64,000 nucleotides of DNA from Candidatus Heimdallarchaeota archaeon (GCA_019058275.1 JAHLVW010000036.1:1-64000); one strand, 5' to 3'. Shown: positions 1 through 64,000, counted from the first letter of the stretch. The notes: generated by a model from the letters alone, not told the origin. Made by a program: numbers and translations.

Positions 1-810
1 TGGTTTTTCTCCCTTTGCACCCTTTAATTGTTTGATTGTTTCAATTATCCTCTCAACAACTTGATCTAAAATCTTACTCTCTTCTTCTGTACTAACCATT
101 GTTATGTGAATTTCAACTTTAATAATTCTCTCATTACTAACAGTATAACTGTGTGGATGTGTTTTAATATAAACTGAAGGATGATTCTCTCTGATTGGAC
201 TTATAGCTACTGCTAATTCGCTTTCAGGAACATAATTGACTACAAGTCTTCTATTATAAAATTTCTCTTTTGAATTAAAGGTTAGATATTGCACCATTTC
301 AAAATCAAAAATAGCAATCATTTCCTTTGGTACACCTGGAACTGAGAATATTATTGTGTCATCAATATTCACCAATACACCTGGTGCAGTTCCAGCTCTA
401 TTCCTTAAGGGTAGTGCACCTTCTGGTAATTTTGCCATTTGTTTTCTTTCTTCAGAGAGCTCAAGTTCTATCCCTCTTGCTTCTTTCACATCTTTTATAC
501 GATTCTTAATAAGCTCTATTGCCTCTTCATTGACTTCCAATTGTTTTTTAGTTGCTATTGCTACAGCTTGCAAAGCCACATCATCAAAAGTAGGACCCAT
601 TCCTCCTGTAGTAATAATTACTTTGGGTTTTCTTGAAAGAGCTTCTTGTAGGACATGAGACATTTCATCAATATTATCACCAACAGTAGTAATTCTAGTA
701 ACATTACCCCCGAGTGAGATAATTCTCTTCCCAAGCCAATTTGCGTTAGTATTTACTGTTTTACCAATTAACAACTCATTGCCAAAGCAGATGATTTCAA
801 CATCAAACAT
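1..810 (-). CDS. CinA-like molybdopterin-binding-domain protein (3' end runs off the window)
   Basis: Not in ORF track. Manual translation from ATG at 810: MFDVEIICFGNELLIGKTVNTNANWLG...ITTGGMGPTFDD...GTAPG...PGVPKEM; frame open to base 1. Confidence 0.88.
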   Translation of the reverse strand, partial: MFDVEIICFGNELLIGKTVNTNANWLGKRIISLGGNVTRITTVGDNIDEMSHVLQEALSRKPKVIITTGGMGPTFDDVALQAVAIATKKQLEVNEEAIELIKNRIKDVKEARGIELELSEERKQMAKLPEGALPLRNRAGTAPGVLVNIDDTIIFSVPGVPKEMIAIFDFEMVQYLTFNSKEKFYNRRLVVNYVPESELAVAISPIRENHPSVYIKTHPHSYTVSNERIIKVEIHITMVSTEEESKILDQVVERIIETIKQLKGAKGEKP

Positions 811-851
811 ACTCGATTACAACTTTCCTTTCAATATTTTTATCCAAATTC

Positions 852-1916
852 TCATTCAATGAAAGCATCAACAACCATTTGCCATTGTCTAGGTGCAGAC
901 ATTCTTACTTTTTTTACTTCTAGTATTTTCTTCACTTTACGATTATTCTTTGATATTTCTTTTTTTAAATCTTCAACTATTGTTTCTTCGGGGTTTTTTC
1001 CTCTAACAAATTCAAAGAAATGAATTATTCCTCCACTTGGTTTGAGAACGCTACAAGCTACATCAATAAAATTAATAGCATATCCTGGAAGGTTCATTAT
1101 AGCTCTATCAGCAATTCCTTCCAGTTTTTGTTCTTTAATAACTAATCGACAATCACCACATAGTGGAATTATTTTTCCCTTCAATTTATTTAAGGTAATA
1201 TTTTCTTTAAGTAACTCAATAGCATTTGAATTAATATCAAGTGCATAGATTTCAGATTCAACTTCCTTAGCAATAGGTATTACAAAAGGTCCAATTCCAC
1301 AGAATAAATCAGCAATTGTTTCTTTAGCTTTAACTTTACTAGCAATTCGTTTGTGTTCTTCACTTAATCGTGGGCTGAAATATGCTTTTTCAATATCAAC
1401 CATAAATCGACAACCATGTTCTTTGTAGATTGCTCTTGTCTTCTTCTCTCCAACTAGATATTCAACAGGTCTTATTCTATTAACTCCACTAACCTTCCCT
1501 AATTTAACATAAACAGATTTTATACTAGAATGAGCATCTAATAATGATTGTCCAACTACAGTCTTTTTTTCCCAGAGTTTGTCAGGTATTTCAACAACAA
1601 CAATATCTCCTATAGTATCGAAGCTTCTGGGAATAAATTCCAATTCATCCTCCAGCAAAATTTTCTCTAGGATTTCGACATGGGAACTAGGGCTTTTTTT
1701 GGTCAATTCTAAACTATCATCTCTGGTAATTTCAAAATTCATGCCTGTATCCTTGAGCTCATCAATTTCTTCATTTGTGAGATCTCTAGTAATTGGGATG
1801 ATTAAAGAATCTAATTCTACCTTAATCTTATAGATGGTGCTTAACAGATTCCTTTCTGTAAGAAACTGTCTGATAATTTCACCGGAGCTTTTTTTCGTTT
1901 TGATACAGAAAGACAT
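852..1916 (-). CDS. trm5: Trm5/Met-10+ family tRNA (guanine37-N1) methyltransferase
   Basis: SFDTIGDI, YKEHGCRF, YFSPRL, DLFCGIGPF SAM motif, IMNLP. Confidence 0.85.
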   Translation of the reverse strand: MSFCIKTKKSSGEIIRQFLTERNLLSTIYKIKVELDSLIIPITRDLTNEEIDELKDTGMNFEITRDDSLELTKKSPSSHVEILEKILLEDELEFIPRSFDTIGDIVVVEIPDKLWEKKTVVGQSLLDAHSSIKSVYVKLGKVSGVNRIRPVEYLVGEKKTRAIYKEHGCRFMVDIEKAYFSPRLSEEHKRIASKVKAKETIADLFCGIGPFVIPIAKEVESEIYALDINSNAIELLKENITLNKLKGKIIPLCGDCRLVIKEQKLEGIADRAIMNLPGYAINFIDVACSVLKPSGGIIHFFEFVRGKNPEETIVEDLKKEISKNNRKVKKILEVKKVRMSAPRQWQMVVDAFIE

Positions 1917-2085
1917 GAAATATCTCCATCTTTTACAAGCTTATGTTGTTTCTCCACTAGATCTCAGGAATTTCTTTACTCACTATTATTCCTTTATCTG
2001 AAAAGTGATTTGATTGTGGATTGAAGACCACACTATTAAATTTATTTAGTCTAAAATGGAAAACAATTGCTGTTAAATAGTAACT

Positions 2086-2364
2086 TTAAGATGCTTTTTT
2101 CTCCTGAGATAAAATTTTTCTCCACAGCATTTCGATGTCATCTTGAATGGTTCTTTCACCTATTCCTCTTTCGCCTAATGTTCTAACTTTTTTTAATGCT
2201 TCTTGAATTAATTGTCTTGCGTCTAATAAATCTAGTTTTGCGCCTTTTAAATCTCCAGTTTTAAATTTTTCATGGGCTACTTTTTTCTTTTCTTCAGCTT
2301 TAAGCCTAAGCATTTTCTTTTGGGCGTTAATCATTTCAGACTTTCTAAGATTTTCTGGAATCAA
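2086..2364 (-). CDS. small helical protein, possibly MIT-like three-helix bundle
   Basis: 92-aa ORF filling the intergenic space; amphipathic helices. Confidence 0.55.
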   Translation of the reverse strand: MIPENLRKSEMINAQKKMLRLKAEEKKKVAHEKFKTGDLKGAKLDLLDARQLIQEALKKVRTLGERGIGERTIQDDIEMLWRKILSQEKKAS

Positions 2365-2579
2365 ATATTGCTAACCCCACAGATAATATGGGTTATTTTG
2401 GAATAAAAAGCATTTGTTTGCCAGCGGATATTTTTGTCATTTCTTATATATACCGACAAAAAAATCCTGAAATCTCAAATTTCAGATTATTATTGTAATT
2501 TTTAGTGAAGATTTTTTTAACAAAATGAATAGCAATCTTTTTTATTATCTACATAGTTTGAATTTACTTGGATGTAACG

Positions 2580-2834
2580 ATGTGCATAGCTATACCTGCA
2601 AAAGTTGTTGAAATAGTAAATGATGATACAATTCTAGTTGATTTTGGTGGAGTAAAACGAGAAGTAAAATCAACTCTATTAGAAGATAAGCTAGAGATAA
2701 ACGATTATGTTCTTGTTCATATTGGCTTTGCCATGACTAAAGTAGATGAAGAAGAAGCATTAGAAACGTTGCGTTTATTTGCTGAAATTGATGCCTTTAA
2801 TCAAAATATAGAAGCCTTTAGTCAAAAAGGCTAA
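2580..2834 (+). CDS. hypC: HypC/HupF hydrogenase maturation chaperone
   Basis: MCIAIPAKV N-terminus (ATG at 2580), VDFGGVKREV, DYVLVHIGFA. Confidence 0.95.
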   Translation: MCIAIPAKVVEIVNDDTILVDFGGVKREVKSTLLEDKLEINDYVLVHIGFAMTKVDEEEALETLRLFAEIDAFNQNIEAFSQKG

Positions 2835-2846
2835 AATGAAAGTTTC

Positions 2847-3401
2847 TTACTTTGTGTCACTCTTTTCTAATAATAATTCCAAATAGGATTTTCGAATATT
2901 TTTCTTAGGATCTAGCTTCAAAGCTTTTAATGCTCGAAAGATTTCTTTTCTTGTTTTCTCAAAAAAACTTTTGTCACTAATTATTTTCTCGACTTCTAAA
3001 TACGTTCCAATAGAAGCTACATTGTCTAAACAGAAGTGCATGCCATCTAAAAGGTAAATTCTTCTCTCTTTTGATACAATAGCTACTTTTTCAAAATTTA
3101 ATTTTTCTAATAAGTTAGACAACTGCTGAGCATTTTCAACCTTGAGGTCAATTTCGATTCTAGTTTTTGATTTTGGATCAAATTTTGGCCCCTTATAAGT
3201 AAGAAAAATTCTATCTCCATCTTCCCTAATTCTTAAGGCTTCATCAGTTTCACTAAAATCCTTAGATGGATGGTTGAAGTACTGATCACGTTGATTAACA
3301 ATCTCTTCGAGAATTGCTCCTTTTTCAACTAATTTCATTTCCAATTCGTTGAGATCTGCAATCTTCAGTTTTACTTCGACTTCAATTGGCAATTCGATCA
3401 C
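2847..3401 (-). CDS. cyaB: CYTH-domain class IV adenylate cyclase-like protein (CyaB)
   Basis: IEVEVK (ExExK), DQYF, ALRIR, LTYKGPK, YLEVE, SYLELL. Confidence 0.88.
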   Translation of the reverse strand: MIELPIEVEVKLKIADLNELEMKLVEKGAILEEIVNQRDQYFNHPSKDFSETDEALRIREDGDRIFLTYKGPKFDPKSKTRIEIDLKVENAQQLSNLLEKLNFEKVAIVSKERRIYLLDGMHFCLDNVASIGTYLEVEKIISDKSFFEKTRKEIFRALKALKLDPKKNIRKSYLELLLEKSDTK

Positions 3402-3490
3402 ATTTTACTATTTGTTATTAGCTTTTTTAGCTCTAAGCTTAAAAAGCATAGCTTCAAAAGAAATTTATCTCTATACAACCATAAGTAATT

Positions 3491-3829
3491 TGGAGAGGAA
3501 TAAACGGCTTTCGGGTGCTCTTGTTAGCATCTGAGGAAGGTCCTTTCTTCCAGGCAGAGCGACGCAGTGAAAGCTGTCAGGAGAAATCCTGGCTCTGAGA
3601 ATAGAAACGTAAAGCGTATATGTACTACTATGATACAAGGTATCTTTGATACTCTGTTGAGATTTACATATAATAAGTGTTGAAACGACTCATCGTCGCG
3701 GAAGTAAGCTCAAATAGGCTTCGTTGATTTGCTGCCATGAGAAGCGGGTTGAGTGCGTAGATTGATGCCGTGAGAGGAGTTCATCTGATGGTGATCCTCG
3801 AAACAGAAAGAGGACTATTTTCCTCTCCA
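3491..3829 (+). ncRNA. rnpB: RNase P RNA
   Basis: P1 TGGAGAGGAA (3491-3500) / TTCCTCTCCA (3820-3829); P2 ACGGC/GCCGT; CR-I GAGGAAGGTCCTTT (3533-3546); CR-II ATAGAAAC (3601); CR-III TTGAAAC (3680); CR-IV TAGATTGAT (3758); CR-V ACAGAAAGAGGACTA (3803-3817); GC-enriched island with no credible ORF. Confidence 0.93.
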
Positions 3830-3838
3830 CTACTTCTA

Positions 3839-4294
3839 TCAATCCTCTGCATATTCAGCTAAATCTAATTTGTAGATAGGACTGTGTTCATTTTTCTTAC
3901 CTGTTAATTTGAATCCAGTCTTAACATATAAACTAGTAGCAATTTCATTATCTTCTGCTACATCTAAATAAATCTCAGAGCAAGAATATTTGTTTTTTAG
4001 ATGTTTTATAACAGCTTTCAATCCTGACTTTCCGTAACCCTTGCCTTGGAAATTCTTATCCACCATATGTCTTACTAACCAGATAGTATCATCTTTTGGA
4101 TTTTTACCAAAGGCAGAAAATCCAACCATTTTCTCTCCATCATAAATTCCATAACATTCTAGAAAAGCCTGGAATTTTGATTGAGCAATGCTTGTAGCAT
4201 TTGAAGCAACGAAATTTCTTTGTTCTTCCTTTACTTCTAATTTTATAGCATCAACAAAATTCTCTATAGTAATTTCTTTCAATATAATAGTCAT
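3839..4294 (-). CDS. GNAT N-acetyltransferase (diamine/spermidine acetyltransferase-like)
   Basis: QRNFVASNATSIAQ, FQGKGYGK acetyl-CoA motif, NxxAxxLYxKxGF. Confidence 0.85.
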   Translation of the reverse strand: MTIILKEITIENFVDAIKLEVKEEQRNFVASNATSIAQSKFQAFLECYGIYDGEKMVGFSAFGKNPKDDTIWLVRHMVDKNFQGKGYGKSGLKAVIKHLKNKYSCSEIYLDVAEDNEIATSLYVKTGFKLTGKKNEHSPIYKLDLAEYAED

Positions 4295-4389
4295 ATCTTA
4301 ATCACCAAAATTGTGTTAACTATGAATGATATGGTCACTTAATTAAAACAAGATGGTCACATTATCTATTTTAGTGCTCATTACAATAT

Positions 4390-4827
4390 CTAATTTGATC
4401 CTATTCTTCTCTTTTCTGCGATGAATTTCTCAAGATTGCTCGTTACAATATGATGAGTAGATATTTCTAGAGCTTTTTCAGGTTTCACCCATTTATATTC
4501 CACATGTTCATTAGAAAGAACAACTTCTGTTGATTTTGTTTTACACCAAAAAGTCATTCCTATCATATCAAAACTACCGTCTTCTTGAAACCAGTGAAAA
4601 ACATCAATTGCTTTTATTATATCAAAATCTTTTATTCCAGTTTCTTCAATGATTTCTCTGTTTAATCCATCAAATGGGTCTTCAAATTGCTCAACTCCCC
4701 CTCCTACAACATCCCAAATATTTTCAGGAATATTACCTGGTGCTCTTTTTAATAGAAGAATTTCATTATCTTGATTTTCAATAATTGCTGCAACACAGAA
4801 TGTAAAGCGTCCTTCATCTTTGTTCAA
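4390..4827 (-). CDS. NUDIX hydrolase
   Basis: Nudix box GGGVEQFEDPFDGLNREIIEETG; LSNEHVEYKW. Confidence 0.88.
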   Translation of the reverse strand: MNKDEGRFTFCVAAIIENQDNEILLLKRAPGNIPENIWDVVGGGVEQFEDPFDGLNREIIEETGIKDFDIIKAIDVFHWFQEDGSFDMIGMTFWCKTKSTEVVLSNEHVEYKWVKPEKALEISTHHIVTSNLEKFIAEKRRIGSN

Positions 4828-4846
4828 ATTTTAGTTCTCTCCACAA

Positions 4847-5311
4847 CTATTTTACGAATTGAACTTTCTTACTCAAGTTCTTTTCTTCTATTTGTATCTT
4901 GATATATTTTTTAAGAGCTGGATGATCTATTAATTCATAAGCTTCATTTGATGGTAACCATTTGTATTCACTATGTTCATGCGATAAAGTAACCTTTTTA
5001 CTATTTGTTTTGCACCAATAAGAAATGCCAATTAGCTCATTCTCTGGTTTCTTAATGCTTTTTCTATAAACATGAAACATGGTTAAAGGTTTTATAATTT
5101 CAATATCAGTAATTCCTGTTTCCTCTCTTATTTCACGTCTAAGACCATCTTCTGGTGCTTCAGCTTGTTTTAGTCTTCCACCAACATCTTCCCAATAATT
5201 AGGATATTCTTCATTATCTGCACTTCGTTTAATTAGTAAAATCTCATCATCAGAATTTTCTATAATTGCTGCAACAGCTACCATAACTTTTGATTTTGTT
5301 CTAGTCATCAA
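4847..5311 (-). CDS. NUDIX hydrolase (tandem paralog)
   Basis: Nudix box GGRLKQAEAPEDGLRREIREETG; LSHEHSEYKW. Confidence 0.88.
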   Translation of the reverse strand: MMTRTKSKVMVAVAAIIENSDDEILLIKRSADNEEYPNYWEDVGGRLKQAEAPEDGLRREIREETGITDIEIIKPLTMFHVYRKSIKKPENELIGISYWCKTNSKKVTLSHEHSEYKWLPSNEAYELIDHPALKKYIKIQIEEKNLSKKVQFVK

Positions 5312-5497
5312 AAATCCACTATTGTATATTCATTTAAAGAAGACATAGAAATCTGTTTTTTCATCGAAATATTAATTTATCTACCTCTTAGAAAGAAATA
5401 AAAAGCAATAGTTTTCGCTTACTATTACTGACTGATTACCAGTCACTAACACTTAACCTAGATGTCGCTTAAAGCGGAATTGGTAAGGTGATTAAAA

Positions 5498-6076
5498 ATG
5501 TACAAATACGTAGGCAAATTTTGGAAAAATCGCAATAGTCCTGAATTTAAGGCTTTGCAGCGAAATCGATTAATAAAATGGAGAAAAGAAAGTAGCATAG
5601 TTCGTGTTGAACGACCAACAAGAATTGATCGAGCTCGCATTTTGGGTTATAAAGCTAAACAAGGTTATGTTATAGCCAGAATTAGATTAAGGAGAACCCG
5701 ATTACGAAAAAGTCGCCCAAGTCAAGGTAGACACACAAAAGGTCAAGCTATCCGTAAAATCCAACCTGGTAAAAGCTTCAGATGGATTGCTGAAGAACGT
5801 GTTGCAAGAAGATATGTCAACATGGAAGTATTAAATTCCTACCAAGTAGGTGAAGATGGACGATATAAGTGGTATGAAGTAATTCTAATTGATCCAGTTC
5901 ATCCTGTTATCATGAAAGATCCAAGAATTAACTGGATATGTAATTCAGTTCACAAGAATAGAGTTTTCCGTGGACTAACAGCTGCAGGAAGAAAGTCAAG
6001 AGGATTAACAAGGAAAGGTGTTGGCTCAGAAAAGATACGACCATCTTTAAGAGCTCACAAACGTGATGGAAAATAG
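5498..6076 (+). CDS. rpl15e: 50S ribosomal protein L15e
   Basis: RPTRIDRARILGYKAKQG, IAEERVARRY, EVLNSY, RVFRGLTAAG. Confidence 0.97.
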   Translation: MYKYVGKFWKNRNSPEFKALQRNRLIKWRKESSIVRVERPTRIDRARILGYKAKQGYVIARIRLRRTRLRKSRPSQGRHTKGQAIRKIQPGKSFRWIAEERVARRYVNMEVLNSYQVGEDGRYKWYEVILIDPVHPVIMKDPRINWICNSVHKNRVFRGLTAAGRKSRGLTRKGVGSEKIRPSLRAHKRDGK

Positions 6077-6165
6077 AGATAAATTTTATTCATCTCTTCT
6101 ATCTTTTTTTCTTCAAAAAATCTAAAAGCAATTTATATTGTTAATTGTATGTGGAGCTAGATTAA

Positions 6166-6639
6166 TTGTCACAAAATAACTCAGCTTTCAAATTGAATGA
6201 AATTACTTTCTCTTGTAGTTCTCATTCAACAGAAGATCTTGATAAAGTTAAAACAGCATTATATAACCTCATTCCTGAAAATATTCGTAAGGACCATGAA
6301 ATAACAATTCAACATATTAGTGGTCATGTTGGAAATCCAATGCGTCTTCTAGATCTCACAATTAGGAAGAATCGTTACCTAAAAGCTACTTTTGATTTTC
6401 TAGCAGAAAAAATCGATAAAGCTGATAAAGAATATCTTTATCAAATTGCAGAAAGTAAAATAGATGAAGATAATTGCTTTTATTTGAGAATAAATAAACA
6501 AGATGCATATAGTGAACAAATTACTTTAGATGATGGAGATAATACAATTATAATTGTTATTAAATTTATAATCTATAAATCAGAGCCATTGCAAATCGTA
6601 AATGCTTTAGAGAATTATGGAATAATAAAGAAGGGATGA
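6166..6639 (+). CDS. archaeal RNA-binding protein (PF01877-type, exosome superoperon)
   Basis: HSTEDLDKV, GHVGNP, FYLRINKQDA; usual position between rpl15e and rpp30. Confidence 0.8.
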   Translation: MSQNNSAFKLNEITFSCSSHSTEDLDKVKTALYNLIPENIRKDHEITIQHISGHVGNPMRLLDLTIRKNRYLKATFDFLAEKIDKADKEYLYQIAESKIDEDNCFYLRINKQDAYSEQITLDDGDNTIIIVIKFIIYKSEPLQIVNALENYGIIKKG

Positions 6640-6643
6640 ACAA

Positions 6644-7774
6644 ATGATTCCTTTTATTGAACCGCGAGTTCATATAACTGATAAGAAAGAAATCAAGCAA
6701 TATGATGAGATTGCTAAAAGAATTGGACTTAGTGGATATGCGGTTCTAGGTAAGAAATTTCAGAAGAAGGCTAAACCTGATTCAAAGAATGAGTTTGTTA
6801 AACAGTATTCAAGATTTGAAATAGACGAAAATCAGGTTGGTAAAGTTCGAAATCTCTTGCCAAAAGTTAGACATAGTTACGAACTAATTAGTGTTAAAAC
6901 TACTTCTGCAAAAGTTGCTCAATGGGTCATTAAAGATAATAGAGTAGACATCTTAGTTATACATACAAAAAACATTAAAGAGCTAATTAATCATCAACTA
7001 GCAAATGTTGCAGCAAGCAACCAAACTTTTTTTGAAATAGATCTGAGTTTTTTACTAGATCAAAAAACTTCTAATAAATCTTTTCACTTGAGAGCAATTG
7101 CTCGATGTTTGAATATACTAATGAAAGAACAAGCTCCATTTATTTTTACAACAAACGTTCAAGATTCCCTTGATTTCAGAGATGTTAGAGCTATAATTGC
7201 ATTAGCAAATCTAGTGGGTGTTCCTTCTAAAATCATTAAAGAAAATCTGAAAAGATTTTATGAAAGAGTAACCTTAAACAACAAAAAACTGTCTGAGGAA
7301 TTCGTTGCACCTGGAGTATGGATAAAGAACGAGAAAGGTAAAGAAAAGAAAATAAAGGAAACAGCTGAACAGCAAGACATTGAAGATTTACTTGATGATT
7401 TGGAATTACCATTAAGTCTTCAACAAATGTCATCAGTAAATGATAAATCAGAAAGACAAAGATATCTCCTTTTTGAAATTTTAACAAAAGAAAAATTCAA
7501 TACTGATGAAAAGGAATTTGCTAAACAAATTTGGAAGCGTTTTTCACTGTATTTTGGCGAAGTAGGAAGTTCAAGAATGGGACTATATATTACTCATTAC
7601 AACGTAGAAAAGAAAATAGGTATCATTCGTTGCAGTCATTATACTCTAGAATCTCTTAGAGCGGTCTTATCCACAATCACAGAAATTTCTAATTGTAAGG
7701 TTTTGATTCACATTATCAAAGTTTCAGGAACTCTTAGGAATCTAATTACAATTCATAGAAGAAAAAGTGAATAA
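6644..7774 (+). CDS. fused RNase P proteins Rpp30 (N-terminal) and Pop5 (C-terminal)
   Basis: N-terminal: DNRVDIL, FEIDLS, RDVRAIIALANLVG, FVAPGV (Rpp30). C-terminal: RQRYLLFEI, YFGEVGSS, GIIRCSH, KVSGTLR (Pop5/Rpp14). Confidence 0.85.
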   Translation: MIPFIEPRVHITDKKEIKQYDEIAKRIGLSGYAVLGKKFQKKAKPDSKNEFVKQYSRFEIDENQVGKVRNLLPKVRHSYELISVKTTSAKVAQWVIKDNRVDILVIHTKNIKELINHQLANVAASNQTFFEIDLSFLLDQKTSNKSFHLRAIARCLNILMKEQAPFIFTTNVQDSLDFRDVRAIIALANLVGVPSKIIKENLKRFYERVTLNNKKLSEEFVAPGVWIKNEKGKEKKIKETAEQQDIEDLLDDLELPLSLQQMSSVNDKSERQRYLLFEILTKEKFNTDEKEFAKQIWKRFSLYFGEVGSSRMGLYITHYNVEKKIGIIRCSHYTLESLRAVLSTITEISNCKVLIHIIKVSGTLRNLITIHRRKSE

Positions 7775-7792
7775 TAGTGAGAGTTTCATAAG

Positions 7793-8329
7793 TTAGTAAG
7801 GATAATTTGTATGATTCTTATCTCTGAGTGCCATCTGATAGACTTTTTTATCTTCTAAAACTACATTTTGTAAATGAAATATATTGTCAATGGATTCGAA
7901 TTTGACTATTCGCTTAGGAAAAACTTTCACTAAAACTGATTCTTTAGTTTTTGATAAACGTTCAAACTATTTGTATCTTGATTTAAATAAATCAGCTATT
8001 TCTTTGAATTCTTCATCATAAGGCTAACCAAGAATATTCGTACTACCCTCAATTTGCAGATTTTTAAGATACAAAGCGACACTAGAATTCCCTTTTATTT
8101 GTACAATTTTTTTGTTGAATCCCCACGATGTAAAATAGATGTCTAAATCTATGCTAACATATTGTACTGTTCGTGCAGTTACTCTATTGTCTAAAGAGGT
8201 TGCTAGAGTTACATTTCTATTTTTTTCTAAAATTGCTAAGATTTCACCTTTTATTTTAGCAAAATCGGGTTCTTTTCTCAATTTCAATATGTCTTCTTTG
8301 TTATCCAAGTTTATATTACTCAAAAACAA
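7793..8329 (-). pseudogene. pyridoxamine 5'-phosphate oxidase-like (split-barrel) protein interrupted by two in-frame TAG codons
   Basis: TLATSLDNRVTARTV, IYFTS, KKIVQIKGNSSVAL. Frame continues past TAG 8024-8026 and TAG 7967-7969 to TAA 7793-7795 (179 codons). Confidence 0.7.
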
Positions 8330-8348
8330 ATTCCTCCAAAGTAGTTAG

Positions 8349-8425
8349 TAGGAGTCAGATCGTCGCATGTTCATCATGATATGGCGTGGAGCGCCTCAGT
8401 CTGGGGCGTCGTCTTCATTCTCCTA
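8349..8425 (-). ncRNA. box C/D 2'-O-methylation guide sRNA (double guide)
   Basis: Minus strand: UAGGAG-A-AUGAAGA(C)-CGACGCCCCAGA-CUGA(D')-GGCGCUCCACGCCAUAUC-AUGAUGA(C')-ACAUGCGACGAU-CUGA(D)-CUCCUA; two 12-nt guides and a 6-bp terminal stem. Confidence 0.9.
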
Positions 8426-8704
8426 GTTTCAACATCTTGAATTATCTCTAAAAATATTTGTATATTATTTATTCAAATTTAGCTCCAGCTGCAATTTGTG
8501 ACTTGCTTTCTAAAGATTTATACTCTGATACTAGGGGAACGATTGTTTTTTGTCGCATTTAATTTTGTAATTCAAAAGCTAAACATTCAGAATAAAAGAA
8601 AGTTAGTTTCTAATATATTGGCACTATTGTATAGCTGGAGTATATCCCAAAATATAGCTCATGATAATAGAACATTTAATAAAACAAATATATAATTCTA
8701 GGTT

Positions 8705-9505
8705 ATGGACGAACAATTTCCCCTTACAGACGAAGAAAAAAGAATGCTTGCCTTAAAGAAACAGCAGTTAATAGAAGCATCGCTTTATCTTGCAGGTAGA
8801 CCTGTACAACTACCTGAATTAGCGCAAGTAACAGGAATTGAAACTGGAGAGGTTGGTTCTCTTGTAAGAGAGCTGCAAGACAAATATCGACAATTCTTCA
8901 GCTGTTTTGAAATAATTGAATTACCGGGAAAGAAGTTTGTATTTCAGGTTAGAGCAGATATAGGTGAAAATGTAAAGGAAATCACTTTACAACCAATTTT
9001 AACTTTGGCTGAGTTGAGAACCTTAGCAATGATAGCTTATCAGCAACCAGTAATGCAGTCTGCTGTTGCCAAAGTTCGTGGACAACTATCCTATTCACAT
9101 ATTAAGAATCTAATAAGAAATGGTTTCGTAAAAGCAGCTCGAGTTAAGCAAACTTTAGAGTTACGAACAACTCCAATGTTCTCTGATTATTTTGGCTTAT
9201 CACATGATATAGGAGTACTTAAAAGACAATTGGGTTGGAGAACAAAACGAATAATAAAAGCAAAGAGAATAGAGGAAAGAGATACGCAATCAATAGATAC
9301 TTTCATGGAAAAAATGGGGTTGGATGATCAAGTAACTGAAGATGATACTTTACAAGATTTAGAATCAACAATTTCTATGGATAAAAATTCTGCTCGAGAA
9401 ATGTTTCCTTCAATGTTGGATGATTTAGAAGGACCAGATCCCTTTGATAAGGACGCTGATGATGAAATTGATGAAGTATTAAATGACGATTTTAATGAAA
9501 ATTAG
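8705..9505 (+). CDS. scpB: SMC-Scp complex subunit ScpB with acidic C-terminal tail
   Basis: IEASLYLAGRPV, LRTLAMIAYQQPV, RTTPMFSDYFGL. Confidence 0.9.
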   Translation: MDEQFPLTDEEKRMLALKKQQLIEASLYLAGRPVQLPELAQVTGIETGEVGSLVRELQDKYRQFFSCFEIIELPGKKFVFQVRADIGENVKEITLQPILTLAELRTLAMIAYQQPVMQSAVAKVRGQLSYSHIKNLIRNGFVKAARVKQTLELRTTPMFSDYFGLSHDIGVLKRQLGWRTKRIIKAKRIEERDTQSIDTFMEKMGLDDQVTEDDTLQDLESTISMDKNSAREMFPSMLDDLEGPDPFDKDADDEIDEVLNDDFNEN

Positions 9506-9563
9506 AGTGTAAAAAAAAGAAAAAAATGAAGGAGAAGCTGCTTCTCATCAAATTAATTCTCAA

Positions 9564-10261
9564 TCAATGAAATCTTGCAAAATCTCGAAACTCTTCAGCT
9601 TTTCTACGCTCAAGCAAACGCATTTCTACTTGACCCTTTGCTTTTAGAGAACTAAGATAAATTCTTTGAGTTTCTTCATCCATTGGCACATTATTCATCG
9701 AAAGCTCTAATTCATCTATTGGTATTCGTAATTTAATCATTTGATCTTTGATAGAAGAGATTTCATTTAATGGAAGAAGTAAATCTATATCTTCTTTGAA
9801 TTTGATTTTCTCAGCAAACTCTTCCAACCAGATGCCACCCAATACAAATACAGGTTCCCCACTTGGTAAAAAGACCATATTGACTATTTTCCCAAACTTG
9901 TTGTCATTAGAATCAAAAATTTTCACTCGTTTTAGGTTAGAGTATGTAAAGGCATTTTCTGGAATTGTACCTTCTTCCAATTTATGTCTTAGTTTATCCT
10001 TCTGAATATTGATCTTAATTGTATCATCAGTAATTTCTGTAATTGAATCGCATGGAATCACAGGATCAATATCATCAATGAACCCATTAATTCCCTTAAT
10101 TCTTCCCAACGACTACCACCAATAATAAATGAATGAAGTCTGTAGTTAGAATCAAAAACAACATCAATTATTCTTCCTACAACAAGACCATCTTGACTTA
10201 TTACACTTTTTTTTCGCAGATCAGAAATTGATCTATGTTTATCTAATTCACATAACCCCAA
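9564..10261 (-). pseudogene. tandem PRC-barrel protein split by a 1-nt frameshift (or a sequencing error)
   Basis: ORFs 10058-10261 and 9564-10109 join at ATG GGT TC ATT GAT GAT (~10080). Repeat 1 GGSRWEELRELMGxIDDIDPVIP aligns with repeat 2 GGIWLEEFAEKIKFKEDIDLLLP. Confidence 0.75.
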
Positions 10262-10452
10262 AATAAATCACAAATGAACATAAAAAGAATCTTTGCAATA
10301 AAACTTTCGTTTTAAATTAAAGTAATCTAATAGTAATTGCTAAACTGCTTCAATAATTACTTGTAATTCCTTTCAAAATGCTTTTATTTGTTAACAATTC
10401 CCAGAAATTATATCTATAGATAATAAAACTAACAAGAAAGGAGTCTAGTCAA

Positions 10453-11607
10453 ATGGGCCTTTTACTTGAATTTGAAGGAAAGAAAGTTTTCCAAAAAGCA
10501 GGCATACCATTGCTTCCTGGTAAAGTTGCGAAAAACTTGAAAGAAGCTTTAGCTGCTGCAGATGAATTGGGCTATCCTGTTGTTATCAAAGGACAAATTC
10601 TTCATGGAGGACGAGGAAAAGCAGGATTAATTAAAGTGGTGAAGGATAAGAAAGAGTTAGAAAAAGTAACTCCTAAGATCCTTAAAGGTACAATTAAGGA
10701 TATGAAAGTTCAAAATGTTTTAATTGAAAAAGCAGCAAAAATCGTTAATGAACTTTACATTAGTTCTATGTTTGATACCTATTCTCGAGAAATCATTTTC
10801 ATTATGAGTACAGAAGGTGGAGTTGATATTGAAGCAGTTGCAGAAGAAACTCCTGATAAAGTACGAAAAGAACGTTTTCCAATAGATTTTGCTTTCAAAT
10901 CTGATACTGCAAAAGATTTAGCTAAAAGTCTAGGATTCAAAGGTGACGAACTGAAACAACTTTCTGATATTCTTGTTAAAATGTGGGAAGCTATGCATAC
11001 AATGGACTTACAACTTGTGGAGATTAATCCACTAGCTGAATTAGATGGTGGTAAAATCATTGCTCTTGATTCTAAAGTAATCATTGATGATAATGCTATT
11101 TACAGAAACCCTCTCTATCAAGAATTTATGAATGAGAGAATCCCAGATGATCCATTAGAAGACAAAGCAGCAAGTTTTGATGTTGCTTTTGTTCGTCTCG
11201 ATGGTGATATTGGTATAATTGGGAATGGTGCTGGACTAGTTATGGGTACAGTTGATCTTATAGCTGAATTTGGTGGTCGACCAGCAAACTTCTTGGATGT
11301 TGGTGGTGGTGCCAGTACTGAGAGAGTTTTGAATGCTCTAAGTATTGTAAAAGCTGTAGGTGAAGAAGGTGAACCCATTGATGTTTTATTAGTAAACATC
11401 TTTGGGGGCATAACTAGATGTGATGATGTAGCTAAAGCAGTTATTGAAGTTCGAGATAAACTTGGACTTGAGATGCCTTTTGTTGTTCGATTAGTTGGTA
11501 CTAAACAAAAAGAAGGTATGGCTATTCTAGATAAAGCGGGAATGAACGCTTTTACTGAAATGGAACCTGCTGTTAAAAGAGCAGTAGAGATTGCTAAATC
11601 TAAATAA
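10453..11607 (+). CDS. sucC: succinate--CoA ligase (ADP-forming) beta subunit
   Basis: GGRGKAG, EGGVDIE, EINPL, GNGAGL, ANFLDVGGGA, NIFGGITRCD. Confidence 0.95.
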   Translation: MGLLLEFEGKKVFQKAGIPLLPGKVAKNLKEALAAADELGYPVVIKGQILHGGRGKAGLIKVVKDKKELEKVTPKILKGTIKDMKVQNVLIEKAAKIVNELYISSMFDTYSREIIFIMSTEGGVDIEAVAEETPDKVRKERFPIDFAFKSDTAKDLAKSLGFKGDELKQLSDILVKMWEAMHTMDLQLVEINPLAELDGGKIIALDSKVIIDDNAIYRNPLYQEFMNERIPDDPLEDKAASFDVAFVRLDGDIGIIGNGAGLVMGTVDLIAEFGGRPANFLDVGGGASTERVLNALSIVKAVGEEGEPIDVLLVNIFGGITRCDDVAKAVIEVRDKLGLEMPFVVRLVGTKQKEGMAILDKAGMNAFTEMEPAVKRAVEIAKSK

Positions 11608-11622
11608 TGGTGGGGTTAAAAA

Positions 11623-12489
11623 ATGAAAATTTTAGTAGATAAAGATACAAAAGTCCTTGTCCAAGGTATAACTGGAAATCAAGGTACGTTCCATACGATA
11701 GCAATGATGGAATATGGCACCAATGTTGTTGCCGGTGTTACTCCTAAAAGAGGGGGTCAAGAAGTTAATGGAGTCCCTGTTTATAATACTATAAAGGAAG
11801 CACAAGAAAAGCATCAAATTGATGCAACAGTTATCTTCGTTCCAGCAAAATTCACAAGTGGTGCTATCAATGAAGCTATTGACGCGGATATTCCACTGAT
11901 AGTTGTTATAACAGAACAGGTACCAGTATGGGATGTTGCAAGAGCTGTTATAAAAGCAAAAGAAAAAGGAATCACAATTATTGGACCAAATACACCTGGG
12001 ATAGTATCCACTGATGGTTGTAAATTAGGAATTATGCCTAATTCTATTTTCAAACTAGGAAATGTTGGTGTCATCGCACGAAGTGGAACATTATCTTATG
12101 AAGTTATCTGGAATCTGACAATAGAAGATTTAGGTCAGACTACCTGTATTGGCATCGGTGGTGATCCAAGTCATGGTTTGGGTTTTGTTGAAGGTCTTGA
12201 GATGTTTGAAAAAGATCCAAATACTAAAGCAATAGTTCTAATTGGTGAAATCGGTGGTACTGAAGAGGAACATGCTGCTGAATACATTAAAGATCATGTC
12301 TCAAAACCAGTTGTAGCTTTTATTGGTGGAAGACAAGCCCCTCCAGGTAAGAAAATGGGACACGCTGGAGCAATTGTTTCTGGTGGTAAAGGAACGGCTG
12401 TTTCAAAGATTAAAGTTCTTGAAGAAGCAGGTGTCAGTGTTGCCCGTTTACTCAGTGAAGTTCCTAAACTTGTAAAGAAGAAATTATAA
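11623..12489 (+). CDS. sucD: succinate--CoA ligase alpha subunit
   Basis: VQGITG, IGPNTPG, SGTLSYE, GEIGG, MGHAGA (phospho-His). Confidence 0.96.
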
Positions 12490-12506
12490 TTCAATTTATA
12501 GAACAC

Positions 12507-12549
12507 AATCAAACCATTTACAAGGTTTGATTATCCCTTTCCCTTTTTT
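12507..12549 (+). terminator. hairpin plus T-rich tract after sucD
   Basis: AATCAAACC (12507-12515) / GGTTTGATT (12524-12532) followed by a pyrimidine/T tract. Confidence 0.55.
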
Positions 12550-12708
12550 CTCATTAGAATGTACTTTAATTGTTAGAATGAAAAGATTTTTTGATGATTA
12601 ATGCATGACTAGAAATGTGTATTAAATCACAAACCTTGAGAAATAGATTTATCAATTGATGTGAATAATACTTTATTAACTAAAATGATTACATTTAGGA
12701 GATAAACG

Positions 12709-13200
12709 ATGGCTTCAGAATGGGTTATGTACATATCTATTGTTGCAATAGGAGTTCTAGCTATTGCTGGCGTTACTCTTACATTTAATGCCATTAATAC
12801 TAATACGCTTGAAAATACCGTAGAGGTTGGCTTGAATGAAATTGTTAACACTGTTGCAGAAGAGCTAAAAAACATCCTTGAGATTGGGTTAAACACTGAT
12901 CCATTAACTCGAGTAGTTATTAATCGCACTCTGAATCTCCCAACAGGTTTATCAGGCCATGCTTATGAAGTCCATTTCAGAGTACTTCCCGGGGCAAAAC
13001 ATTGGTATATAGAGGTTGTTGATATAGATGATCCCGAAGTAGACAGCATTCCATATGAAACAACCATCCCTTGGAGAAATGTAACTCTTAGTAGTGCTGG
13101 AGGTACGGGACTACCAGTAATTTACAGTTATGAAACTCAGCATTTCCTGAGTTTTGTTAGAAATGAAGGTTCAGATGCCTTTAGAATAATAATTTGGTAA
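12709..13200 (+). CDS. pilin-like protein with N-terminal hydrophobic helix
   Basis: MASEWVMYISIVAIGVLAIAGV resembles a mature archaeal type IV pilin N-terminus; lies directly upstream of the pilus ATPase. Confidence 0.5.
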   Translation: MASEWVMYISIVAIGVLAIAGVTLTFNAINTNTLENTVEVGLNEIVNTVAEELKNILEIGLNTDPLTRVVINRTLNLPTGLSGHAYEVHFRVLPGAKHWYIEVVDIDDPEVDSIPYETTIPWRNVTLSSAGGTGLPVIYSYETQHFLSFVRNEGSDAFRIIIW

Positions 13201-13220
13201 TAAGATAGGTGTGCAGAAAA

Positions 13221-14771
13221 ATGACTGAGAAATTTCCGCAAGATGATGATAAATTCAAACCTGTTTCCTCAATTGAATCAGCTCCGCTATTGGAAGAGAC
13301 ATATCCATTAATTCCTCCTTTTAGTTATTGTTTGATTCAAACAGATCCCATCTCAAATAGAACTCAATATGTTGTTGTTGAAGTACCTTTAGAGCAGAAA
13401 GAAGAAGAGAAATTTGCAATCATAAAACAAATTCTTATTGAAGAATTAGATGTTGATTTCTCCCTTCTAAAGGAAAAGGATCGTGCAGCAGAATATCTAA
13501 GAAGAAAGGTCTTTGACATCGTTAAAGATTATAACTTAAAATTGAAAGAGGAATCATTTGATCGTATTTTGTATTATGTCCAGAGAGACTTGTTAGGTTT
13601 TGGTAAAATTGAACCTATGTTAAAGGATCATATGATTGAAGATATTTCTTGTGATGGTGTTGGTGTACCTCTCTATGTCTGGCACCGAAAGCATGAATCA
13701 ATTCCATCAAATATTGTTTTTGATGATGCTGAGGAACTGGATTCTTTTGTAATAAAATTAGCTCAAAGATCCGGTCGACATATTAGTGTTGCTAATCCTA
13801 TTGTTGACGCTTCATTAGCTGATGGCAGTCGTATTAACATTACCTATGGTAAAGAAGTCACACAAAGAGGATCAACTTTCACTATTCGTAAATTCAGATC
13901 AGATCCAATGACCATAACCGATTTAATTATGCTAAATACTATGGATCCATTGATTGGTGCATTTTATTGGTTCGTTATTGAGAATCGTCATTCAGTTATG
14001 ATTGCTGGTGGAGTTGCTTCAGGTAAAACAACATTACTAAATTGTATTTCAATGTTCATTCTTCCAGATGCTAAGATTGTCTCTATAGAAGATACTGCTG
14101 AAGTTAATCTTCCCCATGAAAATTGGATACCTTCCGTTGCGAGATTAGGATTTGGTGGTATTGAAAAGGATGGTCGAAAGAGAGGAGAGATCTCTATGTT
14201 TGATCTTCTTAAAGCTGCTCTAAGACAAAGACCTGACTACATTCTAGTAGGTGAAATCCGTGGTGAAGAAGCTTACATGTTGTTCCAATCTATGGCTACA
14301 GGTCATCTTGGTTTAGCAACAATTCACGGTGATTCAGTAGAATCAGTTATTCACAGGTTAGAATCAGAACCTATGAACATCCCAAGAACCTTACTACGTT
14401 CATTAGATATTGTATGTGTTCAAGCTAAAGTAAGACTTGGTGGAAAATTCATGAGAAGGACTGCAGCTGTAACAGAAATAGCGGGTGTTGATCCTGTTAC
14501 AAATGAATTACTTACAAATCCTATCTTCAAGTGGAATCCTCGAGAAGATAATTTCACTTTCTATGGCCGTTCATATATTGTTGAAAGAATTAGAGATCAA
14601 TTAGGTTGGTCAGACCAAAAATGCTGGGATGAAATTGAAAAGAGAAAAATTATTCTCCGCTGGATGGTTAAGAAGAAAATTAGACACTGGCAAGATGTAG
14701 CAACAATAATTCGAGAATATTATAGCAATCCACAGAAAACATATGAGCGAGCTAAGAGAGGATTGCTATAA
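13221..14771 (+). CDS. type II/IV secretion or type IV pilus assembly ATPase (FlaI/VirB11 family)
   Basis: IEDISCDG, TIRKF, Walker A GGVASGKTT, SIEDTAE, LRQRPDYILVGEIRG, TGH. ORF track starts at GTG 13209. Confidence 0.93.
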   Translation: MTEKFPQDDDKFKPVSSIESAPLLEETYPLIPPFSYCLIQTDPISNRTQYVVVEVPLEQKEEEKFAIIKQILIEELDVDFSLLKEKDRAAEYLRRKVFDIVKDYNLKLKEESFDRILYYVQRDLLGFGKIEPMLKDHMIEDISCDGVGVPLYVWHRKHESIPSNIVFDDAEELDSFVIKLAQRSGRHISVANPIVDASLADGSRINITYGKEVTQRGSTFTIRKFRSDPMTITDLIMLNTMDPLIGAFYWFVIENRHSVMIAGGVASGKTTLLNCISMFILPDAKIVSIEDTAEVNLPHENWIPSVARLGFGGIEKDGRKRGEISMFDLLKAALRQRPDYILVGEIRGEEAYMLFQSMATGHLGLATIHGDSVESVIHRLESEPMNIPRTLLRSLDIVCVQAKVRLGGKFMRRTAAVTEIAGVDPVTNELLTNPIFKWNPREDNFTFYGRSYIVERIRDQLGWSDQKCWDEIEKRKIILRWMVKKKIRHWQDVATIIREYYSNPQKTYERAKRGLL

Positions 14772-14842
14772 TAGTATCAATTTTGCTAAATCATGAAAGT
14801 TTAAATGTATAAAAGCTATGAATTAAAGAGGAAGGAAATTCA

Positions 14843-15718
14843 ATGAGTAAATCATTCAGAAGAATAGCATATCTGCGCCTTGGCAGAATTATTGAACCAA
14901 TTTTACCACGATTTAGTGAGCTTGGAAAAACTTTACAAAAAGCTGGTATGGACGTCAGCTTGAGGATGTATCTGGCAACAGCAGTTTTTACAACAGTTAT
15001 TGGTCTTATTCTAGGATTTCCTGTTGGTATAGGTATATTTTATGCTGTTAATCTTGAATTCAATGCTAATGTATGGATAGGAGCAATTGTAGTAGGTATT
15101 CTTGTACCGTTAGTAATTATGCTTGGTTTCTACATATATCCAAGTTATGTAACTAATAATCGCAAAAGAGCTTTGGAGTCATCTCTTCCAACAGCAAGTT
15201 CATTTTTAGCAGCAATGGCTTCTGCAGGTGTTGCACCAGATAAAGCTTTTATGGCTTTAGCTAATGAGAATATTCGGTTAGAGATAGCCAAGGAAGCTGA
15301 AAAAATAACAAGAAATATTGAAATTCTTGGTTATGATTTACTTTCAGCAATGGAATTTGCTGCTGAGAATTCTCCTTCGAAAGTATATGCTGCTTTCCTT
15401 GAAGGATTGGTTTCTGTAGTCACCTCTGGTGGTGACATGACTGCTTACCTAACAAATGAAACAAAGTCATTAATGCGAGATAAAATCAGAGAAGAGAAAG
15501 AATTTATCGAAGGTCTAGGTGTCATTGCAGAACTATTCTTAGTTATTGGAGTTGTAGCTCCGATTTTCTTTGTCATTATGCTTGCAGTGTTAGCAATCAT
15601 GGCTTCAGATTCAGGCAATCAAGGAACAGTTTTAATGACTCTATTAACCTATGTTCTGATACCGATAGGCATGTCAATTATAATTGTCTTAATTGATGGA
15701 ATGCAACCAACTGAATAA
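14843..15718 (+). CDS. type II secretion system F-family (TadC/FlaJ-like) membrane platform protein
   Basis: TM helices around LESSLPTASSFLAAMASAG...SPSK...SGGD; adjacent to the ATPase. Confidence 0.88.
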   Translation: MSKSFRRIAYLRLGRIIEPILPRFSELGKTLQKAGMDVSLRMYLATAVFTTVIGLILGFPVGIGIFYAVNLEFNANVWIGAIVVGILVPLVIMLGFYIYPSYVTNNRKRALESSLPTASSFLAAMASAGVAPDKAFMALANENIRLEIAKEAEKITRNIEILGYDLLSAMEFAAENSPSKVYAAFLEGLVSVVTSGGDMTAYLTNETKSLMRDKIREEKEFIEGLGVIAELFLVIGVVAPIFFVIMLAVLAIMASDSGNQGTVLMTLLTYVLIPIGMSIIIVLIDGMQPTE

Positions 15719-15758
15719 AAACAGAAATAGAAGGTATTACTACTTTTCTTTTTTTCAT

Positions 15759-16142
15759 TTATTGAATTCTTTGTATAAATTTTTCCTTGTTAACAACATG
15801 GCGTTCATGAATACCTTTGCCAATTTCATGTTCACTATCAAATGCTGAAACTTCAAAAACAAGATGTTTTCTATCAACAGATATTAGTTTAGCAATCACT
15901 CTTATCTCTGCTCCCTCTTTAGATGCTTTTAAATGTCTAATATCTACTCGAGTTCCAACAGTTATCCATCCTTCTGGCAGATGTTCTTGAGCAGCTAACA
16001 TAGCAGTATGTTCCATCATAAGAATCATAGATGGTGTTGATAATACAGCAACCTTGCCACTACCAAGAAAATCAGCAATATGTTTTTCTTCAACAAGATA
16101 CATCTCTATTTTTTCGATTCCTTCTGGTACATTAATTTCCAT
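15759..16142 (-). CDS. hotdog-fold thioesterase (FlK-like)
   Basis: GSGKVAVLSTPSMILMME, TVGTRVDIRHL, IGKGIHER. Confidence 0.88.
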   Translation of the reverse strand: MEINVPEGIEKIEMYLVEEKHIADFLGSGKVAVLSTPSMILMMEHTAMLAAQEHLPEGWITVGTRVDIRHLKASKEGAEIRVIAKLISVDRKHLVFEVSAFDSEHEIGKGIHERHVVNKEKFIQRIQ

Positions 16143-16220
16143 TGCTTACACCTATCTAAATTAAATAATCAATAAAAATAAGAAAAATTAGTATAGAGCG
16201 AGGAAAATGATCTTAATCCT

Positions 16221-16484
16221 CTATTGTAAAGCTCTAGTTTCTTTTACTGCTTGATGTTTCAAACATTTGTTACAAATGTAACCACCATATGGTCGGTTAG
16301 ATCGAACAGTGCTTTTTGCAGGACTGAAATTTCTTCGTAATAATTTTCTTTTAGAACTGGTAATTTTCTCGTTACAAATTGCACATCTACCTAAACCTGA
16401 TTTATTTGGCATCTTATGACCCTTAGATGGACTTTTTGGTGGTTTTCGCCAAACTTTTTTTGCGAAGCGTTCACTTGGTTTCAT
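16221..16484 (-). CDS. rpl34e: 50S ribosomal protein L34e (divergent)
   Basis: CAIC...RSNRPYGGYICNKC zinc motif. Confidence 0.85.
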   Translation of the reverse strand: MKPSERFAKKVWRKPPKSPSKGHKMPNKSGLGRCAICNEKITSSKRKLLRRNFSPAKSTVRSNRPYGGYICNKCLKHQAVKETRALQ

Positions 16485-16741
16485 GGTTCCACTGATCCTT
16501 TACAATCTTACTAATAATAAGCGGATTTTTTACTATTTTTGAATCTTGTGTTTACAATGGAGTTATAAGTTTTACTTTCTACTTGATATCATGATTAGAT
16601 AACTCGCATTTTTCTTTTAGTTTTACATCGAAAAGTATTTTTTTTCCTTATTTATTGAATAATAAGAAATCTTTTATTAAGTACTATTTGCCAATTATTC
16701 ATTAGAAGTAATGGTAATTAAAAAACAAGGAGAACATAAGT

Positions 16742-17326
16742 TTGGGTTGGTTAAGCTGGTTAAATCCCATTGGAGCATGGTTTGCACAAATCTTTGATGC
16801 AATTGGAGTTCTTCATATTCCAGGATCTACATATTTCATAATTCTCTTCAATATATTAATTGCAGTTCTGATGAGTTTACTCACTCGGGCTTTAATCGAC
16901 GTTGATAAAATTGGTCGACATCAAAAGGAAATAAAGGTTCATGGTAATAATAAGAAAAAAGCTATGGATACTGCAGATAAAAAGCTATGGCAAAAAGTCC
17001 AGAGAAGAGAAGAATATATTAAGAAAATACAAAGCGAAATGATGATCCAACAAATGAAACCAATGTTGATTTGGTTTATTCCAATAACAATGATTTTCTT
17101 CTTAATGAGATCAGCATTTCTGAATATACCTGTTGCGTGGATGCCGTTCAGATTTCCAGAGATTTGGATTATAATACAGAATCTCAAATACTATGGAAAT
17201 CTCACTTGGATGGGTTTTACTGGCTGGTACTTCCTTACTTCAATAGGTTTAGGAAATTATGTACGGCGGTTCATGAAAGCAACACCAGGTGGAACAGGTG
17301 TCTCACCGACAACTATGACTGTTTAA
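16742..17326 (+). CDS. EMC3/TMCO1/Get1-related (DUF106, Oxa1 superfamily) membrane protein
   Basis: TM1, coiled coil, QMKPMLIWFIP, then WYFLTS motif. Confidence 0.85.
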   Translation: MGWLSWLNPIGAWFAQIFDAIGVLHIPGSTYFIILFNILIAVLMSLLTRALIDVDKIGRHQKEIKVHGNNKKKAMDTADKKLWQKVQRREEYIKKIQSEMMIQQMKPMLIWFIPITMIFFLMRSAFLNIPVAWMPFRFPEIWIIIQNLKYYGNLTWMGFTGWYFLTSIGLGNYVRRFMKATPGGTGVSPTTMTV

Positions 17327-17328
17327 AT

Positions 17329-17364
17329 CCCACAGATTACCTGTGGGTTATCTTATTCTTTTTT
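17329..17364 (+). terminator. hairpin plus T tract after the DUF106 gene
   Basis: CCCACAG-ATTAC-CTGTGGG then TTATCTTATTCTTTTTT. Confidence 0.55.
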
Positions 17365-17434
17365 ATCAATTAACAGCGAAGCATAAAGGCAACACTTTTT
17401 AGCAAAGAGATACTGATTTAACTCTTGAAATAAA

Positions 17435-18370
17435 ATGACTGAAAGATCATTTCTTGGGAAGAGTATAGTCTCTATAAGAGACTTAGACAAAGAAGATTTG
17501 GATCTCATTTTGCAAGAAGCCGAAAAGATGGAAAAAATCATTCATTCTGGCAAGAAACCTCTTGATGGCAAAATTATGGCTGCTCTTTTTTTAGAGCCAA
17601 GTACTAGAACTAGATTAAGTTTTGAAGCTGCTATGCATCGTTTGGGAGGTTATGTAATAACTGTTTCAGACCCAAAATCTTCATCAGCAGCAAAAGGTGA
17701 AAGTCTCTCAGATACTATTAGAACTGTTGAGAATTATTCGGATATAATTGTAATTCGACATCCAATGGAGGGTTCTGCTCGTTTAGCAGCAGAATTTTCA
17801 AGTGTACCAATTATCAATGGCGGTAGTGGTTCAGAGGAACACCCAACACAAGCATTGTTAGACCTTTACACTCTGAAGAAAGAGTTGAAGAATATTAAAG
17901 GTAAAAGAATCGCAATTGTTGGTGACCTCAAGTATGGTAGAACTGTGCATTCATTAGCTTATTCTCTCTCGAAATATAAAGATGTGATAATTGATTTTGT
18001 TTCACCACCATCACTAAAGATCAGAGAAGAAATAAAATCAGACTTAACAGATGCTGGTATAGAATTTCACGAAGTTGAATCATTAAGTGAAGTCATAGCA
18101 AGAGTAGACTCAATTTACATGACAAGAATACAAAAAGAACGTTTTGCACAAGAGAGTGAATATGAAAAAGTGAAAGATGCATTTGTACTAACGAAGAAAT
18201 TACTAGAAAACACTAAAGGATCCATTCCTGTGCTACATCCACTACCAAGAGTTAACGAAATTTCTTATGATGTAGATGAAACCAATCATGCTGTATACTT
18301 TAAACAAATATTTAATGGAGTTCTAGTAAGAATGGCTTTACTAAACATGATACTTGGAGGTAAAATCTAA
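17435..18370 (+). CDS. pyrB: aspartate carbamoyltransferase catalytic subunit
   Basis: EPSTRTRLSF, KGESLSDT, HPTQALLD, GDLKYGRTVHS, TRIQKER, HPLPR. Confidence 0.97.
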   Translation: MTERSFLGKSIVSIRDLDKEDLDLILQEAEKMEKIIHSGKKPLDGKIMAALFLEPSTRTRLSFEAAMHRLGGYVITVSDPKSSSAAKGESLSDTIRTVENYSDIIVIRHPMEGSARLAAEFSSVPIINGGSGSEEHPTQALLDLYTLKKELKNIKGKRIAIVGDLKYGRTVHSLAYSLSKYKDVIIDFVSPPSLKIREEIKSDLTDAGIEFHEVESLSEVIARVDSIYMTRIQKERFAQESEYEKVKDAFVLTKKLLENTKGSIPVLHPLPRVNEISYDVDETNHAVYFKQIFNGVLVRMALLNMILGGKI

Positions 18371-18406
18371 TTACCAAAAGAAAGCTGAGTTTAGGAGTTA
18401 TATGAA

Positions 18407-18895
18407 ATGTCAAGTAACGAATTAAAAGTTTCTAAAATCAAAGAAGGTACAGTTATCGATCATGTAAATGCAGGTATGGCTCTAATTGTTCTCGAGATGC
18501 TTGGAATAACTGGAACAGAAGGAACGGTTGCAACATTGTCTATGAATGTTCCAAGTAAGAAGAGTACTAAGAAAGATATTGTTAAGATTGAGAAACGATT
18601 TCTCCATAGAAATGAAATTAACCAGATTGCTTTGATAAGCCCAAATGCAACTATAAATGAAATTAAGGATTATAAAGTTGTTAATAAATTCCAAGTTGAA
18701 TTGCCAGATGTTGTCATTGGCTTTCCTAAATGCATCAATCCGAGATGTATCACAAATGCACGAGAACCTCCAAAACAAACCTACTATGTTAAGAGTATAA
18801 ACCCACTAAAAATCAGATGCAAATATTGCAATATCGATATGAATCAAAGTGATGTTGTAAAACAACTAACAAAATTCCAAGGTTTAACTAAATAG
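18407..18895 (+). CDS. pyrI: aspartate carbamoyltransferase regulatory subunit
   Basis: GTVIDH, KDIVKIE, CINPRCIT...CKYC. Confidence 0.96.
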   Translation: MSSNELKVSKIKEGTVIDHVNAGMALIVLEMLGITGTEGTVATLSMNVPSKKSTKKDIVKIEKRFLHRNEINQIALISPNATINEIKDYKVVNKFQVELPDVVIGFPKCINPRCITNAREPPKQTYYVKSINPLKIRCKYCNIDMNQSDVVKQLTKFQGLTK

Positions 18896-18900
18896 TAAGA

Positions 18901-18945
18901 TAAATAGTAGCATTCCCCTTGTGGGAATATCTATTTACCTTTTTC
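18901..18945. terminator. hairpin between convergent pyrI and rpl38e
   Basis: TAAATAG..ATTCCC-CTTGT-GGGAAT..CTATTTA followed by a T tract. Confidence 0.45.
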
Positions 18946-18950
18946 TAAAA

Positions 18951-19145
18951 TTAAAGGTCAATAATTGGTATTGAAATTCTTGTTCGTATAGCTTCAGCTT
19001 CATTTACTGATACTTTGATAGTGTAGAGTCTTTTTTTGGTTCGGAATTTCATTTTTACGATATCACCAATTCTTTTCACTCTGCATTCAGTAGCTTGAGC
19101 AATTATTTCGTCTAGTTTTGATAAGTCTTTGATTTCAACGGGCAT
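18951..19145 (-). CDS. rpl38e: 50S ribosomal protein L38e
   Basis: MPVEIKD, ECRVKR, KMKFRTKKRLYTIKV. Confidence 0.88.
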   Translation of the reverse strand: MPVEIKDLSKLDEIIAQATECRVKRIGDIVKMKFRTKKRLYTIKVSVNEAEAIRTRISIPIIDL

Positions 19146-19277
19146 GATGTTCCCTTCTTATTTTTGATTTATACTACTCGTTCTTCATATTGCTGAGTAT
19201 TTAAGATTTTGTTTTAGAAAGAATTTTCAGTTCATAAAGATGTCTAAAAAAAAGAAAATTAAATCACTGTAGCATTA

Positions 19278-20558
19278 CTACAGTAATTTTTCTCCTTCTG
19301 TAATATCTCCCATAACTAAACCAGAAATCATTTTTGGATAGAAATCTGTTGACTTTTGTGGCATTCTTTCATTCTTCTTAGATGCATCAAGCACCTGAGC
19401 AGCTTTTGTTGAATTCATTATTACAGCTGTTTTAGCTTTTCCACTATCAACCTTAGCTATTGCATCCTTTATCCATCGAATATAGAAAATATCTTCATCA
19501 ATTTTTAGATGTTCAGTTTTAATGATGCCATTGAATAGTACTTCGCGAACTATAACAACATCTAAAGTTTTGTAGGAATTTGCATGTTCCTCTTTTAGGA
19601 AAATATCAACAGTTTTTGGATCCTTTAGGACGATACCATATGCTTTCCCACCAGTATAGATAGTGAAAGCATGCTTATCATGAGAAGCCATGAATTCTTC
19701 AATCTTATCCTTATCCAAGTTCGTTACATCAAAGTATTTCTTGATTTCCTTCCATGCTTTATCATCAATTTCGTGATGAGCTAGAACACGGTGTGTAGGT
19801 AAAATAATCAATCCTTCATCTTGAACTGGAACTAAGAGTGTCATTCTGAAGTTAGCTGCTTCATCTTCAGTCCAACCCTTTCGCTCTTTTCTCAGTTCAT
19901 CTCGGTAACCACAAGCTGTTTCATATCGGTGATGACCATCAGCGATTACTACCTGACCTGGAGGGATTTCAAAAACATCTTGAATAATCTTGATTTTTTC
20001 AAGATCTTCTATTTTCCATACTCTATTACGAACATCAAGATTATCGATGACATCCATGATTGGTTCTACTTTAGCAACTTCATTAAAGATCCTTATTGTG
20101 ACTTTATCAGGATCATTATATAACATGAATCCTGGTTCAAGGAATTTCTGAGTTGCCATTAGCATATTTAAGCGATCGATTTTAGGTCCTTTATGAGTCC
20201 ATTCATGAGGGAGAACAATTCCTTCTTCAAAGTGATGCAATTTTACTGCTGCAAAAAATCCCTTGCGAATGTATTTCTTACCATCAATTTCAAAATCCTG
20301 GAAATAGACGTAGAAACCTAGCTTATCATCTTGTTTGAAGATATCTTCGCTAATCCATTTTTCTAGTCTTTGTTTTGATATTTCGTATCGATTTTCTTCT
20401 ATGGGTAATGTTAATCGACTATAATTATAATCCGATTTTGCATAATACATCTCTTGCATTTCAGCTGTAATTTTATCGTAAGGCTGTGCTACAAGATCTT
20501 CTAATTTTCCTGCTTTTTCAGTATATTTAATTCCTTTAAAGGGACGTATTTCTACCAT
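19278..20558 (-). CDS. DUF1015 family protein
   Basis: IRPFKG, PYD, PHEWT, IADGHHRYETA, ILPTHR, MPQKSTDFYPK. Confidence 0.92.
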   Translation of the reverse strand: MVEIRPFKGIKYTEKAGKLEDLVAQPYDKITAEMQEMYYAKSDYNYSRLTLPIEENRYEISKQRLEKWISEDIFKQDDKLGFYVYFQDFEIDGKKYIRKGFFAAVKLHHFEEGIVLPHEWTHKGPKIDRLNMLMATQKFLEPGFMLYNDPDKVTIRIFNEVAKVEPIMDVIDNLDVRNRVWKIEDLEKIKIIQDVFEIPPGQVVIADGHHRYETACGYRDELRKERKGWTEDEAANFRMTLLVPVQDEGLIILPTHRVLAHHEIDDKAWKEIKKYFDVTNLDKDKIEEFMASHDKHAFTIYTGGKAYGIVLKDPKTVDIFLKEEHANSYKTLDVVIVREVLFNGIIKTEHLKIDEDIFYIRWIKDAIAKVDSGKAKTAVIMNSTKAAQVLDASKKNERMPQKSTDFYPKMISGLVMGDITEGEKLL

Positions 20559-20672
20559 TATTAACCACTTATCCATTTATCATAAGAAAAACTAATGGAA
20601 GCTAAAGTTTTTTTTCTTTAGCTCCAATTGTATTTAGTAATTAATCTTTTGGATTTTCTAGAAATTAGCCTT

Positions 20673-21587
20673 TCAGAGTTTTTTTAACTCCTCAATAACT
20701 GCTTCTGCTACTTGTATACCAGCTCGTTCTTGTCCTTCAGCTGTCATTGCTCCAATATGTGGGCTACCAATAACATTTTCAAGTTCAAGTAGTTTTTTAG
20801 AAGATTCTAACTCTACTGGTTCTTTTTCCCAGACATCAAGTGCTGCTCCAGCGACTTTGCCACTTTTAATTGCTTCATAAAGAGCGTTCTCATCAATGGT
20901 ACCACCACGTGCACAATTGATAATGAAAACTCCATCTTTCATTTTAGCAATTGCATCTTTGTTGATTATGTGTTTTGTTTCTGGTGTTAATGGTAAATGC
21001 AATGATAAATAGTCAGCATTTGTAAAGACATCATTTATTTCACATTGATCAACACAAGCTTCATTTATTTCTCCTCTTCTTCTACAACCCACAATTTTCA
21101 TTCCAAGAGCATGGCATTTTCTTGCTAAAGCTGAACCAATGCGTCCACAACCCACAATACCTAAGGTTTTACCTCCAAGCTCCAAACCCTTTAATTGCTT
21201 TTTAGCCCATTCACCTTTTCGCAATGTTGTTGTTCCTTTAACGACTTTTCGGGCTAAGGCAAACATAAATGCTAATGCTAATTCCGCAACAGTATCTGTA
21301 GTAGCATTGGGTGTATTTCGAACAGTTATACCTCTTTCTTCACATTTCTTAAGGTCTACATTGTCTAATCCAATTCCTGCCCTACCAACAACTTTCAAGT
21401 TTTTTGCTGCTTCTAGCAAATTACCTTTTACTTTTGTAGCTGATCTAATAACAATAGCATCATAGTCACCAACAATTTTTGGCAGCTCATCTTTTGGAAT
21501 ATCCCAGGCTTCATTTACTTCATAGCCTTCTTTTTTTAGGAGCTCTATACCTTTATCAGCAATTTTATCTGTAACGATGACTTTCAC
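20673..21587 (-). CDS. serA: D-3-phosphoglycerate dehydrogenase-like D-2-hydroxyacid dehydrogenase (no ACT domain)
   Basis: RAGIGLDNVD, GCGRIG, INCARGG, DVWEKEP, PHIGAMT. Confidence 0.82.
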   Translation of the reverse strand: MKVIVTDKIADKGIELLKKEGYEVNEAWDIPKDELPKIVGDYDAIVIRSATKVKGNLLEAAKNLKVVGRAGIGLDNVDLKKCEERGITVRNTPNATTDTVAELALAFMFALARKVVKGTTTLRKGEWAKKQLKGLELGGKTLGIVGCGRIGSALARKCHALGMKIVGCRRRGEINEACVDQCEINDVFTNADYLSLHLPLTPETKHIINKDAIAKMKDGVFIINCARGGTIDENALYEAIKSGKVAGAALDVWEKEPVELESSKKLLELENVIGSPHIGAMTAEGQERAGIQVAEAVIEELKKL

Positions 21588-21591
21588 TTTA

Positions 21592-22662
21592 TTACAGCTC
21601 CCAAATTTCTTCTATATTTTTGCAAACATCTTGAACGTCTGCTACAGTCCATTCACCCATGTGACCAATTCTGAAAGTTTTTTCCTTCAGATTACCATAA
21701 CCATTAGATATCATATAGTATCTCTTAGCTAATTCTTTATTTAAACCTCCAACATTTTTGCCTTGAGTGTTTTTGATTGTGGAGACTGTTAATGATTCGT
21801 ATCCAGGCTCTGGAAACATTTCGAAATGCTTCTTAGCCCAATCTTGGGTCCATTTAGCCATGTCAACATGTCTTTGATATCGTCCTTCTGCTGTTTCTTT
21901 GAGCATTCTATCTAGTTGATAATCAAGAGCATAAAGTAAGGAAACATTCGGTGTGCTTGGAGTTTGTTGTTTCTTCATCCAATAATCATAGATGCCTTTT
22001 ATGTCTGTATATCTACCTCTATCAGGAACTTCTTCAGCTCTCTTAAGTGCTCCTTCTGAAACGAATCCAATTGCTAATCCAGGTGGTAAAGCATATGCTT
22101 TTTGTGTAGAAGCATAAATAAGATCGCATTGGATTTTCTCTGGTTCAACTTTATCACCACCCATTGCGCTCACTGAATCAATGACATACATTATGTCTGG
22201 ATATTCTTTTTTGACTGCTTTGCCAATTTCATATATTGGATTTCTTACTCCTGTGCTAGTTTCATTATGGCAAATTGACAGAGTATCATAATTGCCAGAA
22301 GCAAGTTTCTCAAGGATCATTTCAGGCTTGATGGCATAACCCCAATCAACATCTAAAATGTCAATCTCCTTTCCACAATCTCTAATTGTCTCAGCACAAC
22401 GTTTAGAAAAGGCTCCATTTACACAACAGAGTGCTTTTTCTTTTACAAGTGCTCTTCCGGTGATGTCCATGAAGATAGTACCAGAAGCTGTTAACACTGT
22501 CACCCATTGTTCAGTGCTATGAAACTTCTGTAATTTGTCAATAATACCTGTATATAACTCTGTGAATTCCTTTGGTCTGTGACCAATAAGAGGTTTAGCT
22601 TGTTGTTCAAGAACCTCAGCAGGAACTTCAGTAGGTCCAGGAATGAATAATCTTTTATGCAA
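21592..22662 (-). CDS. class V PLP aminotransferase (serine-pyruvate/alanine-glyoxylate or SerC-like)
   Basis: LFIPGPT, HNETSTG, DSVS, STQKAYALPPGL (PLP Lys), FRIGHMG. Confidence 0.9.
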   Translation of the reverse strand: MHKRLFIPGPTEVPAEVLEQQAKPLIGHRPKEFTELYTGIIDKLQKFHSTEQWVTVLTASGTIFMDITGRALVKEKALCCVNGAFSKRCAETIRDCGKEIDILDVDWGYAIKPEMILEKLASGNYDTLSICHNETSTGVRNPIYEIGKAVKKEYPDIMYVIDSVSAMGGDKVEPEKIQCDLIYASTQKAYALPPGLAIGFVSEGALKRAEEVPDRGRYTDIKGIYDYWMKKQQTPSTPNVSLLYALDYQLDRMLKETAEGRYQRHVDMAKWTQDWAKKHFEMFPEPGYESLTVSTIKNTQGKNVGGLNKELAKRYYMISNGYGNLKEKTFRIGHMGEWTVADVQDVCKNIEEIWEL

Positions 22663-22931
22663 GTATTTTTTTCCTCCAAATCTACTTCTTGTGAAATATA
22701 TTCAGCAAAGACCACAGACTATTTTGTACTATTTGAAACTTTGCCAAAATCACAAAAATAAACTCTATATAGCATTTTTAATTTTATCTCAGACTTTCAG
22801 ATTAGAAACAACCGGATATTAATTTATTTGAATGATAACAAAGTATCTAATTAAGTTTCCATCATTTTAGAAGGTAAAAGATATATTTAAGGAAAGACTA
22901 TGGAAAATATACATTAAGGTGCGAATGAAAA

Positions 22932-23180
22932 ATGGCTAGTGCTTATGTTTTAATCAATACAGAAATTGGCGGAGAAGAAGACGTTATAAATCAATTAAAC
23001 GAAATGAAAGAGGTTGAGGAAGTTTCTGTAGTCTATGGTGTCTATGATATAGTTGCTAAGATAACCTCTGATACTATGGAAAACCTCAAAGGAATTATAA
23101 CAACAAAAGTTAGACATCTCAATAAAGTAAGGTCTACAATGACTATGATAGCAGCAGAATCTAGGCTTATTAAGAAATAA
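22932..23180 (+). CDS. stand-alone Lrp/AsnC ligand-binding (RAM) domain protein
   Basis: AYVLIN, VYGVYDIVAK, VRSTMTMI; no HTH. Confidence 0.9.
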   Translation: MASAYVLINTEIGGEEDVINQLNEMKEVEEVSVVYGVYDIVAKITSDTMENLKGIITTKVRHLNKVRSTMTMIAAESRLIKK

Positions 23181-23282
23181 TTAATTCCAAGATCTCTACA
23201 TTTTCTTTTTTATTTCAAACAATCCACTATTTTATTACATTTTAAGCTTGTTTACTTCATTTAAAATGAGAAAAATAATGAT

Positions 23283-23303
23283 TGTGAGATAAAGCATCTC
23301 ACA
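23283..23303. terminator. hairpin between the convergent RAM-domain genes
   Basis: TGTGAGAT-AAAGC-ATCTCACA. Confidence 0.45.
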
Positions 23304-23343
23304 TAGGAGAAAAACAAAAAGTATAGTATTATTAAGCGATGTT

Positions 23344-23577
23344 TTACTCTTGACTAGCAATCATGGTCATTGTTGATCTGACTTTGTTTAAGTGGCGTAC
23401 TTTAGATGTAATTAATTCTTTTAATACTTCCATCGTATCTGCTTCTAATTTAACAATTACATCATATACCCCATAGACTACACTTACTTCTACGACTTCT
23501 TTCATCGCTTTTAGTTGATTTACTACTTCTTGTTCTCCACCAATTTCCGAGTTAATTAGTACATATGCTTTAGCCAT
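23344..23577 (-). CDS. stand-alone Lrp/AsnC ligand-binding (RAM) domain protein, paralog
   Basis: AYVLIN, VYGVYDVIVK, KVRHLNKVRSTMTMI. Confidence 0.9.
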   Translation of the reverse strand: MAKAYVLINSEIGGEQEVVNQLKAMKEVVEVSVVYGVYDVIVKLEADTMEVLKELITSKVRHLNKVRSTMTMIASQE

Positions 23578-23714
23578 GTTTTTTATTACTCCTGTAAGTA
23601 ATCACTATTGCTTTTGTTGACTGTTAGTTTTTTTTATTTATTAGCTTTTTCTAATGACTATTGAATGGATATATTAACTTTTCTTTTTTATAAATTAAAT
23701 CGCAATCCATTTTT

Positions 23715-24719
23715 TTACTCGTAAATTTCTGGATTTACACAATTTGGCGGAACTTTTCCAGCTAATCCTGCTAGAAGATTCTCTACAGCTATCATACCCA
23801 TTTTTGTTCTTGTTTCAATAGTTGCACTACCAATATGGGCTGTTATTATAATATTATCTAATTCTGCTAATCCCGGAGCTAAAGCTGGTTCATGCTCATA
23901 TACATCTAAAGCTGCTCCAGCAATATGCTTATCTTTCAAAACCCTCACAAGTGCTTGCTCATCAATAACAGCTCCTCTAGAAGTATTGATTAAATAAGTT
24001 GAAGGTTTCATCATCAAAAGCTCTTTTTCACCAATAAGATGTTTTGTCTTATCAGTCAGTGGAACGTGTATTGAAATATAGTCTGATTCCTTGAGTAGTT
24101 TCTCCAAAGAACAATATTCCATATTTAATTTCTTTTCCAATTCTTCATGTCTTCTTGTATCGCTATACAAAACTTTCATTTGAAAACCTTTAGCTGCTCG
24201 CTCTGCTACAGCAGAACCTATTCTACCACAACCCACAATTCCTATGGTTTTCTGATAGATATCATTACCTAATTGTAGAAGTGGTCCCCATCCCTTGAAC
24301 TCTCCTGCTCTAGTAAATTTATCACTTTCAACAATTTTTCGAGATATTGACATTAATAATGCAAAAGCCAAATCTGCTGTTGTATCAGTTAAAACTCCAG
24401 GTGTGTTGGTAACTGGTAACTTTCGTTTAGTTGCTGCTACAACATCAATATTGTTATAACCAACAGCATAAGTAGCAATAATTTTGAGACTATCACCTGC
24501 TGCTTCCATAATTTCAGCATCAATTGTATCAGTTAGTAAACAAATCAATCCATCTTTTCCTTTAACACCCCTCAAGATTTCATCTTTAGTTAAAACTCTG
24601 TCCTCTTCGTTCAATTCTAAATCAATATTGTGTTTCTTCAAGTAATCAATTGCACTTTGAGGTATTTTTCTTGTTAAAAATACTTTATGGGTTTTCATTA
24701 CATACAATCCTTCTTTCAT
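23715..24719 (-). CDS. gyaR: glyoxylate/hydroxypyruvate reductase (D-glycerate dehydrogenase)
   Basis: AVGYNNID, TNTPGVLTDTTAD, GCGRIG, INTSRG, HIGSAT. Confidence 0.88.
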   Translation of the reverse strand: MKEGLYVMKTHKVFLTRKIPQSAIDYLKKHNIDLELNEEDRVLTKDEILRGVKGKDGLICLLTDTIDAEIMEAAGDSLKIIATYAVGYNNIDVVAATKRKLPVTNTPGVLTDTTADLAFALLMSISRKIVESDKFTRAGEFKGWGPLLQLGNDIYQKTIGIVGCGRIGSAVAERAAKGFQMKVLYSDTRRHEELEKKLNMEYCSLEKLLKESDYISIHVPLTDKTKHLIGEKELLMMKPSTYLINTSRGAVIDEQALVRVLKDKHIAGAALDVYEHEPALAPGLAELDNIIITAHIGSATIETRTKMGMIAVENLLAGLAGKVPPNCVNPEIYE

Positions 24720-24888
24720 CTATTTTTTATTACGATTATAATTATTTCAATTTTCTTCAAATAGATTTAAAATTATAACAATCCATATCGAATATTACTT
24801 ATAGGATAATCTATTTTATTAGTTACTACAAAATTATTTAATTACTTGCTTAGTAAAGAAGGAAGCAAACTAAAACATTAATTTCTTT

Positions 24889-26131
24889 ATGGAGGATCAA
24901 AACAATAATAGCATTCTTTGTCGACCGCTTTTCACAAAATGATATAGGTGGAGTTAAATCCTATCTAAGAAGGATTACAAAAGCTCTGAAATCAAAAGGA
25001 TATCAACCAGTAATTCTTACTCAAATTACAAAAGATGATTCTTCAAACAAAGAAATAATAGATGGGATAGACATCATTCGATTTTTCTGTGGAGATCTAG
25101 TAGATAGAACAAAAGAATTCAATTTACTATCTGAAGAAGAAAGGATTTCGAATGTTGAAAGGTTATTTCAAAAAGATGATATCGAAACTACCGCTACAAA
25201 ACTCGCAAATGAATTAAAAGATTTTATAACTAAACATAAACCTAAAGCTATTCATTTTCATAATTCTTATTTTGTTTCTCCATATGCTTTGTATTTTCTA
25301 AAACAAGTATTGAATTTCAGATCACTTACACCTTTTTATTTTTGGAGTCATAGTCCATCATTCAAATTAATCATGCCAGATGGAACGGAATCGAATTTAT
25401 ATGAAGCATTAAGGTCATTTCAAAATCATTTCAAAGGAATTTTATCGGTAAGTAAATCTGTTCAAAATCACATGTTCAAATCAGGTATTAATTCAAAAGT
25501 AAAATATTTGGGAGTAGATACAGAGGTTTTCAAAAAGAAGGATTCACCAAGCTTTAAAATTCGTGAGAAATTTAACATTTCTGACGATGCTTTTGTTATT
25601 CTTTATACTGGTAGAATCATAAAGGAAAAGGGTTTAGATATTCTTCCTGAAATTTACAAGAAGCTAATAGATCGAGATAAGGCATTTCTGACTATCCACT
25701 TTTTATTCATTGGAGATGGGAAGTATCGAAAGGAATTTGGAGAACAAATCAAAAATGAAAATCTAGACCATCGCTTTCATTTCGCTGTTGTGGATTCTGA
25801 TGAGAAGCTTGCTGATATTTATTCAAGCGCAAATTGCTTCATCTTACCATCAAGAAGAGAGGCATTAGGTTTATCTCTCCTAGAAGCAATGAGCTGCTCA
25901 TTACCTTGCCTTGCATCTGACCTCCTGGGAATAAATGAAATAATCAAGAATACAAAAAATGGGTTATTAATTCCACTAGATAATCAAACTGAATATGTTC
26001 GTTGGATTTCAGGATTATATGTAAATAAAAATTTACGAAACGACTTGGGACAAGCTGCTAGGGTAACTGTTGAAGAAGAATTTAGTTTTGAAAGTCATGT
26101 AAATTACTTCATAAAGAGATTACTGAGATAG
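24889..26131 (+). CDS. GT4 (GT-B) glycosyltransferase; true start obscured (frameshift or non-canonical start)
   Basis: Frame open from 24857: TIIAFFVDRFSQNDIGGVKSY... continues into track ORF 25289; GRIIKEKG, EALGLSLLEAM. Confidence 0.8.
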
Positions 26132-26203
26132 CTAGAAGTTTTATCACAATCCAATCTCTACAAATATAAAGATACTAATTCGTTTTCTGTATGTGATGAT
26201 AAC

Positions 26204-27115
26204 ATGATTGAAAACTTAGATTTTTACCAACCAACTATTGAAGATTTAGCAAGTGTTATCAAAGTAATTGATGTAACAGACTGGGGAGAAACAGAAGCTG
26301 ATATTAGACGTGCTCTTAGGAATAAGAACAATAAGTATTTCACACTTATAAATCGTGAAGAAGGCTTCATGGTTGGAATCACATTAGCTGTTTCTTATGG
26401 AAATGTTGGTTTTATAGGTCATGTTGTAACATTACCCGAATTTCGAAACATGGGTTTAGGACAAGAATTAATGATTGAAGCAATTAATCTCTTAAAATTC
26501 AAAGGTTGTCGAACCATCAAATTAGATGCTGTTGAAAAAGCAAAATCACTTTACAAAAGAGCTGGGTTTACTTTTGAGATAAATTCTTTACGATTTAAGT
26601 ATGAGATAAATTCTCAAGAAGATATTCAAAAACTACTAGATAAACTGAATTCAGTAGAACAGCAATTTCCTGTATTTAATACTAAAGAAGATGATTTATC
26701 ACAGATTTTTGAAGCAGATAAAGAATTATTTGGTGGGAATCGTGAAGATTTCTTGCTTTCTTTATTTGAAGAATTTCCTGAATATGCCTTTATTACTCGA
26801 GATACTGAAGATTACCTTGCAGGATATCTATTTGGAACGTTTCAAAATGGTAATCTAAAACTAAAAGCAGGCATTAGTGATTCTTATCAATCTACAATCA
26901 ATTTGATAAAAGCTGCAATATTAACTGTAAAGGATTTAGATGATTTTAAGGTGATTTCAATTGGTCTTTTAGAAAACAGCAAGTGGGGAATAAAAGCTAT
27001 GGATGAACTTTGCTTTAAACAAACAAGCTTTTCACTTAGAATGTATTATGGTGAAAGATCTGATGCTTCATTAAACCCAATTATATTTGCTATTGGCGAT
27101 CCAGCTTGGGGTTAG
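26204..27115 (+). CDS. tandem GNAT acetyltransferase (YitH-like)
   Basis: IGHVVTLPEFRNMGLG, LDAVEKAKSLYKRAGF, DKELFGGNR. Confidence 0.8.
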   Translation: MIENLDFYQPTIEDLASVIKVIDVTDWGETEADIRRALRNKNNKYFTLINREEGFMVGITLAVSYGNVGFIGHVVTLPEFRNMGLGQELMIEAINLLKFKGCRTIKLDAVEKAKSLYKRAGFTFEINSLRFKYEINSQEDIQKLLDKLNSVEQQFPVFNTKEDDLSQIFEADKELFGGNREDFLLSLFEEFPEYAFITRDTEDYLAGYLFGTFQNGNLKLKAGISDSYQSTINLIKAAILTVKDLDDFKVISIGLLENSKWGIKAMDELCFKQTSFSLRMYYGERSDASLNPIIFAIGDPAWG

Positions 27116-27118
27116 GTT

Positions 27119-28015
27119 TTAGAAATTAAATACGTAGTTCTCAAGAATCTTTTTTGAACCTTCTACCAAGTTTTTTGCAGAAATCATATAATGAACAATT
27201 TCTGTATCATCCAATGTTAATGCTGTTTCGACAATTAGATTTGCGTAACCTATGCTTGCAAATCTACCTCTAGCATTCAAACTAACAGTTGTGTCTGAAA
27301 TCTTTAGTAATGGTTTTAACCGTTCAATTGACCCTGGAATTTCACCAATATGTATTTCACCTGCTTTATCAAAAATAAAATTTCTTATTTCATCTTTTGT
27401 TATTTTCTGAGATGCTCCAGCAATGAATTCAAAAATAATCTGAGTGATATAGCTGGCTTCTATTCTTTTAGCAAAAAAGCAATTATCTGTGTATTTTACC
27501 CTTAGTTTGTCTGATGCAACACTTTGTATTATATGATTAATTTCACTTTCCAGAAATTGGTCCCAATCCTCACTAAAAGGTAGTTTATGCAAATTTAAAC
27601 CAGGTGATCGCAAAGTTGAATGAAATACTAATAGAGCTTTTCCTAATGGTGTAAGGTCATAATGTGAATGAACGCCACCAAATCCCTTCCAAGCCATTCC
27701 TTCTGAAGGTCCTTCCTTCTCACGTATCATTACTTTATTTTCTCGAAAAGATTTAAGATATCTTTCAAAACCAGTTAACGATTTAGCTTTGATTCTTGAT
27801 TGTATTCTCTTGGTTAAATCTTTAACACGACTGAATCGATTCAAATCCTTGGAATCAAAATATAACTCAAGCTCCTTATTATAATTGAAAAATCTAGCAC
27901 GGTTAATTGGTTCTTCTAAATATGATATCATAGCTGCAGAGGTTAATATTACATAGCAAGATTCATTATCAAAATCTCGTATGACTTTTTGTGCTAATTC
28001 TCTAATTTCACTCAT
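27119..28015 (-). CDS. hypothetical protein, possibly tandem winged-helix
   Basis: 298-aa ORF; wing-like motifs YDLTPLG and VSLNARG. Confidence 0.55.
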   Translation of the reverse strand: MSEIRELAQKVIRDFDNESCYVILTSAAMISYLEEPINRARFFNYNKELELYFDSKDLNRFSRVKDLTKRIQSRIKAKSLTGFERYLKSFRENKVMIREKEGPSEGMAWKGFGGVHSHYDLTPLGKALLVFHSTLRSPGLNLHKLPFSEDWDQFLESEINHIIQSVASDKLRVKYTDNCFFAKRIEASYITQIIFEFIAGASQKITKDEIRNFIFDKAGEIHIGEIPGSIERLKPLLKISDTTVSLNARGRFASIGYANLIVETALTLDDTEIVHYMISAKNLVEGSKKILENYVFNF

Positions 28016-28141
28016 TGATAAATCACTAACTTCAAGATTTAATTATTAGTTGCTCCAATAGTCATAAAAAGTATTCTAAATGAAATGATGAAATTTCATG
28101 TTTAATGAACTTAATTTGAGTAAATTCATCATATCTATTTT

Positions 28142-29071
28142 CTATTCATCATTCCGCGTTTCAGATTCTTTCATATTATTTTCTTCAAGCTCTTGTGTTT
28201 CACTTTCTTTTGAAAAATCTTCATCTGTTTCTTCTTCGTCTATCTCTTGTTTTTTCTTACGTTCTTGAACATAGTAAATAACATTTGAAATAATAAACAT
28301 CACAATTAAAATTCCAAATATAATGAAGAAATAAAGATTAAATTGATTGGATATCTCATCAATTTGCCCTTGGGTCAATTCCAAAATATATTCTGGTGGA
28401 TTATTGCCTAGTAATTGTACACCAAAGAAAGCATAGAAAATAGCTCGTGGTATTGATCCTATGAATGTTGCTAGGAAATAATGTGTGTCTTTTACTTTAG
28501 ACAAACCTGCTGCATAGCTAATTGGATCAAACATAATTACTGGAACAGCACGACCTACAATTATTGCCCATAATCCCCATCGTTTTATCCATTCATCAAA
28601 AATATATATGGTTCTGTCTATTATTCCTGATTTCTTCCCTGCAGCATCAACTATTGCTCTTCCACCTCTTTTGGATAAATAAAAGGTAACAGCAGCACTA
28701 AACGTTGACCCCACAACTCCAATAAAACTTCCCCAACCTAAACCGAATAACATTCCACCTGTTAGTAGTATTAACTCCGATGGAATTGGAACCAGTAAGC
28801 TTTGTAGTACCATTATACAAATGAAAATAAATACCCGTAAAGCAATGTGAAGTGTTAGAATGGGTGCTATAAAATAATCTCGAACAATAGAAAACAGAAA
28901 TGTTTTATCCCAAATTATTAACACTAGTAGAGCTACTGAAACTAATACTATAATTGTGAATATTATTGCTAAGACGATTCGATCTTTTGTCCATGTAAAA
29001 TCTTTTGAATCTCTCCTTGATGTTGTATCCTCTAATGTAGTTTCTTCACTTACTTCGATTGTTTCAGTCAT
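28142..29071 (-). CDS. TVP38/TMEM64 (VTT/DedA) membrane protein
   Basis: PIPSELILLTGGMLFG, GRAVPVIMFDPISYAAGLS, FLATFIGSIP. Confidence 0.9.
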   Translation of the reverse strand: MTETIEVSEETTLEDTTSRRDSKDFTWTKDRIVLAIIFTIIVLVSVALLVLIIWDKTFLFSIVRDYFIAPILTLHIALRVFIFICIMVLQSLLVPIPSELILLTGGMLFGLGWGSFIGVVGSTFSAAVTFYLSKRGGRAIVDAAGKKSGIIDRTIYIFDEWIKRWGLWAIIVGRAVPVIMFDPISYAAGLSKVKDTHYFLATFIGSIPRAIFYAFFGVQLLGNNPPEYILELTQGQIDEISNQFNLYFFIIFGILIVMFIISNVIYYVQERKKKQEIDEEETDEDFSKESETQELEENNMKESETRNDE

Positions 29072-29285
29072 CTTTTGTTCTCCACTGAATATAATTTCTT
29101 ATATGATTTAAGTTAAATCTCTTACTATAAGAGGCTAATTAAATCGATTGATATAAACATTCATGGGTTACTCATGTTTATCTGAAATCAGCTGTTTGAG
29201 TAATTTAAACAATTATATAAATGAAAAACAAAAGTTTTATAGAGCACATAGTAATTCTTGAAAAAAAAACAGATGTGAACTTTCA

Positions 29286-30347
29286 ATGACTTTGAAATCA
29301 TTAATTGCTAAAAAAGATTTGAGATATTTGTTCTTGGGTGGTAAAGGTGGGGTTGGAAAAACGATATCCGCTTCTGCAATTGGTATTGAGTTAACCAAAC
29401 ACTTTGATAGAGTGTTAATTGTAAGTACTGACCCAGCACACTCTATTTCAGATTGCTTTGATCAAGATCTTTCCGGTGGAGATCCAGTTCCAATTGATGG
29501 AGTAGACGGGAATTTATTTGGTATGGAGCTTGAAGCTGAAAAAGGATACGAACAATTTCGAGAATTAAGTGCAATGGGTATGCCTAGTGGTGGTATGCCT
29601 GGTTTTGGAGGACCTAGCGAAGAAAATGTTGTTTTAAATGTTGATTCAGAAAGTATAGATGGTTCATCATCTTCACCATTAGGTTTCAATATGAAAGATG
29701 CCTTAGGAATGAGTTCTGACCTTTTTGGAACAGATTCAATTCCACCTGGTTCAGATGAAGCATTTGCTTTTGGAAAATTACTCGAGCTTATTGAGAGTAG
29801 TGGTTATGATGTAGTTGTTTTTGATACTGCACCAACAGGTCACACATTAAGATTGCTTTCATTGCCAGACTATCTTGATAGTTTCGTTGGAAAAATAATT
29901 AAAATGAGATTACGTTTTGGTAATCTTTTCAAGAGCATTAAAGGTTTATTTGGAGGGGGTTCTAAAGACAAAGAAGATAATTCCTTAGAGATGTTGGAAT
30001 CTTTGAAGAAAGTCATTACCAAAGCCCGTATCGAACTAGCAGATGATACAAAAACAGAATTTATTCCAGTAACAATTCCAACCCTTATAGCGCTTTATGA
30101 AACTGAGAGATTAGTAGTTACATTAACAGAATATAGCATCCCTGTAGAACATATGATAATTAATCAATTAATTCCTCCAAGCAAAGATTGTAAATTCTGT
30201 GCAAAAAGGTTTGAAATTCAAGAAAAAACAATGATGACACTAAAACAATATTTCGGAAAATATGACCTGATAGAGATTCCGATGGTTCCACAAGAAATTA
30301 GAGGAATTGAACAACTAAAATTGCTTGCTGAAAAATTATTCAAATAA
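29286..30347 (+). CDS. Get3/TRC40/ArsA family ATPase
   Basis: GGKGGVGKT, STDPAH, FDTAPTGHTLRLL, ETERL, CKFC. Confidence 0.92.
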   Translation: MTLKSLIAKKDLRYLFLGGKGGVGKTISASAIGIELTKHFDRVLIVSTDPAHSISDCFDQDLSGGDPVPIDGVDGNLFGMELEAEKGYEQFRELSAMGMPSGGMPGFGGPSEENVVLNVDSESIDGSSSSPLGFNMKDALGMSSDLFGTDSIPPGSDEAFAFGKLLELIESSGYDVVVFDTAPTGHTLRLLSLPDYLDSFVGKIIKMRLRFGNLFKSIKGLFGGGSKDKEDNSLEMLESLKKVITKARIELADDTKTEFIPVTIPTLIALYETERLVVTLTEYSIPVEHMIINQLIPPSKDCKFCAKRFEIQEKTMMTLKQYFGKYDLIEIPMVPQEIRGIEQLKLLAEKLFK

Positions 30348-30401
30348 ACCTCAGGAAACCTGGTAAACTACCAGTATTTCTCCAATATTAAAAGAGTAAG
30401 A

Positions 30402-30671
30402 TTACTCAATAGGTGCACGTATTGTTGCAATTGAATTATCTTGGATCCCCATAGTAAGTAATTCTTCAGGATTTCCATAGATTTTATCTTCTTCAACTGT
30501 TTTTAGAGCTTTAACTCTGAATGTAAATCTTCTTTTAGCTACAACGATTTCAGCTTTTGTTTTCATATCCAATTCATCTTTTAGATCAGTATGAACTATT
30601 AATTCACCTTCTTTTGCAGTTTCATCATGTAAAATTCTAAGTCTTCTTTCTTTAACCATACTACTCATCAC
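30402..30671 (-). CDS. small protein, putative stand-alone double-psi beta-barrel
   Basis: 89 aa with two internal half-repeats reminiscent of the CDC48-N fold. Confidence 0.45.
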   Translation of the reverse strand: MMSSMVKERRLRILHDETAKEGELIVHTDLKDELDMKTKAEIVVAKRRFTFRVKALKTVEEDKIYGNPEELLTMGIQDNSIATIRAPIE

Positions 30672-30810
30672 TCTTACTGAAATATAAATTACTACTTATT
30701 AAAGTTATTTTGAAACGATTTATTTAATTAATATTTGTAATAAAATGCCCAAAAATAACCCTCTATCTTTCAATTAAAATAAAAAAATGCAATGAAAAGG
30801 GATGATTAAT

Positions 30811-32304
30811 TTACATACCCTTTTGTGTTTTTCTTCGTTTTCTATAAGTTACAAATGTGATTATTGTAGGAATTACTGCTAATAGAACTATTCCTATACT
30901 AACTCCAATTGTTATCCACCATTGGGTTGCTTTTGGTTCCTCAAGAATAAATGGTTCAATAGTAATCTCTAGTAAATTCGAATGTAAAATGTTTTCTTGA
31001 ACAGGAATTAGGAACTTCTGATCAAAGTAATCATAAGTTACTAATGTTGGTTCTATAAAGAAATCACCATTAATCAATGGTAAGATTGTATAGTTGAAAA
31101 TCATTGATTCTCCTTCTGTCAGATTGTTGATGCGCCAAATTTCGACACCCTTTGTATCAAAAGTCCAGTCACTATAGACCTGTTCTTCTAAAGTAAGGTT
31201 AAAAGCAGCTACTAGTCCATGATTTGTAATATTGATTTCAATTGTTATGGGATCTACTGTGTTATTCAAAATATTTAGTTCTGTACGCTTGATTAAAGTC
31301 CCATTTTCACTTGGATAAAGGAAATATTTTGAAATACTTATCTTTGGTATCTTGAAATTCCAATCATCGCCTTCATAGATTGGATAGTAAACCAATATCT
31401 TTGATGCGTTGGATATTTCAGTATTATCTGATAATGTTTCATTAATTCCAATAAAATTAACTGTACAGCTTGGTATTACAAATGTCTCATTTCTTAGTGC
31501 TTGAACCTGGTAGCTAAATGTATGCGTATCGTTAATTTTCATGTGTCCTGCTTCACTACTCATGTACGTAGTATTGTATACAAAGAAATCTTCAGAAGAA
31601 CCTGGCAAAGCATCTGTTGTTGTAATATTAATCCATGAAAGATAGAAATTAGTTATTTTAATTATAATCGTAAAATTACCATCAACTTTAACTCTTGCAT
31701 TGGTTGTTTCAATACCTAAACCGCCATTTGTTTCATTTACAAAAAACGACTTTTCAACTCTTACTGTATCCAAGTCCTTGTAGACATAAAATTCTATATT
31801 ATTTGATTGACTGTAATCATCTGTGCTGTTTCCCCAATCAAAGTAGACGTATGAACCTACAAAGAGATACCTTTCTTCATGATGAGGAGTTAAAGTATAG
31901 GTTATACTTTCTGAATTGTCTGGATCAATAGATGACCAATTTTGATTTGGACTTCTGCTAAATGTGAACCATTCATCTCTATAACTTGGATTCATTTCAC
32001 TTACATCTGATTCATTACTCATTAATCCTATATTATAGATTGTAAAGGCTGCATTATTAGTAATTACAATTGTAACTGAAAAACTGTTATTGATATTTGT
32101 TTCAAAAAATTCTACGGGAGTTGGACGATCTATATCGGAAATCTTCTTGGTAACATTAATTGCAATATTATTTATACTTGGGCTATCACCAGTTTTAACT
32201 GGGGTTGTTACAGCTTGTGTAGTCTCTAAATCATAATTTTGTATTGTTGCAATTAGTACTACTGTGAATATTATGAACAGTGTAGATATTTTTTGTTTAT
32301 TCAA
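30811..32304 (-). CDS. secreted, C-terminally anchored protein with three TRAP-beta/BatD-like Ig domains
   Basis: N-terminal signal, three repeats ending in YTLTP, YQVQA and YTILP, many NxS/T sequons, C-terminal TM then RKRRK. Confidence 0.7.
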   Translation of the reverse strand: MNKQKISTLFIIFTVVLIATIQNYDLETTQAVTTPVKTGDSPSINNIAINVTKKISDIDRPTPVEFFETNINNSFSVTIVITNNAAFTIYNIGLMSNESDVSEMNPSYRDEWFTFSRSPNQNWSSIDPDNSESITYTLTPHHEERYLFVGSYVYFDWGNSTDDYSQSNNIEFYVYKDLDTVRVEKSFFVNETNGGLGIETTNARVKVDGNFTIIIKITNFYLSWINITTTDALPGSSEDFFVYNTTYMSSEAGHMKINDTHTFSYQVQALRNETFVIPSCTVNFIGINETLSDNTEISNASKILVYYPIYEGDDWNFKIPKISISKYFLYPSENGTLIKRTELNILNNTVDPITIEINITNHGLVAAFNLTLEEQVYSDWTFDTKGVEIWRINNLTEGESMIFNYTILPLINGDFFIEPTLVTYDYFDQKFLIPVQENILHSNLLEITIEPFILEEPKATQWWITIGVSIGIVLLAVIPTIITFVTYRKRRKTQKGM

Positions 32305-32451
32305 TTTTAGTCCTCGTCTAATTGTCTACTTTTCCAAATATTTCCTTTTTACTTGGAATTAAAAAGCTTTCTTTAAACTTCAATTCTATTTTATTTGTTC
32401 ACAAATAATTCTCTATAAAATATTTTTCCTTAAATTCCAAATGCCTTATTT

Positions 32452-33108
32452 CTAATAGGATTTCATGTTTTTTTTGTTTATTAAATAATTATATTCTAAT
32501 TTATCTAGCATTGTGACAAGTCTACTTAGTGGTAATCCCATCACATTATAGTAACACCCTTCAATTTTATCGATCAAAGCTGCTCCCTTCCCTTGAATCG
32601 CATAAGCACCTGCTTTATCAAGGACGCTCTCTGCATCAATATAAGCAATAATCTTTTCTTCTGACCATTCTATCATGCTGACCAATGTTCTCTCAACTGC
32701 AGTTAGTATTTTATCTTTGTGAGAATCATAGATGCATATACCAGTATAAACTTCATGTGTTTTACCTAAGATTTTTTTCAACATATTTATTGCATCAGCT
32801 TTATCGGTTGGTTTGCCTATAATTTCATCATCTATAACAACAATTGTATCAGCACCAATAATTAATGAGTTGCTCTTTTTTTCAAGTGGAAGGGACTTTC
32901 CAACACATGAAACTTTTTGGTATGCAACTTGTAGAACTTTTTCTTCAATAGTTGTATTTTGTTTATCTCCAAATGTTTCTTTCTTCTTTGCGCTATTGAA
33001 ATTCTTCTCTTCTTCCAAACAGGGAATTACTTCGTGTTTAATACTAAGTAGATCTAATAATTCATGCCTACGAGGTGATGCTGATGCTAGAATAATGTTC
33101 TTCATCAT
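32452..33108 (-). CDS. maf: Maf family nucleoside triphosphate pyrophosphatase
   Basis: ILASASPRRHELL, GADTIV, GKP, DKAGAYAIQG, NVMGLP. Confidence 0.93.
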   Translation of the reverse strand: MMKNIILASASPRRHELLDLLSIKHEVIPCLEEEKNFNSAKKKETFGDKQNTTIEEKVLQVAYQKVSCVGKSLPLEKKSNSLIIGADTIVVIDDEIIGKPTDKADAINMLKKILGKTHEVYTGICIYDSHKDKILTAVERTLVSMIEWSEEKIIAYIDAESVLDKAGAYAIQGKGAALIDKIEGCYYNVMGLPLSRLVTMLDKLEYNYLINKKNMKSY

Positions 33109-33300
33109 TGAAGTCTCACAAGATCTTTTTACATAGCTTATCCTTTTAATATTATAAATAAAGAATTCTACACTATGAATAATTATATAATCAATTCCGA
33201 ACCTTTTTCTAATATCAGTACATTAATTATTTACTGAGTTAGAATTATATTGAATTAGTAACTAACAAATAACAACTGACTAGGAAGAGGATTTATTCAA

Positions 33301-34890
33301 TTGCCCAAGAATATCAAATATGATAATTTAGATAAAAGGTATCTTGCTGCTCTTATTAGTTCTTTAGAAGAACGAAAGAAGAACAGAGACATTGATATCG
33401 AATTATATGATTCATTGATCAAAAAATATACACATGCCTATGAAATTGCTGAAGATAAATCAACTATAAGAGATGGTTTTGTAACTTTAGAAGCAATAGC
33501 ACCTGATCCAGAAACTATAAGGAATTCAGTTAAGCAATTACTCGAGAGAATACTTGCTCTAGAAAAAGAGCAGAGAAAAATTAGAGGAAGATTTTCAAAA
33601 CTAGATGAATTGTTAGCTAAAGGAAATGTTTCTGAGAATGTATATCTAACTAAGAAGAAAGAATATGAAATTTTAGTTATGAAGCTTGAAGATCAAAAAC
33701 AAATCTTTCTAAAGGGCATTCCTGATTCTCTAAGTATTATACAAGAAATGAATATTGGACTCGTTGAGAGAATTGAAGAGGTAAAAGTAGATGCAGCAGT
33801 AACAAAATCGAAAACAATAACTGATGAGTTGAAAAAACTTGAGAAAAATAAAAAAGATATTACTTATGTGGCAAAGGAAATGTCCAAGTTAGTTGATGTT
33901 GACTTTGATAAAGATGTTTGGGTAAGACCTACTGATGCTGACCTGCTACTACCTCCACCAGTTGTTAAAGCTGAGATTAAACCTCTAAGCAAAGAAGTTC
34001 CACAAAAAGTAAAACCTGAACCCTCTGCTTCTGGAGTTATACCACCTCCTGATAGAACTATTTGGGTAAAATGGAAAAGAATCAAAATTGGTAAATTAAT
34101 GGGAGAAATTAGTTTAGTTGGTGGTAATTTTGCTGTTATTGCTACAGATAGACCCTCTTTAGCAATCATTCGAGATATAGCAGTAACAGGTCCTTCTCGA
34201 TTGAGATCATCAACGAATCCAAAGGTAATTGAAGACCGTCTTAAGAAACTAATAAAGGACAAATACAATGTTTCTGATGTTGATTCTCTACTCCCACAAC
34301 ATCTGATAAGATTCGCTGTTGACAATAAAGTTGGGGTTGATCTTTTCAAGTTAATAAATTCCTATTTTGCTTCTGTTGGAAGTGGAGCAGTAACTGTAAA
34401 AACAAGTGAAGCATTAGTTAATGATAATGCTCAAATTTTAACTTTAGCTGAAAATGTTAATTTATTAGGAAGAAGAGTTCTTACTCCTGATAGACAATTA
34501 ATTGGTGTTATTCACGAATTATATTATGATCCAACTACATCCCATTTGTATACTTTTGCTTTCAAGGGTGTACCTCCAGCAGTCATTCGTAGAATATATA
34601 GAGATTCACATAATAGAACGATGACAGATGGGACCTTTAGTGAATTCAGAAATGAAATTTCTAAAAAGCTATCAATACCAATCTATGAGGCGCTCACACC
34701 TTCAAGTATTTTAAGATACTCTTTGATGAGCGGTTTAGTTCACAATCTAAATCAATTGGCAACACTTGTTGAAAGCATGAATCCAAGAGTTTCCAAAGTA
34801 GTAGATATTTCTTCTATAAGTTCGCAAGGAGTAATGCTTTCTCGATATCCTCAAAACTCTCTCCCAAGAATTCAATACGTTGAATACTAA
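33301..34890 (+). CDS. CdvA-like coiled-coil protein with C-terminal PRC-barrel-containing repeats
   Basis: LDELLAKGNVSENVY coiled-coil motif, Pro-rich linker, LLGRRVLTPDRQLIGVIHELYYD PRC signature. Confidence 0.55.
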   Translation: MPKNIKYDNLDKRYLAALISSLEERKKNRDIDIELYDSLIKKYTHAYEIAEDKSTIRDGFVTLEAIAPDPETIRNSVKQLLERILALEKEQRKIRGRFSKLDELLAKGNVSENVYLTKKKEYEILVMKLEDQKQIFLKGIPDSLSIIQEMNIGLVERIEEVKVDAAVTKSKTITDELKKLEKNKKDITYVAKEMSKLVDVDFDKDVWVRPTDADLLLPPPVVKAEIKPLSKEVPQKVKPEPSASGVIPPPDRTIWVKWKRIKIGKLMGEISLVGGNFAVIATDRPSLAIIRDIAVTGPSRLRSSTNPKVIEDRLKKLIKDKYNVSDVDSLLPQHLIRFAVDNKVGVDLFKLINSYFASVGSGAVTVKTSEALVNDNAQILTLAENVNLLGRRVLTPDRQLIGVIHELYYDPTTSHLYTFAFKGVPPAVIRRIYRDSHNRTMTDGTFSEFRNEISKKLSIPIYEALTPSSILRYSLMSGLVHNLNQLATLVESMNPRVSKVVDISSISSQGVMLSRYPQNSLPRIQYVEY

Positions 34891-34910
34891 ATTTCTGATA
34901 AAAAACCTCG

Positions 34911-34985
34911 AAAAATAGGGGGAGGGAGGCCCCTCGACCATGAGAGAAAAAAAGAGATTTCTTTTTTCGGTCAAGAGGCAAGTGA
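34911..34985 (-). ncRNA. candidate small structured RNA
   Basis: 11-bp stem GCCUCUUGACC/GGUCGAGGGGC with G-U pairs possible only on the minus strand, C-rich tail, U-run; TTTATA box at 35005-35010. Confidence 0.35.
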
Positions 34986-35115
34986 GTATTTTACAAATGT
35001 GAAATATAAAGCTTACTACTGTTGCAAAAAAAGTGGTCTTTGCTTAACTCGGGTTCACTTCCAATAGAAAAACGTCTATTTATATAGAAAGATGTGTTAA
35101 TTAGACAAAAAATAG

Positions 35116-36294
35116 CTAAATTTTTTCTCTTTTTATCCTAAGAAATTTATCTTTTGAACCACAAACAGGACAACCCATTTCTTTTAATTCTTCAATGGTT
35201 TTGATTTTCTCATTTTTACCAATTTGTATTTCATGATTTTTTGAGCATTTGTAAATTCGCAAAGTGGGTGAGAATTCACCTGTATATATTTTCTCATAAA
35301 ATTCATCTATAATTTGAGCTTTAGATAAATCAGTAGTCAATAATTTTGCGATGAATGTAGTATTTCCATGCATTTCAGCCCCCTCGTACAAATTGAATCC
35401 TGGTAGCATTTGTTGAATCACTAACCCATGTTCTTGAATCACTTTTTGAACATCTAATAAATCGTTAGGAGCTCTGTGTGCATAAGCAAGGTATACTTTA
35501 CGACCTAATTCTGGCTTTAATGCTTGCAAACATCTTGAGAGGAACAATTTCAAACCTGAAATTGTGTATGGTGGATCTGTTAATACAGTATCGAACTTAC
35601 CTACAAGCTTGTTTGAAATTGGTTTTCGTAAATCAGCATGGATACAAACAATATCAAAATTATTTTCCTTAGCGATTTGGCTTATAACATCTAATAACCG
35701 CTTATCGATATCTATTACTGTAATTTTAGTTAAGGTTCCAAGTAATGCTATAGCTAAAGATGTAAAATCATCATCACCTAACAATAGAACCTCTCTACCT
35801 TCCAAATCATCATTTTGAAGCATTAATAATGCTCGACATAAAGCTGTAATAGGTTTTCCAAAAGCTTGATCAATTTCTGTTTGTGGAGTAGGACGTAAAT
35901 CAGTAAAATCTCTTAACTTGGGAATGATACTGTCTGCATCATCTGGTAACTCAATAGTAGTTCCATCACATTCTTTACAAAGCAAGTTTTGAAAATAGTT
36001 TATTTGTAATTCTAAATTTACAAAATCTACTCCAAGCTCAGTTAGAATTGCTCCCTTTTTTAAGCGTTCAATGAAACCAATCTTTTCCAATTCTTTTCTA
36101 ATTGCTGCAACAGTTGGAATTGGTAGAAATAGCTTTCGAGCTAAGCTTTTAGTTCCAATTGTTCCAAAGCGATAAATCTCTCTTAAAACACCTCTAACAG
36201 CATCTTTACCTTCTTTTAGCTGGGATTTCGAAGCAACTTCTTGAAGAATTGTATTTCCATCTTTTTTAAATCCTGATTTTCTATAGATTGACAT
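35116..36294 (-). CDS. bpsA: N4-bis(aminopropyl)spermidine synthase-like (branched-chain polyamine synthase, DUF43) with N-terminal wHTH and C-terminal Zn ribbon
   Basis: RPxxxxEIDQ, LLLGDDDFTSLA, DIDKRLL, DLRKP, FDTVLTDPPYT; co-oriented with speD. Confidence 0.8.
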   Translation of the reverse strand: MSIYRKSGFKKDGNTILQEVASKSQLKEGKDAVRGVLREIYRFGTIGTKSLARKLFLPIPTVAAIRKELEKIGFIERLKKGAILTELGVDFVNLELQINYFQNLLCKECDGTTIELPDDADSIIPKLRDFTDLRPTPQTEIDQAFGKPITALCRALLMLQNDDLEGREVLLLGDDDFTSLAIALLGTLTKITVIDIDKRLLDVISQIAKENNFDIVCIHADLRKPISNKLVGKFDTVLTDPPYTISGLKLFLSRCLQALKPELGRKVYLAYAHRAPNDLLDVQKVIQEHGLVIQQMLPGFNLYEGAEMHGNTTFIAKLLTTDLSKAQIIDEFYEKIYTGEFSPTLRIYKCSKNHEIQIGKNEKIKTIEELKEMGCPVCGSKDKFLRIKREKI

Positions 36295-36308
36295 TTTATT
36301 ACCAACTA

Positions 36309-36689
36309 TTATTTAATCACTCGAGGTAATTCTTTTAGTTCAAAAGACTCGGGCTGTAAATATTCTTTAATGTGTTCCCAAGCAACAAATGGATCTAATG
36401 ATTCTCCACAAAGGAAGATATCTAAAGCAGCAAATCCAAATTCAGGCCAGGTATGAATTGAGATGTGTGTTTCTTTTAATATTACTACAACACTGCAACC
36501 CAATGGAGAAAACCTATGAACTGATGCTTGCAAGACATGTGCACCAGCTTTTTTTGCAGCTTCCGTTACTAGAGTTAGCAAAGCAGTTTCATCATTGATA
36601 TCTGCTTTACACTTGTAAAGATCAACTAACACTTGTTTTACAGTTAGTGGTCTTTTTAATTGGTATTTTTTAATTTCTTCCTTAGGCAT
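36309..36689 (-). CDS. speD: S-adenosylmethionine decarboxylase proenzyme (class 1B)
   Basis: HRFSPLG, LKETHISIHTWPE, DIFLCG. Confidence 0.85.
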   Translation of the reverse strand: MPKEEIKKYQLKRPLTVKQVLVDLYKCKADINDETALLTLVTEAAKKAGAHVLQASVHRFSPLGCSVVVILKETHISIHTWPEFGFAALDIFLCGESLDPFVAWEHIKEYLQPESFELKELPRVIK

Positions 36690-36871
36690 TACTTATCTTC
36701 TCCAAGTTTGCTCGAAACACTTACTAATTTAACGACGCTGATTTGATGTTAATTAATTTTTGATATTAGGAGATGTTTTAGGGACTCAATAATAAATTTA
36801 CTCATCTTTTCACTATCGGAATAGATATAATTTGTTATAGTATAAGCAAAAACTAGGAATTAGCCTTTAAG

Positions 36872-37633
36872 GTGCACATAATGAAAACCTCACGATCTAG
36901 AATCACAAAATTTCAAGACATAGAATCAACTCAGAAACAAGCTCATTTATACATTAAAGAAGGTAAAGCAACAGATGGAATGATTCTAATTTCAGAAACA
37001 CAGACTGGAGGAATTGGAAGACTGGATAGAGATTGGTCATCACCCAAAGGAGGATTGTGGATGTCTATAATCACACATAGGTCTATTCCTTTAGAATTCT
37101 TTCAAGGATTTTCAGTTAGAATTGGTTTAGCTCTAAGTAAGGTTTTGGAAGAATTTATCCAGATTCCAATCAAAGTAAAATGGCCAAATGATTTAATACT
37201 CAATGGTAAAAAAGTGGGCGGAATACTTGTTGATATAAGTTCCCAAGATGAATTTCTGCACTATTTAGTTTTAGGAATTGGGATAAATGTTAATGTCAAA
37301 TTAGACTGTCTACCAGATGAAGTAAGAAAGATAGCTACATCAATTAATTGTGAAACACAGAAAGAGCATCCAATTGAGAAAATTTTAGATTTACTTATCA
37401 GTGTATATGATCAAATCATTGATGATTTAGAAATCGGAGTAACCCTAGATCTATCAGATAATTGGGTAAAAAGATCCCATACATATAATTCAAATATAAC
37501 AGTCAAAACTGCTAATCAAATAATTGAGGGGATTGAAGTAGGCTTAACATCTAATGGTGAACTGATAATTAAAACCACAGACGGAGAGCACAAAATCTCA
37601 ATTGGTGAAATTGAACAGATAAGAAAAGCATGA
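36872..37633 (+). CDS. birA: biotin--protein ligase (no HTH)
   Basis: QTGGIGRLDRDWSSPKGGLWMS, KWPND, KKVGGIL, GIGINVN. Confidence 0.93.
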   Translation: MHIMKTSRSRITKFQDIESTQKQAHLYIKEGKATDGMILISETQTGGIGRLDRDWSSPKGGLWMSIITHRSIPLEFFQGFSVRIGLALSKVLEEFIQIPIKVKWPNDLILNGKKVGGILVDISSQDEFLHYLVLGIGINVNVKLDCLPDEVRKIATSINCETQKEHPIEKILDLLISVYDQIIDDLEIGVTLDLSDNWVKRSHTYNSNITVKTANQIIEGIEVGLTSNGELIIKTTDGEHKISIGEIEQIRKA

Positions 37634-37634
37634 A

Positions 37635-38438
37635 CTAAATCACGCTTACTTTATCTGGAATTAAGTTAACATATAATGCTTCTTTTAGTAAATGCTCAAC
37701 AAAGAATCTTCTAATCAAGCTAAAAGTTTCATAACGTGCTAGGCAATTCGTTAAATTATGGTCAGCATTTCCAATGATTTCGAATCTTTTTGGTAATTGT
37801 GCTTTCTGGTAGAGTTTTCTTATACCATTGATTGGCATGAAATCATCTTTAGCACCAGCAAGTATCATTAAAGGTCTTGGTGCGATTTTGCTTATACAAT
37901 TAAGTGGGTTGTTTCCCTTAATATCATTGACCAATTTTTCTTTAATACCTGTTGTTGGCAAACGAACTAAACCAGTTAGAGCTAATCCCTCCCACATCGC
38001 ATCAAATTCTGGGTAATTGACCATAAATTCAAAATCAAAAAGTGGAGCAAGTAAAGCTAAAGCAGAAACTCTTTGATCTCTAGAAACATGACAAGCTGCA
38101 ATTGCGCCACCTAAGCTTACTCCAAGAATACCAATTCTTAGTGGATTAACTTTGGTATGATTTGTCAAATAATTAATTACAATATCTAGATTCGCGAGTG
38201 AAGTTTGTATTGAATTTACTCCTGTGCTATCATAGAAACCAGTGAAATGAAATGCAAAATATGCAATTCCTTCATCTGTTAACATAGTTGCTATTTCTTC
38301 TTCCTTTTCAAATTTGTTTGAAACTAACCCATGAGCTTTACAAACTGCGGGATATCTATCCATACCATTGTTTGGGAAAAAAAACATGCCACTTATGGTA
38401 CTATTATAATATTGAATTGTCACTTTTTCCTTTATCAT
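37635..38438 (-). CDS. alpha/beta-hydrolase (candidate thioesterase)
   Basis: HG oxyanion motif, GVSLGG nucleophile elbow, GAKDD, ADH. Confidence 0.85.
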   Translation of the reverse strand: MIKEKVTIQYYNSTISGMFFFPNNGMDRYPAVCKAHGLVSNKFEKEEEIATMLTDEGIAYFAFHFTGFYDSTGVNSIQTSLANLDIVINYLTNHTKVNPLRIGILGVSLGGAIAACHVSRDQRVSALALLAPLFDFEFMVNYPEFDAMWEGLALTGLVRLPTTGIKEKLVNDIKGNNPLNCISKIAPRPLMILAGAKDDFMPINGIRKLYQKAQLPKRFEIIGNADHNLTNCLARYETFSLIRRFFVEHLLKEALYVNLIPDKVSVI

Positions 38439-38471
38439 TAATTGACTATATCTCCTGTTATAATATACAAT

Positions 38472-38948
38472 TTAACCAATCTTAATCTTCATGAGCAATT
38501 GTTTGGAAGAAACTTGATCACCTATACCTACTGCTATTCTTTCTATAATTCCATCAATTGGTGATAAAATCTCATTTCTCATTTTCATCGATTCTAATAC
38601 TAGAAGACATTGTTGATCTTTGACTTTCTCTCCAGCTTGAACCTTTATTTCCACGATTTTTCCTGCTATCGCTGCTTTGATATCTGTTCCTTTTTTGTGC
38701 TTGATATTTTTTCGACTCATTATTTGAGGAGCTGGTTTGAAATCAAAATCAATTTCTTTTCCATTTAGAAAAACAGTATTTTCCTTAAATTCAATCCTTA
38801 GCACTCTACCATTTACTAATACTCTGTAAAATCTGCCATTATAGAATACTTCGGGCTTGAATTGATAATCATTAATCTTGATGCCATTTGGAGATTGTTC
38901 TAAATCAAATTCAGAACCATGAATGCGAATCTTGTACTTTTTCTCCAT
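38472..38948 (-). CDS. biotin carboxyl carrier protein
   Basis: VLESMKMRNEI biotinylation motif. Confidence 0.93.
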   Translation of the reverse strand: MEKKYKIRIHGSEFDLEQSPNGIKINDYQFKPEVFYNGRFYRVLVNGRVLRIEFKENTVFLNGKEIDFDFKPAPQIMSRKNIKHKKGTDIKAAIAGKIVEIKVQAGEKVKDQQCLLVLESMKMRNEILSPIDGIIERIAVGIGDQVSSKQLLMKIKIG

Positions 38949-38951
38949 GAT

Positions 38952-40424
38952 TTAGTCCCTCCCTATAGCATCCATCTTACTTTTCATTCGCCAATTATCT
39001 GATGTAGATGGAAGACTGAGTTTGCTTTTCTTTAATCCAACAGCAAATAGTGCTGATGCAATTGTGCAAACGTTTTTCTCAAGTTTCTCGAGTATTTTTC
39101 TATCTTGAATGAAATTTATACTAATATCACCCATTTGGAAATTAGCATCTTCAAATAATTGCTCGAAGAAAGAGATATTTGTAGGAAACCCAATAATAAC
39201 TAATTCTTTCAAAGCATTTTGTGCTCGTCGAATAGCTTCTTCTCTAGATTCATCTGCTACTATTAATTTTCCAATTAGTGAATCATAGCAATCTGGTATT
39301 GTGAATCCTTCATAGATTGAAGTATCAAATCGTACTTGAGGACCACCTGGTGCAACAAATCTGGAAACCATACCGGGTGTTGGTTGAAAATTCATAAGAG
39401 GATCTTCTGCATTGATTCGTAATTCTATTGCATGTCCCCTAAATTTAATATCAGACTGTTTAAACGACAATTCAGCACCTTGAGCAATCTTAATTTGCTC
39501 TTTAACAATATCCTTTCCAGTTAACATTTCAGTTACAGGGTGCTCAACTTGAATTCTTGGATTTATTTCATTAAACATAACCTGATTATTTTTGTAGAGG
39601 AATTCTATTGTACCAGCATTTTTGTAACCAAGAGTTTTTGCTAGTTTACAAACTAATGCACCAATTTCCTTTCTCTCTGCATTTGTAATAGCTGTTGATG
39701 GTGATTCTTCTAACAATTTCTGATTTCTACGTTGTATTGAGCACTCTCTTTCACCTAAATGAACAACATTTCCAAAATTATCAGCTAAGATTTGAAACTC
39801 AATATGCCTTGGTTGCTCAATAAATTTCTCTAGGAAAACACTACTGCGTCCAAATGCTAATTTAGCTTGAGCACTAGCATTTCTAAGTGCGTTTTTCAAA
39901 TCCTTTTTATTAAGAGCAACCTGAATTCCCATACCTCCTCCACCAAAAACAGCCTTAACTAATACTGGATAACCGATTTTTTCAGCTTCTCTAATTCCTT
40001 CTTTATAATTTGAGATAATATCAGAACCAGGTGGAACGGATAATCCAACTTCTATTGCCTTTTCCCTTGACTTGACTTTATTTCCAAGAAGTTCAATAAC
40101 TTCAGGTGCGGGTCCAATAAATGTAATTCCTTCATCTAACAATCTTTGAGCAAAAATCTCACTTTCAGACAGAAATCCATATCCTGGGTGAACACTTTCT
40201 ACTTCTTCGCGCTTGCAAATAGCTGCAATCTGATCAATATCTAGATATCCTGGAGTTTCCCCATCTTCAACTAGCTCAAAAGATTCATCAGCGAGCTTCA
40301 CGTGAAGTGCATTTCGATCAACAGGGGAATAAATTGCGAAGGTTTTGATAACGAGCTCACGAGCTGCTCGGATGATTCTTACTGCAATTTCACCTCTGTT
40401 TGCTACTAACAGAGTATTGAACAT
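38952..40424 (-). CDS. accC: biotin carboxylase subunit of acyl-CoA carboxylase
   Basis: ANRGEIA, HPGYGFLSE, GGGGMG, ERECSIQRR, NPRIQVEH, RINAED. Confidence 0.95.
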   Translation of the reverse strand: MFNTLLVANRGEIAVRIIRAARELVIKTFAIYSPVDRNALHVKLADESFELVEDGETPGYLDIDQIAAICKREEVESVHPGYGFLSESEIFAQRLLDEGITFIGPAPEVIELLGNKVKSREKAIEVGLSVPPGSDIISNYKEGIREAEKIGYPVLVKAVFGGGGMGIQVALNKKDLKNALRNASAQAKLAFGRSSVFLEKFIEQPRHIEFQILADNFGNVVHLGERECSIQRRNQKLLEESPSTAITNAERKEIGALVCKLAKTLGYKNAGTIEFLYKNNQVMFNEINPRIQVEHPVTEMLTGKDIVKEQIKIAQGAELSFKQSDIKFRGHAIELRINAEDPLMNFQPTPGMVSRFVAPGGPQVRFDTSIYEGFTIPDCYDSLIGKLIVADESREEAIRRAQNALKELVIIGFPTNISFFEQLFEDANFQMGDISINFIQDRKILEKLEKNVCTIASALFAVGLKKSKLSLPSTSDNWRMKSKMDAIGRD

Positions 40425-40438
40425 GATAACAATGCAAC

Positions 40439-40525
40439 TTTTACAGTCTTATATATCACTAACGCCTTTTTACTGTAAAACCATTTCAAAGGAGGAATTT
40501 TGCTGTAGAGACTTTTACAGTAAAA
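40439..40525. promoter_or_regulatory. repeated palindromic sites TTTTAC(A/T)GTAAAA in the divergent promoter
   Basis: Perfect copies at 40468-40480 and 40513-40525; degenerate copies at 40439-40451 and 40498-40510. Confidence 0.65.
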
Positions 40526-40605
40526 AAAAGATACATATATGATTATCATAGTTCCGTTTCTAAATGCGGCTTGGCAACCGTTTACTGAAACAGGAGATTT
40601 ATGAA

Positions 40606-42207
40606 ATGAATATGAACTCAGAGCTTACTGAAAATAGAGAACTTTTACTCAAAAAAGGCAAAACTCAGCAGAAGGCTGAGGAATTATTGGAGAAAAGAGA
40701 AGTAGCTCTACAAAGTGGTGGAGAAAAAGCAATTCAAAAGCAGTTAGAGAAGGGCAAATTAACTGCACGTCAAAGAATTGAACTTCTACTAGATCCAGGC
40801 TCATTTGTTGAAACCAATATGTTTGTTAGACATAAAAACAGCAATTTTGGATTGGACAAGAAGAAATTCTACACTGATGGTGTTATTACTGGTTTCGGTC
40901 AAGTAAATGGCAAATTAGTTTATGTTTACAGTCAAGATTTCACAATTCTAGGTGGAAGTCTTGGTGAGGCTCATGCTAAGAAAATAACTCAATTAATGGA
41001 TCAAGCAGTGCAAAATGGTGCCCCAATAATCGGGTTTAATGATTCTGGTGGTGCAAGAATTCAAGAAGGTGCAAGTTCACTAGCAGGTTATGGTGATATT
41101 TTCATTCGAAATGTTCGTGCTTCTGGTATTGTTCCTCAAATTTCTTGCATTGTAGGTCCTTCTGCTGGAGGAGCTGTTTATTCACCTGCGCTTACAGATT
41201 TTATTGTTATGACAGAAGATACTTCTTATATGTTTGTCACTGGTCCCGTAGTCGTAAAAGCTGTTACAGGAGAGGAGACATCATTTGAAGAGCTTGGTGG
41301 TGCTTCCACACACAGCACTAATTCTGGAATTTCTCACCTGGTTGGCTCTGATGAAATTGAATCTATTGAGCTCATAAAAGTGCTCCTCTCCTATCTTCCT
41401 TCTAATAATTTGGAAGATCCTCCATTAAAGGACACTTCAACCATTAATGGATACGAATTTAAAATGTTAAATGATATCATACCAGATGACCCCCAAGAAC
41501 CCTATGATATGAGAGAAGTAATTCTACGCATTGTAGATAAAGGAAACTTCCTAGAGCTTCAAAAGAAATGGGCTCAAAATATCATAATTGGTTTTGGAAG
41601 ACTAAATGGTCATCCAATTGGCATTGTAGCCAACCAACCAAGTATACTTGCAGGAGCTTTAGACATTAATGCTTCAATCAAAGCAGCAAGATTCATACGC
41701 TTCTGTGATTCATTTAATATTCCAATTATCACTTTCGTAGATGTTCCAGGATTCTTACCTGGATTAGATCAAGAACATAATGGCATAATCAAACATGGAG
41801 CAAAGCTCATATTTGCATATGCTGAAGCTACTGTACCAAAATTAACAGTTATTACAAGAAAAGCTTATGGAGGAGCCTATATTGTAATGGGATCCAAACA
41901 TCTTGCAAATGACATTAATTTTGCATGGCCAACAGCTGAAATTGCAGTTATGGGTTCAGAAGGTGCAGTTCAAATCATTTACAGAAGAGATTTAGCAGCT
42001 GCTGAAGACAAAGAAGAAATGTTATTGAATCTGAAAAATGACTTTGCTAAAGAATTCAATAATCCTTACTTAGCAGCAGAAAGAGGTTACATTGATGACG
42101 TTATTCTTCCTAGTGAAACACGTCAAAAATTAATTGCTTCTCTCTGGCCTTTACTCAGAAAAAGAGAAAGAAGATTGAACAAAAAGCACGGAAATATACC
42201 CCTTTAA
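40606..42207 (+). CDS. acyl-CoA carboxylase carboxyltransferase subunit (PccB/MmdA-type)
   Basis: QDFTILGGSLG, DSGGARIQEG, DVPGFLPG, RKAYGGAY, KKHGNIPL; AGGAG upstream of ATG 40606 (track start 40564). Confidence 0.95.
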   Translation: MNMNSELTENRELLLKKGKTQQKAEELLEKREVALQSGGEKAIQKQLEKGKLTARQRIELLLDPGSFVETNMFVRHKNSNFGLDKKKFYTDGVITGFGQVNGKLVYVYSQDFTILGGSLGEAHAKKITQLMDQAVQNGAPIIGFNDSGGARIQEGASSLAGYGDIFIRNVRASGIVPQISCIVGPSAGGAVYSPALTDFIVMTEDTSYMFVTGPVVVKAVTGEETSFEELGGASTHSTNSGISHLVGSDEIESIELIKVLLSYLPSNNLEDPPLKDTSTINGYEFKMLNDIIPDDPQEPYDMREVILRIVDKGNFLELQKKWAQNIIIGFGRLNGHPIGIVANQPSILAGALDINASIKAARFIRFCDSFNIPIITFVDVPGFLPGLDQEHNGIIKHGAKLIFAYAEATVPKLTVITRKAYGGAYIVMGSKHLANDINFAWPTAEIAVMGSEGAVQIIYRRDLAAAEDKEEMLLNLKNDFAKEFNNPYLAAERGYIDDVILPSETRQKLIASLWPLLRKRERRLNKKHGNIPL

Positions 42208-42254
42208 GCTCATCGTATATTAGTATATACTATCAATAAACAGGAGATAAAAAA

Positions 42255-45200
42255 ATGGTTTCTAGATATGATTTTGAAAATATCATAAGCAAACATAAAC
42301 CAATATTAGCTTACAATCCACAAGGAATTTCTGATGTCACTTTGATTAAGTCTGTAGTTGAATCTGGTGGTATTGGTCTTGTTGATTTAGAACGATTGCA
42401 AGATGATACGATTCAAGAATTATTACAAAATTGCTCCCAAAACATAAACGACTCATGGGGAATTAGAATTTCTTCTAAAGAACAATTGAAGCTTGTTCTT
42501 ACTCAACACGAAGATTCTTTTCCTTTGATTCTAGTTATTGGGGATTTCAAGCTTACTTCAACTGATTTACAAAAGATTAAAGCTAAATCTATTGTTCTTT
42601 TAGCTGAAGTGATTTCTTTAGAAGAAGCTTATGATAAGAAATGGGCTGAAGTATTTATTGTTAAAGGTAATGAGGCTGCTGGAAGAGTTGGTGATCAAAC
42701 ATCTTTCATACTCGCACAACAATTTGCAGATGCTGGATTGCCTTTTATAGTCCAAGGTGGTATTGGTCTTTATACTACCCCTGCTGTTTTTGCTGTTGGA
42801 GCTAAAGCTATTGTTTTGGACACTCAACTATTTCTTACACCTGAAAGTCCTCTTTCAAATCAAGTCAAAGAGTTCTTATCCAAATTAGATGCGACTGATA
42901 CAAAGGTATTGGGTGAATCCACTTCTAAGAAATATCGAGTTTATGCACGTTTAGGAACAAAAATAGTTCGTGAAATTGTCCAAAAGGAGAAGGAATTATT
43001 AGAGCTTACTAAAAAAGAGCGAACAAAGGTTTTCCAAGAAATTCTTCTTTCTAAAAGAGATATGTTTGATAAGGATGATATATCTAACTGTTTGATTCCA
43101 ATAGGTCAGGATATACCCTTTGCAGGAATTTTGACTGCAAAATTCAAAGATGTTAATGGTATAATTAATGGTCTGCTTAAGCAAGCAAAGAAGCAAATCA
43201 AAGAAGCCATAATGAATTATCCATTTAGAGAAAATACTGAGATTGCAAAAACCCTTGGAGTAAAATATCCCCTTATCCAAGGACCAATGGCTAATGTTTC
43301 TGAAAGTCCGAAATTTGCTAAAGTGACATCAAATGCAGGAGCATTACCATTTTTAGCTTTAGGTTCACTCTTTCCTAATCAAACCAGAACTTTAATTAGC
43401 GAAACCAAAAAGGCATTAGGTGAAAAACCATTTGGATGTGGATTAATTGGTCTTGAAGCTAATAAAACTGCTCGAGATGAACATCTGAAAATAATTAAAG
43501 AGCTAAAGCCACCTTTTGTCGTTGTTGCTGCCGGAACCATTGATCAAGCTAAAGAAATAATGAATTATGATATTGAAACATTCCTACATACACCATCACC
43601 ATTGATCTTCGCTGAAGCTATAGAATCAAACGTTTATTCCTTGATTTTAGAAGGAATGGAATGTGGTGGTCATATAGGTGTTTTAACAAGTTTTGTTTTA
43701 TGGGAATTATCTTTACACCAATTAGCAAAGTTAGAAGATAGCATAAAGAATAGCAATAAAAAAGTAACAGTTGCATTTGCAGGAGGAATTGGTGATAGAT
43801 TTTCTGCTGCAATAGCTGGTGTTGTTAGTTCTTCATTACCTGAATTAATGAATGGTGTCATGTGGGTTGGTTCTGCATATATTTTAGTAAAAGAAATTGT
43901 TGAAACAGGTGCAATTCAACCACTATACCAACAATTAGCATTAAATGCTAAAGAGACTATGGTCATGGGTGAAACAGTAAATACTCGAGCAAGATCTATC
44001 CCAACACCATTTGCAAGAGAAATCATCAAAAGAGAATTAGATAGAATTCATGAAGGTATCAGCTTAAAGGAACGCAAGCATCAGTATGAACGAGACAATT
44101 TAGGAGCAACTCGAGTAGCTGCATTAGGTGAAATCTGGAATCCAGATGGTGAAGACGACAAACCAAATAGGTTCATGTTTGTAGATGAAAAAGTGCAACA
44201 CAAGAAAGGGAATTATCTAATTGGTCAAATTGTCACAAGTCTTCGTTGTATACGATCGATTGATAATTTGCATGATGAGCTTATTATGAATTCCCAAAAA
44301 GTAGTTACTAAGAAGGGAATGGAATTAGCTGAAAAGCTGAGACAAATAAGTGAACAAGTGCTAAAAATCCCAGAAAAGAAAATAGATCCAGTATCAACAG
44401 ATATATCTTATCAAGAAGTTAATACTGATATATTTGAAAGTGAAGGAATAGCTGTTATTGGTTTAGGTTGCGTTTTTCCTGATGCACCAAATATCAAAAC
44501 ATATTGGAAAAATATACTCAAAAAAGTTTATTCCATAAAAGAAATCTCAAAGAAGAGATGGCATGGTGATATCAATCTATTCTATAGTGAAGATAGAAAT
44601 ATGCCAAACAAAACCTATGCAAAAATTGCTGCTGAAATTGAAGATCTTAAGTTCAATTCAATAGAATTCAAAATTCCACCAAAAGTTACAATAACAATGG
44701 GTAAAACCCAGAAACTAGCTTTAATGGCTGCAAAAGAAGCGTTAAGTGATTCTGGATTACTTGAAAAAGGTGTGGATAATAATAGAACTGCAGTTATCAT
44801 AGGTAATTCGATGGGTGATGAGATAAGAGGAGATCGTACTCGAAAGATCTATGTACCTGAATTCTTGGCTTCAATAGAAAAGACTTCCTCATTCAAGGAT
44901 ATTGACAAGAAATCTTGGGAAAATATCAGAAAAGAAGTATTCGATGATTATGAATCTAAACTATCACCAATTAATGAAGATGCTATGCCAGGGGAATTAT
45001 CGAACATCATCGCAGGGAGAATCGCTAATGTTTTCAATCTTCGCGGTAAAAGTATGACTACTGATGCAGCATGTGCATCAAGCTTAGCAGCATTGAATGT
45101 AGCAGTAAAAGGACTTCTTGATAAAGAATATAATGTAGCCCTTTGTGGAGGTGTAGATTGCTCTTTAGACCCAACGACATTTGTAAAGTTTGCAAAAATA

Positions 45201-48200
45201 GGTGCTATATCTGCAGAAGGATCTTTTCCATTTGATGCTAGAGCAAACGGATTTGTTATGGGCGAAGGAGCAGGTTTCTGTGTTCTAAAACGTTTATCAG
45301 AAGCTGTTAAAGATGGCAATAAAATTTACGCTGTATTTAGAGGATTTGGAGCTGCTTCTGACGGGAAAGGAAAAGGAATTACTGCCCCTAATCCTATCGG
45401 ACAAAAACTTGCAATAGAAAGAGCACTAGACCAAGCTGGTCTTACATTCTCTGATATACAATATGTTGAAGCACACGGTACAAGTACAACTGTAGGTGAT
45501 GTCATTGAAATGCAAGTACTGAACGAAATGGCTCAAGACATAAAACCAGCATCAATTGCTATAGGTTCTATTAAAAGTCAAATTGGTCACTTGAAGAGTG
45601 CCGGAGGTATTGCTTCAATAATAAAAACAGCTCTTGCACTGCACCATAAAATTCTACCACCTTCTATCAATTTTAAGACACCTAATCCAAAAATAGATTG
45701 GGCGACTTCACCATTTTACGTTAATATTAATAAACAAGATTGGAAGCTACCCTCAACTGGTTTTAGAGCTGCAGGGATTTCTTCTTTTGGTTTTGGTGGT
45801 ACAAACTACCATGCAATTATAGAGGAATACATTCCTGGTAAAACTAGAGGTCATTTACCAACCCTAATTAGTTCTAAGGAATTACAGAACATTCTTGCAG
45901 GAGCTCATATTGCTCAAGGATTAAGCACCTCAGCTGAATTTGAGAAGGTTCTAGATACCTCAAAATGGCAAGATTACATTGGTAAGAACATTTCACTAGA
46001 GATTGAACCAATCTTCTTTGGAGGTAATTCCGAACAAGAATTAATTGATTCCATAAATGACTATAAAGGTGCAATCCCTCAGAGCACATTTAAAACAGAT
46101 GGTACAGGATTTCGTGTAAGGAACTTAACTGTACAATCACTAGATAATCTATCTAAGAAAATTAAAGCAAGTATAACTTGTTCATCACTAGAAGATTTAC
46201 CAAAAACCTTAGATACTTTAGTTGAAGGTATAAAAGAGAAAAGAAAACGAAAATTGCTTATGAATAAGGGGATGTTCTTCAGTGATGATCATTCTCTTGG
46301 TAAAATAGCTTTTCTTTTCCCTGGACAAGGAAGTCAATATCTTCGCATGGGTAAAGAGCTATTTGAAAAATACACAATAGTTCAAGAGACTTTCAATGAA
46401 GCAGATGAAATTACAAAAGAACTTATCGGTTTTCCAATATCAGATGTAATTTTCACAAATGGAAAATCTGATGAAGAAGCAGTAGCGCAACTAAAAGAAA
46501 CAGAAATCACTCAACCAGCAATCTTTACTTTGAATATTGCTATTTTCAGATTACTGAAGTCCTTTGGTATAGAACCTGATTTTGTTGCAGGTCATAGCAT
46601 GGGTGAATATGCTGCTTTAGTTGCTTCAGGGATCCTTAGTCTTAGAGATGGATTCCTTGCTATTGTTCCTCGTGGACAAACTATGTCTAAATTCAAATCT
46701 AAGGATAAAGGAACGATGGCTTCAATAGGAGCTGGATATGAAGTTGTTGATGAAGTTCTCAAAACAATTGATGAATATGTTATTGCTGCTAATAAGAACT
46801 CACCAAAACAAACGGTAATATCTGGTTCTACTGTAGGTGTTAAAGCAGCTGTAAAAGCTTTTACAGATAAAGGTATTCCTGCTATTCCATTGCCTGTTTC
46901 AGCTGCATTCCATTCTAAAATAGTTGAAATAGCAGTTGTTGAATTCAGAAAAGCACTAAAGAAATTAAAATACAAAAAACCACTAATACTAATCTCCAGT
47001 AATGTTACTGGAGAATTGTATCCAACAACAAGAAAAGAAATAATCGATTTATTATGTGCTCAAGTATGCTCTCCTGTTGAATGGATAAAACAAATAACTG
47101 ACATGTATGAGAAACATGGAGCTAGAACATTCATAGAAATAGGTCCAAAATACGTTCTAACGAGTTTCAATCGAGGAATACTTGAGGAAAAAACTGATGT
47201 TTTATCACTTGCATCAAATCATCCTAAGAGAGGAGCTATTCAACATTTCTCTGAAGTGATTGGTGCATTAGGAACTTATTGCTATCCTATAAAGTATCCA
47301 GCATTAGAAAGTACAATATATACACCTGAATTCAGAAATCCACTCGAGAGATTTTATACGAAGAGAGTAATTAGTAGAGAATCAGTAAGACAAACTATCG
47401 TAAAGAAATCTCCTTTTGACATTCTAATAAATTCAAAACTCAAATCATTAGTCAAAGAGGACTCATTTAGTGACTATCTTAAATTACAAGCACCAGCAAT
47501 AAGTGCCTTTTTAGAAGTTGGCTATGAAACCTATAAAACAACGATTGCTGAAGCAATGAAAGAAAAGGAGAGGTTCGATAAACTCCAAATTAATACTGAA
47601 GCAATTGGAATAACTGGCGTATCCATAGGACTACCTGGCAGAGATAGGAAGGTATTTGATGAATCAAACTTTGATGCGATTCTTGCAGGAGAAAATTTCA
47701 TTGATCTTATACCAATGGAATATCGTAAAAAAATGGTTGATAAGAATATTGTACGTCTTGTCAAAGATGCTATTAAAGGTGCACAATTCCAGACAATCTC
47801 GGATGTTAGCGAAGTAATTAAATTAGCTGCACAGAAAGGCCAATTCAATCTTTCTGAAGAATATGGTGTAGATGTTGGTTTTACTGAGATTTTAGATATT
47901 ACATTTCAATTAGCTTTTGCAGCTGGTATTGAAGCTATGAGAGATGCAGGTATCCCACTGATGCCATTAAAAGTTAAAACCTCTGTAGGTAAGGAAATTA
48001 CAAAGGGATGGGCATTACCCGAGTCATTAAGAAATGAAACTGGAATAATTTTTGCATCAGCATTTCCTGCTTATAGTAATTTAATCTCAGTTGTATCTGA
48101 ATATCTAGCAGATAAATATGCAAATAAAAATCGAGAGGAAATAAATCTCCTTTTTGATGAGTTAATTGACCAAATTTCTAATAAAACCTCAAAAGAGAGG

Positions 48201-51200
48201 ATTCAACAGTGGTTCCTCAACAATAAGTCACAAATTGCTACTGATAAAGAGTCACAATTCCAATTCAGTAGGAAGTTCTTGTTTGAAATACTTTCAATGG
48301 GTCATTCACAATTTGCACAATTCATTAGAGCTAGAGGACCTAACACTCAAGTAAATGCTGCATGTTCATCTACAACCCAAGCTGTTGCTATAGCAGAAGA
48401 TTGGATAAGAACCAGTAGATGTAAAAGAGTAATAGTGATTGCTGCAGATGATGTAACCAATGAGGTCATGCTTGAATGGATTGGGTCTGGCTTTTTAGCA
48501 GTAGGTGCAGCAACAACACTTGAGAAAGTAGAAGAAGCAGCTTTACCTTTTGATAAAAGAAGGCATGGCATGATAATCGGAATGGGCGCTGTAGGAATAG
48601 TAATAGAAGCAGAATCAGCAATTCAAAAAAGAGGAGTAAAACCCATTGTTGACTTGCTGGGAACTCACATAGTGAATTCCGCTTTCCATGGAACAAGATT
48701 GGACAGAGATCATATCTCTTCACAAGTGGATGAATTTATTACAAATATTGAACGAAGACATGGAATCACTCGAGAGGAAATTGCCAGAGAACTGGTATTT
48801 GTTAGCCATGAAACATATACTCCAGCAAGAGGAGGAAGTGCTTCTGCTGAAGTAGATGCTTTAAGAAAAACATTTGGTAGCATGATTGACAAGATCGTTA
48901 TTGCCAATACAAAAGGATTTACAGGACATGCTATGGGTGCTGGTATTGAAGATGTCGTTGCTGTTAAGATTCTTGAAAAAGGAATTGTACCTCCTGTTGC
49001 TAATTGGAAAGAGCTTGATCCAGAACTTGGACACTTGAATCTGTCAAAAGGTGGAAAATATAACGTTAAATACGCTCTTAGATTTGCAGCTGGTTTTGGA
49101 TCTCAACTTACTCTAGTTTTGTACAGATTAAACACTTCCCTAAATCGTCTTGAAGGTGTTGGCTATGAACAATGGTTGAACTCTCTAGGTGGTACTAAAT
49201 CAACTATGGAAGTTGTAAAGAAAACCCTGCGTTTGAAGGAAGATCCAACTTTAATTAAACCTCAGCAAATTATTCCAAAAATTACTGCCCAAACTGGTAG
49301 TATGCAAGATGAGGGGATAGTTAAAGCTGTTGTTGATTTAATTTCCGAAAAAACTGGTTATCCAATAGATATGATTGAGCCAAATATGCATTTAGAGGAA
49401 GACTTGGGGATTGACACAGTAAAGCAAGCTGAATTATTTGGTGTCATAAGAACTAAATACAGTTTACCTCGAGAGGAAGGCGTAAGAATCCAAGAATACT
49501 TCTCAGTAAATAAAATCGCTGAATATATTACTTCTAGAATTTCAGGAGAAATTCAACCTTCGAGTGTAGACTCAGGTGTTCAAATACAACAGAGTACTTC
49601 CTCATCTCATAAAGAGATAGCAAAGGAAATTACTCTTCTAATTTCTGAGAAAACTGGTTATCCAACAGATATGATAGAAGCTGATATGGAATTAGAAGAA
49701 GATCTTGGTATAGACACAGTTAAGCAAGCAGAAATGTTTGGAATCATCAGAACAAAATGGAATCTACCAAGAGAGGAAGGTATTCGTATACAAGAGTATT
49801 CAACTGTCAATAAAATTGCTGAATATATTCTGAAAAGAGTTAGTGATGCTTCACAAACTTCAACTGAAGTAGTAGCTGAAACAACAACCTCAACAGAAGA
49901 TATCTATGTACCTGCTAAACGATTGGTCTTACAATTAATTGAATCACCTATGCCCAAAGCTGAAAAAATCAAATTAAAGGATAAAAAATTCATTATCGCT
50001 GGTGAAACAGGACCATTCACTACTAAACTAATTTCACTACTAGGAGACAAGAAAGCTAATCTAATAAAACATCTTGATTTGAAAACTCTTAACTCGAGAG
50101 AGAAAATACTCAAAGAAATACCTGAAGATGTTATAGATGGCTTGATTTACATTGAACCAAAAACTAGTCAGAAAAATAAGCACAACTTAACAGCTAGAAT
50201 CTTCTTCACTCTTTGTCGTGATATCAACTATTCTGATTCACCTTTAGTATTAACCATAAGCGAAAACATAACCTCTTTTGGTTGGAATGGTAAGCATAAA
50301 CCAATTTCTGGTTCACTTACTGGATTAACTAAAGCCATTGCTCGTGAATTTACAAATAGTAGAGTTAAATGTGTTGCGTGTAATGATCCTAAATATGCTA
50401 TCGATGAAATCTGTGCAGGAGATGGATCTATCGAAGTTTCCTATACAGAGGATGGTAAAAGAAAAGTTTTCGTTACAGTGGAAACTCCTGTTGAAGTTAC
50501 TGATCAACCGTTTACAATCTCAAAGGATGAATTGGTAATTATTACTGGTGGAGCTCTAGGAATTACTCATCAAATTTCTAAAGAATTAGCGAAAAGATAT
50601 CAACCCAAATTAGCTTTGGTTGGCATTGAAACTCTCCCAGATAATATTGATGAAATAGCCAATTATAGTGAAGAAAGGTTAGCTCAATTAAAAGATCAAT
50701 TGATTAGTGATTTAAAACAAAGAGAAGAAAGAGTTACTCCGGTTCTAATAGAAAAGGAATGGTCAAAAATCAGCAAAGCAATTGATGTTAAAAAAGGGAT
50801 CGAAGAGCTAACTGCACTAGGTAGTGTTGTAAAATATTACTCAACTAATGTCGTAAATACCGAACAAATGAAATCTACCATTGAACAAATTGGTGCTGAT
50901 TTTGGTCAAGAAATTATTGGTATAATTCATGGTGCAGGTTTAGAAATTTCTAGATTAATTAAAGATAAAAAACCAGAGGAATTTGATCTTGTTTACAATG
51001 TAAAAGCCATTGGCTTAGATAACCTAATTCAAAACATAAACATGAAGAAGGTAAAATTCGTCAAATGCTTTTCATCAGTTGCTGGTAGATATGGTAATGG
51101 TGGCCAAGTCGACTATTCAGCTGCTAATGATTATCTCTCCAAGAATTGTTGGCAATTAAGGTCAAAAGGAATTCGTGCAACTTCTATTTGTTGGTCTGCT

Positions 51201-57419: not shown

Positions 57420-58556
57420 CTAATTATCTGCCCAGACTGAGTATAATTGAGCAAGTTGATCAGTAATAGTATCATTGAATAACAAAACTTGTCCTGCGAA
57501 TCTAGAGGGAGGACCAGTTCCTACTTTCATCATTATAAGGTTTAATCCATGATTTAAGGTAACAGAATTCTTTGTATACCATATTTCCTTTCTATTGCCT
57601 TGAAGAATGTATTCACCATTGAACCATACTTTGAAATTTTTCTCACCATTAGCTCCAACATTAACTGTGAGTGAATCACTACTTGGATTATAAATGTAAG
57701 ACCACATGTAGACTAATCCCCTTTCACCCCATTCTAAATCATCATGAGTATCCCAATTCCCAGCTTTTGTAAATGCTATTAAACCAGGTCTAGCACCACT
57801 GTCATTATAAGGCATTATTTTATGATTACTTTGTAGGCCAATGTTACCTTGTGTGAATGTATTAGTGTCAAGAAGATTTGGAAGATAATCTTGTTCACTA
57901 CCATAACCACATAGATCTATGTAATCAATAGAGATATCAGGTGTCCTAGTATTATCTTCGAATTCACCTAGTAAAAACCAAAGGTTGGGTGAAAATCCTA
58001 CAGTTGTTGGGAAATTACTCTTACCATAAGCATCATCTGATGATGTTCTTCTTACCAAATAGTCATGATAATAATATGGTATGCCATCAGAATAATTGCC
58101 AGAATTTGCTGATGGAAGTGTTGCAACAAAACCAGAGGAGATAAAATCATCATCTTCAAATCTAACTTGAACTCTAAAAACAACAAATGGTTGAATTTCT
58201 TCAGAACTACCAAGTGCAAATAAATTTATATCATCAATTTCACTTATACCGACTTTTCTGTCAAGTGTATACCAAAGTAATGTTTCATTATTTTGCAGAA
58301 TCGCAACACTTTCGATATCTGCGTCATTCATACCTTTATTCATCAAAGGTATAGAAACAGTGTCAAACAAACCATTTCTATCAAAATCTTCAACTTCAAT
58401 TTCTCCAGCTTGATAAATATCTGACTTTAATCTAAGATAACTCATTGTAATGCCAACAACAATTCCTGCAGCAATAACAGTTATACCAATCAAAAATACA
58501 GTAGCTATAACATTAGATACTGCTTTTTTATTTGGTAAAATGGATCTAAAATTCAT
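57420..58556 (-). CDS. large archaeal type IV pilin/adhesin with class III signal peptide
   Basis: KKA|VSNVIATVFLIGITVIAAGIV; C-terminal PA14-like KVWFNGE...VTLNHGLNLIMMKV. Confidence 0.8.
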   Translation of the reverse strand: MNFRSILPNKKAVSNVIATVFLIGITVIAAGIVVGITMSYLRLKSDIYQAGEIEVEDFDRNGLFDTVSIPLMNKGMNDADIESVAILQNNETLLWYTLDRKVGISEIDDINLFALGSSEEIQPFVVFRVQVRFEDDDFISSGFVATLPSANSGNYSDGIPYYYHDYLVRRTSSDDAYGKSNFPTTVGFSPNLWFLLGEFEDNTRTPDISIDYIDLCGYGSEQDYLPNLLDTNTFTQGNIGLQSNHKIMPYNDSGARPGLIAFTKAGNWDTHDDLEWGERGLVYMWSYIYNPSSDSLTVNVGANGEKNFKVWFNGEYILQGNRKEIWYTKNSVTLNHGLNLIMMKVGTGPPSRFAGQVLLFNDTITDQLAQLYSVWADN

Positions 58557-58793
58557 TATATCTAACCACCACTATAGTTCAATTATGTAAACTTTAGATT
58601 TATAATTTATCGGAAATTTATCCGCAGATATAGTAAATTTCTCATTATATGATAATGAAAAGAATAGAATTTTTGTATAAATAGAATGTAATAAGTTATT
58701 AAGAATGACGTCTTTTTCATATAAAGCTAACTAATTTCTAGACTATAATTAATTCTTTTATTATAGTAATTCAGCTTTTTATTTGTGGTTTAA

Positions 58794-59642
58794 ATGATAT
58801 TTGAAAAATTGAATGAAAATATCTATCTATTTATAGATGAATCATTTTATGATACAATAGCTGGAGCAATTGTTTTACCTAACAAGCTCATAATGATAGA
58901 TTCAGGTATGCATGTACCAAAGATGCAGCAATTTAGAGAGTGGGTTGAGAAGGATACAGGAAAGAAATTCGAATATCTAGTTCTTACACATTATCATGGC
59001 GACCACCTGATAGGTAATCAAATATTTTCAGATTGTAAGATTATTGCTGATGAATTCATCCATGAATATATGAAGGGAATGAAAGAACGATGGACACTAG
59101 AGGAAATTGAAAAAGCAAAAGAACGTTCTACAGATCCAACATCTCTTGATGGTTTGGTTATTACATTACCAAATGTTAAATTGAATGATTATATGGAAAT
59201 TACTGATGATAATGTCAAGGTTATAATCAAAAAAACTGGTGGCCATACAGAAGATTCAACCTATGTTTACTGTCCTAATTATAAAGTTCTTTTTGCTGGA
59301 GACAACCTATTTGCTGGGCAATATCCATATGGTGGAGCTGATACATGCAATCCAGATATTTGGATGAAAACCTACAAAGAATTTCTATCGTTGGATGTTG
59401 AATGGTTTATCCCTGGACACAGCAGAGATTGGTCTAATAAAGCTGTAAAAGAAACACTTGATTTCATGAAAGATATGAAAGAACAAGTACTAGAATTACA
59501 CGATAAAGGAAAAACTGAGGAAGAAATCCTAAACAAAATTGATAAAATTAAATTCTACTATTACGATAAAGACAATCAACATGATTTAAACCTAAAAGCT
59601 TCCACTCTAAAAAGATGGTATGATGTGTGGATAAAAAAGTAG
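58794..59642 (+). CDS. MBL-fold metallo-hydrolase
   Basis: THYHGDH, GGHT, FAGDNLF, IPGH. Confidence 0.9.
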   Translation: MIFEKLNENIYLFIDESFYDTIAGAIVLPNKLIMIDSGMHVPKMQQFREWVEKDTGKKFEYLVLTHYHGDHLIGNQIFSDCKIIADEFIHEYMKGMKERWTLEEIEKAKERSTDPTSLDGLVITLPNVKLNDYMEITDDNVKVIIKKTGGHTEDSTYVYCPNYKVLFAGDNLFAGQYPYGGADTCNPDIWMKTYKEFLSLDVEWFIPGHSRDWSNKAVKETLDFMKDMKEQVLELHDKGKTEEEILNKIDKIKFYYYDKDNQHDLNLKASTLKRWYDVWIKK

Positions 59643-59782
59643 TGAACAATGAAACTAATTCTATGAAACAAGACAATAGAAGTAGTTTTTCTTAGGAAAT
59701 TATTAAATTTGAATCACCTTAATTGATGTGTATTATTTGATGGAATATAGATTTTATATATTAGAGAATGTGAGGTAAGAAC

Positions 59783-60613
59783 ATGTCTTATGAAAAAGTT
59801 GCTGAAAATGTTTATGCGATAACAGATGGAAGTACTAGAGGTAATATTGCTGCATTTGTCCTTCCGTCACAAATTGTCTTTATTGATTCTGGAATGTATC
59901 TACCATTAATAAAGGAATTTAGAGAAAAGTTAGAAGAAGAAATTGGTAGGAAAACATCTGCTTTAGTTATAACCCACCCTCATGGGGATCACATCTATGG
60001 TACCAAGGTTTTTTCTGATTGTCGAATCATCTCATCAAAGGAAACTTCAGATAGGATTCGTCAAAGTAGAAAAGATTTAACACCTGAAAAAATTGAAGAA
60101 ATGAAGAAAAATGCTGAAGATCCAAGCCTTTTTGATGGTCTTGAGATTCTTATCCCAACAGAGACTTTTGAACACAGACTAGTAATCGAGGATTTTGATG
60201 AACAATTGATTATTAAAAGAACTGGTGGTCACACAGAGGGTTCATCTTATATCTACTATCCAAAGGCTAAAGCATTAATGGCTGGTGATAATTTATTTAT
60301 TAATAGTTTTCCTTGGGCAGGTGATCCAACTGCAAATCCTCAAAAATGGATAGATACTTTCAAAGAATATCTCTCTTTAGATGTTGATTTCTTTATTCCA
60401 GGTCATGGTCCTGTAAGTGGAAAAAAAAAAGTTCAGGAATATTTAGATTATTTTGAAAAAGTAATCGTTCTAATGCGTAAGTTAATCACTGAGGGTTACT
60501 CTGAGGTAAAAGTCATTGAAAGAGCCAATGAACTTGAATTTTATCCACCTCGACAAGAACAATGGAAGGATCTTTCCTTAAAGAAATGGTATCAATTTCT
60601 TACTACAAAATAA
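59783..60613 (+). CDS. MBL-fold metallo-hydrolase (tandem paralog)
   Basis: THPHGDH, GGHT, AGDNLF, IPGHG. Confidence 0.9.
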   Translation: MSYEKVAENVYAITDGSTRGNIAAFVLPSQIVFIDSGMYLPLIKEFREKLEEEIGRKTSALVITHPHGDHIYGTKVFSDCRIISSKETSDRIRQSRKDLTPEKIEEMKKNAEDPSLFDGLEILIPTETFEHRLVIEDFDEQLIIKRTGGHTEGSSYIYYPKAKALMAGDNLFINSFPWAGDPTANPQKWIDTFKEYLSLDVDFFIPGHGPVSGKKKVQEYLDYFEKVIVLMRKLITEGYSEVKVIERANELEFYPPRQEQWKDLSLKKWYQFLTTK

Positions 60614-60649
60614 TCTTTTCATTTTCCTTTTCTCTTTATCATTTCACAT

Positions 60650-60823
60650 TTTTATCCGAAGGTATATGAAATAGTCAAAAGGAATCTTGATAAATACCAG
60701 AAATATTTAAGTCACTCAAAGGTAGTAGTGATTGAAGGTTCTGTTCATGCATATACTTGCTTACTAAAACCAAAAGAATTTAGTGAGACTGTTTTAGAAT
60801 TCATAAAAGATGTAAAGGGATGA
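60650..60823 (+). pseudogene. C-terminal remnant of an alpha/beta-hydrolase
   Basis: Frame without a plausible start: ...SKVVVIEGSVHAYTCLLKPKEFSETVLEFIKDVKG-stop. Confidence 0.55.
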
Positions 60824-60835
60824 TAAACAATCCTT

Positions 60836-62440
60836 TTATTCAACAAATTTTCCATTAAGAGGAACTTTATCGACCATTGAAATTTGTAATTCAGTATTGT
60901 AAAGCGAATCAGATTTTTTAGTATGGTCTATGGAATAATGAACTCCTCTACTTTCTCTTCTACCTCTAGCACATCTAATAATCAGTTCAGCTACTTGTGC
61001 TAAGTTTCTCAAATCTAGTAAGTGAGGATGTATTTTGAAATCCCAGTAAAATTGATTGATTTCTTTCATAACTACTTCTAATCTGTTAGCTGCCCGAATT
61101 AAACGGTTGTCTGATCTCACAATTCCAACGTAATTCCACATAAATCGACGAATCTCATCCCAGTTTTGTTTAACGATAACCATTTCATCAGGATCTTCTG
61201 CCATTCCTGGATCCCAATAGGGGAAAGGTTGTTTTGTAGGTGCACCAGTATTCATACAAAGAATAGCTCCAAATTTAGCTGCCTTGTTAGCACATACAAG
61301 AGCTTCCAGCAAGGAATTACTAGCTAAACGATTTGCTCCATGGAAGCCTGTGCAAGAAACCTCGCCAATAGCAAGTAGATTCTTGACATTGGTTTGACCT
61401 GTAGTTGTAGCTTTAACTCCACCTATTAAGTAATGTGCTGCTGGAACAACGGGAATAGGCTGAACAGTGATATCTATACCGTAAGTTAAACATCTTTCAT
61501 ATATCGTTGGAAATCTGTCTTTTACAAAACTAGGATTTTTATGAGTTATATCGAGAAAAACACAATCTTCACCAGTTGTTTTTAGCTCAGCATCAATAGA
61601 TCTACTTACAATATCTCGAGGTGCTAGTTCTTTCTTTGGATGATACTTTGACATAAAACGTTTACCATTTTTATCGATTAGCTTTGCTCCCTCTCCTCTC
61701 ATTGCTTCAGTGATAAGGAAAGCTTTTGCATGTGGATGATATAAACTCGTTGGATGAAATTGCGTGAACTCCATGTTGATTATTTTAGCTCCAGCACGAT
61801 AAGCCATGGCAATACCATCACCAGTACAAACATCAGGATTACTAGTGACCAGAAAAACTTTCCCAGCTCCACCTGTTGCTAGAGTAGTTATAGTTGCTTG
61901 AAAATTATTTATCTGATTGGATTTTTTATCAAGTGCGTATGCTCCTATGCAAACATTGTTGTCCACAAATAAGTTGATTGCTACATGATTTTCGAAAATA
62001 TTGATATTAGACTCTTTTTTAACAGCATCAACTAGTTTAGTTTCAATTTCGTAACCAGTTCTATCTTCTGCATGCAGCACTCTTCTTTTTGTATGTCCAC
62101 CTTCTAATCCTAAATCTATTTCACCATTATTTCTTGAGAAATTTACACCATAATTATTAATAAGCTCACGAACTAATCGAGGTCCTTCTGAGCAAATTTC
62201 TTCAGCAACATCCTTACGACATAAACCAGCTCCTGCATTTACAGTATCTTTTACATGATCCTTAATTGAATCCTTTTCATCTAATACTGCTGCAATTCCT
62301 CCTTGAGCATAAAACGTTGCTCCTTCTGTTATTTCATCCTTGCTCAGTAATGAAACAGTTCCATACTCCGAAGCTTTCAAAGCGAAAATAAGACCACTTA
62401 ATCCGCTGCCAATAACCAAGAAATCTGTTGAAATCCTCAA
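60836..62440 (-). CDS. nadB: L-aspartate oxidase
   Basis: IGSGLSG, AQGGIAA, EGGHTKRRVLH, QFHPT, ELAPRD, HGANRLASNSLLE, ESRGVHY. Confidence 0.95.
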   Translation of the reverse strand: MRISTDFLVIGSGLSGLIFALKASEYGTVSLLSKDEITEGATFYAQGGIAAVLDEKDSIKDHVKDTVNAGAGLCRKDVAEEICSEGPRLVRELINNYGVNFSRNNGEIDLGLEGGHTKRRVLHAEDRTGYEIETKLVDAVKKESNINIFENHVAINLFVDNNVCIGAYALDKKSNQINNFQATITTLATGGAGKVFLVTSNPDVCTGDGIAMAYRAGAKIINMEFTQFHPTSLYHPHAKAFLITEAMRGEGAKLIDKNGKRFMSKYHPKKELAPRDIVSRSIDAELKTTGEDCVFLDITHKNPSFVKDRFPTIYERCLTYGIDITVQPIPVVPAAHYLIGGVKATTTGQTNVKNLLAIGEVSCTGFHGANRLASNSLLEALVCANKAAKFGAILCMNTGAPTKQPFPYWDPGMAEDPDEMVIVKQNWDEIRRFMWNYVGIVRSDNRLIRAANRLEVVMKEINQFYWDFKIHPHLLDLRNLAQVAELIIRCARGRRESRGVHYSIDHTKKSDSLYNTELQISMVDKVPLNGKFVE

Positions 62441-62479
62441 TTAGAGACCTCTTTTTGATAATCTTCTACGACTTTATGA

Positions 62480-62544
62480 TTTCCTTCTTTAAATGTTTGT
62501 ATGAATAGCTTACGTTTAAATGAATGTCCTTTCCTTCTTTAAAT
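62480..62544 (-). repeat. 15-bp direct repeat upstream of nadB
   Basis: TTTCCTTCTTTAAAT at 62480-62494 and 62530-62544. Confidence 0.7.
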
Positions 62545-62567
62545 CTTCCATTACGAATACAAGATGA

Positions 62568-63302
62568 TTAATCAATTACCGGTGATTGATCTTGATCTAT
62601 TGGATCTGCCATTCTTGATAGCATACGATATGAACCAAAAGCCTGTATGCCAAAAATAATGATTTCTGTATAAACAATTACTTTCTGACCTAAAACCTGA
62701 ATTAATCGACCTGTAGGTGTGCCTGAAGCTGGACCAGCATAAAGTATTATCAAATATCCCAATAATATCAATGTAAAGATAGCATAAATCCAACCGAAGA
62801 AGTTTCTATAATCTTTGTCATGAAATATAGCAATCATATACAAAATTGTTGAAACAATAGAACCAGTGAAGGCTGTATATACAAAATTCGTATGCCAAGT
62901 AAGATATGTGGAGTTTATGTCGTATGACAAATAACCAATTCCCATATAGGCAATTGCACAAATTACTCCATTTATCGTACCAATAATCGATAACCACTTT
63001 GATATCTTATTATTCTCAAAGAATGTAGCAAAGATAATGAAATAAGAAACTAGCATTACACCAACCAATGTTAATGCAGTAGTAAGCAAACTTCTCGAGA
63101 CAATATTGGTTTCACCTAAGAATGTATTTATTCTTCCTAAATCACTAAAATAGTTATCAATGAAGCTATAGCCAATTGTGTTGGGATCATTATACGTTCC
63201 ACCAGGATAAAATACCATAGCTAGAACTGTTAAAATTAAGAATAATACACAGCTAATCAAAGTTACTAAGACAAACCCTTTTTTGGTTTTAAGCCAGTAC
63301 AA
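62568..63302 (-). CDS. DUF998-like multi-pass membrane protein
   Basis: YPGG, NYFSDLG, six TM segments, QKVIVY. Confidence 0.65.
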   Translation of the reverse strand: MYWLKTKKGFVLVTLISCVLFLILTVLAMVFYPGGTYNDPNTIGYSFIDNYFSDLGRINTFLGETNIVSRSLLTTALTLVGVMLVSYFIIFATFFENNKISKWLSIIGTINGVICAIAYMGIGYLSYDINSTYLTWHTNFVYTAFTGSIVSTILYMIAIFHDKDYRNFFGWIYAIFTLILLGYLIILYAGPASGTPTGRLIQVLGQKVIVYTEIIIFGIQAFGSYRMLSRMADPIDQDQSPVID

Positions 63303-63373
63303 ATAATTACCTCAATAAATGCATATAATAAATTATGATAGTTTACACTTATAGCAGATAATTTATGATTTAT

Positions 63374-64000
63374 TTATAATTTCCTTATCATTTTTGTGAA
63401 AATCGTTTGCACGGACTCAAGATGTTGTTTGTTTCTCCAGAGAGGTAAAGATATGAAGAAAAGATTAGTATCGGATAATTTCAAAGGTTCCTCAATTGAT
63501 AATTTCATAAGTTCATTAATCTTACTAGATTTAATTTTATTTTTAAATTGCTTGCAATTTTTCAAACAATATAATGCTTGTTCACCCATTATGACGATAG
63601 TATTTGGTTTAGTATTTTCAATTTCCTTCTCGAGAAAATAAGCACAGTTTTTGACAGTTTTATTACGAATTATTTTGTTATTGAATCTTTCCACACGACA
63701 TTTGATTGCAGTTGTGTAATAGTAGGATTTATTCTTGAACAATGTCAATTTATCTTTCTTAGCTATTTTGTTATTAATATTTAACAACCAAAAAAGATTC
63801 CATGATAAAGTTCCTAAAAGTGGTGATGGCGCTCCAAAAATTTTTTGAGACTCACACCAATTATAGAAATAACTGTCATTGATTATATTGCTTTTTTTGT
63901 TATGAAAAGGCGGAGATTCGCTTACAAATAAAACACTGGTTTTTTCAGGAATCCATGAAGTAGAATCATACACTACACTTGGCTTTGAATTTGTATGAAT
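63374..64000 (-). CDS. uracil-DNA glycosylase superfamily protein (5' end probably outside the window)
   Basis: LFVSESPP, TAIKC, NCAYFLEKEI, IVIMGEQA; frame open to 64000. Confidence 0.65.
   Translation of the reverse strand: MHTNSKPSVVYDSTSWIPEKTSVLFVSESPPFHNKKSNIINDSYFYNWCESQKIFGAPSPLLGTLSWNLFWLLNINNKIAKKDKLTLFKNKSYYYTTAIKCRVERFNNKIIRNKTVKNCAYFLEKEIENTKPNTIVIMGEQALYCLKNCKQFKNKIKSSKINELMKLSIEEPLKLSDTNLFFISLPLWRNKQHLESVQTIFTKMIRKL

What the first reader, a model, noticed from the sequence alone, without database searches (positions are those of the whole stretch)
49310..49845. Both ACP domains have Thr instead of Ser at the phosphopantetheine site
Seen: both carrier domains read LEEDLGIDTVKQAE, with Thr codons ACA at 49416-49418 and 49716-49718, exactly 300 nt apart. 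The repeats have diverged at synonymous sites yet both keep Thr, so a sequencing error is unlikely. I see no other D-S carrier motif in the protein. Established: 4'-phosphopantetheine is attached to the Ser of the GxDS motif in characterised carrier proteins. Inference: either O-phosphopantetheinyl-threonine is formed, or the synthase works on CoA thioesters or a trans-acting carrier.
Basis: partly seen in the sequence, partly recalled or inferred. Interest (0 to 1): 0.87.

Follow-up and report, generated by a model that had tools for sequence, protein, structure and literature searches.

The report
Carrier domains with threonine attachment site
Both acyl-carrier domains of a giant all-in-one fatty-acid/polyketide synthase in an Asgard-type archaeon have threonine where every studied carrier protein has its cofactor-bearing serine. 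The genome's only cofactor-attaching enzyme is fused to the same protein, which points to an undescribed threonine-linked phosphopantetheine.

Summary
ORF 42255-53000 (+, 3581 aa) carries two carrier (ACP) domains with LEEDLGIDTVKQAE. The Thr codons are ACA at 49416-18 and 49716-18, and the protein has no GxDS motif.

The threonine sits on the phosphopantetheine (Ppant) serine of solved ACPs and starts helix II of a confident ACP fold. It is neither an error nor decay:
- Of 1231 ACP domains in 263 homologues, 1006 have Thr, 221 Ser and 4 something else (broken motifs).
- In 11 related archaeal genomes all 26 domains keep Thr, using all four Thr codons.

The family is the uncharacterised 'Type R' secondary-lipid synthase of Shulse & Allen (2011). 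I found no paper that mentions the Thr.

In this genome (92.8% complete) these two domains are the only carrier domains. The only PPTase is the Sfp-like C-terminal domain of the same protein, with its catalytic residues intact. A modelled ACP-PPTase-CoA-Mg complex puts Thr2388 against the catalytic Glu3505. Ser and Thr interchange naturally inside the clade.

Best reading (about 0.6): the fused PPTase makes O-phosphopantetheinyl-threonine. This is unproven, and E. coli ACP S36T is reported as unmodifiable.

The scan has reported the same feature before on at least eight other genomes.

The parts
42255..53000 (+). Single ORF of 3581 aa. Domain order: ER-like (NMO) x2, KS, malonyl transferase (MAT), second KS, ACP x2, KR, DH, Sfp-type PPTase.
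42408..44039 (+). Two tandem NMO/FabK-like enoyl-reductase regions (residues 52-259 and 328-595).
   Evidence: Pfam NMO 4.8e-22 with 2 stretches. FabK TIGR03151 1.5e-41, below its cut-off.
44442..45851 (+). KS1, PfaA-like. Cys940 lies in DAACASS; HGTST and IGH motifs are present.
46311..47201 (+). FabD-like malonyl-CoA:ACP transacylase with GHSMG.
   Evidence: TIGR00128 4.7e-68; motif.
47592..49244 (+). Second KS (the 'CLF' position of Type R). It keeps the active-site Cys (NAACSS) and both His.
   Evidence: The Cys is conserved in 179 of 190 homologous domains.
49314..49547 (+). ACP domain 1. Thr2388 (ACA, 49416-49418) stands at the phosphopantetheine site.
49614..49847 (+). ACP domain 2. Thr2488 (ACA, 49716-49718) stands at the phosphopantetheine site.
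50535..51206 (+). Ketoreductase, PfaA-like, with YSAAN.
51408..52217 (+). PKS-type dehydratase (PKS_DH_N plus PS-DH) with the active-site His motif.
52302..52997 (+). Sfp/HetI-like PPTase domain, the only one found in the genome. Catalytic residues H3443, D3461, E3463, K3504, E3505 and K3509 are present.
36872..42207 (.). Linked malonyl-CoA supply genes: biotin ligase (36872-37633 +), alpha/beta hydrolase (37635-38438 -), BCCP (38472-38948 -), biotin carboxylase (38952-40424 -) and carboxyltransferase (40564-42207 +).
   Evidence: Pfam. The same order stands in front of the synthase in two congeneric genomes, and ACC genes lie close to it in a genome of another family.

Best explanation
The gene encodes a self-contained iterative type I fatty-acid/polyketide synthase of the 'Type R' PfaA-like family. 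Its two carrier domains use threonine, not serine, as the attachment point of 4'-phosphopantetheine.

Proposed mechanism:
1. The C-terminal Sfp-type PPTase domain of the same polypeptide binds CoA and Mg.
2. Its catalytic Glu3505 deprotonates the hydroxyl of Thr2388 or Thr2488 at the N-terminus of ACP helix II.
3. The PPTase transfers phosphopantetheine, giving O-phosphopantetheinyl-threonine.
4. The resulting thiol arm is loaded with malonate by the FabD-like transferase, from malonyl-CoA made by the adjacent acetyl-CoA carboxylase.
5. The arm then carries the chain through KS, KR, DH and ER.

Shown here: the Thr, its homology to the Ser site, its family-wide conservation, the intact catalytic domains, and the exclusive pairing of PPTase and carrier in this genome.

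Inferred: that the Thr is actually modified, and what the product is (probably a saturated or lightly unsaturated long acyl chain).
For: 1. Position. Thr2388 aligns with the Ppant Ser of solved ACPs. It is the first residue of helix II in an AF2 model (pLDDT 87.4). That model matches solved ACPs at target-normalised TM 0.8-0.88 for single-domain ACPs.

2. Selection for a hydroxyl residue.
- 1231 ACP domains of 263 homologues have T 1006, S 221 and others 4. The four exceptions have wholly degenerate motifs.
- 26 further domains in 11 related archaeal genomes are all Thr, spread over ACT, ACC, ACA and ACG.
- Any Thr codon is one base from a Ser codon, yet Thr persists.

3. Natural interchange of Ser and Thr.
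- On a KS tree of 164 proteins the T/S label needs only 4 changes, against 22.8 when shuffled.
- P0142 has six Ser-ACPs (LGIDSVKVAE) and a homologous fused PPTase. It nests in the 99%-supported 10-member clade that holds the query.
- P0013 and P0065 begin with one Ser-ACP (LGIDSVKQVEL) followed by five Thr-ACPs in one polypeptide with one fused PPTase; the alignment scores P0108 the same way.

4. Closed system. The genome's only PP-binding or Thr-ACP matches are these two domains. Its only PPTase match is the fused domain.

5. The PPTase is under catalytic constraint. 38 fused PPTases keep H94, D112, K155, E156 and K160 invariant, and E114 nearly so. These residues stand in the SHS, GxDxE and WxxKExxxK motifs, which align one-to-one with the same motifs of Sfp (1QR0/4MRT, E 5e-25).

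6. Modelled complex of PPTase, CoA, Mg and ACP.
- ipSAE 0.83, best of 3 controls 0.01.
- This mark was reached by 58 of 80 solved complexes and 2 of 110 mismatched pairs.
- The runs agree in at least 90% of contacts, and the partner's pLDDT is at least 83.
- Thr39 (Thr2388) touches E156, G165 and L166. Val40 touches W152 and E114.
- Like complexes have been solved (Sfp-PCP 4MRT, AcpS-ACP 4DXE), so the pass may be from memory. It shows likeness, not binding.

7. The MAT, both KS, the KR and the DH keep their catalytic motifs, so a thiol carrier is needed.
Against: - No chemical evidence exists: no mass spectrometry, no structure, and no characterised member of the Thr-type family was found.
- In E. 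coli the S36T variant of ACP is used as a non-modifiable, non-functional control (PMC3340395). At least one PPTase type (AcpS, group I) therefore appears not to use Thr in that context.
- The fused PPTase shows no obvious active-site difference from Sfp that would explain acceptance of a secondary alcohol.
- The modelling program would probably dock a Ser- or Thr-ACP alike.
Confidence: 0.6

Rival explanations
1. The Thr is never modified. The ACP-like domains are non-covalent docking or scaffold modules, and the synthase works directly on CoA thioesters, as has been proposed for ACP-less archaeal fatty-acid metabolism.
For: - E. coli ACP S36T cannot be phosphopantetheinylated.
- Archaea generally lack ACP (established knowledge).
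- No Ser-type carrier was found in this genome.
Against: - It leaves the genome's only PPTase, which is fused, conserved and catalytically intact, without a substrate.
- It leaves the FabD-like malonyl-CoA:ACP transacylase without an acceptor.
- A scaffold role would tolerate Ala, Val or Gly at this column, but only Thr or Ser is seen in intact motifs.
- The same Thr domains occur in bacteria that have ordinary ACP systems.
Confidence: 0.15
2. The domains are modified, but not as Ppant on this Thr. Either another hydroxyl residue of the domain (such as the conserved Thr of EKTGYP or of helix IV) carries the arm, or the Thr carries a different CoA-derived group.
For: Two further near-invariant Thr residues exist in the domain (T18 and T68 of alignment A1).
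Against: - T18 does not appear in the modelled interface list, whereas T39 contacts the catalytic Glu.
- From recalled sequences, not checked here, both extra Thr also occur in ordinary Ser-type ACPs: EKTGYP in PfaA and the helix IV cap in E. coli ACP. They are therefore not specific to Thr-type domains.
- The PPTase is a standard Sfp-type enzyme.
Confidence: 0.07
3. The Thr codons are an assembly or sequencing error, or the mark of a decaying gene.
For: None found. The genome is a draft with 6.8% estimated contamination.
Against: - The reading frame is intact over 3581 aa with all catalytic motifs.
- The two diverged repeats agree.
- Orthologues of about 3575-3612 aa in at least 8 further genomes keep Thr.
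- The feature is family-wide.
Confidence: 0.01

Closest known systems
'Type R' secondary-lipid synthase cluster (Shulse & Allen 2011, PLoS One 6:e20146, PMC3098273). It was described in Koribacter, Solibacter, Elusimicrobium and Roseiflexus.
   Same: - One PfaA-like protein with the order KS-MAT-'CLF'-tandem ACP-KR and a dedicated PPTase.
- Homologues named by their sources as Elusimicrobium, Anaerolineae, Caldilineae and Acidobacteria carry the same DTVKQ domains.
   Different: - The paper does not mention the Thr, and the product is unknown.
- Here the PPTase is fused at the C-terminus and two ER-like domains are fused at the N-terminus.
- A PKS-type DH is present, there are only 2 ACPs (3-6 in the paper), and the host is an archaeon.
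- The 'CLF' keeps its active-site Cys.
Tandem ACP domains of PfaA in PUFA synthases (NCBIfam TIGR02813; for example the Shewanella protein P0093), signature LGIDSIKRVEI.
   Same: - Best family match of KS, MAT, ACP and KR.
- Tandem repeats, the same surrounding motif (E-x-DLGIDxxK) and the same fold.
   Different: - Ser-Ile-Lys-Arg-Val is replaced by Thr-Val-Lys-Gln-Ala.
- The scores of the pieces stay below the family cut-off.
- No PfaB or PfaC, and no FabA-type DH, was seen in the window.
Sfp of Bacillus subtilis with its carrier protein (PDB 1QR0, 4MRT), and the fused PPTase of yeast FAS alpha subunit (2UV8).
   Same: - The PPTase domain aligns with Sfp over 177 positions with all catalytic motifs.
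- As in yeast FAS (also hit), the PPTase is part of the synthase polypeptide it should activate.
   Different: All of these act on Ser. Acceptance of Thr has not been reported in anything I could find.
E. coli ACP S36T mutant.
   Same: It carries the same substitution at the homologous residue.
   Different: It is an engineered mutant, reported as unmodifiable and non-functional (PMC3340395). It acts with the group I PPTase AcpS, not an Sfp-type enzyme. The natural family pairs Thr with Val-Lys-Gln after it and with its own PPTase.
Enediyne PKSE (SgcE/CalE8 type). Recalled from memory, not tested here.
   Same: An iterative KS-AT-ACP-KR-DH enzyme with a C-terminal fused PPTase, related to PUFA synthases.
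   Different: It has a single Ser-ACP, no ER and no second KS.

Membership tests
Acyl carrier protein / PP-binding domain (PF00550) | Sequence match to the family model | tested here: met
   The didomain scores 37.6 bits against a cut-off of 20.8. ACP1 alone scores 21.7 and ACP2 alone 20.5. Genome scan.
Acyl carrier protein / PP-binding domain (PF00550) | Small helical-bundle fold with the attachment residue at the N-terminus of helix II | tested here: met
   AF2 pLDDT 87.4, with helix II starting at Thr39. Foldseek finds solved ACPs at target-normalised TM 0.8-0.88 for single-domain ACPs.
Acyl carrier protein / PP-binding domain (PF00550) | Conserved Ser of the (D/H)S(L/I) motif as the phosphopantetheine site | tested here: not met
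   Thr stands in both domains and aligns to the Ser of solved ACPs.
Acyl carrier protein / PP-binding domain (PF00550) | Covalent 4'-phosphopantetheine | not testable with these tools
   This needs mass spectrometry.
'Type R' secondary-lipid synthase (Shulse & Allen 2011) | Domain order KS-MAT-CLF-tandem ACP-KR in one protein | tested here: met
   There are 2 ACPs rather than 3-6, and the CLF position keeps its Cys.
'Type R' secondary-lipid synthase (Shulse & Allen 2011) | Dedicated PPTase with the synthase | tested here: met
   It is fused at the C-terminus rather than being a downstream gene.
PfaA, polyketide-type PUFA synthase (TIGR02813) | Score over the curated cut-off (1010 bits) | tested here: not met
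   Tested in pieces only: 404, 205, 105 and 159 bits. The sum stays below the cut-off.
PfaA, polyketide-type PUFA synthase (TIGR02813) | Partners PfaB/PfaC with FabA-type DH/isomerase domains | not tested
   None was seen among the ten neighbouring ORFs scanned (35116-42207 and 53165-58556). The whole genome was not searched for them.
Sfp-type (group II) PPTase | A two-lobed domain of about 230 aa with the catalytic His, Asp, Glu and Lys residues in the SHS, GxDxE and WxxKExxxK motifs | tested here: met
   Invariant H94, D112, K155, E156 and K160 in 38 fused domains. Alignment to 1QR0/4MRT at E 5e-25. Motifs.
Sfp-type (group II) PPTase | Transfers Ppant from CoA to a carrier-protein hydroxyl | not testable with these tools
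   Only a modelled complex is available.

The most novel reading that the evidence does not exclude
O-(4'-phosphopantetheinyl)-threonine is a natural, widespread post-translational modification. It would be made by dedicated Sfp-type PPTases on the LG(I/V)DTVKQ carrier domains of a very large bacterial and archaeal synthase family. The 'invariant serine' of carrier proteins would then not be universal. In this Asgard-type archaeon, the Thr-linked arm would drive a complete, ACC-fed fatty-acid-type synthase in an organism with no other carrier protein.
Probability: 0.58. Interest if true: 0.88.

Novelty: new variant of a known kind. Interest (0 to 1): 0.8.

Why it matters
- Every textbook and review treats the phosphopantetheine serine as invariant in FAS, PKS and NRPS carriers. 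A natural Thr-linked arm would be a new form of a universal cofactor attachment.
- Thousands of megasynthases contain such domains, and rule-based annotation may call them inactive.
- It could supply a carrier/PPTase pair orthogonal to AcpS-type systems for engineering.
- It is directly testable with one small expression construct.
- In this window the case is unusually clean, because one polypeptide holds the genome's only carrier domains and its only PPTase.
- It also shows an Asgard-type archaeon with a complete fatty-acid-type synthase fed by acetyl-CoA carboxylase. This bears on whether such archaea make fatty acyl chains (the 'lipid divide').

Tried and rejected
- Literature: full-text searches found nothing on Thr at the Ppant site or on follow-ups of Type R. 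They covered 'DTVKQ', threonine with phosphopantetheine and tandem ACP, six phrasings of threonine phosphopantetheinylation, and Type R organisms with Pfa.
- Zeamine synthase (PUFA-like) was a lead, but its ACPs are described as LGIXS, with Ser.
- The fimsbactin paper's 'threonine instead of serine' concerns a building block, not a carrier.
- PlsC-type acyltransferase (PF01553) and thioesterase (PF00975) were not found in the 92.8%-complete genome. The fate of the product stays open.
- I looked for a PPTase residue that would explain Thr acceptance. The residues touching Thr39 and Val40 in the model (E156, G165, L166, W152, E114) align with identical residues in Sfp's motifs, so no specificity determinant was identified.
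- Sequencing error, decay and a trans-acting carrier were considered and rejected.

Full report
**What is there**

The finding lies inside one ORF, 42255..53000 on the + strand, of 3581 aa. Pfam and NCBIfam give this domain order:
- two NMO/FabK-like enoyl-reductase regions
- a PfaA-like ketosynthase
- a FabD-like malonyl transferase
- a second, FabF-like ketosynthase
- two carrier (ACP) domains
- a PfaA-like ketoreductase
- a PKS-type dehydratase
- a C-terminal Sfp/HetI-like phosphopantetheinyl transferase (PPTase)

All the expected catalytic motifs are present: KS Cys and two His in both KS domains, GHSMG, YSAAN, the DH His motif, and the PPTase GIDLE and WTAKEAASK.

**The observation**

- Both ACP domains read LEEDLGIDTVKQAE. 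Thr2388 is ACA at 49416-18 and Thr2488 is ACA at 49716-18, 300 nt apart.
- The two repeats share 56 of 75 residues and 163 of 225 bases. 26 codons differ synonymously, 7 of them inside the motif.
- The protein has no GxDS motif.

**Is the Thr really at the cofactor site?**

- A profile of 85 such domains (A1) matches solved ACPs, and its D-T falls on their D-S.
- An AF2 model (pLDDT 87.4) has helix II beginning exactly at this Thr.
- Foldseek returns only ACPs at the top, at target-normalised TM 0.8-0.88 for single-domain ACPs.

The domain meets the ACP definition in sequence and fold but fails the defining Ser.

**Error, decay or rule?**

It is the rule for a large family.
- A search restricted to the didomain found 2589 long homologues. 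An exhaustive search with one ACP domain found 4870 representatives.
- In the 263 proteins I held, 1231 ACP domains carry T 1006, S 221 and other 4 at this column. The four exceptions have wholly broken motifs.
- Thr goes with Val-Lys-Gln-(Ala/Val). Ser goes with Ile-Lys-Arg-Val, the PUFA-synthase signature.
- In 40 relatives of the window's genome the synthase was found in 8 of 10 congeners and in three other families, but in 0 of 14 genomes of one family.
- All 26 ACP domains read from eleven of those genomes have Thr, using ACT, ACC, ACA and ACG.
- Every Thr codon is one base from a Ser codon, so this is purifying selection for Thr.

**Which family?**

The architecture and the named hosts of homologues (Elusimicrobia, Anaerolineae, Caldilineae, Acidobacteria, Saprospiraceae, Thermoplasmatota, Heimdallarchaeota) match the 'Type R' secondary-lipid synthase of Shulse & Allen 2011. 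That type is KS-MAT-CLF-ACP(3-6)-KR with a PPTase gene downstream, and its product is unknown. The paper does not mention the Thr, and none of my full-text searches found any paper that does.

**Evidence on mechanism**

- The column accepts only the two hydroxyl residues.
- Ser and Thr interchange naturally.
  - On a KS tree of 164 proteins the label needs 4 changes, against 22.8 when shuffled.
  - P0142 has six Ser-ACPs in a Thr-like context (LGIDSVKVAE) and a homologous fused PPTase. It sits inside the well-supported 10-member clade that holds the query. It lies on a contig with Arf/Roc-type GTPase genes.
  - P0013 and P0065 start with one Ser-ACP (LGIDSVKQVEL) followed by five Thr-ACPs in front of a single fused PPTase. 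The domain alignment scores P0108 the same way.
- This genome is a closed system. At 92.8% completeness, its only PP-binding or Thr-ACP matches are these two domains. Its only PPTase match is the domain fused to them.
- 38 fused PPTases keep H94, D112, K155, E156 and K160 invariant. These residues sit in the motifs that align one-to-one with Sfp's catalytic motifs.
- A modelled complex of PPTase, CoA, Mg and ACP scored ipSAE 0.83 against a best control of 0.01.
  - The mark was reached by 58 of 80 solved complexes and 2 of 110 mismatched pairs.
  - The runs agree in at least 90% of contacts, and the partner's pLDDT is at least 83.
  - The Thr touches the catalytic Glu (E156 = E3505).
  - Sfp-PCP and AcpS-ACP complexes are solved, so this may be memory of known complexes. 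It shows likeness, not binding or chemistry.

**Evidence against**

- There is no chemistry.
- E. coli ACP S36T is used as an unmodifiable control (PMC3340395).
- I could not find a PPTase residue that would explain acceptance of a secondary alcohol.

I therefore put Thr-linked phosphopantetheine at about 0.6, an unmodified or CoA-based mode at about 0.15, and another site or group at about 0.07.

**Context**

- Upstream lie biotin ligase, an alpha/beta hydrolase, BCCP, biotin carboxylase and carboxyltransferase.
- The same order stands in front of the synthase in two congeneric genomes. ACC genes also lie close to the synthase in a genome of another family.
- This fits a synthase fed with malonyl-CoA. 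The hydrolase is a candidate release enzyme (inference).
- No PlsC-type acyltransferase or PF00975 thioesterase was found in the genome.
- The host looks archaeal and Asgard-like. The evidence is an archaeal pilin and a branched-chain polyamine synthase in the window, and a best named homologue from 'Candidatus Heimdallarchaeota'.

**Relation to earlier scan notes**

The scan has reported the same Thr-type carrier domains on at least eight other genomes. One is an Asgard case with a fused sole PPTase. A later check priced the bold reading at 58/100. My tests were run independently on this window and agree.

Noticed in passing
window 47592-49244 (residues 1780-2330): The second KS, called 'CLF' in the Type R description, keeps the active-site Cys and both His. 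The Cys is conserved in 179 of 190 homologous domains. It may therefore be a second working ketosynthase rather than a chain-length factor.
   Followed up: partly
window 42408-44039 (residues 52-595): Two tandem NMO/FabK-like enoyl-reductase regions are fused to the N-terminus of the synthase. The first matches only part of the model. It was not examined whether both are active or whether they form a pseudo-dimer.
   Followed up: no
window 36872-42207; L017, L018, L019: The order biotin ligase, alpha/beta hydrolase, BCCP, biotin carboxylase, carboxyltransferase stands directly in front of the synthase. It is conserved in two congeneric genomes, and ACC genes also lie close to the synthase in a genome of another family. 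The hydrolase (37635-38438, -) is a candidate chain-release enzyme.
   Followed up: partly
L016 (P0142, NCBI GCA_026702845.1 contig JADCLS010000015.1): A close relative with six Ser-type ACPs (LGIDSVKVAE) and a fused PPTase nests among Thr-type synthases. It lies next to an Arf/Ras/Roc-type GTPase gene and TPR genes. It is a natural Thr-to-Ser 'revertant' useful for comparison.
   Followed up: partly
whole genome G000: No PlsC-type acyltransferase (PF01553) and no PF00975 thioesterase were found in the 92.8%-complete genome. How the acyl product leaves the synthase, and where it goes, is unknown.
   Followed up: partly
relatives G001-G040: The distribution in the class is patchy. The synthase is present in families f1 (9/11), f2 (9/10), f4 (3/3) and f6 (1/1). 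It was not found in any of 14 genomes of family f3, several of which are over 90% complete.
   Followed up: no
window 35116-36689 (-): A BpsA-type branched-chain polyamine synthase with an N-terminal MarR/HTH domain lies next to an AdoMet decarboxylase. Both are conserved beside the ACC genes in congeners.
   Followed up: no
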